Both the position numbers and the translations under genes were made by a program. Positions 1 through 64,000 of a stretch of 64,000 nucleotides of DNA are shown piece by piece (position 1 is the stretch's first letter; every line of letters starts with the position of its first letter). The notes under the pieces are model-generated. The model saw nothing but the letters and a program-made list of their open reading frames with translations. It did no database searches and was not told the origin of the DNA. Where the stretch lies: assembly GCF_001187865.1 (NCBI RefSeq), contig NZ_LGIT01000001.1, forward strand, positions 42,554 through 106,553, given 5' to 3'. This stretch comes from Klebsiella sp. RIT-PI-d. Its GTDB lineage: Bacteria > Pseudomonadota > Gammaproteobacteria > Enterobacterales > Enterobacteriaceae.

Positions 1-2
1 TT

Positions 3-113
3 TTTGATATCGCGATGGACCTGGGCTATGTATCGCAGCAGACCTTCTCCCGGGTATTTCGTCGCGAGTTCGATCGGACTCCGACAGATTACCGTCATCA
101 GATATCAGCGTAA
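3..113 (+). CDS. soxS: 3' end of soxS (AraC-family activator), C-terminus ...QQTFSRVFRREFDRTPTDYRHQISA*; partial at window edge
   Basis: Frame-3 translation matches SoxS C-terminus; convergent with pdeC as in E. coli/Salmonella. Confidence 0.7.
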   Translation, partial: FDIAMDLGYVSQQTFSRVFRREFDRTPTDYRHQISA

Positions 114-1687
114 TGTTTACGCGCCTTTGACGGGGTTATCGGCTGTTGAAGCCACAGAATAAACTCATGCGACGGCATCGCTTTAGCAAAGTACCACCCC
201 TGGCAATACTGGACGCCGCGCTTCAATAGCCAGGAGGCCTGCTCAGCCGTCTCCACCCCTTCTGCGATAGTTTTCAGGCGCAGGCTCTGCGCCATCTCAA
301 CAATATGTTCAGCAATCAGGTTGTTGGTGCTTAGGGTATCAATAAATGATTTATCAATTTTCAATATATCGACATTTAATGAGTAGAGATTATGCAGGTT
401 TGAATATCCGGTGCCAAAATCATCAATCGCGACTTCATATCCGGCCTGACGAAATGCCTGAATAACCGGCGTCGTCTTAGGGACATCAATAAACCCACGT
501 TCGGTCACTTCAATTTTGATCTGCTGGGCCAGCACCGAATATTTCAGTGCTTTATCAGAGATTAAGGCAATGAGTCGCGAAGAGTGGAAATCAGAAGCCG
601 ATAAATTAATTGAAATATAGAGCTGGGGGTGCGCGGCAAGAAACTCGCCCAAATCGCTAAATACCTCGTCAACGACGTAATCCGTGATCCGCTCAATCAG
701 CCCCTCTTTTTCTGCCAGCGGAATAAATTCGGCCGGGCTCATCACCTGACCTTCAAACCCAGGCCAGCGCAGTAGCGCTTCAGCGCCGACGCACTGATTA
801 TTTTTAATATCGATAATTGGCTGGTAATGCAGGCGTAGCTGACGTTTTTGCAGTGCACGCTGTAGCAGGCGGCGCGGGGAGTTAAACTCCCGATGCGTTC
901 GTCCCCAGACCAGCAGGATCAGGATACTGCATATTATGCCCAGCGGCAGGGTCAAAGAGACCTGATGATAAAAATTGTCATGAAAACGCGATGACAGCGT
1001 AGAGACAATAATCGCGATAGGCCGTTTCGCAGAACGGGCAATAGTATAAAATCGACCGTCATGTTGAAATGTATAATCTTTATTAAGCAGAAGCTTTTTT
1101 AATATCCCAGGATCGGCCTGCTCGCTAACTGAGAAAAATTCATTAGTAACGGTATCGTATACACCATAAGCGAGCGACTGATCTTCTGAGATAACTTCAC
1201 TGTAAGAAAGAGGATTAATGACAGCGATATAATTCCCTCGCTGCATATAGTTCATTTTATAGCCAGGATAAAAGGGTGTGTCGCGATAGTAGTAAATAAA
1301 AATATCAGGTTTGCGCCAGTAATTCTCTTTGGGCATCAGATAGGGCAACCCAGGACGAATAGAAGTTGAGCATAAAAAATGATTCCCTTTGGCGTAGATC
1401 AAATCATCAACATACAGTCGGCCATGAACAATATTCAACATTTGCTGCCGATGGTGTGGACTGCATACCTCACCCTGAAATTGCTCTGCAGCATCGCGCG
1501 CCAAATCGGCCTGATAAATGACTTTCTCAGTTTTACTGAGCGCCAGTTGCGCAAATGAACGGAGCTGATCGCGGGTTTCAGAAATGGCCCTTAAGTGGGC
1601 AAACCATAGCGCAAGCATCACCGGCAGTAAAACTACCATGATTATCCCGAGGACTCTCAGCACCTTGCGTTGCACGCTATGGTTCAT
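98..1687 (-). CDS. pdeC: CSS-motif/EAL-domain c-di-GMP phosphodiesterase PdeC (YjcC), 529 aa
   Basis: 529-aa ORF with N-terminal TM/CSS periplasmic region and C-terminal EAL domain (QPIIDIK...EALLRW...); synteny next to soxS. Confidence 0.85.
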   Translation of the reverse strand: MNHSVQRKVLRVLGIIMVVLLPVMLALWFAHLRAISETRDQLRSFAQLALSKTEKVIYQADLARDAAEQFQGEVCSPHHRQQMLNIVHGRLYVDDLIYAKGNHFLCSTSIRPGLPYLMPKENYWRKPDIFIYYYRDTPFYPGYKMNYMQRGNYIAVINPLSYSEVISEDQSLAYGVYDTVTNEFFSVSEQADPGILKKLLLNKDYTFQHDGRFYTIARSAKRPIAIIVSTLSSRFHDNFYHQVSLTLPLGIICSILILLVWGRTHREFNSPRRLLQRALQKRQLRLHYQPIIDIKNNQCVGAEALLRWPGFEGQVMSPAEFIPLAEKEGLIERITDYVVDEVFSDLGEFLAAHPQLYISINLSASDFHSSRLIALISDKALKYSVLAQQIKIEVTERGFIDVPKTTPVIQAFRQAGYEVAIDDFGTGYSNLHNLYSLNVDILKIDKSFIDTLSTNNLIAEHIVEMAQSLRLKTIAEGVETAEQASWLLKRGVQYCQGWYFAKAMPSHEFILWLQQPITPSKARKHYADI

Positions 1688-2519
1688 CTCAGCCTAATAT
1701 CCCTGCATTTTATGTGCCTGAGCTCCGAAATGGATACTTTGATTAAAGATGTGATTACGTTGCATGAATCATACGACATTAGCAACCGACTTTTTATCGC
1801 AAAAACCTAATATTTAGTTATGACGATAATATTTTTCCGTAAGCCAAACTTAAAGTAGGCAACACGTTTTTATTAAGGAGAGGAAAAAGCATACATGACC
1901 GGGTAAAAAAACAGAAAACGCCGTGTTGATGTTGCGCGCATATTGTATAGTTCTGCATCAACTGGTTGATCAGTTGGCTTTTAAAAAGTGTCCGCGCTGA
2001 ATTACAAGTACTCTCTTTTACGCTTATTATACTGAAGATAAACCACGTAATAATTAAGTATTAGTTAAATTACCGGGAATGGATATCGTCGCAGTAAACA
2101 TAAAAACAGTGTACAGAAAAATGCCAAATAAAAATTAAAAACCGCGCTATTAAAGGCATACAAAAAACGTAATCTCACGTCCACTAATCTGATTGCTGGA
2201 ATTTTATAGAAATTTTCACGAACAGAACGTTTATCGTAGCTTAATTCTTATGCGTAGTATAACTGCAAAGCCTGGAATGGCCTATACAAGAACCGTTATC
2301 ACTATAGCGGTGTTTCAACGCAGGAAACGGCATTTTCTGCGCGTCAGTATGCAGGATAGCTGCCTCTCAGATGGTGAATAAAGCAACAAATGTGATATAG
2401 TTCACACTTCCTGTAATGCGGAAACACTGTTTCATAAAATTCACTCGCCTGACAGCCGTCTGAGCCTCTTCACAAACGGGTAATGGAAGGCACATCATTC
2501 ACACTGAGGATAAGATTTC

Positions 2520-2801
2520 ATGGCGACCATAACTACCAGCGTCATGTTGATGCGCTGGCCGCTGGTAAGCGCCGGGCTGATGTTTTTAGCCAGCACATTA
2601 AACATTCAGTTTCGCAAAAGCGATTATGTTGGGTTAGCAGTCATTAGCACGCTTCTGGGCATGATTGCTGCCTTCTGGTTCGCGATGAACCTGCTGGGGA
2701 TCTCAATGGTGGATATTTCTGCCATTTTGCATAACGCCAAAGGGGTGATGGTTGAAACGATGGGACAGTTGCCGCCAGAGTGGCCTGTCGTTGTGACGTA
2801 A
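2520..2801 (+). CDS. yjcB: YjcB small inner-membrane protein (93 aa)
   Basis: 93-aa ORF MATITTSVMLMRWPLVSAGLMF... matching YjcB length and sequence; synteny. Confidence 0.8.
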   Translation: MATITTSVMLMRWPLVSAGLMFLASTLNIQFRKSDYVGLAVISTLLGMIAAFWFAMNLLGISMVDISAILHNAKGVMVETMGQLPPEWPVVVT

Positions 2802-3087
2802 TGATGCATAACCGGAAAGACTGACCAGCCCCAAAAAGGGAGCTGGTCGGGATATAACGTTCTTAGAACGGTTAGACTTTACTGATGCATTACGACTAAA
2901 TGTGTCAGTAATAACAACAGGCTATATGTGAAGGAATGTGGGTGTCTCAATAAAAAAATATCTCAAGTGTCATTTTTTCGTAAAATTGTTCATAACATTC
3001 CCTGTTAAACATTACATTTTTGTCAGCGACTAATGAGTCGATAGATCAGCCAAAAAACTAAGTTTGCATGGGGCAATTCTGTTTTCG

Positions 3088-3987
3088 TTAAATTGCCTGC
3101 TGCCTCTTAATTTCAGCCAGTAAGCCCTGAACTAACCCTGCAGCAAAACGCTGCCGCCCAACAAGTTCATCTTCGTCGTCCTCGCCGTAGAAGCGTGCGT
3201 AGGCGACAGCCCCCACCTTCTCATAGCCTTCGCCATGCTCGTCGTCCCCAAAGCGTCTTGAGAGCGCCGCGAGGCCGTCCAGAATAGCTTCTGGGTGCTG
3301 CCCGGAACAAATACGTTCAACGAATAGCGCTGCAACTTCCTTTATTGAGCCTGAATATCTGATCACGTGGATTAGGTCAGCAGCATCCTTCCTCTCCTGG
3401 CGTTGATCCAGAGCCAGCGCTTTCAAAATGACAAATGCTGGCACGTCCGCAAATCGCACGACATCTACTGATAAGCCATCACCGTCCAGGAGTTGGGCAG
3501 AAATTTCTTTCTGCTGATACCAATCGTAAACAATCCGGGCATGTTTGATAGTGAGTGCCGATACTTTTTCCCCATCGACGCTAATGGTCCGGCCAGGTTC
3601 CTCATCGCCAGCATCCCGGAGAAGTTCAACGACTACCTCAATGCGGTCATTGACCTTGCGGCGCCAGCGCCAGGATGCAGACTTTCCCTCTTCGACCCAT
3701 CGGGTGAATTCCCGTGCTTTTAATTGCTGCGCAAGGCTAGTATATTCATTGCCAGAAGCCAGTACTTCCAGGTTTAACACAATGTCCACGTCAGAAGTTC
3801 CCGCATGCACAGGAACATCAGGCGGAGTCGCTGGCGTGAGATAACGAGGAACCAGGCCACCGACAAGTCTCAGGGTGTCCTTAAGATTCCCAAAGGCGCT
3901 TAGTAATGTGAGCAATGTCCTCTCACAGGCCAAAGTGACATCTTGATCGTATCCAGCCGCTGTACGAGGCTTCAGTCCTGTTGCCAT
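3088..3987 (-). CDS. Nucleotidyltransferase AbiEii/AbiGii (DUF1814) toxin-like protein, 299 aa
   Basis: N-terminal NTase-like motif LVGGLVPRYL...AGTSDVDIVLN (GG-x-SDxD); 16-bp overlap with upstream gene; not part of E. coli core at this locus. Confidence 0.6.
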   Translation of the reverse strand: MATGLKPRTAAGYDQDVTLACERTLLTLLSAFGNLKDTLRLVGGLVPRYLTPATPPDVPVHAGTSDVDIVLNLEVLASGNEYTSLAQQLKAREFTRWVEEGKSASWRWRRKVNDRIEVVVELLRDAGDEEPGRTISVDGEKVSALTIKHARIVYDWYQQKEISAQLLDGDGLSVDVVRFADVPAFVILKALALDQRQERKDAADLIHVIRYSGSIKEVAALFVERICSGQHPEAILDGLAALSRRFGDDEHGEGYEKVGAVAYARFYGEDDEDELVGRQRFAAGLVQGLLAEIKRQQAI

Positions 3988-5102
3988 AATGACTCCAAAC
4001 GTTTTCTAAGATGGTCAGCTAATTCTTTGTTGCGGCCTCGCCCATCCAGTAAGTCCAGATAAAGAATGTAAGGGCTTGCGAAAAAGACAGAGTCCCCCAG
4101 ATGCATATCCCGGTAAAGTAAGCTCGCAGGTTCGCGTTCAATGAGCGTAACGTTCGCCCCTTTACTGACGGGTTTCAGGTCTAGCAGGTTAGCCATCCTC
4201 TCTGTGTAGCCCTTGGGTACTATGATCTCTGCCCCTTCAGTACTGGTCAGCAATGGAGTGTAAACATTAGCCGCCGCAGCGCCTGTCAACGCCCACGGGT
4301 AATCCACATTCTGACGATCTATCCGTTCCGCAAGGTGAGTTAGCAGATGCTCGGGATTTTCGACAAAGGTGTACCACTTCGACTTCTTGTCTTTGCGCTT
4401 CTTCCATTGTTCAGACCAGGCGTCCAAAAGCTTACCAGGGCGAGTAAGCATTCTGCGCTTGTTCGGCCCTCCACCAGTAGACTCCACCCACTCACGCAAC
4501 GTCAACTCCTTCAATACGAGAGAGCAGGTATACGAGGAAGTCTCAGCTTGTTCTGCTAACTCTGTACCAGTTAGCCACCCATGACTATTCTTCAAAAGCG
4601 CATGGATGACACTTTCACGAGCCTCAGTGAAAAGGTCAATGTCCTGTGTGTTCTTTTTAGAACGATGAGAAGGCTTTTCAATATTGATGAACCAGCCATC
4701 GTGCTTTAGATAAAGGCTGCCCCCCAGCTCGAATGAGGCGATATTCTGTTCCTTAAGCTCCTGCTTAGCGCCTGGACTCAATACGCCTGCCGCGAGCAGT
4801 CCAATAGCTTCATGACAATGATGAATTTCTTGTATGCTTCTCTGGAGCTGGTAAACAGCATTCCTTAAGTCTCTTGGGTAAACCTTCTTTTTGATCTCAA
4901 CGAAAACGTATAGGGTTTTACCCGGAGTCTCAATCTTGATCATGCCATCAAGCTCTACCCCATGAAGCTCATATGAAGCATCACTCACTGAGGCTTCGGG
5001 GCCAAATGCCTCAGCAAGAGCCTCCACCAGCGCATCCAGCATCTGCCTTTCAAATTCAAACCCTGAACGATGTGAGTAATGCTTCATAACATTAGCCTCC
5101 AA
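3972..5102 (-). CDS. AbiEi-like antitoxin/regulator with N-terminal PD-(D/E)xK-like domain, 376 aa (extended)
   Basis: Central wHTH-like segment (WLTGTELAEQAETSSYTCSLVLKELTLREWVE) and C-terminal AbiEi-C-like region; N-terminal ~150 aa with D...ExK pattern (VELDGMIKI...LYVFVEIKKK); translationally coupled to the DUF1814 gene. Confidence 0.5.
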   Translation of the reverse strand: MEANVMKHYSHRSGFEFERQMLDALVEALAEAFGPEASVSDASYELHGVELDGMIKIETPGKTLYVFVEIKKKVYPRDLRNAVYQLQRSIQEIHHCHEAIGLLAAGVLSPGAKQELKEQNIASFELGGSLYLKHDGWFINIEKPSHRSKKNTQDIDLFTEARESVIHALLKNSHGWLTGTELAEQAETSSYTCSLVLKELTLREWVESTGGGPNKRRMLTRPGKLLDAWSEQWKKRKDKKSKWYTFVENPEHLLTHLAERIDRQNVDYPWALTGAAAANVYTPLLTSTEGAEIIVPKGYTERMANLLDLKPVSKGANVTLIEREPASLLYRDMHLGDSVFFASPYILYLDLLDGRGRNKELADHLRKRLESLWQQD

Positions 5103-5355
5103 TGCATTATTAGCTGCACAGCAAAAAAGGGAGAATCGGCTAAACTTTAGTTCTTATACTATCACTAACCGATCAGCTGGCAATCTTTTATAGACTTAGC
5201 TTTATGTTAATCAACAAGGAAAAGCTTTTAATCAAAAACTGTTGCCAGAGTTGATATCACGATTATCCAAAAAGCGTGGCAACATAACCAGGTTGCTAGC
5301 CGTCGCTAAAGATTGTCAATTGATACTTGGCACTTTTTTCAGACAGTAAAAATGA

Positions 5356-5397
5356 AAAACCCCTGAATTATCAGGGGCCTGAATATTTATTTTTTTT
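5356..5397 (-). terminator. Rho-independent terminator downstream of ssb (hairpin CCCCTGA-atta-TCAGGGG flanked by A/T runs, probably bidirectional)
   Basis: Perfect 7-bp GC-rich stem followed by T-run on both strands, 22 nt after ssb stop. Confidence 0.6.
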
Positions 5398-5418
5398 CAA
5401 CTGACTCACAAGTCAACT

Positions 5419-5964
5419 CTAGAACGGAATATCGTCGTCAAAGTCCATCGGCGGTTCGTTAGACTGTGCCGGGGCTGACTGCTGCTGCTGAGGACGAGCC
5501 TGCCCACCGCCGCTAAACTGGCTGCCACCGCCCTGAGACTGCTGCTGTGGCTGCTGAGGTTGACCCCAACCGCCCTGCTGGCCGCCGCCTGCCGGCGCGC
5601 CGCCGCCCTGAGGACGTCCGCCCAGCATTTGCATCACGCCGCCGATTTGCGGGACGTTGATCTCAGTGGTATAGCGTTCCTGACCACCCTGATCGGTCCA
5701 TTTACGCGTCCGCAACTGACCTTCGATGTAGACCTGGGAACCTTTACGCAGATACTCGCCGGCTACTTCTGCCAGTTTGCCAAACATCACCACACGGTGC
5801 CATTCAGTCTGCTCTTTTGTCTCACCGGTCTGCTTATCACGCCAGGATTCGGAAGTAGCCAGCGTGAAGTTAGCAACTGCACCACCACTCGGCATGTAGC
5901 GTACTTCCGGGTCCTGCCCCAGATTACCGACGAGAATCACCTTATTTACGCCTCTGCTGGCCAT
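5419..5964 (-). CDS. ssb: Single-stranded DNA-binding protein SSB (181 aa), C-terminal DFDDDIPF tail
   Basis: Near-identical to E. coli SSB incl. Gly/Gln-rich linker and acidic tip. Confidence 0.95.
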
Positions 5965-6110
5965 AATTGTGTCTCCTGAAAACGATTCTTAATAAGTGTA
6001 AACGCGCGATTGTAACATTTCCAGTGCGCGCTTTGATACATGCGAGGTGTATTCCGTTAAACAACTTCTCTGCGACATTTTTGCACATCCGCGCGGAAGT
6101 TGCATTCCTA

Positions 6111-6130
6111 TACTGTATATTCATTCAGGT
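6111..6130. promoter_or_regulatory. LexA (SOS) box TACTGTATATTCATTCAGGT shared by divergent ssb and uvrA promoters
   Basis: CTGT-N8-ACAG consensus; identical position/sequence to the E. coli uvrA SOS box. Confidence 0.8.
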
Positions 6131-6210
6131 TAATTTGTGTCATAATTAGCCGTTTCAGTTGCAAAAATGCCGTTTGTCCTTCAAACAAATTTGGCTATCG
6201 GGAAAGGTGA

Positions 6211-9033
6211 ATGGATAAGATAGAAGTTCGGGGCGCACGTACCCACAATCTAAAGAACATCAACCTCGTTATCCCTCGTGACAAACTGATTGTCGTCACC
6301 GGGCTGTCGGGTTCTGGTAAATCTTCTCTGGCTTTTGACACGCTATACGCTGAAGGGCAACGTCGCTACGTCGAGTCCCTTTCTGCCTATGCGCGTCAGT
6401 TTCTGTCGCTGATGGAAAAACCGGATGTCGATCATATTGAGGGGTTATCACCTGCGATTTCGATAGAGCAGAAGTCAACGTCGCATAACCCGCGTTCTAC
6501 CGTTGGTACCATTACTGAAATCCACGACTACCTGCGTCTGCTGTTTGCCCGCGTAGGCGAGCCGCGTTGTCCGGATCACGATGTGCCGCTGGCCGCACAA
6601 ACGGTCAGCCAGATGGTTGATAACGTGCTGTCACAGCCAGAAAGCAGACGTCTGATGCTGTTGGCCCCGATCATTAAAGAACGTAAGGGCGAGCATACCA
6701 AAACGCTGGAAAACCTGGCCAGTCAGGGATATATCCGCGCAAGGATTGACGGCGAAGTCTGCGATCTCTCCGATCCGCCCTCGCTCGAACTGCAAAAGAA
6801 ACATACCATTGAAGTGGTGATTGACCGCTTTAAAGTGCGTGACGATCTCTCGCAGCGTCTGGCTGAATCCTTTGAAACCGCGCTGGATCTTTCCGGCGGT
6901 ACGGCAATCGTTGCCGATATGGACGATCCGAAAGCAGAAGAACTGCTGTTCTCTGCCAACTTTGCCTGCCCGATTTGCGGCTACAGTATGCGCGAGCTTG
7001 AACCGCGTCTGTTCTCGTTTAACAACCCGGCAGGGGCCTGTCCGACCTGTGATGGTCTGGGCGTACAACAGTATTTTGACCCTGACCGGGTACTGCAAAA
7101 CCCCGAGCTGTCTCTGGCAGGGGGTGCAATTCGCGGCTGGGATCGCCGCAACTTCTATTATTTCCAGATGCTGCGCTCAATGGCAGAGCATTATAAGTTC
7201 GATGTCGATGCGCCCTGGGGCAGCCTGAGCGCCAGCGTACAGAAAGTCATCCTGTTCGGTTCCGGCAAAGAGTCTATTGAATTCAAATATATGAACGATC
7301 GCGGAGATACTTCCGTCCGTCGCCATCCGTTTGAAGGCGTGCTGCACAATATGGAGCGTCGCTACAAAGAAACGGAGTCCAGCGCGGTGCGCGAGGAACT
7401 GGCGAAATACATCAGTAATCGTCCCTGTGCAACCTGCGAAGGAACGCGCCTGCGCCGCGAAGCGCGCCATGTTTTCGTTGAAAACACGCCGCTGCCGACC
7501 ATCTCAGATATGAGCATCGGCCACGCCATGGACTTCTTTAATAATCTGAAGCTGTCCGGCCAGCGCGCGCAAATTGCTGAAAAAGTGCTCAAAGAGATTG
7601 GGGATCGTCTGAAATTTCTGGTAAACGTCGGCCTGAATTACCTGACGCTTTCACGCTCTGCGGAAACCCTTTCCGGCGGCGAGGCGCAGCGTATTCGTCT
7701 GGCAAGCCAGATTGGCGCAGGTTTGGTCGGGGTAATGTATGTTCTGGATGAACCCTCTATCGGCCTGCATCAGCGCGACAACGAGCGTTTGCTGGGGACG
7801 CTGGTCCATCTGCGCGATCTCGGTAATACCGTGATTGTGGTTGAGCATGATGAAGATGCCATCCGTGCGGCGGACCATGTCATTGATATTGGTCCTGGTG
7901 CAGGTGTTCACGGCGGTCAGGTGGTTGCTGAAGGCTCGCTGAAAGACATTATGGCGGTGCCGGAATCATTAACCGGTCAGTTTATGAGCGGTCAGCGCAA
8001 GATTGAAGTACCAAAAGAGCGTGTAAAAGCCGATCCAGAGAAAGTGCTTCGCCTCACCGGTGCTCGTGGTAATAACCTGAAAGATGTCACCCTGACGCTG
8101 CCGGTAGGCCTGTTCACCTGTATCACCGGGGTTTCCGGCTCCGGTAAATCAACGCTTATCAACGATACGCTGTTTCCGATTGCACAACGTCAGCTAAACG
8201 GTGCAACCATTGTTGAACCCGCGCCGTACCGCGATGTGCAGGGGCTTGAGCATTTCGATAAAGTGATTGATATCGATCAGAGTCCTATTGGCCGTACGCC
8301 ACGTTCTAACCCGGCGACCTACACAGGCGTTTTCACACCGGTGCGTGAACTGTTTGCTGGCGTGCCTGAATCGCGCTCGCGCGGCTACACGCCGGGACGC
8401 TTCAGCTTTAACGTGCGCGGCGGGCGCTGTGAGGCGTGTCAGGGCGATGGCGTGATCAAAGTCGAAATGCACTTTTTGCCGGACATCTATGTTCCGTGCG
8501 ATCAGTGTAAAGGCAAGCGCTATAACCGCGAAACGCTGGAAGTGAAGTACAAAGGTAAAACTATCCATGAAGTGCTGGATATGACTATCGAAGAGGCGCG
8601 CGAGTTTTTCGATGCCGTACCGGCGCTGGCGCGTAAGCTGCAAACGCTAATGGACGTAGGCCTGACATACATTCGTCTTGGACAATCGGCGACCACGCTT
8701 TCCGGCGGTGAAGCCCAGCGCGTGAAGCTGGCGCGCGAGCTGTCAAAACGCGGTACCGGTCAGACGTTATATATTCTGGATGAACCGACCACCGGTCTGC
8801 ACTTTGCCGATATTCAACAGTTGCTGGAAGTTCTGCATCAGTTGCGCAATCAGGGCAACACCATTGTGGTGATTGAGCATAACCTTGATGTGGTTAAAAC
8901 CGCTGACTGGATTGTCGATCTTGGTCCGGAAGGCGGCAGCGGCGGCGGTGAGATCCTCGTCTCCGGCACGCCAGAAACGGTTGCCGAGTGCGAAGCCTCA
9001 CACACTGCGCGCTTCCTTAAGCCAATGCTGTAA
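6211..9033 (+). CDS. uvrA: Excinuclease ABC subunit A UvrA (940 aa)
   Basis: Full-length UvrA with two ABC ATPase modules and zinc fingers; >95% identical to E. coli UvrA by eye. Confidence 0.97.
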
Positions 9034-9041
9034 GCCTCATC

Positions 9042-9075
9042 TGCCGCTTCCCGTTCAGGAAGCGGCATCATTTCG
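9042..9075 (+). terminator. Putative uvrA terminator hairpin (TGCCGCTTCC-cgttca-GGAAGCGGCA) followed by T-rich tract
   Basis: 10-bp perfect stem 8 nt after uvrA stop; T-rich downstream but interrupted. Confidence 0.45.
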
Positions 9076-9174
9076 CCTCATTATTTCTCATTTTTTCCGC
9101 ATGAGCGTTTGTGATTTGCCGCTTTTCCCGGGCTGGTATGAGATTACCGTACTCATTTACCGCTGGAGACGATC

Positions 9175-9615
9175 ATGTCTGGCACTCACTGGCATACCCG
9201 GTTCGCCGTTATCGGCTGCATTTTTCTGCTGTCAGCCTGCTCACTGACCGATAAATACAATGCTCAGGCTTATCAGCAATTGAAAGCGCTGCAAACGTCG
9301 TGGCAGCACTTCCTGGAGGATGCCGCTGTCGCACCGTTAGATGCTGAACGCATCGCGCAGGACGATAGCCAACTACGCCAGGGGTTTGATGATGCGTTGA
9401 TCCAGGCAGCCCTGCTTAATGACTCGCTGCGGATTGAAAACCTGACGTTACTGGAAGACGCCTATATTCGTCTTCATGCGCGATTACTCCAGCAGAATCA
9501 TTCTCTTTCACCGGTTCAAACACATTTATATGGGCAGCAGGCGCAAATGGCCTGGCAACTGGCTATTGAGGGCGAATGTCTGCGCCCGGGTGCTGCCTGC
9601 GATGGGGAGAAATAA
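9175..9615 (+). CDS. Hypothetical lipoprotein (146 aa; signal peptide with lipobox LLSAC)
   Basis: ORF with N-terminal hydrophobic segment and L-S-A-C lipobox; no family recognised; absent from K-12 at this site. Confidence 0.6.
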   Translation: MSGTHWHTRFAVIGCIFLLSACSLTDKYNAQAYQQLKALQTSWQHFLEDAAVAPLDAERIAQDDSQLRQGFDDALIQAALLNDSLRIENLTLLEDAYIRLHARLLQQNHSLSPVQTHLYGQQAQMAWQLAIEGECLRPGAACDGEK

Positions 9616-9618
9616 ACT

Positions 9619-9957
9619 ATGCTTCTGGCCGATTCACTGAATACGCTTTTAACCCCGGATGCCCCTCAACCAGCTGGATTTGGCGCTGCAGCGGCGGAAT
9701 TTATCACGCTGCTGGATACTGCGATGTATGATGAGGATGAAGGCATCCGCAAAGCCGGATCGTTAATCGTCCTGGCGCTACGTGAAAAAGAACGCGGCTG
9801 GCTCACCGACGACGATCTGCGGGTGTTGCTGGAGGGGCAGCGCGACATCGCCCGGCTGCGGGCGAATAATGCGGAAATCCCGCTCCGCAGTCGCATCCAG
9901 TCAGTGGTGATTCGCTTGATTGATATCACTCTGGCATCGCTGATTGCCGCCCTCTGA
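9619..9957 (+). CDS. Hypothetical cytoplasmic protein (112 aa), 4 nt downstream of the lipoprotein gene
   Basis: ORF tightly coupled to the upstream lipoprotein ORF; acidic, no recognisable domain. Confidence 0.5.
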   Translation: MLLADSLNTLLTPDAPQPAGFGAAAAEFITLLDTAMYDEDEGIRKAGSLIVLALREKERGWLTDDDLRVLLEGQRDIARLRANNAEIPLRSRIQSVVIRLIDITLASLIAAL

Positions 9958-9958
9958 G

Positions 9959-10312
9959 TCAAAGCGGCAGCAGTTTACGTTTCTCTTCCGGCAGGGTACT
10001 GATGACCTGCTGATAAGAAGCATCCACCAGATAATAAATCTGTGAATCCGGCAGGGTGCCGTCAAGATAGACCGTGCTCCAGTGCGCTTTGTTCAGATGC
10101 TTACTGGGTCGAACATCTTTATGCTCGTTACGTAACAGTTCTGCCAGTTCCGGACTAGTTTTTAATGAAACGGCGGGTCGATCTTCCACTATTTTTACCA
10201 TCGCGAACAGGACATCTGCGACTTTAATCTGCGTAGCTTCCCAGCCGGTGTGCAAACTCTGATCTGCGCCAGGCTTCGTCATGCAGTAGTGTAGTAATTC
10301 CGAATCAGTCAT
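9959..10312 (-). CDS. yjbR: YjbR (MmcQ/YjbR family DNA-binding-like protein, 117 aa)
   Basis: Length and sequence consistent with E. coli YjbR; synteny next to yjbQ. Confidence 0.75.
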   Translation of the reverse strand: MTDSELLHYCMTKPGADQSLHTGWEATQIKVADVLFAMVKIVEDRPAVSLKTSPELAELLRNEHKDVRPSKHLNKAHWSTVYLDGTLPDSQIYYLVDASYQQVISTLPEEKRKLLPL

Positions 10313-10314
10313 GC

Positions 10315-10731
10315 TTATTCTCCTTGCAGAGTCGCGATAATTTTACGCGAACCGCCGTGAATACGATGCTCCCCTAACCAGATCCCCTGCCAGGTGCCAA
10401 GCTGTACGCGCCCATTTTGCACCGGCAACAGTAAGGATACCCCCAGCGTTGACGACTTAATATGCGAAGGCATGTCGTCTGCACCTTCATAATCATGTTC
10501 ATAAGGTGCGTTATCAGGAATGGTCCGCAAAAAATGCTGCTCCATGTCGCGTCGTACGCTCGGATCGCAATTTTCATTCAGGGTCAGAGAGGCGGAAGTG
10601 TGCTGAAGCAGCAGATGCAATAAACCGACGTTAACGCGTGCCAGATCGCGAAGTTGCCCCAGTATTTCATCCGTTACCAGGTGAAATCCACGCGGCTGCG
10701 CGTTTAACGTCAGGGTCTGCTGATACCACAT
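10315..10731 (-). CDS. yjbQ: YjbQ (UPF0047 family, 138 aa)
   Basis: 138-aa ORF matching YjbQ; synteny aphA-yjbQ-yjbR. Confidence 0.75.
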
Positions 10732-10840
10732 AGGCTGCTCCAGTAAGAAAGATGAATCTCTCTAAGTGTGCAGCAAGACGCCAAAAGGTAAACCCTGTAA
10801 CGTCTTTTTGTTTAAAAAAACAGCGAATCAGATCCGTAAA

Positions 10841-11554
10841 TTAGTATTCGGAGTTCGCAATAACTTCTTCGCCCAGCGCACCTGCCTGCGGCAAAGGTTT
10901 GTAAGTTGAGTTGGACGCGCGCAGTATGCGGATCGCTCGTGCACCCGTCTCCTGCGCGGCAGTCATGTCATTGTCCGAGTCACCGTAGAACACTTTGATT
11001 TGCTTATCTTTTAACCATTGTGTTTTGGTGTTCTGGCCCGCTTTGTCGCCGGCAAAAATAACCGGATTCATATTCTCCGCCGGAATAGCAAAATCGGTCT
11101 GTAGCGTTTTGGACACCGTTTCAGTCTGGGTCTGGCTGCGTCCGGTAATAAAATAAATACGGTCGCCGCGTTTAACATGCATGGCGATCAGCGCCCGCGC
11201 GACTTCTTTGGGAATACTGAACTCATCCCAGCCGTTATTCATCTTTTCCCAGAAGGCCGGGTTGTGCAGATACGCTTCACTGCCTGGCGAATACATTTCT
11301 TTGCCACGCCAGAAGCCGGGACTTGAGAACAGCACGGTATCATCAATATCGAACCCAACCGCTTCAGGTGGACGATCTTTCAGGCTATTTTCAATCTGTG
11401 CCACGGAGACCCAATGGATGGCGGCTTGTTCAGCCAGTCTGGCGACATTGGTACCTGCATCCTGCGGAGAAGGCGTCGAGGCGCGAGCCACAACAGTGCT
11501 GTTCAGTGCTAATGCCAGGCTGACGGCACCGAGCGCCATAATGATCTTACGCAT
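10841..11554 (-). CDS. aphA: Class B acid phosphatase/phosphotransferase AphA (237 aa, signal peptide)
   Basis: HAD-type DDDG motifs ([12 protein letters not shown]...; GDSDNDM) and N-terminal signal peptide; synteny with tyrB. Confidence 0.85.
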
Positions 11555-11751
11555 TCATTTCCCTAACGTATCAGTGTGTTATACGACGAATGTGCGCCTA
11601 TTAAGCACGCTTTTTCAGACCTTAACCGCACAGGGCGATGATTGAAAGGTTTTTATCCGCTTTTGTGACAGACAGCATATCGTCTCAGGATGTGCGCATA
11701 TCCGCCTGCGGCGGGTAGTTCCACACACCCTGAGTAATAGTAAGTAAGTGC

Positions 11752-12945
11752 TTACATTACCGCTGCGAACGCTCGCGCAACGCGCTGGACGTTACGCGTA
11801 TTCAGCCCGGCAACGCACATCCGGCCGCTGGCGATAAGATATATGCCGAACTCATCACGCAGACGATCAACCTGAGTTTCGCTGAGACCGGTATAGCTGA
11901 ACATACCGCGCTGTTGCAAGAGATAGTCGAAATTGCGTTCCGGCGCGGCCTCTTTTAGCGCGGTAACCAGCGTCTGGCGCATCGTCAGGATACGCAGACG
12001 CATCTCTTCAACCTCTGCCAGCCAGCTGGCTTTAAGCGCCGCATCGCCCAGTACCGTCGACACGATCTGTGCGCCAAAATTAGGCGGGCTGGAGTAATTG
12101 CGACGCACGGTCGCCTTTAATTGCCCCAGTACCCGGGATGCCGCATCGGCATCGTCACAAATAACCGACAGCCCGCCAACTCGCTCACCGTACAGTGAAA
12201 AAATCTTGGAGAACGAATTACTGACCAGCGCAGGCAGCCCGGCGCTGGCAATCGCGCGGATAGCGTATGCATCTTCTTCCATTCCCGCCCCGAAGCCCTG
12301 ATAGGCAATATCAAGGAAAGGGATCAGCTGGCGTGTTTTCAGTACCTCGACCACCGCATCCCACTGATCGTTGGTAAGATCGGAGCCGGTCGGGTTATGA
12401 CAGCAAGGGTGGAGCAGGACAATACTCTGCGCAGGAAGCGTATTAAGCAGCGTCATAAACGCATCGACGCGAACGCCTTTGGTATTATCGTCAAACCAGG
12501 GGTACGTTTTTACCTCGAAACCTGCGCCCTCGAAAATGGCCACGTGATTATCCCAGGTCGGATCGCTAACCCAGACGCCGGAATCGGGGAAGTAGCGCTT
12601 AAGAAAATCGGCGCCGACTTTCAGTGCGCCAGATCCGCCGAGCGTCTGGATAGTGGCAACGCGATTTTGCGCCAGGACCGGATGTTCAGCGCCAAACAGA
12701 AGCGGTGCAATCGTGTGCCGGTAAGCATTCAGACCTTCCATCGGCAAATAAAGAGAGGCGCCGTGCGGCCTGGCGTTAAGCTGTGCTTCGGCCTCTGCCA
12801 CGGCATTAAGCTGCGGAATAATGCCGTCTTCGTTGTAATAGAGGCCAATGCTGAGGTTGATTTTGTCGCTGCGAGGATCGTCTTTGAAGCGCTCCATCAG
12901 GGAGAGAATCGGGTCGCCAGCGTAGGCGTCAACTTTCTGAAACAC
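11752..12945 (-). CDS. tyrB: Aromatic-amino-acid aminotransferase TyrB (397 aa)
   Basis: Full-length class I aminotransferase with PLP-lysine motif ([16 protein letters not shown]); high similarity to E. coli TyrB. Confidence 0.9.
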
Positions 12946-13015
12946 GTGGTGGTTCTCCAGGTTTACGGTCTGAGTGATCTACACAATAAACCAGCCTGGT
13001 AAGAGTTAACAGCGT

Positions 13016-14026
13016 TTAATGAAGCGTCGACAGATGGGCCTGGATTTGAGCAATACGGGCGGAAAGCGAGCCGTGAACACGGATAAACGGCAGGTTTCTG
13101 CGCGTCAATTCATGTTCATACCATGCCTGCTGCAAACGGCGAAAATCCTCACCCTGGCGCGTACCGTCCTGTACAAACTCAAAATCCACTGCGCACAGCA
13201 CAATCAGTGAGTACTCCCGCTCAGCAAGCTGGTGAAGTTCTTGCGGCGCATGGCCGAACTGATGAAAGGTATAAAACAATGTCGTTAGTGGTGAGGTATC
13301 ACAAACCAGATAGCGTTCGCTGCTCGCAGCCTGTTCACGCAGGGCCTGAGTACGGGCAATATGCAGAAGATCGTCATACCCTAACTCGCCCTGCTTTTCT
13401 TCCCAGTACTCGCGACCAAATTCGGCAACATAGCGGGTATTCAGCGCTTCCGCCAGCGCCTGTGAAAGCGTGCTTTTACCGGTAGATTCCCCGCCCAGCA
13501 GGCAAATGCGGAATACAAAATCACGATAAACGTCATCGGCCAGTAATGCACGATGGCGATGCACATCGGTGCGGATCAGCGTTCCGGAAGGGGCGTCAGC
13601 GGCCGTCCCGCGCTGTAGCCTGACGTGCGTGACAGGCTGACCAAAACGCGCACTCAGCACGGCGGCAAAACCGTCACCATAGTCTTCCCCGGTAAATACC
13701 GCTTCAGGGCGCTGTTGAAAAATCTGCTCGCAGACGGTGGCAACATAGTGACGATGGGTATCCGCCGGGGCGTCATTATGCGGAATGTCGGGCAATTGCC
13801 ACTGCTTTACCCGCTCAGGCGTGAGGACTACGGAGTGACACTGCGGAAAGCGCTGCTGCATCCAGCGCAGCCGTTTCTGTGGCTCGCAGCCCGGCAGTTC
13901 AGGCACGGAATAACTTAGCAGCAGGAGCGTTTCACACTGTGTCAGCGCTGTGTTGATCAGCGTTTCATGTCCGCAGTGCAAAGGGGCAAACTTGCCGACG
14001 ATAAGGCCAGTTGAAAAACGTTTCAT
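13016..14026 (-). CDS. NadR-like bifunctional NMN adenylyltransferase / ribosylnicotinamide kinase lacking the N-terminal HTH (about 336 aa from the ATGA-coupled start)
   Basis: HxGH motif (GKFAPLHCGHETL) plus P-loop (GGESTGKST); ATG overlaps stop of upstream pnuC-like gene (ATGA); ORF track alternative start 14056. Confidence 0.7.
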   Translation of the reverse strand: MKRFSTGLIVGKFAPLHCGHETLINTALTQCETLLLLSYSVPELPGCEPQKRLRWMQQRFPQCHSVVLTPERVKQWQLPDIPHNDAPADTHRHYVATVCEQIFQQRPEAVFTGEDYGDGFAAVLSARFGQPVTHVRLQRGTAADAPSGTLIRTDVHRHRALLADDVYRDFVFRICLLGGESTGKSTLSQALAEALNTRYVAEFGREYWEEKQGELGYDDLLHIARTQALREQAASSERYLVCDTSPLTTLFYTFHQFGHAPQELHQLAEREYSLIVLCAVDFEFVQDGTRQGEDFRRLQQAWYEHELTRRNLPFIRVHGSLSARIAQIQAHLSTLH

Positions 14027-14580
14027 TGCGCGCGCAGCTCTTTGCGCCATTTCCACAGTCCGTGCCAGGCATTAAACCAGAAAATGAGATACAGTCCTGC
14101 TGTCAGGCTCAGGCCCCGGTATGCATACAGCGGCACGGCAAGGGTATTAACCGCCAGCCAGACATACCAGTTTTCCAGGCGTCGCCCCATCAACATAAAT
14201 TGGGCCAGCACGCTGAACGTCAGGACTAGTGAATCCAGCCACGGTGACCAGGCGTTAGTAAAGGTATGCAGTAGCAGGCCATAACCTGTGGCCACCAGCA
14301 CCGCACCACCCAATAGCAGGAAAAGATGTCCCGCCCGGGTTTTACGAATAGGGAGGACGGCGCCACCATTGCCCTTCAGCCAGTGCCACCAGCCGGAAAT
14401 GCTGGCAATCACAAAAAAAACCTGGAGCGTGACGTCGGCGTAAAGCTGTACTGACCAGAATACCCAGCCGTATAAAACGCTGCCAATAATCCCTGTCCAC
14501 CAGGTGTGCATACTATTACGTGCTGCCAGCCACACTGAAATGGCGTAGCTGAGACAGGCGGCAATTTCTGACGCAGACAT
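14023..14580 (-). CDS. PnuC-family nicotinamide riboside transporter-like membrane protein (185 aa)
   Basis: Aligns with PnuC core (GWVFWSVQLYADVTLQVFFVIASISGWWHW vs E. coli FGIIFFQIQLYASLLLQVFFFAANIYGWYAW); starts 24 bp after alr stop. Confidence 0.7.
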   Translation of the reverse strand: MSASEIAACLSYAISVWLAARNSMHTWWTGIIGSVLYGWVFWSVQLYADVTLQVFFVIASISGWWHWLKGNGGAVLPIRKTRAGHLFLLLGGAVLVATGYGLLLHTFTNAWSPWLDSLVLTFSVLAQFMLMGRRLENWYVWLAVNTLAVPLYAYRGLSLTAGLYLIFWFNAWHGLWKWRKELRAQ

Positions 14581-14604
14581 ACTGGCCTCCCTGGAAAACC
14601 AGGA

Positions 14605-15684
14605 TTAATCGATATAATGCATTGCCACCCGCGAGGTCAGGCGCGTAATAAGTTCGTAAGCACTTACTTTCGTAATTTCAGCAATGCGTTCAACAGGTAA
14701 ACCATCGCCCCACATAATCACCGGATCGCCAGCGCGTTCGGTAGCGTCGGGACCTAAATCCACGCAGATCATATCCATGGCAACACGCCCGACAATCGGC
14801 ACTTCGCGACCGTTAATCAGCACCGGCGTGCCCGATGGTGCAACACGCGGGTAACCGTCGCCATACCCCATTGCGACCACCCCGAGACGGGTATTGCGAT
14901 TACTGATCCAGGTGCCGCCATAACCAACCGGCTCCCCGGCTTTGTGCTCACGCACGGCAATCAGGCTGGACGTCAGCGACATCACCGGCTGGAAACCAAA
15001 ATCCGGCCCCCAGGGTTTTTGCTCCAGCGGCGAGACGCCATAAAGAATAATTCCGGGTCGTACCCAGTCAAAATGCGCCTGCGGCCATAGCAAAATGCCG
15101 CCCGACGCCGCGATAGACCGCTGGCCCGGTTTACCGTCACAAAAGGTATTAAAGATATCAAGCTGCCTTTCCGTCGCGCCACATTCTGGCTCATCGGCCC
15201 GTGCGAAATGGCTGACCACATTGACCGGCTGGCGTACGTTTTTACATTGCGTCAGTCGCTGGTAAAACGCGTCGGCTTCTTCCGGGCGCACGCCCAGGCG
15301 GTGCATTCCGGTATCAAGCTTCATCCATACGGTGACCGGTTCACTCAGTTCGGCCTGCTCCAGCGCCTCAAGCTGTTCTGGATTATGGACAGCCGTATGC
15401 AGATGCTGCGCGGCAATCGTCGGTAAATCGGCAGCATTGAAAAAGCCTTCAAGCAGCAGGACAGGCTGAGTAATTCCTCCTGCCCGCAGTCGCAGGGCCT
15501 CTTCAAGACGCGCAACGCCGAAAGCGTCAGCGTCGGGAAGCGTTCGCGCGGTCTCCAGAAGACCGTGTCCGTAGGCGTTCGCTTTCACCACCGCAACCAG
15601 CTTGCTGGCCGGAGCCAGTTCGCGCAAACGTTGCAAGTTGTGTCGCAGAGCGCGGCGGTTAATCACAACAGTTGCCGCTTGCAT
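14605..15684 (-). CDS. alr: Alanine racemase, biosynthetic (359 aa)
   Basis: PLP-lysine motif [10 protein letters not shown]; synteny dnaB-alr. Confidence 0.9.
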
Positions 15685-15722
15685 ATATATTCCTTGATAA
15701 ATGTGTGCTTTTACGCGCTAAA

Positions 15723-17129
15723 TTATTCGTCGTCGTACTGCGGTCCGGCGTAATTATCAAAACGCGACCACTGGCCGTTAAAGGTCAGGCGCACCGTCCC
15801 GATGGGGCCGTTACGCTGCTTGCCGAGAATGATTTCGGCAATGCCCTTTAAGTCGCTGTTCTCGTGATAAACCTCGTCACGATAGATAAACATGATTAAG
15901 TCGGCATCCTGCTCAATGGAGCCGGACTCACGCAGATCGGAGTTAACCGGACGTTTATCGGCGCGCTGTTCAAGCGAACGGTTCAGCTGTGACAGCGCCA
16001 CCACCGGCACCTGTAGCTCTTTTGCCAGGGCTTTCAGCGAGCGGGAGATTTCAGCGATCTCCAGCGTACGGTTATCGGAGAGCGACGGAACGCGCATCAG
16101 CTGGAGATAGTCGATCATGATCAAACTTAGCCCGCCGTGCTCGCGGAAAATACGCCGCGCGCGGGAGCGGACTTCGGTCGGAGTCAGGCCGGAAGAGTCA
16201 TCAATATACATATTGCGCTTTTCAAGCAGGATACCCATAGTGCCGGAAATGCGCGCCCAGTCTTCGTCATCGAGCTGGCCGGTACGAATACGCGTCTGAT
16301 CCACCCGCGAGAGCGAGGCCAGCATACGCATCATGATCTGTTCACCGGGCATCTCCAGACTGAAGATTAATACCGGTTTATCCTGCAACATCGCCGCATT
16401 TTCGCAAAGGTTCATCGCGAAAGTGGTCTTACCCATTGAGGGACGGGCGGCGACAATAATCAAATCTGAACGCTGTAAACCTGCGGTTTTCTTATTTAAA
16501 TCCTGATAACCGGTATCCACGCCGGTCACGCCATCGTGCGGCTGCTGAAATAGCGTTTCGATGCGCGCAATGGTGGCGTCGAGGATCTGATCGATACTCT
16601 TCGGCCCTTCCTCTTTATTAGCGCGATTTTCGGCAATCTGAAAGACACGGGATTCAGCGAGATCGAGCAACTCATCGCTACTGCGACCCTGCGGATCGTA
16701 GCCTGCATCGGCGATTTCATTGGCCACCGAAATCATGTCGCGAACCACGGCACGTTCGCGCACGATATCCGCATAGGCGCTGATGTTAGCCGCACTTGGC
16801 GTATTTTTAGACAATTCCGCCAGGTAGGCAAAACCGCCTACGCTGTCCAGTTGCCCCTGCTGCTCAAGCGACTCAGCAAGGGTAATCAGGTCGATGGGTT
16901 TTCCCATCTCCTGCAAACGGTGCATTTCGGTAAAGATGTGCCGGTGCGGCCGGGTATAGAAGTCGTCCGCTACCACACGTTCGGCCACATCGTCCCAGCG
17001 TTCGTTATCCAGCATCAAACCACCCAACACCGACTGTTCCGCTTCAATCGAGTGCGGTGGCATTTTAAGCCCGGCGACCTGCGGGTCGCGAGGTTCAGTC
17101 TGTTTGTTGAAGGGTTTATTTCCTGCCAT
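15723..17129 (-). CDS. dnaB: Replicative DNA helicase DnaB (468 aa)
   Basis: Full-length DnaB with Walker A (GKTTFAMN) and RecA-like C-terminal domain. Confidence 0.95.
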   Translation of the reverse strand: MAGNKPFNKQTEPRDPQVAGLKMPPHSIEAEQSVLGGLMLDNERWDDVAERVVADDFYTRPHRHIFTEMHRLQEMGKPIDLITLAESLEQQGQLDSVGGFAYLAELSKNTPSAANISAYADIVRERAVVRDMISVANEIADAGYDPQGRSSDELLDLAESRVFQIAENRANKEEGPKSIDQILDATIARIETLFQQPHDGVTGVDTGYQDLNKKTAGLQRSDLIIVAARPSMGKTTFAMNLCENAAMLQDKPVLIFSLEMPGEQIMMRMLASLSRVDQTRIRTGQLDDEDWARISGTMGILLEKRNMYIDDSSGLTPTEVRSRARRIFREHGGLSLIMIDYLQLMRVPSLSDNRTLEIAEISRSLKALAKELQVPVVALSQLNRSLEQRADKRPVNSDLRESGSIEQDADLIMFIYRDEVYHENSDLKGIAEIILGKQRNGPIGTVRLTFNGQWSRFDNYAGPQYDDE

Positions 17130-17192
17130 AGTGAATGGAGTTACCGAGATAATGAATGGGTCGAAAGATTATCACATTGTTCAGGAGGAAGC

Positions 17193-18176
17193 ATGGCAAC
17201 ACGCATTGAATTTAGTCAGCACGGCGGACCGGAAGTGTTGCAGGCGGTAGAGTTTACGCCAGTCGATCCGGCAGAAAATGAGATTCAGGTTGAGAATAAG
17301 GCGATCGGGATTAATTACATTGATACCTATGTTCGCAGCGGACTGTATCCACCGCCGACGCTGCCCAGCGGCTTAGGCACTGAGGCGGCAGGCGTGGTGA
17401 GTAAAGTGGGCCGTGGCGTGACTGATATCAAGCCCGGCGATCGTGTGGTCTATGCCCAGTCCGCACTCGGCGCTTACAGCTCAGTGCATAACGTTCCTGC
17501 GGATAAAGCGGCGATCCTGCCGGATGCCATCTCCTTCGAGCAGGCTGCCGCCTCCTTTCTTAAGGGGCTGACCGTTTTTTATCTGCTGCGCAAAACATAT
17601 GAAATCAAACCGGAAGAAATTTTTCTGTTTCACGCCGCTGCCGGCGGTGTAGGGCTTATTGCCTGCCAGTGGGCAAAAGCGCTGGGTGCAAAACTTATTG
17701 GCACCGTTGGCTCCGCTGAAAAAGCGCAGCGTGCGAAACAGGCCGGTGCCTGGCAGATCATTAACTATCGTGAAGAGAACCTCGTTGAGCGCGTAAAAGA
17801 ACTCACTGACGGTAAGAAGGTCCGGGTGGTATACGATTCTGTCGGTAAAGATACCTGGGAATCTTCGCTGGACTGCCTCCAGCGTCATGGCCTGATGGTC
17901 AGCTTTGGTAATTCATCTGGTCCTGTCACCGGCGTGAATCTCGGCATTCTTAATCAGAAAGGCTCGCTTTTTGCGACCCGCCCTTCACTTCAGGGCTATA
18001 TCACCAACCGCGAAGAACTGACGGAAGCCAGTAATGAACTGTTTTCGCTGATCGCCAGCGGGGTGATTAACGTGGATGTTGCAGAAGGACAGAAATTTGC
18101 GTTAACGGATGCGCAGAAAGCGCATGAAACGCTGGAAAGCCGGGCGACGCAGGGTTCAAGCCTGCTGATCCCCTGA
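17193..18176 (+). CDS. qor: NADPH:quinone oxidoreductase Qor (327 aa); true start MATRIEFSQHGG (ORF-track 441-aa form is an artefactual 5' extension)
   Basis: Zeta-crystallin/MDR family, GxGxxG (AAAGGVG); RBS GGAGGAA 8 nt upstream of ATG at 17193. Confidence 0.9.
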   Translation: MATRIEFSQHGGPEVLQAVEFTPVDPAENEIQVENKAIGINYIDTYVRSGLYPPPTLPSGLGTEAAGVVSKVGRGVTDIKPGDRVVYAQSALGAYSSVHNVPADKAAILPDAISFEQAAASFLKGLTVFYLLRKTYEIKPEEIFLFHAAAGGVGLIACQWAKALGAKLIGTVGSAEKAQRAKQAGAWQIINYREENLVERVKELTDGKKVRVVYDSVGKDTWESSLDCLQRHGLMVSFGNSSGPVTGVNLGILNQKGSLFATRPSLQGYITNREELTEASNELFSLIASGVINVDVAEGQKFALTDAQKAHETLESRATQGSSLLIP

Positions 18177-18183
18177 AAAGTTT

Positions 18184-18217
18184 AGGGCTTCCACAACGGA
18201 AGCCCTTACTTTTTTTG
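18184..18217 (+). terminator. Rho-independent terminator of qor (AGGGCTTCC-acaa-GGAAGCCCT + T7)
   Basis: 9-bp perfect stem followed by TTTTTTT, 8 nt after qor stop. Confidence 0.65.
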
Positions 18218-18339
18218 TTCGGCCGTATGTAGGGTACAGCTCGATGAATTCGTTAGTCGGATAATAATGACAGATTTAGCAGGCAAATCCTACGCGATTC
18301 TGGGCAAAAGTGCTGGGGTTGTGATCCCCTGCACATTCC

Positions 18340-18585
18340 TTAGTAACGAGAACGTTTATTGCACTGATATTTCGGTAATTTTGGCGTTTTTATCAGTCGA
18401 ACTACCCACACTATCGCTACGGCCAGTAGCAGCCACGGAAGCAGTTTAATCACCAGCGCGAATAGCCCTCCGACAAACATCAGCATCGTCGCGACAAATA
18501 GCGCGGCGATGATGCCCAGTAGCGAAACGCCGGTCATTAACAGCACCACGAAAAAGCCGATAATAAACAGTATTTCCAGCATCAT
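18340..18585 (-). CDS. pspG: Phage-shock protein G PspG (81 aa, membrane)
   Basis: Strong similarity to E. coli PspG (MLELLFVIGFFV...KYQ...RY). Confidence 0.8.
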   Translation of the reverse strand: MMLEILFIIGFFVVLLMTGVSLLGIIAALFVATMLMFVGGLFALVIKLLPWLLLAVAIVWVVRLIKTPKLPKYQCNKRSRY

Positions 18586-18619
18586 TATCCCTCCAAAAAT
18601 TGAGCCTCTGGTTGAATAT

Positions 18620-18636
18620 ATACAAAAATCATGCCA
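18620..18636 (-). promoter_or_regulatory. Candidate sigma-54 promoter of pspG (TGGCATGATTTTTGTAT; -24 GG / -12 GT)
   Basis: GG-N10-G(T) spacing ~35 nt upstream of pspG ATG; pspG is known to be sigma-54/PspF dependent in E. coli; -12 element imperfect. Confidence 0.35.
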
Positions 18637-18717
18637 GATTTAACACATTGATTTTATAGCAAAACGCCCCGCGAAAAGGTGCGAGGCGTGGTGAAATTGA
18701 CGATATTTTAGTGAAGG

Positions 18718-19725
18718 TTAACGCTTGTCGGCGACCAGTCTTAACGCCTGTTCTAACACCTCAATGTCAGCTCCCGCTTTATGCGCATTTTCACTCAGAT
18801 AACGACGCCACTGGCGGGCACCGGGAATGCCCTGAAACAGTCCCAGCATATGACGTGTGATATGCCCAAGCCAGGTTCCCTGACTAAGCTCGCGTTCAAT
18901 ATAGGGGTACATGGCGCGGACGGTAGCAACCGGATCGGTATCCGCTCCCACAGCGTTAAAAATTTCCCGGTCTACTGACGTGAGGATGCCCGGATTCTGG
19001 TACGCCTCGCGCCCGATCATAACGCCGTCCATATGCTGAAGATGCGCTTTAGCCTCTTCCAGCGACTTAATGCCGCCGTTAATGGCCATCGTCAGGTGCG
19101 GGAAATCGCGCTTAAGCTGATAAACGCGCGGGTAATCCAGCGGTGGGATCTCACGGTTTTCTTTTGGACTGAGGCCGGAAAGCCAGGCTTTACGGGCGTG
19201 AATGATAAACATCTCACATTCACCCCTGCCGGAGACAGTATCAATAAACTGGCACAGGAATTCATAGCTATCCTGATCGTCAATGCCAATACGTGTTTTC
19301 ACCGTAACCGGTATAGACACCACGTCGCGCATCGCTTTGACACAATCCGCTACCAGCGCCGCATTGCCCATCAGGCAGGCACCAAACATGCCATTTTGTA
19401 CCCGATCCGAAGGACAACCAACGTTAAGATTGATTTCATCATAGCCGCGCGCTTCTGCAAGCTTTGCACACTGTGCCAGCGCCGCCGGATCGCTGCCGCC
19501 CAGCTGGAGCGCCAGCGGATGTTCCTCTTCGCTGTAGGCCAGGTAATCGCCTTTGCCGTGAATAATGGCGCCGGTAGTGACCATTTCGGTATACAGCAAC
19601 GTCTGCCGGGACAGCAGTCGCAGAAAATAGCGGCAGTGCCTGTCCGTCCAGTCGAGCATCGGTGCAATAGAGAAGCGATGTGCAGGAAATTCACAGGCTT
19701 GATTCGGATTAGGATTCAGGTGCAT
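18718..19725 (-). CDS. dusA: tRNA-dihydrouridine synthase A DusA (335 aa)
   Basis: Dus family ([14 protein letters not shown]...); synteny. Confidence 0.9.
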
Positions 19726-19850
19726 TTTGAGATCACTGGCAGAGTTTTGATAAGCCTGAACAGCGAAGCGTCGTGTTACAGGTCGAGCCGTCTACTATAT
19801 CACAGAGACGGTGTTTCGCGCTGGCCGCTTTCGAAGGCCAGCTGAAATGA

Positions 19851-20177
19851 TTAAATGGCTTTAAGCTGGTCGATGATGAAAGGATTCATTTTTAGCAGCA
19901 GTAGCAGTTTTCTGGGCGCACCAGTAGGCTGTCGGCGTTGAGTTTCCCAACTTTTCACCAGATCGTAACTTACCCCGACGGCCATCGCAAAATCTTGTTG
20001 TTTTAATCCAGTGGTTTCGCGTATGGCTTTAACGTCGATAGCGGTAAATGTATGAACATAATCAGGCTCAGGGGTCTGTTCACCCTTTTCAATTCTGACC
20101 ATCTGTTCTGCACTCGCCAGCAGATCGGCAAATAACTTATCTTCCATCAGTATCTCCTCACTCTCATTGCGCCGCAT
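19851..20177 (-). CDS. HigA2-like XRE-family HTH antitoxin (about 100-108 aa)
   Basis: HTH region (IRETTGLKQQDFAMAVGVSYDLVKSWETQRRQPTGAPRKLL) resembling V. cholerae HigA-2; downstream of toxin gene. Confidence 0.7.
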   Translation of the reverse strand: MRRNESEEILMEDKLFADLLASAEQMVRIEKGEQTPEPDYVHTFTAIDVKAIRETTGLKQQDFAMAVGVSYDLVKSWETQRRQPTGAPRKLLLLLKMNPFIIDQLKAI

Positions 20178-20216
20178 CGGACTAGTTGCTTGATAAAAAG
20201 TTATAGGTCATCAGCA

Positions 20217-20534
20217 TTAAACCAACATGTCAGATAAGTGTTTTAGCGCCTTCTTTTGATCCTCGGTCAAGTCATCTTGCTCATTTTTAGAATAAATTAA
20301 CGCCAGATAAATTCGTCCCCTATGTGTAATTGCATAATAAATAACGCGTACACCGCCGCGTTTTCCCATTCCTGGTCGACTCCAGCGGATTTTACGAAAT
20401 CCACCAGTTCCGATAATAATGTCTCCCGTTTCGGGATCTTCAATCAGAAGCTCCTGGAATTCACGAAACTCTTCATCTGGTAAAAGCGTTTTTCTTCGCT
20501 TACTGAATCCATGAAGCTCAATAAAGGTAAACAT
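20217..20534 (-). CDS. HigB2-like RelE/ParE-superfamily mRNA interferase toxin (about 105 aa; start MFTFIELHGF; ORF-track 5' extension judged spurious)
   Basis: GTGGFRKIRW..GKRGGVRVIYY..RIYLALIYSKNEQDDL motif closely parallels V. cholerae HigB-2. Confidence 0.7.
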   Translation of the reverse strand: MFTFIELHGFSKRRKTLLPDEEFREFQELLIEDPETGDIIIGTGGFRKIRWSRPGMGKRGGVRVIYYAITHRGRIYLALIYSKNEQDDLTEDQKKALKHLSDMLV

Positions 20535-20603
20535 CTTAGTCCCTGATGTTAGTTTTATGCACAGATGCTTTGTGTGTACCGTGTACATAAAATAGCACAT
20601 AAA

Positions 20604-20618
20604 ATGTACCTGGTACAT
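20604..20618. promoter_or_regulatory. 15-bp palindrome ATGTACCTGGTACAT (putative HigA operator) within a GTAC-rich promoter region
   Basis: Near-perfect inverted repeat ~70 nt upstream of the toxin start, flanked by further GTAC-containing repeats. Confidence 0.4.
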
Positions 20619-20724
20619 GCACTTCCTGTGTTTAATGCTTATCTGGTACTACCTTTTCTATATTGAACATGCACACGGTAGAACATGGTAAACTATCTCT
20701 CTGTTTTTCCCCTTTGAGGATGCT

Positions 20725-21237
20725 ATGGACAAGATCACTTCGCAGGAGCTGTTAGCGCAGGCTGAAAAGCTCTGCGTGCAACGCAATGTGCGCCTGACCC
20801 CACAGCGCCTTGAGGTCCTGCGCTTAATGAGCCTGCAACAGGGTGCTATTAGCGCGTATGATTTGCTCGATCTGCTACGCGATAAAGAGCCTCAGGCTAA
20901 GCCGCCGACAGTTTATCGCGCGCTTGAGTTCTTACTTGAGCAGGGTTTTGTACACAAAGTGGAATCCACTAACAGCTACGTGTTGTGTCACCTCTTTGAG
21001 CATACGCATACTTCGGCCATGTTTATCTGCGACCGCTGTGGCGTGGTTAAAGAAGAAGGGGCAGAAGGCGTGGAAGATATTATGCATGCTCTGGCAGCCA
21101 GAATGGGTTTTGCCCTGCGGCATAACGTGATAGAAGCACACGGTCTGTGCGCCGGGTGTGCTGAAGTCGAGGCATGTCGCCATCCGGGCGAGTGCCATCA
21201 CGATCATTCTATTCAGAGCAAGAAAAAGCCGCGCTAG
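20725..21237 (+). CDS. zur: Zinc uptake regulator Zur (170 aa)
   Basis: Fur-family, very close to E. coli Zur (MEKTTTQELLAQAEK... vs MDKITSQELLAQAEK...). Confidence 0.9.
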   Translation: MDKITSQELLAQAEKLCVQRNVRLTPQRLEVLRLMSLQQGAISAYDLLDLLRDKEPQAKPPTVYRALEFLLEQGFVHKVESTNSYVLCHLFEHTHTSAMFICDRCGVVKEEGAEGVEDIMHALAARMGFALRHNVIEAHGLCAGCAEVEACRHPGECHHDHSIQSKKKPR

Positions 21238-21293
21238 CTACGGCGCGGCCTTTCAGGGGGGTAGGTCTTCTCAGGGGTTAGCTGAGTTTACTC

Positions 21294-21503
21294 TTACCAG
21301 CGATACTCGTTGCGGGTTTCCCAGTCTTTTACTTCAGTTTCCGCCTGGTCTTTCTCATAACCATAACGTTCCTGGATTTTACCCACGAGCTGATCGCGTT
21401 TACCTTCGATGACAGTCATATCATCGTCAGTCAGTTTACCCCATTTTTCTTTCGCTTTACCTTTGAACTGTTTCCAGTTACCGCCGACTTCGTCTTTATT
21501 CAT
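21294..21503 (-). CDS. yjbJ: CsbD-family stress protein YjbJ (69 aa)
   Basis: MNKDEVGGNWKQFKGKAKEKWGKLTDDD... matches YjbJ. Confidence 0.8.
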   Translation of the reverse strand: MNKDEVGGNWKQFKGKAKEKWGKLTDDDMTVIEGKRDQLVGKIQERYGYEKDQAETEVKDWETRNEYRW

Positions 21504-21718
21504 AATTATGTCCTCTTTTTGGGGTACAAAACATGTGAACTTTGTCGCTCAGAAAGCGTATCTTTCTGCTGAACGTATGAATAAGTATAGGAGACGATCC
21601 TGCACCCTGCGGCAAATTAAGAATATTTAACCCTGCGAGGTGAGAAGAGGTTGAGGATTTCTGCAAAGGAAAGAGATATGTCTGCGGCACCCGGGGCACC
21701 GCAGAATTCGATTCGTGC

Positions 21719-22327
21719 TTACAGCCATTCGCCGTTGCGGATTACGCCTACAGCCAGACCCTCAATGGAGAAGCTTTGCTTGCGCAAGTCAACCACAATG
21801 GGTGAAAAATCGCTATTTTCAGGCAGCAACTCAACGACGTTACCCTGTTTTTTCAAACGTTTAACGGTAACTTCTTCATCAATGCGTGCCACGACAACCT
21901 GGCCATTATGCACGTCCTGCGTTTTATGCACGGCCAGTAAATCGCCGTCCATGATGCCAATATCTTTCATCGACATACCGCTAACGCGCAGCAGAAAATC
22001 AGCGCTCGGTTTAAACAGCAGGGGATCGACCTGATAATGACTTTCAATATGCTGCTGTGCCAGCAGCGGCTCACCGGCGGCAACGCGGCCAATGAGAGGT
22101 AAACCTTCTTCTTCCTGCAGCAACAGGCGAATACCGCGTGATGCGCCGGTGACGATTTCAATCACCCCTTTGCGCGCCAGTGCTTTAAGGTGTTCTTCAG
22201 CCGCATTTGGGGAACGGAACCCCAAACGTTGCGCAATTTCCGCACGCGTTGGTGGCATGCCTGTCTGGCTGATGTGGTCCCGAATGAGATCGAACACCTC
22301 TTGCTGCCTGGCCGTTAACGCTTTCAT
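21719..22327 (-). CDS. lexA: SOS repressor LexA (202 aa)
   Basis: Nearly identical to E. coli LexA incl. AG cleavage site and S119/K156 region. Confidence 0.95.
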
Positions 22328-22335
22328 TCCGCCCC

Positions 22336-22372
22336 CTGGGTGTATATACAGTTGTGCTGTGAGTATATACAG
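22336..22372 (-). promoter_or_regulatory. Two tandem LexA boxes in lexA promoter (CTGTATATACTCACAG and CTGTATATACACCCAG on coding strand)
   Basis: Two CTGT-N8-ACAG motifs immediately upstream of lexA ATG, as in E. coli. Confidence 0.8.
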
Positions 22373-22436
22373 TTAACGGCGATTTTGAAACCATTATCGG
22401 GGCGAAAAAGCAGAGACTTTTCTACTTTTGCGACCT

Positions 22437-22805
22437 TTAACGATAATGCGACCACAATAATGTCGCCCAGGTAATGAGTGCGACAACGATTGACAGCAGT
22501 ACCGCCGCCGATCCCATGTCCTTAGCCCGGCCTGAAAGCTCATGCCGTTCCGTACCAATCCGGTCGACAACCGCCTCGATTGCGCTGTTTAAAATCTCGA
22601 CAATCATGACCAGCAGCACCGAACCGATTAACAGCACGCGAGTAATGGCATCTACATCAAGCCAACATGCGAGGATAATGGCTGCAAGAGCAGCAACACC
22701 TTCCTGGCGAAAAGCAGCTTCGTTGATCCATGCTGCACGAAATCCTTTCCAGGAATAACCCGCTGCATTGATGATCCGGGTCAAACCGGTGGTATTATTG
22801 GCCAT
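22437..22805 (-). CDS. dgkA: Diacylglycerol kinase DgkA (122 aa)
   Basis: 122-aa 3-TM protein matching DgkA; synteny plsB/dgkA/lexA. Confidence 0.9.
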   Translation of the reverse strand: MANNTTGLTRIINAAGYSWKGFRAAWINEAAFRQEGVAALAAIILACWLDVDAITRVLLIGSVLLVMIVEILNSAIEAVVDRIGTERHELSGRAKDMGSAAVLLSIVVALITWATLLWSHYR

Positions 22806-22934
22806 TAAAAGAACCTTTTTACATTATTAGCGTCAATGATATAGCGCGCATCCTGCGTAAGCTCAGAAAATCGGTTCACTTTCTGATATCCTTGCAGCGC
22901 ATTTGCATGATTAACCAGAGGCTTCACATCGTTT

Positions 22935-25355
22935 ATGTCTGGCTGGCCACGAATTTACTACAAATTACTGAATTTACCATTAAGCGTATTGGTAAAGAGC
23001 AAATCTATTCCGGCGCAACCCGCGCAGGAACTGGGCCTGGACTCGTCCCGCCCTATTATGTACGTATTGCCGTACAACTCAAAAGCGGACCTGCTGACCC
23101 TACGCGAGCAGTGTCTGGCGCACGATCTGCCCGACCCTCTGGAGCCTCTGGAGATCGACGGCACCCTGCTGCCGCGTTATGTATTTATTCATGGCGGCCC
23201 ACGTGTGTTCCGGTACTACACGCCGAAAGAAGAGTCTATCAAACTCTTCCACGACTATTTGGATCTGCATCGCAGTAATCCACTTCTCGACGTACAAATG
23301 GTCCCTGTTTCCATCATGTTCGGTCGGTCGCCGGGGCGTGAAAAAGGTGAAGTTAATCCGCCGCTAAAAATGCTTAACGGCGTGCAAAAGTTCTTCGCTG
23401 TTTCCTGGCTTGGCCGCGACAGTTTCGTCCGTTTTTCGCCGTCCGTTTCGCTGCGCCGCATGGCCGACGAACACGGCACGGATAAAATCATTGCGCAAAA
23501 GCTGGCGCGTGTTGCGCGTATGCATTTCGCGCGTCAGCGTCTGGCTGCCGTCGGACCGCGTCTGCCTGCCCGTCAGGATCTGTTTAATAAGCTACTGGCC
23601 TCCAAAGCCATTGCCCGTGCGGTAGAAGATGAAGCGCGCAGCAAAAAAATCTCCCATGAAAAGGCGCAGCAAAACGCCATTGCACTGATGGAAGAAATTG
23701 CCGCTAACTTTTCCTATGAGATGATCCGCCTGACCGACCGTATTCTGGGCTTTACCTGGAACCGTTTGTATCAGGGGATTAACGTGCATAACGCCGAACG
23801 CGTGCGGCAACTGGCGCATGACGGCCACGAGATCGTGTATGTACCCTGCCACCGCAGCCATATGGACTACATGCTGCTGTCGTATGTGCTCTATCATCAG
23901 GGCCTGGTGCCGCCGCACATCGCTGCGGGCATCAACCTGAACTTTTGGCCTGCCGGACCGATTTTCCGCCGTCTCGGTGCCTTCTTTATTCGCCGCACCT
24001 TCAAAGGCAACAAGCTCTATTCAACGGTATTCCGCGAGTATCTCGGCGAGCTGTTCAGCCGTGGCTATTCAGTAGAGTATTTCGTTGAAGGTGGGCGCTC
24101 ACGTACCGGCCGTTTGCTGGATCCTAAAACCGGTACGCTGTCGATGACCATTCAGGCCATGCTGCGCGGCGGTACGCGTCCAATTACCCTCGTGCCGATT
24201 TACATCGGCTATGAGCATGTGATGGAAGTCGGTACCTACGCCAAAGAGCTGCGCGGCGCGACGAAAGAGAAAGAAAATCTGCTGCAAATGATGCGGGGCT
24301 TAAGCAAGCTGCGCAATTTGGGTCAGGGCTATGTCAACTTTGGCGAACCCATGCCGCTGATGACCTATCTTAATCATCACGTTCCTGAGTGGCGTGAGTC
24401 CATCGATCCGATTGAAGCCGTCCGTCCGGCCTGGCTGACACCTACGGTAAATCGCATGGCCGCCGAGCTTATGGTGCGTATTAACAATGCAGGCGCAGCT
24501 AACGCCATGAACCTGTGTTGCACCGCGCTGCTGGCATCCCGTCAGCGCTCTCTGACCCGCGAGCAGCTGACTCAGCAGCTGGATTGTTATCTTGGACTGT
24601 TGCGCAATGTTCCCTACGCGCCGGATGCCACTGCGCCTGCCGCGACGGCAAATGCGCTGATCGAACATGCGTTGCAGATGAACAAGTTTCAGGTCGATAA
24701 AGACACCATCGGCGATATCATCGTTCTGCCACGCGAGCAGGCGGTGCTGATGACCTATTATCGCAATAACATCACGCATATGCTGATGTTACCGTCGTTA
24801 ATTGCCGCTATCGTCACCCAGCATCGGCAGATTTCGCGGGAGGCGCTGCTTGAGCATGTGGAGTTGCTTTATCCGATGCTGAAAGCCGAACTGTTCCTGC
24901 GCTGGGAAACCGGTGAGATAGCCTGCGTGATTGATGCGCTGACAGAAGAGCTGGCGCGCCAGGGCTTGATTAGCCTGAACGAGAACGGATTGTGTGTTGA
25001 TCCGTCGCGTTCGCGGACGTTACAACTGCTGGCCGCAGGCGCGCGCGAAACGCTCCAGCGCTATGCCATCACCTTCTGGCTGCTGAGCGCGAATCCATCC
25101 ATAAACCGCGGTACGCTTGAGAAAGAGAGCCGCACCGTGGCGCAGCGCCTGTCGGTTTTGCACGGGATTAACGCGCCGGAGTTCTTCGACAAAGCGGTGT
25201 TCAGTTCTCTGGTTCTCACGTTACGCGATGAAGGATATATCAGCGACACCGGCGATGCCGAACCGGCAGAAACCATGAAGGTTTATCAAATGCTGGCTGA
25301 GTTAATTACGTCTGACGTCCGCTTAACCATTGAGAGCGCAGCGCAGGGCGAGTAA
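22935..25355 (+). CDS. plsB: Glycerol-3-phosphate acyltransferase PlsB (806 aa)
   Basis: Full-length, HX4D motif ([10 protein letters not shown]); high identity to E. coli PlsB. Confidence 0.95.
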
Positions 25356-25363
25356 ATAAAAAT

Positions 25364-25387
25364 GCCGGATGAGGATCTTCATCCGGC
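25364..25387. terminator. Bidirectional Rho-independent terminator (GCCGGATGAGGATCTTCATCCGGC) between convergent plsB and ubiA
   Basis: 10-bp perfect stem; T-run follows on the minus strand (ubiA), A/T on plus. Confidence 0.6.
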
Positions 25388-25475
25388 ATTAAGCCACATC
25401 ATCGTTATGCCCGGCAGCGCTACGCTTGCACAGCCTGTGAATTATCCCCGGGTCAGGCGAACAGAGTAAGCACTA

Positions 25476-26348
25476 TCAGAATGGCCAGTAACTTATCGCC
25501 AGTCCGACAAACAGCGCCAGTCCGACATAATTATTGTTCATAAACGCTTTAAAACAGGCGTCGCGCTGACGATGGAAAATTAGCGTCTGCTGATAGATAA
25601 ACAGTATCCCCACTACCGCCACAGCCGCATAAAATGCGCTGCCCAGCCCGTTCAGCCAGCCGATAGCGGCCATTAATCCCAGCACCGCCACCTGCAAAAT
25701 ACCGATAATCACACGATCGTATTGCCCGAAAAGGATCGCCGTCGACTTCACGCCGATCTTCAGGTCGTCATCACGATCGACCATCGCATATTGTGTGTCA
25801 TACGCTACGGCCCATAAAATGTTGCAGAAAAACAGTAGCCAGCAGCTGAGCGGGAGCGTTTCGCTTACGGCAGCAAACGCCATCGGGATCGACCAGCCAA
25901 ACGCGGCACCCAGCACCACCTGAGGCAAGTGGGTGTAGCGCTTCATAAAAGGATAGATCCACGCCAGCAGCAGCGCAGCGACAGAAAGCAGGATCGTCAT
26001 CCGGTTTAGCGTGAGTACCAGCAAAAAGGAGCACAACACGAGGATCGCAAACAGCGTACGCGCTTCTTTGCCGCTCACCGCCCCGCTGGGCAAAGGTCGA
26101 TTGGCGGTCCGCTTTACATGGCCGTCTATTTTACGATCGGCATAATCATTAATCACACACCCTGCCGCGCGCATTAGCCAGACGCCCGCGACAAATACGG
26201 CGAGGATCCACAGCGGCGGCAGGCCCGGCGTCGCCACCCACAGCGCCCATAGCGTTGGCCACAGCAGCAGCAGCGCGCCGATAGGTTTGTCGGTACGCAT
26301 CAGGCGGTGATACGCCAACAGCTTATTCTGCGTCAGACTCCACTCCAT
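25476..26348 (-). CDS. ubiA: 4-hydroxybenzoate octaprenyltransferase UbiA (290 aa)
   Basis: Starts [11 protein letters not shown] as E. coli UbiA; UbiA prenyltransferase motifs [12 protein letters not shown]. Confidence 0.9.
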
Positions 26349-26859
26349 TTTTCTCTTCCTTCTGATAAATCGGTGATGCCGGTAAAAAAAGTTCGGTCAG
26401 TAGCAACGGTTTTCCATTAAGGCGCAGCCGCGAACGCCGCCCCCACAAATCGTCAATAGTGCCTGGTTCAATAAAATCCCGGGTTAACGTTGATGAGGTA
26501 AATAGATAGCGCCCCAGCGGCGTTTTGCCCAGCGTTTGTAATGCCAGCTCAGGACCGTTTAGTGTCGATTCCGGCACAACAGTACGGCCCGCCAGCCACG
26601 GCTCATCATCGGCACAGAGAATAATCTCCCGCAGCCAGTAGCGCGATTCATCTGGTAAAAATGCACGTTCTTCGCCGATCTCGTGCCGATCCACAAACGC
26701 CTCACGCATCAGCATAATGCTGATCTTTTTTCCCTGCTGCTCAAATCGTTTGGTCATTGAATCCTCCAGCAATAACCACTCACGCAGCGCGGGATTGAGT
26801 GCGGGGACAGGATCAAGATAGCGCAGCGCACGCAGTTGCGTTAGCGCAGGATGTGACAT
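26323..26859 (-). CDS. ubiC: Chorismate pyruvate-lyase UbiC (178 aa incl. 13-aa C-terminal extension overlapping ubiA start; start MSHPALTQL)
   Basis: Matches UbiC; ORF-track 202-aa form has non-homologous 5' extension; stop codon position differs from E. coli (reads through to [13 protein letters not shown]). Confidence 0.8.
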
Positions 26860-27033
26860 GCTGTTTCTCCGGTACAAAGTCTGACAGCATTGTAACGCAG
26901 AAAAGTGTGATGAGGAGCGGGTTAGATGCAAAAGCGCAACAGATACGTAACACAGCGCAGAGTGATAAAAAAAGTGCGCCCCGAAGGACGCACCGAAAGG
27001 CTAAGCCTAAACATCAGCATTGCGGGATAACAC

Positions 27034-27972
27034 TCATCCCTTGCCTTTTACACTGCTGATAAAGGTGGAACGCGCTGAAGTTGACCCCAGACGCTCTGCT
27101 TCGTTAAGTAATTTCAATGCCTTATCGACATCGCCTTTATCTACAGCCTGTTTAATAGCCTGATTAAAGTAAGCTTCGGTGTCATTAAGAACCGGCTCAC
27201 GTTTTGCAGCAGGTGCCGGGGCGGTAACCGGTGCGGCGGCAGGTGCGCTATATGCAGGCGCGGCGGTATTGCCGACAGTGACCGACGCCTGATCGGATGA
27301 ACCAAACAACGGCCCTACCAGGACGCTTGAGCTGCTGTTAGTTTTGACTTTCAGTTTCACCACACCCTCAGTGGTATGGCGGGCAACAGGATCGGGAATA
27401 TTTGGTATCGCATTACCAATGCCTTTGGCATAGGCTTTCGCCGGGTCCAGCAGCGTGGTCGTTTGCTGAAGATCTTTCTCGGTGGTAAAGACCAGCACGT
27501 AGATTTTCTGCTGCCCCAGGGCAGGTGTCAGGCGCATCACACCTTCAAGACGGTCGGCGCTCATCACACCCGGTTCCTGATAGGTAAAATAGCTGCTGGG
27601 GAAAAAGGCAGACGGCGTCAGGTTCTGATCGAGGATCAGCACATTTGGCGCGTAAACGCTGGTTTGTTTATTCACTTCGCTGGTCAGCGTCAGGGTCAGC
27701 TCGCCAATATTGGCGGGCACGCTGTAAGCGATGACCGGGCCGGTAATACCCGGAACCTCAAGGCGTTGTCCAACGGACGCAGTGGAAGAGGTTTGCTGTT
27801 TCGACGGATCAACCGGCGTCCAGGTGAGTTGCTGCAGAGCTGCAGCCGGGATCGCCGGGGCAGCGGCGGTATTTTGTGGGACATAATTGACCTCGGCCAG
27901 GCTGACTGCCGGCGCCGCAGCCAGTAATCCTGCCGTCAGGCAGAGCGCAACGAGACTTTTATTCATTTTCAT
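27034..27972 (-). CDS. malM: Maltose operon periplasmic protein MalM (312 aa; start MKMNKSLVAL)
   Basis: Near-identical to E. coli MalM from MKMNKSL; ORF-track 5' extension not homologous. Confidence 0.85.
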   Translation of the reverse strand: MKMNKSLVALCLTAGLLAAAPAVSLAEVNYVPQNTAAAPAIPAAALQQLTWTPVDPSKQQTSSTASVGQRLEVPGITGPVIAYSVPANIGELTLTLTSEVNKQTSVYAPNVLILDQNLTPSAFFPSSYFTYQEPGVMSADRLEGVMRLTPALGQQKIYVLVFTTEKDLQQTTTLLDPAKAYAKGIGNAIPNIPDPVARHTTEGVVKLKVKTNSSSSVLVGPLFGSSDQASVTVGNTAAPAYSAPAAAPVTAPAPAAKREPVLNDTEAYFNQAIKQAVDKGDVDKALKLLNEAERLGSTSARSTFISSVKGKG

Positions 27973-28082
27973 TGTTATCACCTCAAAGTACTCAGGTGTG
28001 ACGGTGGCCAGGCAATAGCGCGTCACCCCTTAGAAACAGAGAGGCTTGCGCCTCTCTTTCGTTCACAACATCAATACGGCTA

Positions 28083-29492
<1,410 letters not shown>

Positions 29493-30602
29493 TTAAACGC
29501 CTGGCTCTTTATGCAACCGTCGACATGCAGTGCCATCTTCGCGAAACAGATGGCAACGCTCCGGCGGCAGGCCGATGGCGAATGTGGCACCCTCTTCTAC
29601 CAACACCACGTCATTCTGGCGGTACACCAGGTTCTGACGGATGGCGGGGATTTGGATATGAATTTGTGTTTCGTGTCCCAGCTGCTCGACAACCTGAACC
29701 ACGCCTTCCAGCGTGACGTCGGCGATATCGCTTGGCAGCAGATGTTCAGGACGAATACCGAGTGACATATTGGCGCCCACCTGAACACTGGCGCTGTCCA
29801 CCGGCAGCCAGACGTGCTGACGGTTCGGCAGTTCAACCTGAACCTGATCGATAGCGGTAGCCGTCACCTTCACCGGTAAGAAATTCATTTTCGGCGAGCC
29901 GATAAAGCCCGCGACAAAACGGTCAGCCGGATAGTGATACAGTTCCAGCGGCTTACCGACCTGCGCTACGCGACCGGCATCCAGCACCACGATTTTGTCA
30001 GCCAGCGTCATCGCTTCGACCTGATCGTGGGTAACGTAAATCATCGTGCGGCCCAGACGCTTGTGCAGACGGGAAATCTCAATACGCATTTGCACGCGCA
30101 GCGCTGCATCAAGGTTGGAGAGCGGTTCATCAAGCAGGAATACGCGCGGTTCCGCCACCAGCGTACGGCCGATTGCCACGCGCTGACGCTGGCCGCCGGA
30201 CAGCGCTTTCGGCTTACGATCTAACAGGTGCGCGAGCTGAAGCACTTCCGCAACCTGATTCACGCTCTGTTTCATAACCTCTTTTTTGGCCCCTGCCAGC
30301 TTGAGACCGAACGACATGTTTTCGGCAACGGAGAGATGGGGATAAAGCGCATAGGACTGAAACACCATGCCCACGCCGCGTTCAGCGGGCGGGATATCAT
30401 TCATCCGTGTTTCACCAATAAATAAATCGCCGCTGGTGATGGTTTCCAGTCCAGCGATCATGCGCAGCAGGGTCGATTTCCCACAGCCTGACGGTCCGAC
30501 AAAGACCACGAATTCACCTTCATGGATGTCGAGGTTGATATTTTTTGATACCACCACGTCGCCCCAGGCTTTCGTTACATTCCGTAGCTGTACGCTCGCC
30601 AT
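29493..30602 (-). CDS. malK: Maltose/maltodextrin ABC transporter ATPase MalK (369 aa)
   Basis: Walker [10 protein letters not shown], signature LSGGQRQR; MalK regulatory C-domain. Confidence 0.95.
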
Positions 30603-32160
<1,558 letters not shown>

Positions 32161-32169
32161 TGCTGTAGC

Positions 32170-32245
32170 GCAGATGCCGGATGGCGGCATAGATGTCTTA
32201 TCGGGCCGGGCTTTGCGCAGGCCCGATAAGCGCAGCGCCATCGGG
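32170..32245. repeat. REP/BIME element in malE-malF intergenic region (GCCGGATGGCGGC; CTTATCGGGCC...GGCCCGATAAG inverted repeat)
   Basis: Canonical REP consensus and 11-bp inverted arms; the malE-malF REP is a classic described element. Confidence 0.65.
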
Positions 32246-32288
32246 TATTTTGACCTGCAGGTTTCCAATGTTGTAGAGGAAGATCCCC

Positions 32289-33833
32289 ATGGATGCCGTT
32301 AAAAAGAGACACTGGTGGCAAAGCGACACACTGAAATGGTCAGTGACTGGATTGCTGGCGCTGCTGGTGGGTTACCTTGTTGTTTTAATGTACGCCCAGG
32401 GGGAGTACCTGTTCGCCATCATGACGCTGATTTTAAGCGGTGCTGGCCTGTATATTTTCGCTAACCGTAAAACCTACGCGTGGCGCTATGTCTATCCGGG
32501 TATGGCCGGGATGGGCCTGTTTGTGTTGTTTCCTCTGGTCTGCACTATTGCCATCGCATTTACCAACTACAGCAGCACTAACCAGCTGACCCAGGAGCGT
32601 GCGCAGCAGGTGCTGATGGACCGTTCGTACCAGGCGGGTAAAACCTATAATTTCGCACTTTATCCGGCGGAGGATAAATGGCAACTCGCGCTGACCGACG
32701 GCGAAAGTGGAAAAAATTATCTCTCCGACGCCTTCACGTTTGGCGGCGAGCAGAAAATAGCGTTGAAGGAAGTCAACGCCCTGCCGACGAGCAAACGCGC
32801 TAATTTGCGCGCGATCACCCAGAATCGTCAGGCGCTGACCCAGCTTACTGCGGTACTTCCTGATGAAAGCAACGTCATCATGAGTTCACTGCGCCAGTTC
32901 TCCGGCACCCGCCCGCTGTATACCGAAGCCAGCGACGGGACATTAACCAACAATCAGAGCGGCGTGAAATATCGTCCCAATAACGATATTGGCTATTACC
33001 AGGCGCTAAACGCAGAGGGTAAATGGGCCGATGAAAAACTCAGCCCCGGTTATACCGTGACTATCGGCTGGGATAACTTTATGCGCGTCTTTATCGACGA
33101 CGGCATTCAAAAGCCCTTCCTGGCGATTTTTGTCTGGACGGTCGTTTTCTCCGTCCTGACCGTTATCCTCACGGTGGCCGTCGGCATGATCCTCGCCTGC
33201 CTCGTACAGTGGGAATCCCTGAAAGGCAAAGCGGTTTATCGCCTTCTGCTGATCCTGCCTTACGCCGTCCCCTCTTTTATCTCGATTCTGATTTTCAAAG
33301 GGCTGTTTAACCAGAGCTTTGGCGAAATCAACATGATGCTCAGCGCGCTGTTCGGTATTAAACCGGCCTGGTTTAGCGACCCAACTACCGCCCGCGCGAT
33401 GATTGTGATCGTCAATACCTGGCTGGGTTATCCGTACATGATGATCCTGTGTATGGGCCTGCTGAAAGCGATTCCGGACGACCTGTACGAAGCATCGGCG
33501 ATGGACGGCGCGGGGCCGTTCCAGAACTTCTTTAAAATCACCCTGCCGCTGCTGATCAAGCCGCTAACGCCGCTGATGATCGCAAGCTTTGCGTTTAACT
33601 TTAATAACTTCGTACTGATCCAATTGTTGACCAACGGCGGGCCGGATCGTCTCGGCACCACGACGCCTGCGGGCTATACGGATTTACTGGTCAGCTACAC
33701 CTACCGTATTGCCTTTGAAGGCGGCGGCGGTCAGGACTTTGGTCTGGCGGCAGCCATTGCCACGCTGATCTTCCTGTTGGTGGGAATGCTGGCGATTGTG
33801 AATCTGAAAGCCACGCGTATGAAGTTTGATTAA
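32289..33833 (+). CDS. malF: Maltose ABC transporter permease MalF (514 aa)
   Basis: Full-length MalF with EAA loop region. Confidence 0.95.
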
Positions 33834-33847
33834 GGGAGATATCGATA

Positions 33848-34738
33848 ATGGCCATGGTCCAACCCAAATCGCAGAAATTACGTTTGTTGACGACGCACCT
33901 GCTGTTGTTGATATTTATCGCCGCCATTATGTTTCCGCTGCTGATGGTCATCGCGATTTCACTGCGTGAAGGCAACTTTGCGACCGGCAGCCTGATCCCG
34001 GAACGTATTTCGTGGGAGCACTGGCGGCTGGCGCTGGGCTTTAGCGTCGAACATGCCGACGGACGCGTTACGCCGCCGCCGTTCCCGGTATTACTGTGGC
34101 TGTGGAACTCAATAAAAATTGCCAGTATTACCGCGCTGGGCATTGTGGCGCTATCCACAACCTGCGCCTATGCTTTTGCCCGGATGCGTTTTCCTGGTAA
34201 AGCCACATTGCTGAAAAGTATGCTGATTTTCCAGATGTTCCCGGCAGTACTGTCGCTGGTGGCGCTATACGCCCTGTTTGACCGTCTCGGACAATACATT
34301 CCGTTTATCGGCCTGAACACACACGGTGGGGTGATCTTCGCCTATCTTGGCGGCATTGCACTGCATGTGTGGACCATTAAAGGCTATTTCGAAACGATTG
34401 ACAGCTCGCTGGAAGAAGCGGCGTCGCTGGATGGCGCCACGCCGTGGCAGGCGTTTCGCCTGGTTCTGCTTCCGCTGTCGGTGCCGATCCTGGCGGTGGT
34501 ATTTATACTGTCGTTTATTGCCGCCATCACCGAAGTCCCTGTTGCCTCGCTGCTGTTGCGAGATGTAGACAGCTATACGCTGGCCGTGGGGATGCAGCAA
34601 TATCTCAACCCACAAAACTATTTATGGGGCGACTTCGCTGCCGCCGCCGTGCTGTCCGCTATCCCTATTACCGCCGTATTCCTGCTGGCCCAGCGCTGGC
34701 TGGTTAATGGCCTGACCGCGGGCGGCGTAAAAGGTTAA
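33848..34738 (+). CDS. malG: Maltose ABC transporter permease MalG (296 aa)
   Basis: Full-length MalG ([23 protein letters not shown] motif). Confidence 0.95.
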
Positions 34739-34801
34739 GTTTTATCGTTCGAAACCACTGCAACCCTCAACTTTTCAATGCATGACTTGTGACTGTTATT
34801 T

Positions 34802-34827
34802 GGCGCTCCCCGGAGCGCCTTTTTTTA
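34802..34827 (+). terminator. malG Rho-independent terminator (GGCGCTCC-CCGG-AGCGCC + T7); T-tract overlaps psiE stop codon
   Basis: GC hairpin then TTTTTTT. Confidence 0.6.
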
Positions 34828-35235
34828 TTCGCGTTTCAGCCGTTTGGTATTGCACAGCCAAAGCGTAATGACCAGTAGCAAAATCGCACCCGAGTAAATC
34901 AGCACATCAACCGGCGAGGTGTGATCGACAATGATCAGCCGGACAATCGCCGTGATCCCGATATAGACGAAATAGCGCAGCGGGAAGTGAAAACCGGACT
35001 GAAAGTATTTCACAATCAGCGCAATAAATTCGAAGTAGAGAAAGTAAACCACCAGCCCTTCCACCAGCTCATATTTGCTGGTTTGCTCCGGCGCAAAGAG
35101 CACCTCCGCCAGATGTACGGTCTCCTTGCCGAGGAAAACCAGCAGGATCAGGCCAAGACTAAGCAGGCCCAGATTGAGGGCGGTCTGAAGAATTGTGGAG
35201 ATAAACTCAACCGCCGGACGGGGTAGAGATGACAT
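34825..35235 (-). CDS. psiE: Phosphate-starvation-inducible protein PsiE (136 aa)
   Basis: 136-aa 4-TM protein matching PsiE; adjacent to malG with no xylE in between. Confidence 0.85.
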
Positions 35236-35437
35236 TGCAGCACCTTTTGCTAAAAATAACAGGCACAGATATAGCGCGAAAGTGTGATCCAGATCTACAT
35301 TTTTTACGCAGATTTTAGTCAGCCAACGTAAAGGCCAGTCAGGCTGGCCTGATAATTTTTACCCCGGAGCGACTCTGCCCGGTGGCGCTGCGCTTACCGG
35401 GCCTGGGATTATCGGAAGGCTTATCCGTTCGCCGGAG

Positions 35438-35470
35438 CACCCCCTCTCCCTCAGGGAGAGGGCGGGGGTG
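35438..35470. repeat. Intergenic extended hairpin repeat CACCCCCTCTCCC-tca-GGGAGAGGGCGGGGGTG (CCCTCTCCC family)
   Basis: Long imperfect palindrome in psiE-yjbH spacer; related copy at 58602-58630. Confidence 0.4.
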
Positions 35471-35484
35471 AGGGTGGTCAGAAC

Positions 35485-37581
35485 TCAGCGGAAATTGACG
35501 CTCTTATCGCTGGTCATGCCGTACAGATCAAACTTCCTGCCCAGCATTTGTCCCCCGTCGCGGGTCAGCGGCGTCCAGCCAACCGCGGCGCGGCTGCGGG
35601 TCGGGCCGGATGTGAAGAGATCCAGAGGCACAGAAACGTACACCCCTTTGGTGAAGTCCCCTTCCCCATACTCATCAGCTGACACATTCGTAATGGTCGC
35701 ATACCCGCCCACGACGACGCCGCTGTCGAAGCGTTTGGCAATATCCAGCGTGCCGCCTTTATCCCCGGCAAGATATTGCCCGACGCTCGCCTTCACCAGC
35801 ACATCCTGAGCGAAAGGTGGCGTCCAGTAGGCGGTGAGATGGCCGGTTTTCACGCTGTAATCGGTGAATTTCATCATGTCCTGCGCACTGCGCCAGTCGC
35901 GCTGTTTAACGTAGTTAGCATCCAGTCCCACGGCCCAGTTACTGTCTACCGGACGATACAGCACCTCTCCCCCTGCGCCACCAAACATCGTCTCAAGATA
36001 GCCGCCATAAACCTGCCCATAGACATTATTGCCCAGGTACTGGAAATAGTTGGCCTGCAGGTTATTCACGTAAACGTCATTCGCAACGTATTCACGCACG
36101 CGAGTACGCACACGCGGTAATGTTGAGTCACTCGGTGGATTGGTGTAGTTAAACTTGTCGTAGTTATTCGCCACATTGGCAAACAGGCTACCGGTGGTGA
36201 GCAGATGATCGGTTAACCACAAATCGGCCGTCGCCATCGCGCCAAGCTGATACATGTAGAAGCTTTCCGGTCCGCCGAAGGACTGATTAAGCACCGGATC
36301 GAGATGGAAGTCGAAGCGTGACTTATCAAAATACCAGCCCTGCTCGGTACTCTCAGGCACAATCGGCGTGATGCGCTGCTGAACCAGCGGCGTTTGCTGG
36401 CCCAGCGGCTCCCCTTCCAGATGACGCTTCAGACTGGCGACGTCGGTCTGGGTCGTGACCTGCGGCATATTCAGACGATTTTCAGTCACCCGGATAGTGC
36501 GAATGCCGTCCGGCAGATCGTTCATGATGATGCGGTTAGCGCGTTCGATACCTTCGCGCGAATCGCGATATTTCACCTGCTCGCCGGTAACGTACAACGT
36601 ATCTCCCTTGACCTGAATTTTTGGATCGGTCAGGCCCGCGTTATATTTCAACAGGGTAAGCTGATTCGAGACCACGGAGTGCTGAAGAATGGCATCCTGC
36701 GGTTCGGGATGATACTGCGGCCGGGCATTATCGTTGTAGTGTGGGCGCAAGTCGTTAAAGTTGGTGCGTAATGTCACGCCAAACATTAGCGTATTACCGC
36801 GCTCATAGCTGACATTCACGTCGGCCCAGTCGGTCGCGCGATAAATCGCTCCCACGTTAAATTTACTTTTTTGATCCAGCCGACCGGCAAAGTCCTGCTG
36901 ATAATTATTGCCTTCATATTCCAGCTTCAGACGCAGCGGCTGCCACGGCGTCTGATATTCTACGCCGCCAAACAGGGATGCCGGGCCGCGAAACATCTCA
37001 CCGGTATCGACCGATCCGGCCTGCTTATAGCTGTTATCGCGCTGGCAGTATTTATCGCTCACCGAACACAGCGGATTGCTGACGTTGCCGCTGGTGCCAA
37101 GATAGCCCCAGCCAAGACCCAGTGAGAAATCGAAGGGTCCCCAGGCTTTATTGGCGACCAGATACTCCGCGTCAAAAAGCCCGGTACCGCCAATATCCCG
37201 CGCGCCTGCTGATACCTGCGGTAGCCAGTAGCTCTCTTCCCACAGCCGCAGTTTGACGTCGAAAGCTTTATCTTTATAGGTCTGATCGCCGGAGAACGCC
37301 TCCACAGAGCTGTAGAGTTTTGTCCGCACATCGGTATAACGCAGCGTGGTTTCCAGCCACGGGAAAAGCTGGACTGACGCCGAATAATACCGGTACTGAT
37401 CGTTATCACGATAATTGAGACTTAACTCCCCTTCTCGCGCCATACGTGCGGTAGGGGTTTGTAGTAACCCCACGCCGCCAAAATCAGACTGCGAGGGGCC
37501 GACCGGAGCGGGATACGTTTCTGCGTGGCAGGCTGCGCTCACACTTAATGCCAGCAGGCTGTAAAGACAGGTTTTTTTCAT
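35485..37581 (-). CDS. yjbH: YjbH (698 aa) outer-membrane/exopolysaccharide-associated protein of yjbEFGH operon
   Basis: 698 aa with signal peptide; synteny yjbEFGH next to pgi. Confidence 0.85.
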
Positions 37582-38315
37582 TATTCAGGTACTCGCTGCG
37601 TCAGGGCGCGAACAATGTCGGCATTGAGCTTATCCGGCGTCTGGCTCCATAACGCGTCGGCAAAACCGACATAAATAGTGCTGCCGGGCATCGGCTCGAC
37701 ATGACGATGATTCCAGTACGCCACCGGGACTTTTTGCGTTCTGCCATCGGGATAAATTACCCACGCGTAACTGCGATCGGCACCGCTCAGTAGCGTATTA
37801 GCATCGAGATAGCGGGCAACATCGCGACCGGGCGTAAACGGCATTTTCCCCGGCTGGCTTACCAGACCAAAAACCGTGATCGAGTCCGGGCGCGGTCCGG
37901 CCCACAAGCTGTATTCACCCTGCAGGCGCGGATTGCCGCTGTGACTTACCCGTACGGTATCCGGGTCGAGGTTAATCAATTGTCGCCCGGTGACCGTTAT
38001 CGCTTTCATCTGTTCGCGTAATGCCTCAATAGCACGCCGATCGTTACCGCTTTCTTCACCGGCGACCGCGGTCAGATGCGCTAATAACGCCTGCTGTTGC
38101 TGACGAGCAACGGCTGTGGCCTGCCGCTCGCCGATCGCCGCACCCGGCCACCAGCTATTCGCCAGCTGCGGCTGGGTGACCACGTCGATAAGATGCTCTG
38201 CACCGGTCAGTGTTTTTGCCGGTTGATTCGGCGCAGAGTAGATCTGTACCGTGCCGGCAGCCGCGCAGGTGGAGAGAAGCGTGGCGATTAGCGGCGCAAC
38301 GAAACGTGTTCTCAT
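37581..38315 (-). CDS. yjbG: YjbG (244 aa, signal peptide)
   Basis: Operon position and length; overlapping stop/start with yjbH. Confidence 0.8.
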
Positions 38316-38950
38316 GATTTCGCCGCCTTGATTAACGTGGTTTTAATCGGGAAGAAATCTGCGCCCAAAAACTGTACCGACTGGCGAATTTGCCCTTCGC
38401 TATCAATCCAGTAGCGGTTAGTCCAGCGAGACTGGTCGGTTTCGACCTCTTCATCCAGTACGCGGACCCGCGTACTTTCGCCGCCTACAATGACATTGTC
38501 AGTGCCCTGCCAGTTGAAGGCCGAGCGCGCCGTGGCGTAACGCACCTGGTTATACTCTGTCCAGCCCATAGTGCGGGTCCAGCGCGTACCGTCGGTAATT
38601 TGATTCGGCCTGGCCAGCGGATCGGCTGCGAGATTATTGACCTCCAGCAGGTTATCCCCGCCAAGCAGAGTTTTAACCAGACGCCCGTGCCGGGTGACCA
38701 GCGTAGCCTGATCCTGCGTCACCCATTTCTGCTGCCCGTTTTCGGCGAAAGCGAGCACCACAAATAGCTGTGGGCCATTGTTGAGCTGAACGTACTGACT
38801 GGCATAAGGCATGTTTTGAATTTCATCGTCCGTGAGATGAACCCCAGGTGTACCAAACAGGCTGCTCCACAAAGAGTCTCCCAACCCTTGTGTGGTCGAT
38901 GAACAGGCCTGGAGTAGCAGGCAAATCATAATGAGTGCAGGTCGCTTCAC
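38312..38950 (-). CDS. yjbF: YjbF lipoprotein (212 aa, lipobox LLQAC)
   Basis: Signal peptide + lipobox; operon position. Confidence 0.8.
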   Translation of the reverse strand: MKRPALIMICLLLQACSSTTQGLGDSLWSSLFGTPGVHLTDDEIQNMPYASQYVQLNNGPQLFVVLAFAENGQQKWVTQDQATLVTRHGRLVKTLLGGDNLLEVNNLAADPLARPNQITDGTRWTRTMGWTEYNQVRYATARSAFNWQGTDNVIVGGESTRVRVLDEEVETDQSRWTNRYWIDSEGQIRQSVQFLGADFFPIKTTLIKAAKS

Positions 38951-39015
38951 GACTCTTCTCTCCGGAGGGGCAAAATAACCACACCGAAGTGTGGTTAGGG
39001 TTAATGTACCCGGCG

Positions 39016-39258
39016 TTAGCGGGTACTTGTGGTCGTGGTGGTAGTGGTTCCGGTATTGGAACCATCACCGCCACCCGTTGCCGCCAGCGCGACACCCACA
39101 GCCGAGCTTACCGGGCTAACGCTGCTTGTCGTGGAGCTTCCCACTGAAACAGACGTCGCCGCGGAACCTGCGGCCTCACCGACCTGGACCGGTGCTGCAT
39201 ACGCGGTTGTAGCCGCGCAGGCGGTTATGGCAAAAATGCCATACAGGATTTTATGCAT
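39016..39258 (-). CDS. yjbE: YjbE (80 aa secreted Ser/Thr/Gly-rich protein)
   Basis: [23 protein letters not shown]... with poly-T(thr) tail; first gene of yjbEFGH. Confidence 0.75.
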
Positions 39259-39550
39259 ATCAATTTCCCTTCATTGAATGAATGGAGGTGCCTGAAATAT
39301 CCAGGCGGGTTCGAGTATACACAACGCGAATTGCGGGGAAATAATGAGGAAATAGCGGATGGTATTAACTTAAATTTGGGAAAAGCACATCGATTAATTA
39401 AAATAACTCTATTAATCAATAAATAACAAAAACGTAAATATACGGTTATTCCTAAAAAAAAAGAATGTGATTACTGATGCAGTAATTATTTTCAGATTAT
39501 GCTCAGCACCCGCATTCTCATATTATTGGCTGCAAGAAGAATCATCTGAT

Positions 39551-39581
39551 AAAAAAATACCGGCATCTCGCCGGTATTTTC
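39551..39581. terminator. pgi terminator, bidirectional (A7-TACCGGC-atctc-GCCGGTA-T5)
   Basis: Perfect 7-bp stem flanked by A-run and T-run 13 nt after pgi stop. Confidence 0.65.
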
Positions 39582-39593
39582 TAATGATATATA

Positions 39594-41243
39594 TTATGCG
39601 CGCCAGGCTTTATAACGATTAATTAAACCGTTAGTGGAGCTGTCGTGGCTATCAACTGCGCTGTCTTCTTTCAACTCAGGCAGGATGCGGTTAGCCAGCT
39701 GTTTACCCAGCTCTACGCCCCACTGATCGAAGGTAAAGATGTTCAGGATTGCGCCCTGAGTAAAGATTTTGTGCTCATACAGTGCGATCAGCGCGCCCAG
39801 ACTGAACGGCGTGATTTCGCGCAGCAGGATAGAGTTGGTCGGGCGATTGCCTTCAAATACTTTGAACGGCACCACGTGCTCCAGCGTCTTCGGATCTTTA
39901 CCCTGATCGGCATATTCCTGTTCAACGACATCACGTGCTTTACCGAATGCCAGCGCTTCAGTCTGCGCAAAGAAGTTCGACAACAGTTTTGGATGATGGT
40001 CGGAAAGCGGATTATGGGTAATAGCCGGGGCGATAAAATCGCAAGGAACCATTTTGGTGCCCTGATGAATCAGCTGATAGAACGCATGTTGACCGTTGGT
40101 ACCCGGCTCACCCCAGATGATTGGGCCAGTCTGGTAATCCACGGCATTGCCGTTACGATCAACGTATTTACCGTTGGATTCCATATTGCCCTGCTGGAAG
40201 TAGGCGGCAAAGCGGTGCATATACTGATCGTAGGGCAGGATCGCTTCGGTTTCAGCGCCAAAGAAATTGTTGTACCAGATACCGATCAGCGCCAGCAATA
40301 CCGGCAGGTTCTGCTCAGGCGCGGTGGAGGCAAAATGCTGATCCATGGCGTGCGCGCCGGACAACAGCTCGACAAAGTTGTCATAACCTACGGACAGGAT
40401 AATCGACAGGCCAATCGCAGACCACAGGGAATAACGACCGCCAACCCAGTCCCAGAATTCGAACATATTGGCGGTATCAATACCGAACTCGCCAACCGCT
40501 TTACCGTTGGTTGACAGCGCCGCAAAATGTTTGGCAACGTGCTTTTCATCGCCCGCCGTTTTCAGGAACCAGTCGCGCGCGCTGTGCGCGTTGGTCATAG
40601 TTTCCTGAGTAGTAAAGGTTTTTGAGGCCACCAGGAATAGCGTACTTTCCGGGTTAACGCCTTTCAGCACTTCAGCAATGTGGGTGCCGTCGACGTTGGA
40701 AACAAAGTGCATATTCAGATGATTTTTGTACGGGCGCAGCGCTTCCGTCACCATGAACGGGCCAAGGTCAGAGCCACCAATACCGATGTTTACAACGTCA
40801 GTAATCGGCTTACCGGTATAGCCTTTCCACTCACCGGAAATAATGGCCTGCGAGAAGGTTTTCATCTTCTCCAGCACCGCGTTCACTTCCGGCATGACAT
40901 CTTTACCGTCAACGATAATCGGCGTGTTACTGCGGTTACGCAAGGCAACGTGCAGCACGGCACGGTCTTCGGTGCGGTTAATTTTTTCACCGGAGAACAT
41001 GGACTTGATAGCACCCGCCAGATCGGTTTCTTTCGCCAGATCCTGAAGTTTTGCCAGCGTTTCTTCGGTAATACGGTTTTTGGAGAAGTCCACCAGCATC
41101 GCATCATTGAACGTTGCGGAGAACGTACTGAAACGATCGGCGTCTTTCGCGAATAGCTCCGCGATCGTCACATCTTTCATTTCATCGTAGTGTTTCTGTA
41201 ATGCCTGCCAGGCAGAAGTCTGCGTCGGATTAATGTTTTTCAT
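39594..41243 (-). CDS. pgi: Glucose-6-phosphate isomerase Pgi (549 aa; start MKNINPTQ)
   Basis: Near-identical to E. coli Pgi. Confidence 0.95.
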
Positions 41244-41548
41244 GAGCAATACTCTTCAGATATGAGAATTGTAACTGCGGTCGATTGTAGCGCCAGTGAC
41301 GAAAAATTGTGATGGTTTTTATGCCATTGCCCTAACCAGGGGGCAAGAACGGTTAAAAAAGACAGAGAAAGTATAGCCTTTATAAGTGATTTTTCTGATC
41401 GATCGGGCTGCATGAAAAATCCGCATAACCCCAACGTTGACATCATTCGGCACACCTTTTATTTATGGATAAGGTATTTGCACATGGACCGGTGAGAGTT
41501 CTGCCCTTGTGCGGAGGTCGCCTTCCCACTCTCTGACGCGAGGTTGTT

Positions 41549-42910
41549 ATGACTACTGCTGTTTCCCCGTTTGTTGTTGCCAAATTTGGCGGCACCAGCG
41601 TGGCCAATTTTGATGCCATGAACCACAGTGCGGACGTGGTGCTTGCCGATCCCAGCGTTCGCCTGGTCGTGCTGTCCGCCTCTGCAGGCGTCACTAATTT
41701 GCTGGTGGCGCTGGCTGAAGGCCTGGAAGCCGGGGAACGTTTCGTGAAGCTCGACGCCCTGCGTAAAATTCAGTTCGATATTCTTGAGCGCCTGACCCGT
41801 CCCAATATTATTCGCGAAGAGATCGAGCGCCTGCTGGAAAATATTACCACGCTGGCAGAGGCGGCTTCTCTGGCCACCTCTTTGGCGCTAACCGATGAAC
41901 TGGTTAGCCACGGTGAACTGATGTCCACTCTGCTGTTTGTAGAAATCCTGCGCGAACGTCAGGTGCAGGCGCAGTGGTTTGATGTGCGCAAAGTCATGCG
42001 TACCAGCGATCGTTTTGGTCGCGCCGAACCGGACGTTGCGACACTGGCTGAATTAACCGCTCAACTGCTCGCCCCTCGTCTGGAAGAAGGGCTGGCCATC
42101 ACTCAGGGATTTATTGGCAGCGAAGCCAAAGGCCGCACTACCACGCTCGGGCGTGGCGGCAGTGATTACACCGCAGCCCTGCTGGCCGAAGCCCTTCATG
42201 CCACCCGCGTTGATATCTGGACGGATGTCCCCGGCATCTACACCACAGACCCGCGCGTCGTGCCCACCGCCAGACGTATTGATGAAATCGCCTTTGAAGA
42301 AGCGGCCGAAATGGCCACCTTCGGTGCGAAAGTGCTGCATCCGGCGACGCTGCTTCCCGCCGTACGTAGCGATATCCCGGTGTTTGTTGGCTCCAGTAAA
42401 GATCCCAAAGCGGGCGGCACACTGGTCTGTAATAAAACGCAAAATCCGCCGCTGTTCCGGGCGCTGGCGCTGCGACGCAAACAAACGCTGTTAACCCTGC
42501 ACAGCCTGAATATGCTGCATTCTCACGGCTTTCTCGCCGAGCTTTTTGGCATTCTGGCGCGGCATAATATTTCGGTAGATTTGATTACCACCTCAGAAGT
42601 CAGCGTCGCGTTAACACTGGATACCACCGGTTCGACCTCTACCGGCGATACCTTGCTGACGCAGGCATTGCTGACTGAGCTGTCGTCGCTTTGTCGGGTA
42701 GAAGTGGAGGAGGATTTGGCCCTGGTCGCGCTGATTGGCAACAACCTCTCCAAAGCCTGCGGCGTGGGCAAAGAGGTCTTTGGCGTGATGGAGCCGTTTA
42801 ATATCCGCATGATTTGCTATGGCGCATCCAGCTATAACCTGTGCTTCCTGGTACCGGGGAACGAAGCAGAAGAGGTCATCCGCAAATTGCATTACAACTT
42901 ATTTGATTAA
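41549..42910 (+). CDS. lysC: Lysine-sensitive aspartokinase III LysC (453 aa)
   Basis: High identity to E. coli LysC incl. ACT domains. Confidence 0.95.
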   Translation: MTTAVSPFVVAKFGGTSVANFDAMNHSADVVLADPSVRLVVLSASAGVTNLLVALAEGLEAGERFVKLDALRKIQFDILERLTRPNIIREEIERLLENITTLAEAASLATSLALTDELVSHGELMSTLLFVEILRERQVQAQWFDVRKVMRTSDRFGRAEPDVATLAELTAQLLAPRLEEGLAITQGFIGSEAKGRTTTLGRGGSDYTAALLAEALHATRVDIWTDVPGIYTTDPRVVPTARRIDEIAFEEAAEMATFGAKVLHPATLLPAVRSDIPVFVGSSKDPKAGGTLVCNKTQNPPLFRALALRRKQTLLTLHSLNMLHSHGFLAELFGILARHNISVDLITTSEVSVALTLDTTGSTSTGDTLLTQALLTELSSLCRVEVEEDLALVALIGNNLSKACGVGKEVFGVMEPFNIRMICYGASSYNLCFLVPGNEAEEVIRKLHYNLFD

Positions 42911-42919
42911 TCTGCCGCT

Positions 42920-42943
42920 GGCGTATAGCAAGGGCTATACGCC
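42920..42943. terminator. Perfect 10-bp hairpin GGCGTATAGC-aagg-GCTATACGCC between convergent lysC and SPFH gene (no U-tract; possible Rho-dependent/stability element)
   Basis: Seen directly; lacks T-run so not a canonical intrinsic terminator. Confidence 0.4.
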
Positions 42944-42960
42944 ATGTCCGGCACGGTTTA

Positions 42961-44097
42961 TCAGGCTGCGCCGTTGATATTCACCAGGCCGTGCAGCACC
43001 TGATCAAGACCACCGAAGACTGAGATTTTATCAATCCGTTCCGCTACGCGCTCCAGCGTTTCCAGCTCTTTAAGCCGCAATGCGACCGGGTTGCTCTCCA
43101 TCACTTTGGCCGTATTCAACAGCGAACGCGTCGCCGCCGTCTCTTCCCGTCGACGAATAACGTTAGCCTGGGCGGATTTCTCCGCTTCCACCAGTTTAGT
43201 CAGGATAGTTTTCATATCGCCCGGCAGCACGATATCTTTCACGCCCAGCGACGCAACCGTCATCCCAAAAGGTGTCATCCGCTCTGTAACCTGCTGGCTA
43301 ACCACCTCGTCAATCACCTGCTTATCCTCCAGCAGCTCATCCAGCGTTCGCGTTCCCACCGCTTCACGCAGCGCGAACTGTAATTCACGGTAGAGGTGAT
43401 CGACGGGTTTGGTTAACTGGCTGAACGCCTGCAATACATCGCTGTAGCACCAGTTTGCCGCCAGATTAAGGCGTAAATTGACTTTATCGCGGGTCAGAAT
43501 TTCCTGGCCTGACACTTCCAGCACCTGCAAACGTAAATCGACGATCTCTGCCTCTACCAGATGGTTCACTTTCCAGTAAGCAGACAGACCCGGCGATAAT
43601 AACGGGCGGGTTTCACCGTCGATTTTTACCACCCCGGCATGCCAGGCGGGGACATTGACCGTCAGGATATTCTCGCGTCCTTTCACAACATTGTCGCGAT
43701 TTCGGGGTTGCAAAACGGCCTGCATAATATCATCTGGCACCTGGACATTACGCGTATCTATCCGCATCAGGCGCAGGTTATCGCCCTCCTGCCAGAACAG
43801 ACGACGCGAGGCTGGCGGGATAATTTCCAGCAGTACGTTATGCAAATACAGCGCGGCAGCTTCATGTTCGCCGGTATCAGCCACCAGGCAATATTTTTCA
43901 ACCCACTGCGGGTGGAAACGGCGCAGCGTGTCGCTTAAATCGTCAGGCACTTCGTTGCCATCACGCGCAACCAGTGTCACCTCAGGGCGGGTAAACCACG
44001 GCATACGGTGCTCGCCTGTTTCCAGAATCTGATAGTAGTCGCCGTCTTTTGCCAGTAATCCTAACTGGCCGTTACGTATTTTGATTTTTTTATTCAT
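42961..44097 (-). CDS. Cytoplasmic SPFH/band-7 (slipin/flotillin-like) domain protein with ~140-aa N-terminal extension, 378 aa
   Basis: SPFH core and characteristic C-terminal ...AEKSAQANVIRRREETAATRSL...NPVALRLKELETLERVAE motif; no N-terminal TM segment; driven by sigma-54 promoter. Confidence 0.7.
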   Translation of the reverse strand: MNKKIKIRNGQLGLLAKDGDYYQILETGEHRMPWFTRPEVTLVARDGNEVPDDLSDTLRRFHPQWVEKYCLVADTGEHEAAALYLHNVLLEIIPPASRRLFWQEGDNLRLMRIDTRNVQVPDDIMQAVLQPRNRDNVVKGRENILTVNVPAWHAGVVKIDGETRPLLSPGLSAYWKVNHLVEAEIVDLRLQVLEVSGQEILTRDKVNLRLNLAANWCYSDVLQAFSQLTKPVDHLYRELQFALREAVGTRTLDELLEDKQVIDEVVSQQVTERMTPFGMTVASLGVKDIVLPGDMKTILTKLVEAEKSAQANVIRRREETAATRSLLNTAKVMESNPVALRLKELETLERVAERIDKISVFGGLDQVLHGLVNINGAA

Positions 44098-44100
44098 TTT

Positions 44101-44420
44101 AGTGTTCCTTTATCTATCAATGCCGGGGCGGGTGCAGCGGCGAAGTCGTCGGGAAATCGCCACACACTGCCTGACGATTTTGCCGACAACCCGGCAGCAT
44201 TACCGGCTCCGGCCTGAGGCGATCCTGACTGCGGATCGCCGGGTATTACGGATATAAACAACCAGTGTTCACCTGAAGGGCGAATGCGGGAATCGAACCC
44301 GCGTTAACCATTTTTTCGCGTATGTCTTTCCGCTGGCGGAACGCGTCGTGGATAACGGCCTGTGCCGTTCCCGAAGCGCCGGCGGGGCTGATATCCCCTG
44401 CGTAACCCGGCGTGCTGACT
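44101..44420 (-). ncRNA. Candidate structured ~320-nt 5' leader / ncRNA downstream of sigma-54 promoter containing a tRNA T-arm mimic (GCGGG-TTCGATT-CCCGC at 44286-44302) and several GC-rich hairpins (e.g. GGCGATCC-gcagtca-GGATCGCC at 44218-44241)
   Basis: Perfect 5-bp T-stem plus canonical 7-nt T-loop TTCGATT on the minus strand; no matching full tRNA; unusually long GC-rich untranslated region between promoter and ATG. Confidence 0.3.
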
Positions 44421-44430
44421 ATCATGGTAT

Positions 44431-44446
44431 TGCCAGAAGCGTGCCA
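44431..44446 (-). promoter_or_regulatory. Sigma-54 (-24/-12) promoter TGGCACGCTTCTGGCA reading toward the SPFH gene
   Basis: 15/16 match to TGGCACG-N4-TTGCA with GG-N10-GC spacing; divergent from an RtcR-family activator gene as at rtcR-rtcBA. Confidence 0.6.
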
Positions 44447-44581
44447 AAAAGTAATTTCAGCAGGTTTATTTTTTAACTACTTGATAAAATTCGATTTTAT
44501 TCTGACTTAAATTATTGCTTTAAAATAAGAGGAGATGCTGGGATTATCTTTTAAAATCGTTATTTATTTTTAAGGATAGAA

Positions 44582-46165
44582 ATGCAAAAGCGGCGGGTGG
44601 TCATCGGCGTAGTGGGAACGGTACTGGATAAACGCGGGAAGCGCGCTAATCGCTGGGCAAAATGGCGGCCTACTGTCGGACTCTGCCAGCAGCCGGACCT
44701 GCCCGTTGATCGTCTGGAGCTGCTTTATCAGGCCAAAGATCGCGGCATGGCGGAGCAGCTGAGTGCAGATATCCGCGACGTATCTCCGCAGACCGATGTA
44801 CAGACACACACGGTGGCGATTGACGATCCGTGGGACTTTGAAGAGGTGTACGCCGCATTTCTCGATTTCGCCCGCCACTACTCTTTTGATACTGATAACG
44901 AAGAGTATCTGGTGCATATCACCACCGGGACCCACGTGGCGCAGATTTGCTGGTTTTTGCTGACCGAGGCACGCTACCTGCCCGCCAGCCTGCTGCAAAC
45001 CGGCCCGTTAAAAAACCGCGATGAGGAAAATAGCGCGGCCGGAACCTATTCGGTTATCGATCTCGATCTCAGTCGCTACGCCACGCTTACCAGCCGTTTT
45101 CAGCACGAACAGCAGCAGTCCGTCTCGTTTTTGAAAAGCGGGATTGATACCCGAAATCCTGCGTTTAACCGTACGATCGCTCAGATTGAGCGCGTGGCCC
45201 TACGTTCAGATGCGCCCATGTTGCTGACGGGTCCTACCGGCGCCGGCAAGTCTTTCCTCGCCAAACGTATCTATCAGCTGCGTCAGTCGCGGCATCTGGT
45301 CGCCGGAAAACTGGTGGCGGTAAACTGCGCAACGCTGCGCGGTGATAACGCGATGTCGACACTATTTGGTCATGTGAAAGGTGCCTTTACCGGCGCGCTT
45401 CAGCCGAGAGCCGGACTACTACGTGAGGCCGACGGCGGGATCCTGTTTCTGGATGAGATTGCAGAGCTGGGGCTGGATGAACAGGCCATGCTGCTGAAAG
45501 CGATAGAAGAGAAAACCTTCTTCCCGTTCGGCTCGGATAAAGAGGTGCGCAGTGATTTTCAGCTTATTGCCGGAACCCATCGTGATATGCCAGCGTGGAT
45601 AGCTGAAGGCCGCTTCCGGGAAGATCTGTACTCGCGTATTAATATGTGGAATTTTGCCCTGCCGGGGCTGGCGGAGCGGCGGGAGGATATTGCGCCTAAC
45701 GTAGAGTATGAATTGCAACGTTTTGAGGCGAACCACCAGACGCGCGTCCGCTTTGATAAAGAGGCCCGTGACCGCTATATCAACTTTGCGCGTTCTCCTC
45801 AGGCGGTCTGGCGAGGTAATTTCCGTGAGCTGGGTTCTTCTGTTGCGCGCATGGCAACGCTTGCCGAACAGGGACGGATCAGCACAGAACTGGTGGCGGA
45901 AGAGATTGAGCGGCTGAAACAAAACTGGCACCCTGCCACGTCCAGTATTGTTCCGGTCCTGAGTGAAGAAATCGACCTCTTCGACCAGAGCCAGCTGGAA
46001 ACGGTCATTCGCGTCTGCCGTCAGTGTCAGTCGATTTCAGAAGCCGGAAGGCTACTGTTTGCCGTCTCGCGACAGAAAAAAAGTAACCCCAATGATGCCG
46101 ACCGCCTGCGTAAGTACCTCGCACGCTTTGGGCTAAACTGGGAGCGTATACAAGACCTTTCTTAA
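44582..46165 (+). CDS. RtcR-family sigma-54-dependent activator (N-terminal CARF-like domain, AAA+ sigma-54 activator domain with GAFTGA, C-terminal HTH), 527 aa
   Basis: Collinear similarity to E. coli RtcR (WxKWRPT..., HITTGTHVAQICWFLL, GPTGAGKS, GAFTGA, C-terminal DADRLRKYLARFGL); no rtcBA nearby. Confidence 0.85.
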   Translation: MQKRRVVIGVVGTVLDKRGKRANRWAKWRPTVGLCQQPDLPVDRLELLYQAKDRGMAEQLSADIRDVSPQTDVQTHTVAIDDPWDFEEVYAAFLDFARHYSFDTDNEEYLVHITTGTHVAQICWFLLTEARYLPASLLQTGPLKNRDEENSAAGTYSVIDLDLSRYATLTSRFQHEQQQSVSFLKSGIDTRNPAFNRTIAQIERVALRSDAPMLLTGPTGAGKSFLAKRIYQLRQSRHLVAGKLVAVNCATLRGDNAMSTLFGHVKGAFTGALQPRAGLLREADGGILFLDEIAELGLDEQAMLLKAIEEKTFFPFGSDKEVRSDFQLIAGTHRDMPAWIAEGRFREDLYSRINMWNFALPGLAERREDIAPNVEYELQRFEANHQTRVRFDKEARDRYINFARSPQAVWRGNFRELGSSVARMATLAEQGRISTELVAEEIERLKQNWHPATSSIVPVLSEEIDLFDQSQLETVIRVCRQCQSISEAGRLLFAVSRQKKSNPNDADRLRKYLARFGLNWERIQDLS

Positions 46166-46197
46166 CGAGAATATTTGCCCCGGATGCCTGCGCACTA

Positions 46198-46764
46198 TTA
46201 CGCCAGGCCGCCGGGAATAATCTTCGGCTGTATTTTGCAAATATAAGTAGCGCAATCCGGAATATCAGATAACACCAGTGACATGGCACCCACAGTCACA
46301 TTATGACCAATATGTATATTGCCTAAAATACATGCGCCGGCACCAATATTGACATTATCGCCTATTGTTGCTGCGGCTTTATCATCGTCTTTTCGCAGTC
46401 CAATGGTCACGTTTTGATAGATAATAGCGTTATTGCCAATGATCGATTTCCCCGAGATAACGACGCCCGTCAGGTGTACAAACTTAGGGTTGAAGCCAAT
46501 CGTGGCGCGCAATGCGACATCGGAAGCATAACGCCGTTGCAGTGACCAGTTAATTTTCTTTGCGACCCGCTTTTGCCGCGAATTTCCCAGACGATGCATT
46601 TGACTGGCCAGTCGCCACCATAATAAAAAGTGCCGGTTCCGGTTCTTATGGGCGATATACAAACGAAAGGGGTTAATTCTTTTTTTTCCGGTGATTTCTG
46701 CACGCCAGAACGATTTTAAGTCAGCACTTCTTTTCGACAGCAGAAACAAAAAAATCTGAATCAT
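46198..46764 (-). CDS. Small CysE/WcaB-like hexapeptide-repeat O-acetyltransferase (133-188 aa depending on start)
   Basis: LbH hexapeptide repeats (IGDNVNIGAGACILGNIHIGHNVTVGAMSLV) and SAT-like N-terminal helix (HFLLWWRLASQMHR); AT-rich, non-core. Confidence 0.6.
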   Translation of the reverse strand: MIQIFLFLLSKRSADLKSFWRAEITGKKRINPFRLYIAHKNRNRHFLLWWRLASQMHRLGNSRQKRVAKKINWSLQRRYASDVALRATIGFNPKFVHLTGVVISGKSIIGNNAIIYQNVTIGLRKDDDKAAATIGDNVNIGAGACILGNIHIGHNVTVGAMSLVLSDIPDCATYICKIQPKIIPGGLA

Positions 46765-46917
46765 CTCTTCTTAACTTTTCCGTGGCGTAATCATTGATAA
46801 CAGTGTGGATGAAGTCCGTCCCCGGTGCAAAACAAAGTCGCCTGGCTCGCCGACATGAATCCTCTTCATCATAATTTGTTTGAATAAAATCTCACCGCAC
46901 GATAAACATTACCTATG

Positions 46918-46943
46918 GCCGGGCTCGATCCCGGCTTTTTTTA
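46918..46943 (+). terminator. Intrinsic-terminator-like hairpin GGCCGGG-ctcgat-CCCGGC + T7 inside the 5' leader of the panS-like gene (candidate attenuator)
   Basis: GC stem followed by TTTTTTT 38 nt upstream of the transporter ATG; no upstream plus-strand gene to terminate. Confidence 0.4.
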
Positions 46944-46981
46944 TAAAAAACACAATGCACAACCTCCTTAAGGAAAACACA

Positions 46982-47908
46982 ATGCTCTCCATTCTGACCC
47001 GGCTGTTCCCGCTCTGGGCGCTGCTGCTCTCCGTTATCGCGTATTACACGCCTGCGACGTTTGTGCCTGTTGGCCCATGGGTAAGTACCCTGCTGATGCT
47101 GATTATGTTTGGTATGGGTGTGCATTTGACCTTTGCCGATTTTAAACGCGTGCTGTCGCGTCCTGCGCCGGTAGCTGCGGGAATTTTTCTGCACTATCTG
47201 GTTATGCCGCTGGCGGCCTGGCTGCTGGCGCTGCTGTTTAAGATGCCACCGGATCTCTCTGCCGGCATGGTGCTGGTGGGGAGCGTTGCCAGCGGTACCG
47301 CATCCAACGTCATGATTTATCTGGCCAAAGGTGATGTTGCGCTGTCGGTAACTATCTCTTCAGTTTCAACGCTGGTTGGCGTGGTGGCCACACCCTTGTT
47401 GACCCGACTGTATGTGGATACGCATATTCAGGTCGATGTAATGGGTATGCTGTTCAGCATTCTGCAAATCGTGGTCATCCCCATCGCCCTCGGCCTGATA
47501 GTCCACCACCTGTTCCCGCGCGTGGTGCGGGCGATAGAACCGTATCTGCCGGCTTTTTCAATGGTGTGTATTCTGGCGATCATCAGCGCCGTGGTGGCGG
47601 GAAGCGCCAGCCATATTGCCTCGGTTGGGCTGGTGGTGATTATCGCGGTGATCCTGCATAACACTATCGGGCTACTTGGAGGCTACTGGGGCGGAAGATT
47701 GTTTGGTTTTGATGAGTCAACCTGCCGCACGCTGGCGATTGAAGTCGGCATGCAAAACTCCGGTCTTGCTGCCGCGCTCGGTAAAATCTACTTCTCGCCA
47801 CTGGCCGCTCTGCCCGGCGCGCTGTTCTCGGTATGGCACAACCTTTCAGGTTCGCTGCTGGCAGGGTACTGGTCCGGTAAGCCGGTTGATCAAAAGAAAC
47901 GCCGCTAA
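46982..47908 (+). CDS. panS: Bile-acid:sodium symporter (BASS) family transporter, PanS-like (308 aa from MLSILTRLF; ORF-track start 46880 probably too early)
   Basis: BASS family 9-10 TM protein; SD AAGGA 7 nt upstream of ATG 46982; PanS (STM4195) of Salmonella is a BASS transporter encoded near metH. Confidence 0.65.
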
Positions 47909-48051
47909 TATTGTCGACACGGAGGGTTTAACCCTCCGTTTAGTTAACAATAACTTACCTTTTTTTATTGGTACTGTTTGCTGTGTGAACGCTATCCGCC
48001 TGAGCCATATTGCCGTACACTCGTTTTATCCGGCTAACTGAGGGCACTTCC

Positions 48052-48324
48052 ATGGCACTCCCGCGCATTACCCAGAAAGACATGACCGAGCGCGAACAGC
48101 GCGAGCTAAAAACCTTACTCGACCGCGCCCGTATTGCGCATGGCCGCCTGCTGACGAATGCAGAAACTAACAGCGTTAAAAAAGAGTACATTGATAAGCT
48201 GATGGTGCAGCGAGAAGCCGATGCGAAAAAAGCCCGCCAGGCAAAGAAAAAGCAGGCTTATAAACCGGACACCGAAGCGTCATTTTCGTGGTCGGCGAGT
48301 ACGCCAACGCGCGGCAGACGTTAA
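48052..48324 (+). CDS. yjbD: YjbD (DUF3811, 90 aa; start MALPRITQK)
   Basis: Matches E. coli YjbD over full length; overlapping stop with rluF stop region. Confidence 0.8.
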
Positions 48325-49190
48325 CGCCCTTTTTTCTTGCGTCCCGGCGCGGTAAAACGTTTACCGTTTGATGCCGTGCGAGCTTTCTCGCTCGCTTTTT
48401 CGACCTTTATCACCGGGCGCTTAATGCCCGCTGTTTTCGGCTTCGCTTTGGTTTTCGGTTTTGCTTCTGACGATGAGTTTTCAATCAGTTTAAACAGGGC
48501 GATCAGCTCGTCATCCGTCAGGTCGCGCCATTCACCGAGTGGCAGACCAGACAGTCCTACATTCATGATGCGGGTCCGTTCAAGCTTCGTCACTTCATAG
48601 CCAAAATGCTCACACATGCGCCGGATCTGGCGGTTCAATCCCTGCACCAGCGTAATACGAAACACAAACGGTGCTTCTTTTCGGACCTTGCACTTCTTCG
48701 TTACCGTTCCCAAAATCGGTACGCCAGCCCCCATCCCGCGAATAAAGTCGTCTGTTACCGGCTTATCGACCGTCACCAGATACTCTTTTTCGTGATCGTT
48801 ACCGGCACGCAGAATTTTATTGACCAGGTCGCCGTGGTTGGTCAGAAAGATCAGCCCCTGGGAGTCTTTATCCAGTCGGCCAATCGGGAACACACGCTTA
48901 CTGTGGTTCACGAAATCAACGATATTGTCGCGCTCGCTGTCTTCCGTGGTACTGACAATTCCCACCGGCTTATTCAGCGCGATAAACACCAGGTCTTCCG
49001 CCTCGCGCGGCTCAATCAACTGACCGTTGACCTTAACCACGTCGCCAGGATTTACCTGGTCGCCAATCGTGGCGCGCTTGCCGTTAAGGAAGACATTCCC
49101 CTGTTCAATGTAGCGATCCGCCTCGCGACGCGAGCAAATGCCGCTTTCACTGATGTATTTGTTTAATCGAATAGATGAGTCGGGCAGCAT
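48321..49190 (-). CDS. rluF: 23S rRNA pseudouridine(2604) synthase RluF (289 aa)
   Basis: S4 domain + RluA/RsuA catalytic motif (RLDKDSQGL); Lys-rich C-tail. Confidence 0.9.
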
Positions 49191-49334
49191 AAATTCTCCT
49201 GTAAAAGCGAAATATACCGCACCTGATGGCGAGGAAAAACCGTCTCGTGCAGGTTCCTGTGGTTTAAGGAGGTTTATAACGTTTGTCAGCGATATACCGG
49301 CGCAGTATCTATTGATGAGGATATCGTCGGTGGT

Positions 49335-49738
49335 AGCATTATTGTTTTCGGATTAACGGGGAGAAATGCTGAAACACGCTTTGCCGCTGATTACCGATCG
49401 GCTGGAGTGCGGGGGCGAATCTCGCCTGCCAGAGCATTCGAACCACTAACGATATGCCGATTGTCGATCCGCAGGGGTTTGATGCGCTGGGACTGTTTCC
49501 GCTACAAATTAATCCCCATTTCACCAATGCGTTGCCGGAAGGCCATAAAGGCGAAACCCGCGAACAGCGGCTGCGTGAGTTACTGGTGGTGGCGCCAGAG
49601 CTGACAGTGGTGGGTCTGCCGGAAGGTAACTGGATCACAGTGAGCCAGGGGCAGGCGACGCTGGGCGGCCCGAACAAAACGTATTTGTTCAGGGCTGGCG
49701 AAGAGGCGGTATTGCTGGAGGCGGGACACCGCTTTTAA
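49335..49738 (+). pseudogene. pepE: pepE (peptidase E) pseudogene: N-terminal remnant (MLKHALPLI...) with frameshifts and ~110-codon internal deletion fused out of frame to an intact C-terminal 94 codons
   Basis: Only 548 bp lie between rluF start and pepE stop (needs ~690 bp); C-terminal 94 aa ([24 protein letters not shown]...) match PepE; upstream DNA aligns to pepE 5' region with 2-nt and large deletions. Confidence 0.7.
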
Positions 49739-49754
49739 TCCCGATGTGTTGAAT

Positions 49755-49782
49755 GCCGGATGGCGGCTTCGCTTATCCGGCC
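49755..49782. repeat. REP element (GCCGGATGGCGGCTTCGCTTATCCGGCC) between convergent pepE and yjbB
   Basis: Canonical REP consensus palindrome. Confidence 0.55.
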
Positions 49783-49870
49783 TGGCAGGACATAACACGC
49801 CAGCCTATAGGCCCGTGCAGGCGAAAGCGCCGCCGGGCACAGGTAGGTCAACGCACGTTATCGCCTGATG

Positions 49871-51502
49871 TTAATACTCATCCCGCTCGTCATCTTCATC
49901 CGGTTGTTCCAGCACGCTGTAAGCCACCGAACAAAACAGCGAGTTCAGACGTTTCATATCGCCCAGCAGCCCAAGATGCAGGGAACTGGTTTCGATACTC
50001 TGCACATTTTGCTGGTGCAGGCGGTCAACGTGCGCATGTGAATAGCGGCGGTTAAGAATGCGGAAACGGTGTTTACTGCGACGCAGGCGGCGGGCGCTGG
50101 TCATATCACCCGAGAAGAAGACGGTCATTGCCAGCTTCAGGTTATTAAGGAGCTGATCGTACAGGGCATCCAGCTCTTTTACGCCTTCCAGCGAAAACGC
50201 CCGGCGGGCGGCCAGCGATTTATCGGCGATTTCGCTGCCCATGCGCTCAATAATATCGGAAGCCTGCTCAAGGTTGAGCGACATCTCAATGATCTCCGCC
50301 CAGCGTCGGGATTCTTCTTCCGCCAGTTCGTCTTTTGGCATACGCGCCAGATAAAGCTTGATGGCGGTATAGAGCACATTGATATCTTCAGCGAGCTTAC
50401 GCAGTTCTTTCTCCTGCCGCGGTTCGCCGTGCATCACCTGTTTTAGCCCGTCCAGCATCTGCTCCATCGCGTCGCCCATACGCAGGGTTTCACGCGCAGC
50501 GTTGGCCAGCGCCAGCGTCGGCGTATCCAGCGCGCTGGTGTCCAGATGCTTTGGTTTCAGACGAGCGTCCAGCTCTGGCTCATCCCGGATCACCCGCTCG
50601 CAGAACCGGGCCATCACCCCGGCGAACGGCACCATAGCCAGACAGCGGATCAGGTTATAGAAGACGTGAAAATAGATCACCATTTCGGCTTTCGGCAGCG
50701 GCAGGTTATCCATTGCATCTGCCAGCATATGCACAAACGGCAGGATAATCAGACTGCCCACCAGCTTAAATAACAAACTGCCCAGCGCCACCCGACGGGC
50801 AGCGGCGTTGGCCGCGCTGTTGTTCAGCATCGCCAGCAGGCCAGAACCGAGGTTCGCGCCAATGACCAGGCACAGCGCTACCGGGAACGAAATAATGCCC
50901 GCCGTCGTCAGGGTCGCGGTCAACAGAACGGCCGCGAGGCTGGAGTAGCTGATGATGGCGAAAACTGCGCCAATCAGCGCATCCAGCATGATATCGCCAG
51001 TCAGCGAGGCAAAAATGACCTGCACGCCGCTGGCCTGAGTAATCGGCGTGACGGCCTGCACGATCAGCTCCAGCGCCTGTAAAATCAGGCCGAGACCAAT
51101 TGCCACGCGCCCGAGTTGTCCGGCGCGGGTCTGTTTACGCCCAAGAAAGAAGATGACGCCGACAAAAATAAGCAGCGGCGACAGCCATGAAAGATCGAAG
51201 GTGAGGATACGCGCCATCAGCGCGGTGCCGACGTCAGCGCCCAGCACAATCACCAGCGCTGGCGTCAGCGCGACAAGGTCCTGTGCCACAAACGAGGTGA
51301 CCAGCATAGTGGTGGCATTGCTACTTTGTACCAGTGCCGTCACGCCAATACCGGCGCTGAAGGCGAGCGGTTTTTTCTCAACGCTGCGGCTGAGGACGGT
51401 TCGCAGTCTTGCGCCAAAGACGCGCATCACACCGGTACGTACGATGTGGGTACCCCAGACCAGCAGGGCGACGGCAGAGAGCAGGTGTAACAACGTTAAC
51501 AC
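49871..51502 (-). CDS. yjbB: Na+/phosphate cotransporter-family protein YjbB (543 aa)
   Basis: 543 aa, NptA-type membrane domain + PhoU-like C-terminal region; synteny. Confidence 0.9.
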   Translation of the reverse strand: MLTLLHLLSAVALLVWGTHIVRTGVMRVFGARLRTVLSRSVEKKPLAFSAGIGVTALVQSSNATTMLVTSFVAQDLVALTPALVIVLGADVGTALMARILTFDLSWLSPLLIFVGVIFFLGRKQTRAGQLGRVAIGLGLILQALELIVQAVTPITQASGVQVIFASLTGDIMLDALIGAVFAIISYSSLAAVLLTATLTTAGIISFPVALCLVIGANLGSGLLAMLNNSAANAAARRVALGSLLFKLVGSLIILPFVHMLADAMDNLPLPKAEMVIYFHVFYNLIRCLAMVPFAGVMARFCERVIRDEPELDARLKPKHLDTSALDTPTLALANAARETLRMGDAMEQMLDGLKQVMHGEPRQEKELRKLAEDINVLYTAIKLYLARMPKDELAEEESRRWAEIIEMSLNLEQASDIIERMGSEIADKSLAARRAFSLEGVKELDALYDQLLNNLKLAMTVFFSGDMTSARRLRRSKHRFRILNRRYSHAHVDRLHQQNVQSIETSSLHLGLLGDMKRLNSLFCSVAYSVLEQPDEDDERDEY

Positions 51503-51658
51503 GGAAGGGTTGCCTCCTTAATTGTTATAGATTTCCTTGGGATAAAACGGCATCAGGGCCGCACACAGGCAGCCTGACGTTGATTACAGTATACGAGGTT
51601 AATTGTAATAAAGAGAAAACAGGCTCGAAACAGGCAGAAGGAGTTGTAAGGCGCTATT

Positions 51659-52108
51659 TCATGCCCGGGGTATTTTGTACTTTTTACACCAGACAATTGA
51701 CGCAATTTTAAGGATTTCCGCGGCGGCGAAAATGAAAAAAATAATGCCAGCACTGCCCGTTCCTGTAGCGGTTACCAACAAAATAAGGAACGGGATGGAG
51801 GCTGTAAAAGTGATAATCCGCAGCATCTCCTGAAACATAAAAAAGAGCGTGTTGATCTCTGTTTTACAGATAAACGACCATGCGGAATAAAACAGCGTCA
51901 GACGTAGCAGGACGCCGGACATGAACTGGATTATCATCCAGATAACCAGTCCACCTGCCGCGCCATACTGAGTAATACTGTCCTGAAAACGAATAATATC
52001 GGTAATAAAGGGGACCCTGCCGTCATTGATCGCCAGCGCTGCATAACTGATTAGCCCCAGCAGATCCATGATCCCCCAAAAAAGATAAATCCCTTTTTTT
52101 AATCTCAT
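51659..52108 (-). CDS. Orphan small membrane protein (149 aa, ~4 TM helices), immediately downstream of metH
   Basis: ORF 25 bp after metH stop on same strand; hydrophobic segments; AT-rich relative to flanks; absent from K-12 at this position. Confidence 0.5.
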   Translation of the reverse strand: MRLKKGIYLFWGIMDLLGLISYAALAINDGRVPFITDIIRFQDSITQYGAAGGLVIWMIIQFMSGVLLRLTLFYSAWSFICKTEINTLFFMFQEMLRIITFTASIPFLILLVTATGTGSAGIIFFIFAAAEILKIASIVWCKKYKIPRA

Positions 52109-52132
52109 TCTGCTTCCTTTCAGCGCATGTTA

Positions 52133-55100
52133 TTAATCTGCATCGTATCCCAGATTCGGGGCCAGCCAGCGTTCGACTTCCGTGACACTCATTCCTTTGC
52201 GTCGCGCATAATCTTCGACCTGATCGCGCTGGATCTGTGCCACGGCATAATATTTGCTATCGGGATGGCTGAAATACCAGCCGGAAACCGATGCGCCAGG
52301 CCACATAGCAAAGGACTCAGTGAGTTGCATACCGGTGTGTTTTTCCACATCCAGCAGTTCCCAGATGGTACCTTTCTCTGTGTGCTCCGGGCAGGCAGGA
52401 TAGCCGGGTGCAGGACGGATGCCCTGATAGTTTTCGCGGATCAGCTCCTCATTACTGAGGTTCTCATTCGGCGCATAGCCCCAGTACACTTTACGTACCC
52501 GCTCATGTAAATATTCGGCAAAAGCCTCGGCCAGACGATCGGCAATCGCTTTGACCATAATCTTGTTGTAGTCGTCATGCTGCGCGTCGTACGCCTCTGC
52601 CAGGGCATCCTCCTCCAGACCACCGGTAACCGCAAATGCGCCGATATAATCAGCCTTACCACTCAATTTAGGGGCCACAAAATCGGCCAGACAGTAGTTG
52701 GCAAAGCCGACTTTTTCAGTCTGCTGACGCAGATGCCGGCTGACAGTTAATACCCGGGTGCGCGTCTCATCGCGGTATATTTCAATATCATCGCCAACGC
52801 GGTTAGCCGGAAACAGCCCCACCACGCCGCGCGGATTGAGCGCTTTTTCGGCACTGAGTTTATCCAGCAGATCGTTGGCATCCTTAAAGAGCCGCCGGGC
52901 TTCTTCACCCACCACCTCATCTTCGAGAATGCGCGGATATTTTCCGGCCAGCGACCAGGTCATAAAGAACGGCGTCCAGTCGATATAATTGCGCAGGGTT
53001 TCAATGCTCGCCTCTACCGCCTGGACGCCAGGCCGGTGGGCCACCGGCGGCGTGTAACTGGCCCAGTCAAACGCCAGATCGTTCTCACGCGCGGCCTCAA
53101 GGGTAACCGGCGGCGTGCGCGGTTTCTTGCGGCCATGCTGAATACGCACGGTGTCGTACTCTTTGCGGGTCCGGGCAACAAACTCATCGCACTGGGTAGC
53201 GGAAAGCAGGGCTGCAACCACACCCACGGTGCGGGAGGCATTTTGTACATAGACGACAGGCCCGCTGTAGTTCTGTTCGATTTTTACTGCCGTATGCGCT
53301 TTGGAGGTCGTCGCACCGCCAATCAACAGCGGAATGGTAAAGCCCTGCCGCTCCATCTCTTTTGCCACGTTAACCATTTCATCCAGCGATGGCGTGATAA
53401 GCCCGGAAAGGCCAATCAGATCGGCATTGACTTCCCTGGCGGTTCTGAGGATTTTTTCTGCCGGAACCATCACGCCAAGATCGATAATTTCGTAGTTATT
53501 ACACTGCAATACCACGCCAACGATATTTTTGCCGATGTCGTGTACGTCACCTTTTACGGTGGCAATAACCATCTTGCCGTTACTGGAGCCTTTTTCTTTA
53601 CTGGCTTCAATATAGGGTTCGAGATAGGCCACCGCCTGTTTCATCACCCGGGCAGATTTTACCACCTGCGGGAGGAACATTTTTCCTTCGCCGAACAGGT
53701 CGCCAACCACGTTCATCCCGTCCATTAGCGGCCCTTCAATAACCTGAATCGGGCGATCCGCCTGCTGACGTGCTTCTTCGGTATCCAGCTCGATAAATTC
53801 AGTAATACCTTTGACCAGCGAATATTCGAGACGTTTCTTCACCTCCCAACTGCGCCATTCGGCCTGCTGCGCATTAGCAGTGTCATCGGTTTTACTGCCG
53901 CGGTATTTTTCTGCCAGCTCCAGCATCCGCTCGGTGCCATCATCCCGGCGGTTGAGGATCACATCTTCGACAGCATCGCGCAGTTCCGCGGGGAGATCGT
54001 CGTAAATCGCCAGCTGTCCGGCATTGACAATGCCCATGTCCATGCCGTTGCGAATGGCGTAGTAGAGAAAGACCGCGTGGATCGCTTCACGGACCGGATC
54101 GTTGCCGCGAAATGAGAATGACACGTTAGACACGCCGCCGGAAATCAGGGCATGTGGCAGCTCGCGTTTGATATCTTCGCAGGCACCGATAAAATCCTGG
54201 GCATAATTGTTGTGTTCTTCGATGCCCGTCGCGACGGCAAAAATATTCGGGTCGAAAATAATATCTTCCGGCGGGAAACCGACGTCTTTGGTCAGAATGG
54301 CGTACGCCCGACGGCAAATCTCAATTTTACGCGCCCGGGTATCTGCCTGCCCCTGTTCATCAAACGCCATCACCACTACGGCGGCACCGTAACGGCGCAC
54401 TTTCTTCGCGTGCTGGATGAACGGCTCTACGCCCTCTTTCATCGAAATAGAGTTAACAATGCCTTTACCCTGAATGCATTTCAGCCCTTTTTCGATAACA
54501 TCCCATTTCGAGGAGTCGATCATGATCGGCACGCGGGCAATATCCGGCTCACCGGCAATCAGGTTGAGGAATCGCACCATCGCCGCTTCGGCGTCGAGCA
54601 TTCCCTCATCCATATTAATATCGATAATCTGCGCACCGCTTTCAACCTGTTGACGGGCAACAGCCAGCGCTTCGGCGTATTTTTCTTCTTTAATCAGACG
54701 CTTGAATTTGGCAGAGCCGGTAACGTTAGTACGTTCACCCACGTTAACGAATAAACTGTCGTCACCAATATTAAGCGGTTCAAGACCGGACAGACGGCAG
54801 GCGACAGGAATATCAGGCAGTCGGCGCGGCGCTAAGCCTTCAACCGCGCGACTCATGGCAGCAATGTGTTCTGGCGTCGTCCCGCAGCAGCCGCCGACGA
54901 TATTCAGAAAGCCGGCCTGCGCCCATTCACGAATTTGTGCCGCCATGGTGTCGGCATCCAGATCGTACTCGCCAAACGCATTGGGTAGCCCGGCATTGGG
55001 ATGCGCGGTGACGTAGCACTCGGCAATACGCGACAGTTCCTGCACGTACTGGCGAAGTTCATCAGGTCCCAGCGCGCAGTTCAGGCCGAAGGTGAGCGCA

Positions 55101-55831
55101 TCGGCGTGGCGCAGGGCATTGTAAAAAGCCTCGGTAGTCTGTCCGGACAGCGTGCGTCCGGACGCGTCGGTGATAGTACCGGAGATCATGATCGGCAGAT
55201 CGACGCCCAGCGCCTCGAACTCTTCTTTTACCGCATAAATCGCCGCTTTGGCATTCAGGGTGTCAAAGATAGTCTCAATCAGGATCAGGTCGCTGCCGCC
55301 TTTAACCAGCGCGTGGGTCGATTCACGATACGCTGCCACCAGCTGATCAAAAGTAACGTTACGGTATGCCGGATCGTTGACATCCGGTGAGATGGACGCC
55401 GTACGGTTAGTTGGACCCAGTACACCCGCCACGTAGCGCGGTTTCTCTGGCGTGCGGGCGGTCCACTCATCGGCACATGCGCGCGCCAGTGTAGCCGCCG
55501 TAAAGTTGATTTCTGCCGACAGGGATTCCATCTGGTAATCCGCCATCGCAATGGTCGTGGAGTTGAAGGTGTTGGTTTCGATAATATCCGCACCCGCCTC
55601 AAAGTAGGCACTGTGGATAGCGGAGATAGTCTCTGGCTGGCTCAATACCAGCAGGTCGTTATTTCCTTTAAGATCGCACGGCCAGTCGGCGAAGCGTTCG
55701 CCACGAAAATCCTGTTCGTCCAGACGATAACCCTGGATCATGGTGCCCATGCCCCCATCCAGAACCAGAATACGCTTGTTTAACTGCGCACGCAGTTGGT
55801 CCACTTTGCTGCTCACACTCGCTCCCGACAA
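52133..55831 (-). CDS. metH: Cobalamin-dependent methionine synthase MetH (1232 aa)
   Basis: Full-length MetH (Hcy, pterin, B12 DxHxxG, AdoMet domains). Confidence 0.97.
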
Positions 55832-55999
55832 TGCTCAACGTAACACGCCATACTGGCACAAAGCGTGCAGGCGGAAAAGAGAGCGCTTTCGAACATGAGA
55901 CAAGTTCATTTTGTACTCATCCGATCAGCACGGTTGTTGTTGCATTATACTTAAATAAAACGAAAATGATTTCCACGATACAGAAAAGGAGTGAGTTAT

Positions 56000-56825
56000 G
56001 GTTGCCCCCGTTCCCGCTAAACGCGGCAGAAAACCTGCCCCGACCACCGCAACACAGGCAACTGGCCAGGTACAGTCGTTAACGCGTGGCCTAAAGTTGC
56101 TGGAGTGGATTGCAGAATCGAACGGCAGCGTCGCGCTTACCGAACTGGCACAGCAGGCTGGTTTACCGAACTCCACAACGCATCGTTTATTAACTACCAT
56201 GCAGCAGCTTGGCTTTGTACGTCAGGTCGGCGATCTGGGCCACTGGTCGGTAGGCGCGCACGCATTTAGGGTTGGCAGCAGTTTTTTGCAAAGCCGTAAT
56301 CTGCTGGCGATTGTCCATCCTATCCTGCGCACGCTGATGGAAGAGTCCGGCGAGACGGTCAATCTGGCGGTACTGGATAAAAGCGATCATCAGGCAATTA
56401 TTGTCGATCAGGTTCAGTGTACCCAGCTTATGCGTATGTCAGCCCCGATTGGCGGTAAATTGCCCATGCACGCTTCCGGCGCCGGAAAAGCGTTTCTCGC
56501 GCAATTAAATGAGGAGCAGGTGACCGAATTGCTGCATCGTCAGGGGCTGCATACCTATACGCATGCCACGCTGGTATCACCGTTGCATCTCAAAGAAGAT
56601 CTGGTCCAGACGCGCAAACGCGGCTATTCGTTTGATGATGAAGAACATGCGCTTGGACTGCGCTGTGTCGCGTCCTGCATCTATGATGAACACCGCGAAC
56701 CTTTTGCAGCGATTTCTATTTCCGGCCCCTGCTCGCGGATCACTGACGACCGGGTGACCGAGTTTGGTGCGATGGTCATTCGGGCGGCAAAAGCGGTCAC
56801 CCTGGCCTACGGCGGTCTGCGCTAA
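56000..56825 (+). CDS. iclR: Glyoxylate-bypass repressor IclR (275 aa)
   Basis: High identity to E. coli IclR. Confidence 0.95.
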
Positions 56826-58569
56826 GCCACGCGTCTCCTGCATTCCGGGCATAGCGTACGCAGAACCGCTGGCGACGGCGGTAAGCGTAAACATCTTCGA
56901 TATGCCCGTCGCGGATGCGCGTTTGTAGTGCTCGCCAGTAATCTGCCCGAAACAGGTCGGCGTGCATCTCTTCAAACAGCGGACCAATGCGCGGATCGGC
57001 GCACAGCCAGTGACGAAATTCCTGCGGGAAAACATCGCCTGGTGACACGCTGTACCAGGGCTCGGCACTCATTTCATCTTCCGGATAGCGCGGCGGTGGA
57101 ATGTCGCGAAAATTCACTTCCGTCATATAACAGATTTCATCATAGTCATAGAACACGACGCGGCCGTGACGGGTAACGCCAAAGTTTTTAAATAACATAT
57201 CGCCGGGAAAAATGTTGGCGGCGGCAAGCTGACGAATGGCATTTCCGTACTCTTCAATGGCATCGCGGAGTTGCTGGCCCTCAACCTGTTCCAGCCACAG
57301 ATTTAACGGCACCATTCGACGCTCTATATAGAGATGGCGGATCGTAATGTGCTCGCCGCAATCAGTTATTTTTTCAGGTACTTCCCTCAGCAGCAGGGCC
57401 ATCAGTGCGGGCGAAATTTGTCGCTTCTCCAGCACAAAGTTTTCAAACTCCTGGGTGTCGGCCATTCGTCCGACGCGATCGTGCTCTTTGACCAGCTGGT
57501 AACAGGAACGTACGTGCGCGGCAGACATCTCTTTCTGCGGGGCAAACCGGTCTTTGATGATTTTGAATACCCGATCAAAGCCTGGCAGTGTAAACACCAG
57601 CATCACCATGCCACGAATGCCGGGGGCTTCAATAAACTGCTCGTCAGAACCGGTCAGGTACGCCAGATATTCACGATAGCTTTCGGTTTTTGCATGTTTC
57701 TGGCAGCCAATCGCCATATACAGCTCGGCGGTGGTTTTTCCGGGCAGGATCTCGCGCAGCCATTCAACCAGCGCCGCAGGCAGCGGTGCGTAAACCATAA
57801 AATAAGAGCGGGCAAAACCGAATACGATACTGGCTTCAGCGATCTCCGTCAGGCAGGCATCAATAATGAGTTCACCGTCATCGGAACGGTGGATGGGCAA
57901 CAGAAAAGGGAGTGTTCCCGATGGCGTAATGAGTTTACCCACCAGCCACGCGGCTTTATTACGGTAAAAAAGCTCGTTAGCGATCTGCAGATGGGCCTGG
58001 TGCAGGATCGCCTCGCCAAAATTTTCGACCAGTTGCCTAATGATATACCTCACGTCACGATCCTTGTCCTGCCAGGGCAGACGCAGCGGCAGATCGCTTA
58101 ACATTTTACCGAGCATAAGTTCCCAGCCGTGCTCCGGCCTGAAGGTTTTTGCCAGCGGGCGGGGAATGGCACGAAACCGTCGTTCCGGCTGTGAACTGAA
58201 AATAAAAAGCCGCTCGGGTGTTAACGAGCGGTGGTCAAATAACCGACAATAGACGGAGTTAAAAAAGCTTTCCGCTATCTCAAAGCGAGGGTAATCCGGT
58301 AATAGTTCCCTGTAGTGCTGCTTTACCCGCAGCAAAAAATCGGCATCGGTGCTTTTGCCGTCGGTGATGCAACGCAATTGTTCTACGACCAGGCCAACGT
58401 GATGATCGTAAAGATGGATACGATTTTTCATCGCCTGTTGAACCGCGTGCCAGTCGGCCTGCTCGAAGCGCTGTTGTGCGCCAGAGGTGACTTCCAGAAA
58501 TCGCCCGTACTGTGCATCGAAGCCTTGCAGAATGGTTTGCGCTATCAATAGTTCCAGGCTTCGCGTCAT
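56797..58569 (-). CDS. aceK: Isocitrate dehydrogenase kinase/phosphatase AceK (590 aa; C-terminal ~12-aa extension overlaps iclR 3' end)
   Basis: Full-length AceK; convergent overlap of 29 nt with iclR. Confidence 0.9.
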
Positions 58570-58601
58570 TCTGGCTCCTGTATGTTGGACTTCTCCTCAC
58601 C

Positions 58602-58630
58602 CCTGCCCTCTCCCTGAAAGAGAGGGCAGG
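58602..58630. repeat. aceA-aceK intercistronic hairpin CCTGCCCTCTC-cctgaaa-GAGAGGGCAGG (11-bp stem; CCCTCTCCC-family repeat)
   Basis: Seen directly; an intercistronic REP/stem-loop at aceA-aceK is described in E. coli as modulating differential aceK expression. Confidence 0.5.
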
Positions 58631-58647
58631 AGCGCGGATGCCGTTAT

Positions 58648-59952
58648 TCAGAATTGTGATTCTTCCGTCGATCCGGTCAGCGCGGTCACGGAAGAACTTC
58701 CGCCCTGAATAATGGTGGTCACTTTATCGAAGTATCCGGTGCCGACTTCCTGCTGGTGGGAGACAAAGGTATACCCGTCTTTGCCCGCCGCAAATTCAGG
58801 CTGCTGAACCTTCTCTACGTAGTGCTTCATCCCCTCCCCCTGAGCATAAGCGTGCGCGAGGTCAAACATGTTGAACCACATGCTGTGAATGCCTGCCAGG
58901 GTGATGAACTGGTATTTGTAGCCCATATCCGACAGCTGCTGCTGAAAGCTGGCGATGGTTTCATCATCCAGCTTTTTCTGCCAGTTAAACGACGGCGAGC
59001 AGTTGTAGGCCAGCAGTTTGCCGGGATATTTCGCGTGAATCGCATCGGCAAAGCGCTTCGCCAGCTCAAGATCGGGCGTTGAGGTTTCACACCATACAAG
59101 GTCCGCGTAAGGAGCATAAGCCAGTCCACGACTAATGGCCTGTTCAATACCGGCCTGCGTACGGTAAAACCCTTCGCGAGTACGCTCGCCGGTAATAAAA
59201 CTGCTGTCGTAAGGATCGCAGTCTGAGGTGATCAGATCTGCGGCATCGGCATCGGTGCGGGCAATGACTAATGTCGGAACGCCCATTACGTCCGCGGCCA
59301 GACGCGCCGCCACCAGTTTTTGGATCGCCTCCTGCGTCGGGACCAGTACTTTACCCCCCATGTGACCGCATTTTTTTACCGAGGCCAGCTGATCTTCGAA
59401 GTGAACAGCCGCGGCACCTGCCGTAATCATCGATTTCATCAGTTCATAGGCATTAAGTACCCCACCAAATCCTGCTTCTGCGTCGGCGACGATCGGCAGA
59501 AAGTAATCGATGTAACGCGGATCGGCGGGATCAATGCCGGCCGACCACTGGATCTGATCCGCGCGACGGAAGGTATTGTTGATCCGATCAACGACTGCCG
59601 GAACGGAGTTCGCCGGGTACAGTGATTGATCCGGATACATGCTGGAAGCCAGGTTTGCATCTGCGGCCACCTGCCAGCCGGAGAGGTATATCGCTTCAAT
59701 GCCCGCTTTTGCCTGCTGTAATGCTTGTCCGCCGGTCAGCGCCCCAAGACTGTTGATGTAGCCTTTTTTCGATTCACCGTGTAGCAGCCGCCACATTTTA
59801 GCGGCCCCCAGCTGCGCCAGAGTACACTCGGGATTCACTGAACCGCGCAGTTTTACCACCTCTTCTGCACTGTACGGTCGGTTGATGCCATCCCAGCGCG
59901 GTTGAGTCCATTCCTGCTGTAAATCTTCGATTTGTTGGGTACGTGTTTTCAT
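58648..59952 (-). CDS. aceA: Isocitrate lyase AceA (434 aa)
   Basis: Near-identical to E. coli AceA (KKCGHMGGK active-site motif). Confidence 0.97.
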
Positions 59953-60023
59953 CTACAGAGGCTCCATATTCTTTTTATCGGTAAGGTATGTCAGGCCGCG
60001 TATCGCGTTGAGCACAGGAGTAA

Positions 60024-61628
60024 TTACGCCAGCAATCGGTAGCCCGGTAGGGTCAGGAAATCGATTAACTCATCTGAGGTGGTAATTTGTTCCATCAGAC
60101 GTGCAGCGTCATCAAAACGTCCACTACTGAAGCGGTGCTCGCCCAGTTCTTCCTGAATCACCTGCATTTCTTCTGCCAGCATCTGACGAAACAGGGATTT
60201 AGTGACAGGTTTACCGTTACTCAGCGTCTTCTGATGATGGATCCACTGCCAGATTGATGTCCGGGAGATTTCAGCCGTTGCGGCATCTTCCATCAGACCA
60301 TAAATCGGTACGCAGCCATTGCCAGAAATCCATGCCTCGATGTACTGCACCGCCACGCGAATGTTCGCCCGCATTCCCTCTTCAGTACGTTCACCTTCGC
60401 ACGGAGCCAATAGCTGCTCTGCCGTCACCGGTGCATCGTTATGACGGGTGACGGATAGCTGGTTCGGGTTATTACCCAGTACCTCGTTGAAAATGGCCAT
60501 CGCGGTGTCGGCCAGCCCCGGATGAGCAACCCAGGTGCCGTCATGGCCATTGTTAGCTTCCAGCATTTTGTCCGCTTTCACTTTGCCAAGAACCTGAGCG
60601 TTACGCCCGGCATCTTTACTGGGAATAAAAGCCGCCATTCCGCCCATCGCAAATGCGCCGCGCTTGTGACAGGTTTTAATTAACAGACGGGAATAGGCGC
60701 TGAGGAAAGGTTTATCCATGGTTACCACCTGCCGATCGGGCAGCACGCGGTCCGGATAGTTTTTTAACGTTTTGATATAGCTGAAAATATAATCCCAGCG
60801 TCCGCAGTTAAGTCCAACGATGTGATCGCGCAAGGCATACAGGATTTCGTCCATCTGGAAAACAGCGGGTAATGTTTCAATCAGCAATGTCGCTTTGATG
60901 GTTCCACGCGGCAGCTTAAAGCGATCTTCGGTATAACTGAAAACCTCGCTCCACCAGGCGGCTTCCTGCCAGGCCTGCGTTTTCGGCAGATAGAAATAAG
61001 GGCCGCTGCCTTTTGCCAGTAGCGCTTTATGATTGTGGAAAAAATAGAGTGCAAAGTCGAACAGGCTGCCGGGAATAGCCTCCCCACGCCAGGTAACATG
61101 TTTTTCCGGCAGATGCAGGCCGCGTACGCGACATATCAGAACCGCCGGGTTAGGCTTGAGCTGATAAATTTTTCCGGCTTCATTGGTGTGGCTGATAGTG
61201 CCATTAACCGCATCGCGCAGATTGATTTGCCCGTCGATCACTTTGCTCCAGTCTGGCGCCAGTGAGTCTTCGAAATCCGCCATAAATACTTTTACGTTCG
61301 CGTTAAGCGCATTGATCACCATTTTGCGCTCAACCGGGCCAGTGATTTCTACGCGGCGATCCTGCAAATCATCCGGAATCCCGCGAATACGCCACTCACT
61401 ATTTCTAATGGAAGTCGTTTCCGAAATAAAATCTGGTTTATTTCCATTATCGATGGCCTGCTGTTGCTGAAGGCGGGCGGCAAGAAGTTGATTACGTTCT
61501 GGCGCAAAGCGGGCAACTAGTTCCGTCAGAAACTCTACTGCTTCAGGTGTCAGGATCTGCTTATCCTGCGCCCTGCCCGACTGCTTAAAGATCAGTTCAT
61601 CTGTAACGGCTGCCTGTTCTGTCATTAC
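60024..61628 (-). CDS. aceB: Malate synthase A AceB (534 aa; start MTEQAAVTDEL; ORF-track 5' extension not homologous)
   Basis: High identity to E. coli AceB. Confidence 0.95.
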   Translation of the reverse strand, partial: VMTEQAAVTDELIFKQSGRAQDKQILTPEAVEFLTELVARFAPERNQLLAARLQQQQAIDNGNKPDFISETTSIRNSEWRIRGIPDDLQDRRVEITGPVERKMVINALNANVKVFMADFEDSLAPDWSKVIDGQINLRDAVNGTISHTNEAGKIYQLKPNPAVLICRVRGLHLPEKHVTWRGEAIPGSLFDFALYFFHNHKALLAKGSGPYFYLPKTQAWQEAAWWSEVFSYTEDRFKLPRGTIKATLLIETLPAVFQMDEILYALRDHIVGLNCGRWDYIFSYIKTLKNYPDRVLPDRQVVTMDKPFLSAYSRLLIKTCHKRGAFAMGGMAAFIPSKDAGRNAQVLGKVKADKMLEANNGHDGTWVAHPGLADTAMAIFNEVLGNNPNQLSVTRHNDAPVTAEQLLAPCEGERTEEGMRANIRVAVQYIEAWISGNGCVPIYGLMEDAATAEISRTSIWQWIHHQKTLSNGKPVTKSLFRQMLAEEMQVIQEELGEHRFSSGRFDDAARLMEQITTSDELIDFLTLPGYRLLA

Positions 61629-61726
61629 GTTGCTCCTCTTCGTTACTCCGGGATCGTCTTTACGTGAACGGAAGATCGTTGTCGGATTTTTGTTCAGCAA
61701 AACCAAGACTACTTAAATAAATTATA

Positions 61727-61748
61727 AAATCAAAAACTATTTCCATTT
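61727..61748 (-). promoter_or_regulatory. IclR operator (AAAATGGAAATAGTTTTTGATT on aceB coding strand) in aceB promoter
   Basis: Contains TGGAAAT half-site and matches the described E. coli aceBp IclR box region. Confidence 0.45.
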
Positions 61749-61823
61749 TATATTTAAATAGTACTCAATGTGCTGATTACAAAGAGAATAAAATTTTTAT
61801 GGCGAATGAGGATGGTTTCGGAA

Positions 61824-61848
61824 ATAAAAAAGGCACCCGCAGGTGCCT
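61824..61848 (-). terminator. metA Rho-independent terminator (AGGCACC-tgcg-GGTGCCT + T7)
   Basis: Perfect stem then TTTTTTTATTT on minus strand 45 nt after metA stop. Confidence 0.6.
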
Positions 61849-61892
61849 GATTTAGAGAGCTGAAACGCTTTAGGATCGTGCAGAGCAGCTAA

Positions 61893-62822
61893 TTAATCCA
61901 GAGTAGGATTCATATGCCGCAGATCGTATGGAGTGATCTGGTAGACGTAATAGTTAAGCCAGTTGGTAAAGAGTAAATTGCCGTGGCTTCGCCACGTGGC
62001 ATGCGGGGTGTTCTGCGGATCGTTTTTCGGAAAATAATTGTAGGGGACATCAGGGCTAAGCCCGGCCTCTACATCCCGAAAGTATTCGCCTGAAAGGGTG
62101 TCAGCATCATATTCCGGATGACCTGTGACAAAGGCAATACGCTTGTCTTTGCTGGCAAACAGGTAAGCGTCGCCGGCCTCCGTTTCGGCGAAAATCTCTA
62201 GATCGGTATAATCACGAATCAACGCTGCCGGAAAATCAGCAAAGCGTGAATGCGGTGCCAGAAAGGTATCGTCAAAACCCCGGGTTAATAGCGCGTGTGG
62301 ATGTAAAATGTGATGTTCATAGACTCCGGAGAGTTTGTCATTGCGCGTCTGTTTCGGAATGCCGTAGAGAATGTTAAGGGCAGCCTGTACCGCCCAACAG
62401 ACAAATAATGTGGAAGTAACATGCTCTTTGGCCCACTCCAGTACCTGTTTGATTTGCGGCCAAAAGGCGACATCATTGAATTCAACCAGTCCCAGCGGTG
62501 CACCCGTAACAATCAGTCCGTCAAAGTTTTCATCGCGGATATCATCAAAGTTGCAGTAAAAGTTATTCAGATGTTCTACCGGCGTATTACGGGGTTCACG
62601 TGCATCAATGCGCAGTAATCTGATATCGACCTGAAGCGGTGAGTTGGATAGCAGACGCAAAAACTGGTTTTCCGTTTCGATTTTTTTCGGCATCAAATTA
62701 AGAATGAGTACCTTCAGCGGACGAATTTCCTGACCCGTCGCGCGCGAGGCCGTCATAACAAAGACGTTTTCTTCACGCAAAAAATTAACGGCTGGTAATT
62801 CATCCTGCACCCGAATCGGCAT
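61893..62822 (-). CDS. metA: Homoserine O-succinyltransferase MetA (309 aa)
   Basis: Full-length MetA/MetX-less HTS family. Confidence 0.95.
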
Positions 62823-62840
62823 AACTTATATCCTCACTGC

Positions 62841-62872
62841 ATACGTTTAAACGTTTAGACATCCAGACAGCT
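62841..62872 (-). promoter_or_regulatory. Four tandem MetJ boxes (AGCTGTCT GGATGTCT AAACGTTT AAACGTAT) in metA promoter
   Basis: 8-bp tandem repeats of AGACGTCT-like consensus 20-50 nt upstream of metA ATG, as in E. coli. Confidence 0.55.
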
Positions 62873-62977
62873 GACAATACCCAGGAATAGTCATAATGTC
62901 GAGTAAACGGAAGGAAGGTGAGAAAGTTTCACGGCGTGAATTACGTTAAACTATAAGCAGGAGTAAAAGGAGATAAT

Positions 62978-63418
62978 ATGGTTATTAATATTCGCCGTTC
63001 GCAGCAGGGCGAAGCTGATTGTCTGGCTGACATCTGGTGTCGTTCTGTTGATGCCACACACGATTTTCTGACGCCGGCTTATCGCGCAGAGCTGGAAGAG
63101 CTGGTACGGAGTTTTTTGCCTGAAGCGCCGCTGTGGGTTGCCGTAACGGAACAGGATCAGCCGATCGCATTTATGCTGTTAACAGCTCAACATATGGATG
63201 CGCTGTTTGTCGATCCTGATTTTCGTGGTAAAGGGGTAGGTAAAAGATTGGTTGAACATGCACTGACGCTTGCTCCCGAGCTGACTACCGATGTTAATGA
63301 GCAAAATCATCAGGCGGTGGCATTTTATAAAAAGGCAGGTTTTGCTGTGACAGGACGTTCAGAGAAGGACGATCTGGGTCGCCCTTATCCGCTATTGCAT
63401 CTGCGATACACGCGTTAG
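62978..63418 (+). CDS. yjaB: GNAT N-acetyltransferase YjaB (146 aa)
   Basis: Matches YjaB; GNAT motif RGKGVGKRLV. Confidence 0.85.
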   Translation: MVINIRRSQQGEADCLADIWCRSVDATHDFLTPAYRAELEELVRSFLPEAPLWVAVTEQDQPIAFMLLTAQHMDALFVDPDFRGKGVGKRLVEHALTLAPELTTDVNEQNHQAVAFYKKAGFAVTGRSEKDDLGRPYPLLHLRYTR

Positions 63419-63802
63419 CTATTCTTTTTCAAGCATCGTTAGTACAGCGCTATCAGTCAATGGCGCTGTTTGCGCATGAATTTTTATCTGGCGATATTTC
63501 ATTCTCGTGGCACCGGCAATAACTTCCTGCAAAATGCGCTCTTCGACCGGCGATAATCCGCCCTCGTTCATTTCCAGCGCGCTGATTACAATGTCAAAAC
63601 GCCTGCTGCGCAGGAGAGAGGAAATCAAGGTTGCAGGATAAAGTTGCTGGATAAGTCCGGATAATACCTTTTCCGCCTGCAAAAAATCAGCGATCAGCAG
63701 ACGTTGATTGCTAAACGTCGCCTGAGCTGACACGTCTTTTTCCCGGTCAATATCACGCACGGCGATCCGGTTTTTACGTAGCTGAATATACAAAGCAGGC
63801 AT
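63419..63802 (-). CDS. yjaA: Stress-response protein YjaA (127 aa)
   Basis: 127 aa matching YjaA; synteny between 5S rRNA and yjaB. Confidence 0.8.
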   Translation of the reverse strand: MPALYIQLRKNRIAVRDIDREKDVSAQATFSNQRLLIADFLQAEKVLSGLIQQLYPATLISSLLRSRRFDIVISALEMNEGGLSPVEERILQEVIAGATRMKYRQIKIHAQTAPLTDSAVLTMLEKE

Positions 63803-63835
63803 GAAAAACGCCTTTTTTGAGAGTTAAGTAAGAAA

Positions 63836-63866
63836 CGCAAAAAGCCCATCCGTGAGGATGGGCTTT
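63836..63866 (-). terminator. rrn operon distal terminator hairpin (AAAGCCCATCC-tcac-GGATGGGCTTT + T5) downstream of 5S rRNA
   Basis: 11-bp stem followed by TTTTTG on minus strand 12 nt after 5S 3' end. Confidence 0.55.
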
Positions 63867-63877
63867 TTACTTGTTTG

Positions 63878-63997
63878 ATGCCTGGCAGTTCCCTACTCTC
63901 GCATGGGGAGACCCCACACTACCATCGGCGCTACGGCGTTTCACTTCTGAGTTCGGCATGGGGTCAGGTGGGACCGCCGCGCTAGTGCCGCCAGGCA
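63878..63997 (-). rRNA. rrfE: 5S ribosomal RNA (rrf; rrnE-equivalent by synteny with yjaA/metA), complete 120 nt; rest of operon lies beyond window end
   Basis: Reverse complement reads TGCCTGGCGGC...GGGAACTGCCAGGCAT, the enterobacterial 5S rRNA sequence. Confidence 0.9.
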
Positions 63998-64000
63998 AAT

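Follow-up and report, generated by a model that had tools for sequence, protein, structure and literature searches.

Two overlapping minus-strand genes lie between ssb and yjcB in the 64,000-nt stretch of Klebsiella sp. RIT-PI-d DNA analysed here (the window), and their coordinates are collected with those of the associated features in Table 1. The proximal gene encodes a 371-aa three-domain protein (the partner) and the distal gene a 299-aa protein (the putative toxin) which, as an earlier note on this DNA had reported, carries a GG...SDVDIV motif. The 16-nt overlap of the genes given in the same note is borne out by the ORF coordinates (toxin ATG 3987-3985, partner stop TGA 3974-3972). The partner length of 376 aa that it listed, on the other hand, is that of a mechanical ORF starting at TTG 5102, a codon which overlaps the ribosome-binding site GGAGG (5100-5096). 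Given the spacing of this GGAGG, the location of the TTG inside the ribosome-binding site, the length of 371 aa returned by gene callers and NCBI (WP_049838477.1) and the alignment of homologues from the same Met, the true start of the partner is almost certainly ATG 5087.

Table 1. Features of the ssb insert and its borders, by position in the window
Feature	Position	Strand	Basis or remark
371-aa three-domain partner (COG4861 / PF09952 'AbiEi_2'), putative antitoxin/autorepressor	3972..5087	-	ORF, WP_049838477.1
N-terminal domain of partner, residues 1-145, PD-(D/E)xK nuclease fold	4653..5087	-	AlphaFold model
Candidate wHTH of partner, MarR/TrmB type, residues ~160-211	4455..4610	-	Recurrent sub-threshold profile matches
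C-terminal PF09952 (AbiEi_2) domain of partner, residues ~214-362, presumed toxin-neutralising	4002..4448	-	32.4 bits against a cut-off of 21
Shine-Dalgarno GGAGG	5096..5100	-	8 nt upstream of ATG 5087; conserved in upstream-region alignment
299-aa DUF1814-class (COG4849-like) nucleotidyltransferase, putative toxin	3088..3987	-	ORF, motifs, predicted fold
Toxin motifs: I G43-G44; II D66-x-D68; III K189...R196; IV K200-D-A-A-D204	3088..3987	-	
Sigma-70-type promoter	5156..5183	-	-35 TTGCCA (5183-5178), 16-nt spacer, extended -10 TG-n-TAGTAT (5161-5156)
Candidate operator O2, palindrome, minus strand TTTGCTGTGCAGCTAA	5110..5125		1 mismatch to TTAGCTGNNCAGCTAA; between promoter and Shine-Dalgarno
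Candidate operator O1	5165..5180		Site where relatives have the palindrome TTAGCTGnnCAGCTAA filling the promoter spacer
GCTAA/TTAGC half-site array	5092..5200		At -113, -56, -27 and -9 from ATG
Distal direct repeat TTAGAACGG	2863..2871		Reverse complement of CCGTTCTAA, the last 9 nt of uninterrupted ssb
Non-coding insert tail, downstream of toxin gene	2872..3087	-	~90% identity to Raoultella/Acerihabitans modules down to 2861
Proximal direct repeat CTAGAACGG = ssb 3' end	5419..5427		Empty-site comparison
Intrinsic terminator, insert-derived, now serving ssb	5357..5380	-	Absent from empty site

The insert at the 3' end of ssb

Comparison with empty-site contigs delimits an insert of 2,556 bp at the ssb stop codon which houses both minus-strand genes. 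In two such contigs from sister strains, whose UvrA is 100% identical, yjcB is followed directly by ssb and the 8-bp direct repeat TAGAACGG, found in the window at both insert borders (2864-2871 and 5420-5427), occurs only once, and the match of the window to the empty site stops at 2871. The discrete insertion at the ssb-yjcB junction that had been proposed from the window is thus confirmed by strains without the insert and by the flanking repeats. Upon insertion the ssb stop codon went from TAA to TAG, the repeat at the ssb 3' end having the general form CCGTTCTA[AG], and in Acerihabitans CCGTTCTAA is likewise present at the distal end of the module. DNA shared with the Raoultella and Acerihabitans modules begins at 5215, and positions 5317-5469 have 76% identity to ssb-proximal DNA of the Raoultella island.

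No recombinase gene was found in the insert, its terminal inverted repeats are at chance level only, the non-coding tail (2872-3087) holds no ORF of at least 50 aa and an Rfam search of positions 2600-5600 gave no match. Because the end repeats are at chance level and a recombinase is absent, we abandoned an interpretation as transposon or MITE in favour of a decayed site-specific island, which fits better. Horizontal acquisition of a self-contained module is the best explanation of the locus, and a second strain has the toxin and partner genes at 98% identity. None of the complete E. coli genomes carries the module; the host is Klebsiella sp. RIT-PI-d, a relative of Superficieibacter, and not E. 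coli. SPI-4 of Salmonella is recorded at the ssb 3' end (PMC3175032), in line with the earlier statement that this junction is the SPI-4 site, and the locus documents site-specific insertion in the last ssb codons at that position.

The nucleotidyltransferase and its three-domain partner

Motifs and predicted fold place the distal protein among the DUF1814/AbiEii-class nucleotidyltransferases. The Pol-beta-type motifs I and II (hG[GS]...DhD), V42-G43-G44 and D66-V67-D68, do not vary across 46 sequences, nor do R196, K200, D201 and D204, and K189 is at least 90% conserved; with motifs III and IV defined as in PMC3985639, the former (K..A...R) is K189-A-L-A-L-D-Q-R196 and the latter (+DxxD) is K200-D201-A-A-D204. 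T64, two residues before D66, is also invariant (46/46), and GTLDVD, including the T64 equivalent, recurs in distant Agrobacterium and K. pneumoniae members. In known toxins the phospho-acceptor Ser/Thr precedes the first catalytic Asp by two residues (MenT1 T39, MenT3 S78, AbiEii T65), and T64, by the criterion of residue identity alone, is a candidate for this role. Its position is that of MenT1 T39 and AbiEii T65.

Structure prediction and fold comparison give a predicted fold common to solved DUF1814 toxins, the closest being M. tuberculosis MenT1. The earlier placement of the 299-aa protein in DUF1814/AbiEii therefore stands on its four motifs and this fold, whereas the Pfam check falls below threshold: PF08843 (AbiEii) scores 13 bits against a gathering threshold of 22.5 (E 0.099) and covers residues 176-255 only. 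Weak PF08843 matches are seen in 21 of 46 close toxin homologues, with a best E of 5e-4. Searches of the toxin against NCBIfam and PADLOC returned no match, and those against the PDB, as single sequence and as profile, nothing meaningful; for both the toxin and the N-terminal domain of the partner, the link to known families is by fold comparison only and not by PDB sequence search. Plasmids carry homologues with 24-47% identity that bear AbiEii/AbiGii family annotations and follow a ~360-aa partner. As the AbiEii/AbiGii naming by NCBI concerns homologues, at 24-43% identity, the link of the toxin to AbiEii is transitive.

The earlier note had also placed the partner in the AbiEi family. This is supported by the above-threshold match to PF09952 (AbiEi_2; residues 219-367 of the 376-aa ORF, homologues scoring 21.5-41.2 bits), and in NCBI the 371-aa protein bears the name 'type IV toxin-antitoxin system AbiEi family antitoxin', but the canonical AbiEi profiles (PF13338, PF11459, PF09407 and PF17194) did not match the partner even at E up to 1. 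Further, a 50-member family profile searched against the PDB recovered neither AbiEi (6Y8Q) nor Rv2827c. In these profile and PDB searches, sequence similarity of PF09952 to canonical AbiEi, or to any structure solved so far, is not detectable; the domain owes the name AbiEi to its gene neighbourhood, and sequence identity is absent between COG4861 and COG5340 (Dy et al. 2014, PMC3985639). The full partner gave nothing meaningful against the PDB as single sequence or profile, the profile search returning a weak TrmBL2 match. Its two PADLOC matches are both weak (PDC-M29B, E 0.0018; CARF3, E 0.039), NCBIfam yielded nothing usable for it, and the AbiEi/AbiEii models of PADLOC-DB 2.0 are matched by neither protein. 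As to the central wHTH-like segment that had been suggested from the single sequence, MarR/TrmB-type matches turn up there across most of the family, but every score is sub-threshold (MarR_2, 19.3 bits against a cut-off of 27; TrmB, HTH_11 and HTH_Crp_2 likewise). This segment is the most conserved part of the partner, and a DNA-binding role for it receives indirect support from the conserved palindromes ahead of the operon.

At the partner N-terminus, the D...ExK pattern noted before (ELDGMIKI / VFVEIKKK) is present, and the proposed AlphaFold check yielded a model of this domain that matches PD-(D/E)xK nucleases, with an alpha-beta-beta-beta-alpha-beta core and structural neighbours that include the defence effector nucleases Cap4, Can2, Card1, HamA and Shedu. 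Its key residues are D47, E64 and K66, all intact in the RIT-PI-d copy, together with the invariant Y70-P-R-D73 and S104-x-G106. Across 176 non-redundant members the catalytic D is kept in 95%, E in 87% and K in 46%, with L/I/V otherwise, and 44% of the members that retain D and E have Leu, Ile or Val in place of the Lys; the canonical D...ExK is kept in distant Delftia, Agrobacterium and K. pneumoniae branches. A dN/dS of 0.22-0.25 indicates purifying selection on the domain, which is nonetheless the least constrained part of the partner. Comparison of its sequence with characterised nuclease families gave nothing above noise (NucS_C, E 0.05-0.24), and sequence and profile searches of the PDB gave nothing meaningful. 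We found no description of a PD-(D/E)xK fold for the COG4861 N-terminal domain in the searchable literature. The N-terminal extension, which had been taken for a peculiarity of this protein, is the standard COG4861 build: the three-domain arrangement is found in 79 of 85 COG4861-COG4849 loci and also in distant plasmid members, and the N-terminal domain (417 clusters at 50% identity) occurs in this architecture only. As to its role, we would guess at DNA binding, oligomerisation or sensing, and the domain may still cleave DNA in many members, that of RIT-PI-d among them.

Expression signals and distribution of the gene pair

A single putative promoter (5183-5156), whose position is conserved in relatives, serves the partner gene and the overlapping toxin gene. 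As read from sequence conservation, the candidate operator is the array of GCTAA/TTAGC half-sites, including TTAGCTGnnCAGCTAA palindromes, that extends over the promoter and ahead of the ribosome-binding site. The array here has 4 half-sites within 140 nt and that of relatives 4-7, where 0.3 would be expected, at positions conserved across loci, and the CTG-CAGCTAA columns of O2 are invariant in 11 upstream regions from at least 6 genera. The operator case is made by this cross-species conservation and local enrichment and not by a scan of the whole window, where TTAGCTGNNCAGCTAA with up to 3 mismatches has 4 matches against 2.4 expected and is not enriched. O1 is degenerate in the window (CCAGCTGATCGGTTAG, 5 mismatches to the family consensus), so that regulation in RIT-PI-d may differ. 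The inverted repeat TGTTGCCA/TGGCAACA, previously put forward as the autoregulatory operator, is real, but it is located outside the segment homologous to the Raoultella and Acerihabitans modules, on the upstream side, and neither of these contains it; one of its arms belongs to a terminator-like hairpin (5279-5296). We rejected it as operator because it is not conserved in related modules.

In ~80 loci, from Gamma-, Beta- and Alphaproteobacteria and also from other groups, a partner gene immediately precedes that of the transferase, the two mostly overlapping or lying a few nt apart, and both genes are under purifying selection (dN/dS 0.09-0.25). We found no third conserved gene among 150 neighbouring ORFs from ~30 loci searched against Pfam; these ORFs are heterogeneous, and their commonest family, LysR, accounts for 5 of the 150. 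The association of COG4861 with COG4849 genes was already noted by Dy et al. in 2014 (PMC3985639), and such pairs appear in defence-gene catalogues as TA/Abi (PMC7251935); our search of the literature found no experiments on any of them. The RIT-PI-d pair is a member of this class, a recognised branch of the AbiE/MenT family.

Proposed modes of action and relation to known systems

The intact toxin motifs, the PF09952 domain, the gene pairing, the purifying selection, the half-site array and the presence/absence polymorphism together suggest that the locus is probably, by analogy with its relatives, a horizontally acquired two-gene operon of toxin-antitoxin type from the COG4861–COG4849 branch of AbiE/MenAT. 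On the model of MenT1, MenT3 and S. agalactiae AbiEii, the free transferase would add nucleotides to tRNA 3' ends, leading to a stop of translation and growth, and the C-terminal PF09952 domain of the partner would bind the transferase, neutralising it by occlusion of the active site, by induced auto-phosphorylation of T64, or by both. The partner wHTH would bind the palindromes and repress the operon, and once the partner is lost, be it to phage infection, to stress or because the element itself disappears, the toxin would be free. Both tRNA modification by MenT toxins and their antitoxin-induced auto-phosphorylation are on record (PMC7450476, PMC11375011, bioRxiv 10.64898/2026.01.19.700257). 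From such relatives we infer that the module may confer toxicity, antitoxicity and phage defence. The 'type IV' label attached to it earlier implies a toxin and antitoxin that do not interact, the antitoxin working on the target instead; this is now disputed for AbiE itself, which has been revised to a complex with induced auto-phosphorylation, or type VII (bioRxiv 10.64898/2026.01.19.700257).

Phage defence is not a given, since S. agalactiae AbiE did not protect against any of 32 coliphages (bioRxiv 10.64898/2026.01.19.700257), and the module could be a purely selfish addiction or stabilisation device of mobile elements with no such role, surviving here as the cargo of a decayed integrative element. 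AbiE is known to stabilise plasmids (PMC3985639), homologues occur on 112 plasmid records, some beside repC/parB or ICE genes, phage records encode no toxin homologue, and the recombinase has been lost from the insert, the Raoultella version keeping only an rve fragment. We nevertheless regard this account as possible but somewhat unlikely: lactococcal AbiE was first found as an abortive-infection system, the relatives SanaTA and RlegTA affect T7 (cited in bioRxiv 10.64898/2026.01.19.700257), several copies of the pair sit among defence genes, as in Delftia (restriction enzyme, Qat) and Roseivivax (AbiJ), and defence and stabilisation can coexist. That the genes are an inactive remnant, intact by chance in a strain where the system no longer works, is very improbable. 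Such decay might be read from the degenerate O1 and from an element reduced to 2.5 kb without mobility genes, yet neither ORF is truncated, all family-invariant residues are present, dN/dS is well under 1, the near-identical pair persists in the second strain, and the promoter, Shine-Dalgarno and O2 are intact.

Why a plain antitoxin should conserve a nuclease-fold domain is not obvious, which is a counterpoint to the toxin–antitoxin model. The 371-aa protein might itself be an effector or sensor nuclease, with the PD-(D/E)xK domain cutting or recognising invading DNA and the wHTH and C-terminal domains releasing or controlling the nucleotidyltransferase in response, so that the module would be more than a toxin with a passive antitoxin. 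The confident nuclease fold and its defence-effector neighbours, the intact triad, the prevalence of D and E in the family with the canonical motif even in distant branches, the purifying selection on a domain confined to the three-domain architecture, and the copies lying amid defence genes would all suit a nuclease; the frequent replacement of the catalytic Lys, however, argues against an obligatory hydrolytic role, the domain is under the weakest constraint within the partner and has no nuclease-family sequence match above noise, and an unregulated nuclease encoded first in an autorepressed operon would need an immunity mechanism of its own. On balance we judge this reading unlikely. Its more general form, in which COG4861 'antitoxins' throughout the family are active PD-(D/E)xK nucleases joined to wHTH and toxin-control domains, in a dual-effector defence where recognition or cleavage of foreign or damaged DNA releases a tRNA-modifying transferase, strikes us as distinctly doubtful. 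We know of no AbiE/MenAT system in which an antitoxin doubling as a sensor-nuclease has been described.

DUF1814 toxins such as MenT and AbiEii are actively studied as tRNA-modifying growth arresters under antitoxin-induced auto-phosphorylation, in work limited to COG2253–COG5340 pairs and MenT1. The COG4849–COG4861 sister class is widespread on the chromosomes, plasmids and ICEs of many Proteobacteria, escapes the PADLOC AbiE models and has its toxin annotated as 'hypothetical'; PADLOC-era automated defence finders would miss the module. The RIT-PI-d locus is a compact 2.5-kb enterobacterial example, with natural strains that have and lack the module and with several handles, namely T64 as candidate phospho-acceptor, GCTAA/TTAGCTGnnCAGCTAA as candidate operator and an intact D/E/K triad. 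The locus leaves current ideas standing and enlarges a known family.

Compared with other COG4861–COG4849 pairs, the module shows no essential difference in gene order, overlap, protein sizes (~360-375 and ~290-300 aa) or domain content. The closest structure, MenT1 (Rv0078A), belongs like the toxin to the COG4849 branch, and its T39 matches T64 ahead of the first catalytic Asp, but at ~195 aa it is ~100 residues shorter, a difference that includes the 21-residue spacer between motifs I and II, which is 15 residues long in AbiEii (PMC3985639). Unlike the 371-aa partner, MenA1 is small and helical, without wHTH, PF09952 or nuclease domain, and MenAT1 is without transcriptional autoregulation (PMC11375011). 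With an unrelated small antitoxin in the MenT1 system, its mechanism of neutralisation is not simply transferable to the partner.

AbiEi–AbiEii of S. agalactiae and Lactococcus (COG5340–COG2253) and MenA3–MenT3 are, like the present pair, bicistronic, with the regulator first, a DUF1814 toxin second and motifs I-IV. AbiEi-type antitoxins combine a wHTH with a separate toxin-neutralising C-terminal domain, putatively as in the partner, and inverted repeats in the AbiE and MenA3–MenT3 promoters mediate autorepression; autorepression through inverted repeats is presumed here as well, although the operator sequence is unrelated. The toxin is of COG4849 type and that of AbiE of COG2253 type, and AbiEi is a two-domain protein of ~200 aa from other Pfam families, whereas the partner has three domains and no detectable similarity to COG5340. 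With Mrr/NucS/Hjc-like nucleases and the nuclease domains of Cap4, Can2 and Card1, the N-terminal domain has in common the core, the Asp at the start of strand 2, the strand-3 ExK and an S-x-G-A after strand 4, but it differs from them in having no significant sequence similarity and in the loss of the Lys in about half of the family. It also differs in what it is fused to, namely a candidate wHTH and a presumed toxin-control domain in place of a CARF/SAVED sensor or DNA-recognition domain.

Partner architecture and the N-domain

The partner gene, encoding the putative antitoxin and autorepressor of the module, had been described in the earlier note as encoding 376 aa. This length corresponds to an ORF read from a TTG (5102), a codon that overlaps the GGAGG ribosome-binding site and lacks a separate one. 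Since GGAGG (5100-5096, minus-strand reading) lies 8 nt 5' of the ATG at 5087, since gene callers on identical and related contigs and NCBI (WP_049838477.1) give 371 aa, and since the Met at 5087 is where partner homologues begin to align, we assign the partner 371 aa (3972-5087). The 16-nt overlap reported between the two genes is real, because the ATG of the putative toxin gene (3987-3985), with GGAG 5 nt 5' of it, lies 16 nt before the partner TGA (3974-3972).

PF09952 (AbiEi_2) matched the C-terminal 150 residues of the partner (32.4, threshold 21), and a sub-threshold hint of a MarR/TrmB-type winged helix-turn-helix (wHTH) just before it, at residues ~160-211, recurs in nearly every homologue. 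PF09952 is named AbiEi by context; our profile searches found no sequence link of the partner to canonical AbiEi families or structures, and COG4861 and canonical AbiEi share no identity (Dy et al. 2014, PMC3985639). The N-terminal extension, previously considered unusual, is instead the family norm. Among ~80 loci found via the toxin, nearly all have an upstream partner of 355-385 aa, and profiles of the N-domain (residues 1-145) and the C-terminal part match one and the same ORF in 79 of 85 loci. The N-domain profile retrieved 417 proteins from 1.84 billion cluster representatives; nearly all full-length ones measure 350-376 aa and carry the domain N-terminally, so the domain appears confined to the COG4861 partner architecture. 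Distant members on Agrobacterium pAt and in a K. pneumoniae plasmid/ICE region, with toxins 24-29% identical, likewise have partners of ~360 aa with the N-domain. Two faint matches in the partner, to PADLOC model PDC-M29B (a candidate defence protein; N-domain residues 51-98, E 0.0018) and to CARF3 (residues 154-226, E 0.039), are too weak to interpret.

The window copy of the N-domain, modelled by AlphaFold as a PD-(D/E)xK nuclease fold, has D47, E64 and K66 all present. Among 176 non-redundant members the D/E/K triad is complete in 75, and Asp and Glu occur without Lys in 77. Because distant branches carry a canonical D...E-x-K or D...E-x-R, catalysis looks ancestral. Within the partner, the N-domain evolves fastest (mean column entropy 2.1 bits versus 1.25 and 1.5; dN/dS 0.22-0.25 versus about 0.1) and is still clearly under purifying selection, which fits a domain that matters and whose chemistry may not be uniform across members. 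It may be an active nuclease, or it may be a DNA-binding or sensing module, and we choose neither; should the antitoxin prove to be an active nuclease, interest in the module would rise.

Features of the module (window positions for DNA, residue numbers for proteins)
Feature	Position	Strand	Detail	Basis
Toxin ORF	3088-3987	-	299 aa	ORF listing
Partner ORF as listed	3972-5102	-	376 aa, from TTG	ORF listing
Candidate operator palindrome O1, degenerate in the window (consensus TTAGCTGnnCAGCTAA)	5165-5180		fills -35/-10 spacer	upstream alignment
Candidate operator palindrome O2, TTTGCTGTnCAGCTAA	5110-5125		just before Shine-Dalgarno sequence	upstream alignment
Further GCTAA/TTAGC half-sites			one within Shine-Dalgarno-to-ATG spacer	upstream alignment
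N-domain Asp	D47		95% conserved	176 members
N-domain Glu	E64		87% conserved	176 members
N-domain Lys	K66		46%; Leu, Ile or Val otherwise	176 members
N-domain position 67	67		Arg or Lys in 86%	176 members
N-domain motif	Y70-P71-R72-D73		essentially invariant	176 members
N-domain motif	S104-x-G106		essentially invariant	176 members
Toxin motif I	V-G43-G44			46 homologues
Toxin motif II	D66-V-D68			46 homologues
Toxin motif III	K189-A-L-A-L-D-Q-R196		cf. KLxAaxxR of COG4849	46 homologues
Toxin motif IV	K200-D-A-A-D204		+DxxD	46 homologues

Insertion at ssb and distribution

The closest relatives of Klebsiella sp. RIT-PI-d are Superficieibacter. We compared contigs encoding a 100% identical UvrA, of which L088 carries the module, and L089 and L091 lack it and have yjcB followed 62 bp on by ssb. 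Empty-site homology reaches 2871 in the window and picks up again at 5420, and 8 empty-site bases (TAGAACGG) are matched by both flanks, which defines an insert of 2,556 bp between 8-bp direct repeats (2864-2871 and 5420-5427; 8 of 9 bases identical counting the next). In ssb orientation the repeat is CCGTTCTA[G/A] and consists of the final two sense codons of ssb (Pro-Phe) plus the stop; the insert lies exactly on the ssb stop codon, with the 9-base ssb end duplicated at 5419-5427 and 2863-2871. TAA persists in the displaced copy, and the copy attached to ssb has TAG, so the ssb stop has gone from TAA to TAG, and the insert supplies the ssb terminator (5380-5357). Raoultella and Acerihabitans modules are ~90% identical to the window from 5215 down to 2861, and their distal end likewise closes with CCGTTCTAA or ACTGTTCTAA, the same ssb-end sequence. 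In Raoultella the module again lies 3' of ssb, with a small extra ORF and an rve (transposase/integrase core) fragment between, and in Pectobacterium and Erwinia it also adjoins ssb. A search of the window insert for a recombinase, terminal inverted repeats or tRNA-like sequence found none. The sequence suggests a pared-down relic of an element whose site-specific integration target is the ssb 3' end. The earlier remark that this junction is a hotspot is reasonable, given that Salmonella SPI-4 is recorded at ssb/soxSR (PMC3175032).

Elsewhere in the window, an AT-rich stretch of ~830 bp (~1700-2400, GC 0.35-0.40, no ORF above 62 aa) separates pdeC (yjcC) from yjcB, and a similarly long gap occurs in empty-site strains. 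Between uvrA and yjbR lie two small genes, 9175-9615(+) (146 aa, with a lipoprotein-like N-terminus) and 9619-9957(+) (112 aa), which have no match in precomputed Pfam tables and occur in every identical-UvrA contig (L088-L092); neither is known as part of the K-12 uvrA-yjbR junction.

The neighbours of the module vary by locus and include no third conserved gene, so the pair appears self-sufficient. Copies were found in 112 records of conjugative and of non-mobilisable plasmids, some adjoining replication/partition or ICE genes and others in defence-gene neighbourhoods (a restriction enzyme and Qat in Delftia, AbiJ in Roseivivax); the module was absent from phage records and from complete E. 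coli genomes. On the Delftia acidovorans plasmid (NZ_CP065697.1, 230950-236463; locus L093) a co-oriented run starts directly after the pair and comprises an annotated restriction endonuclease gene, a poly-gamma-glutamate hydrolase family gene and a Qat anti-phage system, a defence-island context. In some genomes the module is present as two or three diverged copies, for example on the Hydrogenophaga sp. ANAO-22 chromosome (NZ_CP159956.1; L027, L061, L067) and in the genomes with L050/L070 and L064/L073, with toxins 44-57% identical to that of the window; such sets resemble paralogous toxin-antitoxin families needing mutual insulation.

Promoter and candidate operator

Before the operon a single sigma-70-like promoter is predicted, TTGCCA, 16 nt, TG-n-TAGTAT (5183-5156). 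An alignment of 11 loci (Raoultella, Acerihabitans, Pectobacterium, Erwinia, an enterobacterial MAG, Advenella, an alteromonad and Pseudomonas), each represented by the 175 nt 5' of its start codon and with coding DNA down to 67% identical, showed blocks of invariant columns that include O1 and O2. Half-sites number 4-7 per 140 nt in each upstream region versus 0.3 expected, at conserved distances of -110, -92, -81, -56, -27 and -9. This array looks like an autorepressor operator, of which the wHTH would be the obvious reader. In relatives O1 is near-perfect; in the window it departs from the consensus at 5 positions and O2 is intact. Autorepression may be weaker in this strain. The inverted repeat 5240-5247/5277-5284, proposed earlier as the operator, is rejected: it is unconserved, lies outside the module-shared DNA and has one arm in a terminator-like hairpin.

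The putative toxin and its relation to AbiE and MenAT

The toxin is labelled 'hypothetical' in public sources and had been placed among DUF1814 nucleotidyltransferases. Profiles did not bear this out: the Pfam AbiEii match, over the C-terminal half, is below threshold (13 bits, cut-off 22.5), close to the profile failure that the earlier note had named as counting against its reading, and NCBIfam and PADLOC gave no match. The motifs support the assignment: all four DUF1814 motifs I-IV (Dy et al. 2014, PMC3985639) are present in an alignment of 46 homologues (62-96% identity). Farther homologues on plasmids (24-47% identity) are annotated by NCBI as AbiEii/AbiGii family. We file the toxin in the COG4849 branch because MenT1 is that branch's characterised member.

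If it acts as MenT1, MenT3 and AbiEii do, which is most likely, the transferase would add nucleotides to tRNA 3' ends and arrest translation, and the partner would most likely neutralise it through binding, induced auto-phosphorylation or both; there are precedents for tRNA modification and antitoxin-induced auto-phosphorylation (PMC7450476, PMC11375011, bioRxiv 10.64898/2026.01.19.700257). The outcome may be phage defence, element stabilisation or both; S. agalactiae AbiE gave no protection against 32 coliphages (bioRxiv 10.64898/2026.01.19.700257). In the toxin, T64 is invariant and precedes the first catalytic Asp by 2 residues, a position like that of the phospho-acceptors MenT1 T39 (with D41) and AbiEii T65 (with D67). 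MenT3 S78 presumably occupies the same position. T64 is a candidate regulatory site and phospho-acceptor.

Mildly new here are the N-domain fold assignment with the triad intact in the window copy, the insertion precisely on the ssb stop codon with natural empty sites, the conserved candidate operator and candidate phospho-acceptor T64. Overall, the original observation is real, with the start codon corrected and a different operator, and its interpretation is largely right. The pair is the COG4861–COG4849 association reported with a STRING score of 99% (Dy et al. 2014, PMC3985639) and mentioned only in passing in later papers; our literature search found neither an experimental study of such pairs nor a published account of a nuclease-like domain in them. 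It belongs to an already catalogued branch of AbiE/MenAT systems, in which the three-part build of the partner is standard.

Follow-up and report, generated by a model that had tools for sequence, protein, structure and literature searches.

Organization of the rtcR-slipin locus

The locus lies within a window of 64 kb (the whole stretch of 64,000 nucleotides that was analysed, to which all positions refer) and consists of the regulatory gene rtcR and, divergently oriented from it, a predicted sigma-54 promoter, a long structured leader and a gene for an SPFH/Band-7 protein, here termed slipin (Table 1). In Pfam profile searches, the RtcR product matched the CARF domain model PF06956 at residues 3-187 over its whole length (model positions 1-183/183, E 3.4e-85) and the AAA+ model Sigma54_activat (PF00158) at residues 190-357 (E 2.1e-48); AAA_lid_14 was also matched, and the translation contains both GAFTGA and the Walker A sequence GPTGAGKS. 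Its score was 833.7 bits with NF038308, the RtcR equivalog of NCBIfam (cut-off, 650 bits), with coverage of model positions 2-528/530, and 877 bits with the model RtcR--CARF_AAA_HTH of PADLOC. It is a full-length RtcR with its CARF domain in place: the Pfam matches and the nearly full-length equivalog match bear out the collinearity with RtcR proposed in the initial annotation.

Table 1. Features of the rtcR-slipin locus, listed from rtcR towards lysC
Feature	Position	Strand	Description	Basis
rtcR	44582-46165	+	527 aa; sigma-54 enhancer-binding activator	profile matches
RtcR/CARF domain	~44588-45142	+	part of rtcR	profile matches
AAA+ sigma-54 interaction domain	~45149-45652	+	part of rtcR	profile matches
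C-terminal lid and HTH		+	part of rtcR	
Divergent control region	44447-44581	.	AT-rich; conserved blocks TTATCC..AAAGATAAA	alignments
Predicted sigma-54 promoter	44431-44446	-	TGGCAC-GCTTC-TGGCA (-24 GG / -12 GC); letters TGGCACGCTTCTGGCA	motif and conservation
Leader	~44420 to 44098	-	323 nt, 59% G+C, structured	
Leader 5' domain	44330-44412	-	three-way junction	RNAalifold and covariation
tRNA-like minihelix	44278-44319	-	no anticodon arm	read from sequence, and covariation
Short conserved hairpin	44213-44243	-	CCCGGCGAUCC GCAGUCA GGAUCGCC	compensatory pairs among columns 191-215
Long 3' hairpin	44123-44212	-	tip variable	covariation
slipin	42961-44097	-	378 aa; soluble SPFH/Band-7 protein	Pfam, AF2, Foldseek
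Beta-module repeat 1	43891-44097	-	slipin aa 1-69	
Beta-module repeat 2	43678-43890	-	slipin aa 70-140	
SPFH domain	43141-43656	-	slipin aa 148-319; Band_7 PF01145, E 2.3e-24	Pfam
Long C-terminal helices		-	slipin aa 293 to 372	
10-bp inverted repeat	42920-42943	.	GGCGTATAGC..GCTATACGCC; in the slipin-lysC gap	

The sigma-54 motif is oriented away from rtcR and heads the leader and slipin; transcription would start near position 44420. A scan of the 64-kb window for TGGCAC-N5-TTGCW with one mismatch allowed gave 5 matches against 2.98 +/- 1.81 expected, and this count alone is not significant. In alignments, the motif is nearly invariant over Enterobacterales leaders (TGGCACG-N4-TGGCA, with the 4-nt spacer variable), is kept with one change in E. 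coli, and is shared by several betaproteobacterial loci. This conservation supports the initial prediction of a sigma-54 promoter divergent from rtcR. The control region between the promoter and the rtcR start codon presumably holds a promoter for rtcR and binding sites for RtcR and IHF.

Slipin is the sole coding sequence of the operon. Its stop codon and that of the convergent lysC are 50 bp apart; no gene lies between them, there is no NfeD partner gene, and the inverted repeat in the gap is probably a shared terminator. The AF2 model of slipin (pLDDT 83) has helices at residues 293-335 and 337-356, and its top Foldseek matches are the ring-forming stomatin, HflK/C and prohibitin (E 1e-15 to 1e-10). 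The N-terminal 140 residues, which the initial annotation had left unassigned, consist of two further copies of the SPFH domain's first beta-module. The net charges of these repeats are 0 and -2; they are not basic, and therefore the sequence gives no direct argument for RNA binding. No transmembrane helix was predicted (the top 19-residue Kyte-Doolittle mean is 1.03), in keeping with the initial description of an SPFH protein that has no membrane anchor. The major vault protein is also among the Foldseek matches, but vault repeat domains and the MVP shoulder were not recognised by sequence profiles; the eukaryotic vault particle (major vault protein and vault RNA) is one of the nearest known counterparts.

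Structure and conservation of the leader RNA

The leader, initially described as a structured, tRNA-like and GC-rich region of about 330 nt, has a folding z-score of -2.66. Its 5' domain, as predicted by RNAalifold from 10 enterobacterial sequences, is composed of an outer helix, a hairpin GCAGGGG..CCCCGC and a long bulged hairpin, and contains the conserved motif CCCCGCCGGYGC. The minihelix that follows has an acceptor-like stem (GCGAA/UUCGC), a D-loop-like segment AAUGGUUAA and a T-arm GCGGG-UUCGAUU-CCCGC (44286-44302), with compensatory changes at 5/5 pairs of helix 8 and 3/5 pairs of helix 9 in alignment A9; it corresponds to tRNA-like element 1 in other lineages. In the long 3' hairpin, compensatory changes were found at 17/25 pairs.

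A covariance model that was built solely from 10 enterobacterial leaders gave matches over its full length at the equivalent position of loci in beta- and gammaproteobacteria (E 1e-10 to 1e-4). In the resulting covariation alignment of 28 sequences, which was fitted to the model so that its counts are biased towards the model's structure, helices 1-7 were 88-99% paired with most pairs changed on both sides, 93.8% of cells were paired (73.2% in shuffles), 30/37 pairs had changes on both sides, and the covariation score was 0.511, compared with 0.187 for shuffles and <=0.088 for slid controls. The leader is a covariation-supported RNA homologous to the beta- and gammaproteobacterial leaders. No Rfam family, including the Y RNA families, matched in positions 42000-47000 at E <= 1, and ARAGORN called no tRNA in the leader; the T-arm and acceptor-like stem of the minihelix have covariation support. 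At the same place in related non-enterobacterial loci there are tRNA-like genes callable by both ARAGORN and Rfam, and the extra ARAGORN-callable gene of the beta- and gammaproteobacterial leaders is missing here.

The leader might be nothing but a cis-acting 5' untranslated region, that is, a tRNA-mimicking sensor or stability element for the slipin mRNA, and not a separate RNA partner of slipin. On the one hand, it is contiguous with the coding sequence, its 3' hairpin stops about 25 nt upstream of the slipin Shine-Dalgarno sequence with no U-tract after it, and the enterobacterial version has no complete tRNA-like gene. Moreover, according to a 2018 preprint, b7a-tRNA, the RNA predicted in systems of this kind, lacked experimental validation, and no processed form of it is on record (bioRxiv 10.1101/312249). 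On the other hand, no terminator-like or attenuator site was found at the leader on the slipin strand, and the analogous Salmonella operon encodes free Y RNAs. The homologous elements of other lineages resemble free-standing tRNA genes: they exceed the Rfam tRNA threshold, and the first of them often ends in ACCA immediately before the second. RNAs that tRNA-processing enzymes release typically show such a layout. Taken together, we regard a purely cis-acting leader as unlikely.

Loss of the enzyme genes and selection on the remaining locus

As initially stated for rtcB and rtcA, no tblastn matches to RtcB, RlaP or RtcA (queries verified by Pfam) were found in the 64-kb window; an rtcBA operon may be present elsewhere in the genome, and for this reason the 64 kb give no support to the label "orphan" that the initial annotation used for the regulator. 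Relatives carry the module at the same chromosomal site, between yjbD and lysC, where the initial annotation had placed an island; the panS-like gene that it had placed in this island belongs to conserved synteny and not to a special cassette. At this site, Franconibacter and Citrobacter amalonaticus (L020) have rtcR and leader-slipin-rtcB-rlaP; Klebsiella (K. michiganensis), C. freundii, Mangrovibacter and Superficieibacter have leader-slipin-rlaP; and only slipin remains in the window and in three independent metagenome contigs (L095-L097). Where the inverted repeat stands here, rtcB and/or rlaP are found in relatives, and in the nearest species, a Superficieibacter (L015) with rlaP, homology with the window does not extend past the stop codon of slipin. 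In E. coli, leader-slipin-rlaP without a local rtcR occurs at this site in about 30% of genomes, and some 70% lack the module altogether. The comparison of syntenic enterobacterial loci thus points to stepwise gene loss, not to the new wiring of RtcR that had been suggested, and indicates that rtcB, the gene for an RNA ligase, and rlaP were deleted in this lineage. Since rlaP is missing from the window and from L095-L097, the deletion is older than their split.

We surveyed 80 species-level loci, 39 of which have an adjacent rtcR; in 33 of these 39, rtcB follows leader-slipin in the operon, often together with rlaP. Slipin is 45-88% identical to the proteins of rtcB-containing loci. These results do not fit the proposal in the initial annotation that the SPFH protein is a novel effector in place of RtcBA in an RNA-damage- or phage-triggered module. 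As such an effector, it might act independently of RNA repair (e.g., in abortive infection). Such a role would agree with the inclusion of RtcR-like CARF-AAA-HTH regulators in PADLOC, with the accessory, patchy distribution of the module and with selection on its enzyme-less form (see below). However, slipin has rtcB and rlaP as its main genomic partners and not toxins or nucleases; it is matched by no model in PADLOC, no phage homologues were found, and neither Pfam nor the AF2 model predicts a catalytic or pore-forming domain in it. We therefore consider this role, including the phage trigger, very improbable.

Gene loss could also mean that the remaining rtcR, leader and slipin are a functionless relic on the way to deletion after the loss of rtcB and rlaP. 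The stepwise losses among relatives and the absence of the module from most E. coli genomes are what decay would produce, and rtcR is frameshifted in the close relatives L011 and L014, which shows that the module is able to decay. In P. aeruginosa, deletion of paFlo8 had no phenotype in the only genetic test that we found in the literature. In the window, by contrast, the reading frames, promoter motif and RNA helices are all intact. Compared with L015, dN/dS is 0.073 for slipin and 0.067 for rtcR. In slipin, the codon differences accumulated since the split from L095 are 22 synonymous and 3 nonsynonymous; in rtcR they are 24 and 4, both genes being in line with pgi (24 and 4), a housekeeping gene. 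The leader differs at 6/323 positions, about four-fold less divergence than at synonymous sites. Thus, purifying selection continued to act on rtcR, the leader and slipin once the enzyme genes had gone, and decay is an improbable explanation of the locus. That the enzyme-less form is still under selection suggests that scaffold and RNA as a pair are of use by themselves or act together with enzymes whose genes lie elsewhere.

Proposed role and comparison with known systems

In our view, the locus is probably a reduced slipin (Band-7)-type Rtc RNA-repair operon whose enzyme genes have been lost and whose slipin has a proposed role as a scaffold. We infer its course, from the inducing signal through RNA processing, RNA-slipin binding and cage formation to the physiological role, as follows. 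Judging from the families involved, tRNA breakage would yield fragments with 2',3'-cyclic phosphate ends; these would bind to RtcR's CARF domain, and RtcR would oligomerise and open the sigma-54 promoter. The leader would then be transcribed, and processing would probably turn it into a stable tRNA-like RNA that may associate with slipin subunits arranged as a ring or cage. Such a ribonucleoprotein could scaffold the ends of broken tRNAs, or shield them, for repair enzymes whose genes lie elsewhere, comparable to what has been proposed for Ro and Y RNA in Salmonella.

This kind of operon was already predicted in 2016, and the wiring of RtcR to slipin is not new: Burroughs and Aravind (NAR, 2016) are cited for RtcB encoded beside a Band-7 protein with a predicted b7a-tRNA in bioRxiv 10.1101/312249 and PMC12776372. 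As far as these texts describe them, the Band-7/b7a-tRNA/RtcB systems share with the window locus an rtcR-adjacent soluble Band-7 protein of the same slipin family and, upstream of it, a homologous leader RNA with a putative tRNA-like element. Unlike these systems, which frequently but not universally include RlaP (a 3'-nucleotidyltransferase, PF10127), the locus has no rtcB, no rlaP and no ARAGORN-callable tRNA-like gene, and its leader keeps only the 5' domain and the minihelix lacking an anticodon arm. Together with its relatives and with the variant that some 30% of E. coli genomes carry, the window locus offers naturally minimised slipin/b7a-tRNA systems in genetically tractable Enterobacteriaceae. 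They include a set of regulator, RNA and scaffold only and a set of RNA, scaffold and RlaP with no local regulator, and selection on the enzyme-less form makes the scaffold role directly testable. Besides this selection, what is new here is a leader model absent from Rfam and the N-terminal domain as a repeated SPFH beta-module, and these two offer handles for such experiments.

A more far-reaching version is that slipin and the tRNA-like RNA make up a self-sufficient cytosolic ribonucleoprotein under RtcR induction, a small bacterial counterpart of the vault built of stacked SPFH beta-modules. An operon-encoded ligase would then be unneeded; for example, the particle might capture broken tRNAs or shield them, or it might divert tRNA-targeting toxins as a decoy. 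This would fit the fact that rtcB was lost more than once in enterobacteria while the leader and slipin were kept, as they also were upon the loss of rlaP here and of the local rtcR in some 30% of E. coli genomes. We consider this version possible, but doubtful.

The reduced repair operon also has parallels in better-studied systems. In the rsr-yrlBA-rtcBA locus of Salmonella, where the RtcR ligand mechanism has been worked out and RtcA is needed to generate the ligand, RtcR is likewise divergent from a sigma-54 promoter, and a proposed scaffold protein, there Ro60, is co-transcribed with a tRNA-mimicking RNA, there the Y RNAs with their tRNA-like domain. The absence of RtcA from the window speaks against the course proposed above. 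Unlike in Salmonella, the scaffold here is an SPFH and not a TROVE/Ro protein, the leader has no Rfam Y RNA match, and neither ligase nor cyclase is encoded. In P. aeruginosa PA4581-PA4585 (rtcR, PA4582/PaFlo8, rtcB, rlaP, rtcA), an SPFH gene is also the first gene of an RtcR-controlled operon, although that operon retains all enzymes; PA4582 is induced 3.2-fold by H2O2. Finally, rtcR-rtcBA of E. coli occupies another chromosomal site and has neither slipin nor a long structured leader, but its regulator belongs to the same family, with rtcR DNA 67.5% identical over 83% of the gene.

Gene content and operon type of the rtcR–slipin locus

The rtcR product matches the RtcR/CARF Pfam model at residues 3–187 (E = 3.4e-85), the Sigma54_activat model at residues 190–357, and AAA_lid_14 as well; it scores 833.7 bits, near full length, against the NCBIfam RtcR equivalog model (cut-off 650) and 877 bits against the PADLOC model RtcR--CARF_AAA_HTH. 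Matches to the sigma-54 consensus with one mismatch are not above chance in the 64-kb window (5 versus about 3 expected); thus, the promoter is called because of its position and because the motif is near-invariant between genera, with variation confined to the 4-nt spacer, and not because of the match count. No membrane helix is predicted in the SPFH protein, slipin (highest 19-residue Kyte-Doolittle mean, 1.03), and its stop codon lies 50 bp from that of the convergent lysC gene, with a 10-bp inverted repeat in the gap. Searches with Pfam-verified queries gave no match to RtcB, RlaP, or RtcA across the whole 64-kb window. The domain matches, the motif, and this null search for RtcB and RtcA confirm what the initial annotation had read from the sequence, namely an RtcR, a divergent promoter, a leader, an SPFH ORF, and neither rtcB nor rtcA in the window.

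Positions of features in the window
Feature	Position	Strand	Remarks
STnc430 enterobacterial sRNA	39428-39588	+	Rfam; adjoins pgi
Slipin ORF	42961-44097	-	378 aa; Band_7/SPFH match at residues 148-319, E = 2.3e-24
Untranslated leader	3' of the sigma-54 promoter, before slipin	-	323 nt, 59% G+C
Long leader hairpin	44123-44212	-	compensatory pairs, 17/25
Short leader hairpin	44213-44243	-	from alignment
T-arm GCGGG-UUCGAUU-CCCGC	44286-44302	-	read from sequence
Three-way junction	44330-44412	-	RNAalifold, ten Enterobacterales sequences
Sigma-54 promoter, TGGCACGCTTCTGGCA	44431-44446	-	strand opposite rtcR; conserved motif
rtcR ORF	44582-46165	+	527-aa product
Hexapeptide acetyltransferase (CysE/WcaB-like)	46198-46764	-	between rtcR and the SBF (panS-like) transporter gene
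5S rRNA gene	63880-63995	-	Rfam; window edge

The window's SPFH protein belongs to a large family, named "slipin family protein" by the sources, and approximately 528 clusters (50% identity) match it at E < 1e-30. Related loci share a chromosomal site, with yjbD (DUF3811) and the SBF transporter gene on one side and lysC-pgi on the other. At this site, rtcR is divergent from slipin-rtcB-rlaP in Franconibacter helveticus and likewise in Citrobacter amalonaticus; slipin-rlaP without rtcB is found in Klebsiella michiganensis, Klebsiella oxytoca, C. freundii, Mangrovibacter, and Superficieibacter; and the window has slipin alone, with neither rtcB nor rlaP. Lonsdalea, compared by gene content and not by chromosomal site, also has slipin-rlaP without rtcB. 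Our survey of 80 species-representative genomes yielded 61 slipin loci with adequate flanking sequence, 39 of which have a divergent rtcR (loci L024 and L025 included). Among these 39, rtcB lies downstream of slipin in 33 and rlaP alone in 5; in the remaining locus (L045), rtcB sits on the far side of rtcR. An rtcR-slipin pair with nothing further, as in the window, was found in none of the species sampled in this survey. Genomic context thus settles the reading: the locus is a trimmed form of an Rtc operon type that is known but uncharacterised. The earlier interpretation therefore survives only in part, as in its tRNA-like structured leader; its orphan RtcR rewired to a novel effector is not supported, because the relatives carry rtcB or rlaP after slipin. 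We also rejected a reading of the locus as a defence system, because slipin matches no PADLOC model and has no homologue in the phage collection.

The arrangement in the window's family matches the association of Band-7, b7a-tRNA (a predicted tRNA-like RNA), and RtcB that is attributed to Burroughs & Aravind (NAR 2016), and RlaP (PF10127) was reportedly named there too. Later work showed that RlaP extends the 3' ends of damaged RNA by one or two nucleotides. The layout is also like that of the P. aeruginosa rtc locus (rtcR, PA4582/PaFlo8, rtcB, rlaP, rtcA), where PA4582 is 3.2-fold up with H2O2, alongside pyocin genes; a PA4582 deletion mutant showed no phenotype when assayed for growth, virulence, motility, biofilm, and with oxidants.

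Loss of the enzyme genes and selection on the remaining locus

The nearest genome, Superficieibacter sp. 1612_C1 (L015; slipin identity, 88%), is collinear with the window from the SBF gene to slipin, with the hexapeptide acetyltransferase gene, rtcR, and the leader in between. The homology breaks off at most a few bases from the slipin stop codon; beyond it, L015 continues into rlaP and P2-like tail genes and the window into the short spacer and lysC. The window's exact arrangement is also present in three independent metagenome contigs (L095–L097) and in L010, a short contig identical to the window. Where lysC stands in the window, Superficieibacter-like genomes (L015, 8936–15134; also contigs L011–L014) have P2-type tail, baseplate, and fibre genes directly next to rlaP; the rlaP deletion therefore ends at the boundary of a prophage or tailocin. 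The acetyltransferase gene was found only in the window and in Superficieibacter-like contigs; Klebsiella, Citrobacter, and Franconibacter lack it.

Relative to L015, slipin has a dN/dS of 0.073 and rtcR one of 0.067. The key comparison is that of the window with L095, as both already lack rlaP and are only about 2% apart. Between them, 22 slipin codons differ synonymously and 3 nonsynonymously; the corresponding figures are 24 and 4 for rtcR and also for the housekeeping gene pgi. The leader differs at 6 of 323 positions, several-fold below the level at synonymous sites. The counts are small; they indicate that loss of the enzyme genes did not end purifying selection. There is decay elsewhere, since in two relatives (L011 and L014; slipin identity, 88%) rtcR is in pieces of 471 and 34 aa, an apparent frameshift; in their sister contigs, L012 and L013, it is intact.

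On the lysC side, we compared the upstream spacer of the window with those of L001, L004, L007, L095, and L098 (E. coli CP061233.1). No lysine riboswitch was detected in the 299-nt pgi-lysC spacer of the window (41250–41548), either at the Rfam gathering threshold or at E <= 10. L095 and C. freundii L004 likewise have lysC without this riboswitch and with a short upstream spacer, and RF00168 is present upstream of lysC in E. coli, K. michiganensis, and Franconibacter.

The leader RNA and its tRNA-like elements

Neither Rfam (E <= 1) nor ARAGORN gave a match over positions 42000–47000; the leader is therefore no catalogued RNA and no callable tRNA or Y RNA. A terminator scan of the leader strand found no terminator-like site or attenuator. 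The enterobacterial leaders align in conservation blocks with compensatory changes, and RNAalifold, besides the three-way junction, recovered the T-arm hairpin from the same ten sequences (compensatory changes in 22 of 31 pairs). Around the T-arm, we read from the sequence an acceptor-like stem, GCGAA/UUCGC, and a D-loop-like AAUGGUUAA; an anticodon arm is absent. We rejected a reading of the leader as one expanded cloverleaf in which the three-way junction supplies the D and anticodon arms, as the junction's outer helix is already closed before the T-arm.

A covariance model trained on the ten enterobacterial sequences only gave full-length matches at the corresponding place upstream of slipin in beta- and gammaproteobacterial loci (E, 1e-10 to 1e-4). 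In the resulting 28-sequence alignment, which was fitted to the covariance model so that its figures favour the modelled structure, pairing holds in 93.8% of cells (73.2% in shuffles), both partners have changed in 30 of 37 pairs, and the covariation score is 0.511, versus 0.187 in shuffles and <=0.088 in slid controls. Compensatory changes were seen in all 5 acceptor-like pairs and in 3 of the 5 T-stem pairs.

Outside Enterobacterales, the leaders usually have two T-loops, 70–76 nt apart. The downstream element (element 2) is a complete cloverleaf with odd anticodon loops, called by ARAGORN in most loci and passed by the Rfam tRNA model in 3 of the 6 non-enterobacterial loci scanned (L027, L032, and L039); in L036, the model passes the upstream element instead. 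That upstream element (element 1) is usually a mini-tRNA composed of an acceptor stem, a T-arm, and a short D-arm whose loop reads UGGU, and it often terminates in ACCA directly before the second element. In Enterobacterales, the T-loop lies about 85 nt from the CCCCGCCGGYGC motif, close to the 92–115 nt of element 1 elsewhere; the motif ACUGGUU..GUA.UACCCGGCG, which elsewhere comes after element 2, directly follows the lone enterobacterial element. Because of this spacing and downstream sequence, we assign the enterobacterial element to element 1 and reject its identification as the canonical b7a-tRNA (element 2); the complete tRNA-like gene, to judge from these motifs, has been lost in Enterobacterales. 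The tRNA-like leader proposed initially was thus right in substance, with a T-arm, an acceptor-like stem, and homology to the upstream tRNA-like element.

Many betaproteobacterial upstream elements among loci L022–L083, approximately 270–390 nt upstream of slipin, end in ...ACCA(C/T) just before the second tRNA-like gene, which resembles an encoded CCA tail that would be set free when the next element is processed at its 5' end. Among slipin loci without rtcR, which are mostly from Burkholderiales MAGs, the tRNA-like elements and slipin are immediately preceded by arrays of 5 to 28 ordinary tRNA genes (L043, L046, L050, L053–L055, L065, L072, L076, and L084), with slipin often followed by rtcB.

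Slipin architecture and proposed control of the locus

The AlphaFold2 model of slipin (26-sequence alignment) has a mean pLDDT of 83. Foldseek searches of the PDB with this model returned the ring- or cage-forming proteins stomatin, HflK/C, prohibitin, erlin, and QmcA, and also major vault protein, with long alignments (E ~4e-11). Profile-profile comparison found residues 1–69, residues 70–135, and the first beta-module of slipin's own SPFH domain to be mutually homologous (probabilities, 97–98%); because of this homology, the N-terminal domain, initially left unassigned, is best described as two extra copies of an SPFH sub-module. These repeats are not basic. Slipin variants of approximately 500–530 aa (L021, L024, L025, L062, and L070) have a third copy. 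With its repeats, SPFH shoulder, and long helix, slipin is laid out like a miniature major vault protein, but we keep this as a resemblance only, because no Vault profile (Pfam) matches it. New here, with some details possibly already in Burroughs & Aravind (2016), are the enzyme-less locus maintained by selection, the covariation-supported leader model, absent from Rfam, that combines a 5' domain with a tRNA mimic lacking an anticodon arm, and the repeats at the slipin N-terminus.

In Salmonella, RtcR oligomerises once its CARF domain has bound 5' tRNA halves with 2',3'-cyclic phosphate ends. By homology, we infer that tRNA damage would act through RtcR to turn the sigma-54 promoter on, and that the leader and slipin would then be produced. 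The tRNA-like part of the leader would probably be freed by tRNA-processing enzymes and join an oligomeric slipin assembly, which may serve as a scaffold or protector in RNA repair; in the window's lineage, the repair enzymes would be encoded elsewhere, or the particle may act alone. What our data show directly is the anatomy of the locus, its homology and synteny, the covariation, and the selection. Burroughs & Aravind (2016) reportedly proposed that the SPFH/Band-7 module and a novel tRNA-like molecule act as scaffolding cofactors.

Megablast of the whole locus against E. coli genomes gave no match, but this is misleading, as a more divergent E. coli version exists: leader-slipin-rlaP without an adjacent rtcR occupies the yjbD-lysC site in 1,625 of 5,426 complete E. 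coli genomes; strains WAT and C2 are examples of E. coli isolates with this gene set. Both the sigma-54 promoter, TGGCACGCTTCTCGCA in L098 (4472–6925), and the leader are kept, and the L098 leader scores 76.7 bits with the covariance model. E. coli genomes have a median of one and at most three rtcR matches, annotated as rtcR among the matches listed, which we take to be the canonical gene adjoining rtcBA. The retained promoter without an adjacent rtcR fits action in trans, and suggests that the E. coli slipin loci may be controlled by an rtcR located elsewhere in the genome.

Follow-up and report, generated by a model that had tools for sequence, protein, structure and literature searches.

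A divergent rtcR gene, a leader and a slipin gene

The 64-kb window (the whole stretch of DNA that was analysed) contains a compact locus in which a regulator gene diverges from a promoter, a leader and a single structural gene.

44582..46165, plus strand: rtcR, encoding a CARF and sigma-54 AAA+ activator, divergent from the leader; matched by Pfam RtcR and Sigma54_activat and by the PADLOC RtcR model
44446-44431, minus strand: sigma-54 promoter TGGCACGCTTCTGGCA, with GG at 44445-44444 and GC at 44433-44432; predicted transcription start at about 44420
44420-44098, minus strand: structured leader RNA, 323 nt, between the sigma-54 promoter and the slipin gene
44111-44105, minus strand: Shine-Dalgarno sequence AAAGGAA of the slipin gene, unpaired in the predicted fold, as is the start codon
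42961..44097, minus strand: slipin (SPFH/Band-7) gene, 378 aa, downstream of the leader; neither rsr nor rtcB

The RtcR protein scores 834 bits against the NCBIfam equivalog model RNA_repair_RtcR, whose cut-off is 650. On sequence grounds, TGGCACGCTTCTGGCA fits the -24/-12 consensus beside this divergent equivalog, and the same 16-mer, or the form TGGCACG-N4-TCGCA, is found at an equal distance from the slipin gene in orthologous loci. An RtcR-type promoter upstream of the leader had been proposed in a sequence-only reading of this DNA, and that proposal stands. Judged by promoter and regulator, the leader and the slipin gene are predicted to form an RtcR/sigma-54-dependent transcription unit. 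The operon ends with slipin; the convergent gene lysC, on the other strand, comes next, and neither RtcB nor RlaP is encoded anywhere in the 64-kb window. The rtcR gene, the promoter and the slipin open reading frame are all intact. The slipin protein has no transmembrane segment and appears soluble, with the cage-forming SPFH fold; AF2 modelling used a 60-sequence alignment, a run with nine close homologues having given a pLDDT of 44. In several genera the orthologous operon is closely followed by the lysC leader, a lysine riboswitch (L002:8636-8829, L007:8575-8808, L009:8796-8991), which places the island at the same lysC-adjacent chromosomal site as in the window.

A minimal tRNA mimic in the leader

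Near the middle of the leader is a tRNA-type T-arm with several flanking elements, some of which are alternatives to one another.

44319-44315, minus strand: 5' acceptor-like strand GCGAA, pairing with UUCGC at 44284-44280 (5 bp)
44314-44303, minus strand: D-loop-like linker AAAAUGGUUAAC, 12 nt, stemless, with a conserved GGUU
44302-44286, minus strand: T-arm GCGGG-UUCGAUU-CCCGC, a perfect 5-bp stem with a canonical 7-nt T-loop
44285-44279, minus strand: 3' acceptor strand AUUCGCC, with alternative partners upstream or downstream
44284-44268, minus strand: closed "acceptor" hairpin UUCGCC-CUUCA-GGUGAA, 6 bp, the alternative to the open pairing
44266-44258, minus strand: ACUGGUUGU motif after the closed hairpin, nearly invariant and apparently unpaired

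The T-arm and the ATTCGCC that follows it are exactly as the earlier reading gave them. Searching both strands of the 64-kb window for a perfect 5-bp Watson-Crick stem with a TTCRANN loop returned this T-arm and no other, and dinucleotide shuffles contain a mean of 0.07 motifs of this type per window. At E <= 10, the leader matched one Rfam model, that of tmRNA, through a local alignment to the T-arm consensus (18.9 bits; gathering score, 47); the tRNA (RF00005), Y RNA and yrlA models, to which the earlier reading had pointed, gave no match. ARAGORN found no tRNA and no tmRNA in the window, and in 5,426 E. coli genomes megablast found nothing that matches the leader.

That no complete tRNA can be assembled here had been noted, on the grounds that the D-arm, the anticodon arm and a matching 5' acceptor strand are all missing. 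This is correct for the D-stem and the anticodon arm, but a matching 5' acceptor strand does exist, the GCGAA at 44319-44315. A canonical tRNA was rejected, there being no ARAGORN or RF00005 match and no tRNA parts beyond acceptor, GGUU linker and T-arm. The element also has no CCA, and its acceptor helix is only 5 bp long; in Erwinia the corresponding stem has 7 bp (TGCGAAG/CTTCGCA). A GGUU-containing linker of 10-15 nt is found in the open-acceptor forms of Enterobacterales. For the window element, the closed form has a computed energy of -15.4 kcal/mol against -11.7 kcal/mol for the open form, and is thus favoured by 3.7. Covariation in the closed hairpin is modest (9 double-change cells versus 5.0 in shuffles, 4/500, among 12 relatives), and RNAalifold places no stem at ACUGGUUGU.

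The leader is conserved as a structured RNA

Outside the tRNA-like element, a consensus fold assigns two further domains and a hairpin to the leader.

44411-44332, minus strand: 5' domain, a three-way junction, from RNAalifold and pair counts
44411-44407 with 44336-44332, minus strand: P1, compensatory changes present
44401-44395 with 44387-44382, minus strand: P2 hairpin, compensatory changes present
44371-44366 with 44343-44338, minus strand: P3, no compensatory change
44240-44218, minus strand: 8-bp hairpin GGCGAUCC-GCAGUCA-GGAUCGCC (as DNA, GGCGATCC-GCAGTCA-GGATCGCC)
44211-44124, minus strand: 3' domain, a long irregular hairpin; 16 of 22 pairs with compensatory changes
44211-44202 with 44133-44124, minus strand: outer stem of the 3' domain
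44195-44179 with 44156-44140, minus strand: inner stem of the 3' domain

The leader has a folding z-score of -2.66. Across 18 enterobacterial leaders, the 42 pairs predicted by RNAalifold are formed in 96% of cells, and 24 of them change on both sides, compared with 10.2 +/- 2.0 in shuffled alignments (0/500) and 3-8 when the partners are slid. Comparison with Superficieibacter separates the leader from its surroundings: the two leaders are 84% identical, while identity is 49-51% at the 4-fold degenerate sites of slipin and rtcR and 62% in the spacer upstream of the promoter. Conservation of the leader so far above that of the 4-fold sites and the spacer, together with covariation, argues for purifying selection on the leader as an RNA. 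The additional strong hairpin reported earlier at 44218-44241 corresponds to the 8-bp hairpin at 44240-44218, whose stems covary in Superficieibacter, Franconibacter, Siccibacter, Enterobacter, Erwinia and Lonsdalea.

The helix formed by GGAACG (44371-44366) in the RNAalifold structure shows no compensatory change, so the fold of that part of the 5' domain is unsettled; GGAACG may pair with a proximal CGUUAUCC or with the distal CGUUCC (44343-44338). A covariance model built on the enterobacterial 5' domain, R1, matched outside its seed only Xenorhabdus (E = 4e-6) and, weakly, Dechloromonas (E = 0.14). Because R1 recovers so little, homology of the 5' domain beyond Enterobacterales consists of motifs recognized by eye, such as a P2 hairpin followed by CYGGYGC, and an extension of the domain past that order is only suggested. 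We found no published description of the leader's 5' and 3' domains.

Two other explanations for a conserved leader were considered and rejected. A terminator-based attenuator does not fit, as prediction gave no intrinsic terminator on the leader's minus strand. Small leader open reading frames do not fit either: transcription is predicted to start only past the beginning of the 59-aa frame, and Superficieibacter lacks the ATG of this frame.

The T-arm accompanies slipin genes in several lineages

A search for orthologous loci found about 580 slipin loci overall; the set of 81 used here is the window plus 80 orthologous loci, one genome per species, from Enterobacterales, Burkholderiales, Pseudomonas, Neisseriales and other lineages. 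In 80/81 loci a T-arm precedes slipin by 180-420 nt and has the same orientation. A divergent upstream RtcR accompanies 70/81, the window included, and of the 72 loci whose downstream sequence is long enough, 55 have RtcB after slipin and 49 have the RlaP nucleotidyltransferase. The RNA-slipin pair therefore makes up the invariant core of the system. By these counts its linkage is near-obligate, persisting where RtcB, RlaP or RtcR is missing. The Franconibacter orthologous locus has both RtcB and RlaP.

The T-arms themselves vary in the way expected of a paired structure. Among 67 distinct T-arm sequences, GGUUCGA..CC is invariant and the outer pair of the T-stem is seen as C-G, G-C, U-A and A-U; the same sequences contain 49 double-change cells in the T-stem, against 15.9 in shuffles (0/500). 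The alignment of orthologous regions that the sequence-only reading had called for thus bears it out, with the T-arm in 80/81 loci and covarying stems. By position and covariation, the T-arm mimic is best regarded as a module of a conserved, structured RNA downstream of an RtcR-type sigma-54 promoter, as had been proposed. The other possibility raised at that time, a relic of a degraded tRNA gene left as an integration scar, is refuted by the same positional conservation and covariation across four orders.

A Providencia species retains RtcR, slipin, RtcB and RlaP, with no recognizable T-arm in its leader (L021:3692-4000). Arrays of ordinary tRNA genes often come just before slipin loci that have no divergent RtcR (L043:51-1384, with eight such genes; L048:2463-2804; L075:2226-2842; L052:1627-1701).

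Forms of the tRNA-like RNA by lineage

The tRNA-like RNA ranges from complete to minimal. In Pseudomonas, two complete tRNA-like genes, recognized as tRNA by ARAGORN and by Rfam RF00005, lie upstream of slipin. Most beta-proteobacteria have a 42-57-nt "mini" element with a complete tRNA-like gene directly after it, while Snodgrassella and Gilliamella have one complete copy. The beta-proteobacterial mini element consists of a covarying 6-7-bp acceptor, a short linker and a T-arm; its acceptor stems were read from direct pairing tables, since the MAFFT alignment of the 26 elements had the 5' strands out of register. NCCA follows 13 of the 26. With this NCCA and direct abutment of the next element, RNase P cleavage of the second element would leave a CCA-ended minihelix. 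Examples of mini elements that abut the next tRNA-like gene are L046:3589-3636, L060:3628-3674 and L075:3582-3638.

The complete copies do not look like decoding tRNAs. Their anticodons differ between close relatives, and many have "anticodon" loops of 6 nt, such as CGAAAG in Burkholderia and CUUCGG in Pseudomonas, with others of 8-9 nt (non-decoding loops are found, for example, at L033:3652-3724, L057:3566-3710 and L054:3603-3744). From these features, we conclude that the complete copies do not decode. The 6-nt loops and the unconserved anticodons indicate that the elbow and acceptor part is what is selected.

Enterobacterales have one mini element only, in either of two topologies. In the open topology, seen in Franconibacter, Mangrovibacter, Erwinia, Proteus, Providencia and Xenorhabdus, the 5' strand comes first, then the GGUU linker, the T-arm and the 3' strand, which ACC often follows. 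The closed topology, seen in Citrobacter, Klebsiella, Enterobacter, Phytobacter and Yokenella, has lost the 5' strand and linker by deletion; its T-stem has 3-4 bp, and its 3' strand is part of a downstream hairpin of 5-6 bp. This hairpin covaries, occurring as UUCGCC/GGUGAA, UUCAUU/AAUGAA, UCACC/GGUGA and UUCACU/AGUGAA, and is followed by the nearly invariant ACUGGUUGU. Both pairing options are available in the window and in Superficieibacter. The window element can accordingly be read as a predicted hybrid, in which the 3' acceptor strand may pair upstream, as in a tRNA, or downstream, in the closed, YrlA-like manner.

Relation to known RNAs

In 2016 Burroughs and Aravind reportedly proposed that SPFH/Band-7 and Ro/TROVE proteins are cofactors with a scaffolding role and that each is paired with its cognate non-coding RNA. 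The slipin loci assembled here are the Band-7/RtcB/b7a-tRNA system, of which P. aeruginosa PaFlo8/PA4582 is a member; deletion of PaFlo8, the P. aeruginosa orthologue, gave no phenotype in standard assays. As described in a preprint by Wang et al. (2018, 10.1101/312249, citing Burroughs and Aravind 2016), the neighbours of RtcB in some bacteria are a Band-7 protein and a non-coding RNA known from prediction, named the "band 7-associated tRNA" or b7a-tRNA. The same account states that, by prediction, b7a-tRNA strongly resembles a real tRNA, that YrlA is occasionally found beside a Band-7 protein, and that the b7a-tRNA class was without experimental validation as of 2018 (Wang et al. 2018, 10.1101/312249). 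We found no later report in the literature that validates it.

The window leader resembles b7a-tRNA in setting and in parts. It lies directly upstream of a Band-7/SPFH gene and is co-oriented with it; it has the RtcR context and a tRNA-derived T-arm and acceptor; and its position matches that of the tRNA-like genes of beta- and gamma-proteobacterial loci. Of the repair-locus context, the window retains RtcR and has neither RtcB nor RlaP, whereas orthologous loci such as that of Franconibacter have both. Unlike b7a-tRNA, however, the window element has no cloverleaf, D-stem or anticodon arm and is invisible to ARAGORN and Rfam as a tRNA; its acceptor can close on itself, and the element is set in a longer, covarying leader. 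Because it does not resemble an authentic tRNA, strictly speaking it is no b7a-tRNA, and it corresponds instead to the mini element. It is best read as a putative reduced variant of b7a-tRNA-like RNA, a known but still hypothetical class. Among known RNAs this class is the nearest precedent, and the sequence-only reading does not mention it.

The parallel with YrlA drawn in the sequence-only reading is apt as far as Salmonella rsr-yrlBA-rtcBA is concerned. Like YrlA, the window element lies in an RtcR-controlled operon, has no free CCA end, and presents a canonical T stem-loop with a closed acceptor-like stem-loop immediately after it, an order that is circularly permuted. Identity with YrlA or Y RNA nevertheless fails. 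A YrlA is expected within about 4 kb of an rsr (Ro60/TROVE) gene on its strand, and the window operon has no such gene. The Rsr-binding motif GNCGAAN0-1G, expected near the 5' end, is missing from the leader's transcribed strand, the single GGCGAAG of the region being on the opposite strand, and in place of the GG-containing D stem-loop that comes after the acceptor stem-loop of YrlA there is just the conserved ACUGGUUGU. The Rfam yrlA family (used in PMC9569102) had no match in the window leader at E <= 10, or in seven related leaders at E <= 5. The closing "anticodon" stem that a YrlA-like fold would place around the T-arm and the closed hairpin is without covariation support in the window element; such a stem appears in single-sequence folds from Citrobacter, and RNAalifold does not support it.

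The tRNA-like domain of tmRNA, or an acceptor/T-arm minihelix of a tRNA, offers a further comparison: an acceptor helix, a T-arm and a stemless, GG-containing analogue of the D-loop are common to all, the window T-arm sequence equals the tmRNA consensus, and NCCA occurs on the beta-proteobacterial mini versions. The window element differs from tmRNA in having no pseudoknot, no tag-ORF body and no CCA, and in its acceptor of 5 bp. A tmRNA was rejected, as only positions 346-363 of the model match, the score is far below the gathering score, and ARAGORN reports none. The vault particle, in which a major vault protein with an SPFH-like shoulder is accompanied by vault RNA, is an analogy only.

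A proposed RNA partner of slipin, and alternative explanations

We consider it probable that the leader is a conserved, multi-domain RNA with a minimal tRNA-mimic core, driven by RtcR together with a soluble slipin and serving as the cognate RNA partner of that slipin. RtcR of Salmonella is activated by tRNA fragments, and tRNA damage would by extension activate RtcR here. To judge from its promoter and regulator, the leader-slipin transcript would then be made and would supply slipin as well as its RNA partner. Either intact or after processing, the RNA would present a tRNA elbow and acceptor surface to slipin or to tRNA-binding enzymes, and could act as the cognate partner of an oligomeric slipin scaffold much as Y RNA does for Ro60, a role suggested by co-occurrence. 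RlaP extends damaged RNA 3' ends by one or two nucleotides, and RtcB ligates. The present locus has lost both, keeping just the mini RNA element. A repair-cofactor role therefore cannot apply locally, and the slipin-RNA pair would act either without RtcB and RlaP or with enzymes encoded elsewhere. Several facts count against a partner role: the 5-bp acceptor with no CCA, the T-stems of 3-4 bp in the Citrobacter/Klebsiella clade, the Providencia locus with no T-arm, the absence of RtcB and RlaP, and the phenotype-free deletion of PaFlo8.

A bolder version of the partner role, which we think unlikely though worth stating, makes the RNA and slipin a self-sufficient module that needs neither RtcB nor RlaP, a soluble, vault-like SPFH assembly whose RNA subunit is a mimic of the tRNA elbow and acceptor. 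The hybrid would be a living intermediate on the way from the tRNA type to the circularly permuted, closed-acceptor Y-RNA type, possibly a two-state switch; the hybrid state is suggested by the ability of the 3' acceptor strand to pair upstream or downstream and by a GGUU motif on both sides.

Other explanations would confine the RNA to its own transcript or turn it toward other targets. It is rather improbable that the module and its flanking domains are a cis-only 5' untranslated region with no function as a free RNA, governing how stable the slipin mRNA is or how it is processed or translated, for instance through recruitment of RNase P or RNase E. The RNA does always lie between promoter and slipin gene, with no predicted terminator on its strand, and about 13 nt separate the end of the 3' domain from the Shine-Dalgarno sequence; but that sequence and the start codon are unpaired in the predicted fold, there is no attenuator-like alternative with a terminator, and the complete tRNA-like genes at homologous positions, some with an encoded CCA, look like products rather than switches. 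Also improbable in our view is a tRNA decoy that competes with tRNAs for a tRNA-targeting toxin, or a feedback ligand of the RtcR CARF domain that tunes induction. The sensing of tRNA fragments by RtcR, production of the RNA only when RtcR fires, and a proposal made elsewhere that YrlA is a competitive inhibitor of an anticodon nuclease all favour such a role. Set against them, the window element has no anticodon arm, the full versions, with their often 6-nt, tetraloop-like "anticodon" loops, would be poor baits for anticodon nucleases, and the near-obligate linkage is with slipin (80/81) rather than with RtcR (70/81).

Explanations in which the T-arm has no present function fare worse. That the operon is being lost, with RtcB, RlaP and the full tRNA-like gene already gone and the T-arm a leftover, could account for a window with RtcR, leader and slipin only, for a short acceptor with no CCA, and for eroded T-stems in related genera, yet we hold it to be quite improbable: rtcR, promoter and slipin frame are intact, the window T-arm is perfect, leader identity with Superficieibacter is 84% where 4-fold sites reach 51%, and compensatory changes occur throughout. 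That the hairpin arose by chance, or is a scar of integration at a tRNA or tmRNA gene, is excluded by the comparative data for all practical purposes. The local Rfam match to the tmRNA T-arm could be read in its favour, as could the expectation of about 0.07 such motifs per window; however, the element occupies the same place in the operon in four orders, with covarying stems, and the list of open reading frames around the locus shows neither a flanking direct repeat nor an integrase context.

Significance and further observations

The role of tRNA-like RNAs in bacterial RNA-repair operons, YrlA with Ro60 and b7a-tRNA with Band-7, is the question that this locus addresses. Together with the window, the Citrobacter, Klebsiella, Enterobacter and Franconibacter loci offer a minimal version of the class in genetically tractable hosts, in which the RNA-slipin partnership is directly testable without the repair enzymes. 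The loci form a natural reduction series of genes, from slipin-RtcB-RlaP through slipin-RlaP to slipin alone, and a parallel one of RNAs, from the full tRNA-like form through the acceptor/T-arm mini element to the closed, permuted form. The series suggests that the T-loop/elbow and slipin are the indispensable parts. It also offers examples, at the level of sequence, of a route by which tandem tRNA-like genes could give rise to a circularly permuted tRNA mimic.

Some orthologous slipins, in Xenorhabdus, Snodgrassella, Gilliamella and some Burkholderia, are extended at the N-terminus by about 150 aa that match nothing in Pfam (L027:3977-5554, L035:3944-5563, L037:3274-4881). In the Providencia locus described above, a WYL-HTH gene follows RlaP (L021:7257-7955). 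A scan of viral contigs for slipin returned a single locus, probably bacterial. Elsewhere in the window, Rfam matches at gathering level were found for the enterobacterial sRNA STnc430 (39428-39588, plus strand, 53 bits) and for 5S rRNA (63880-63995, minus strand, 91.5 bits).
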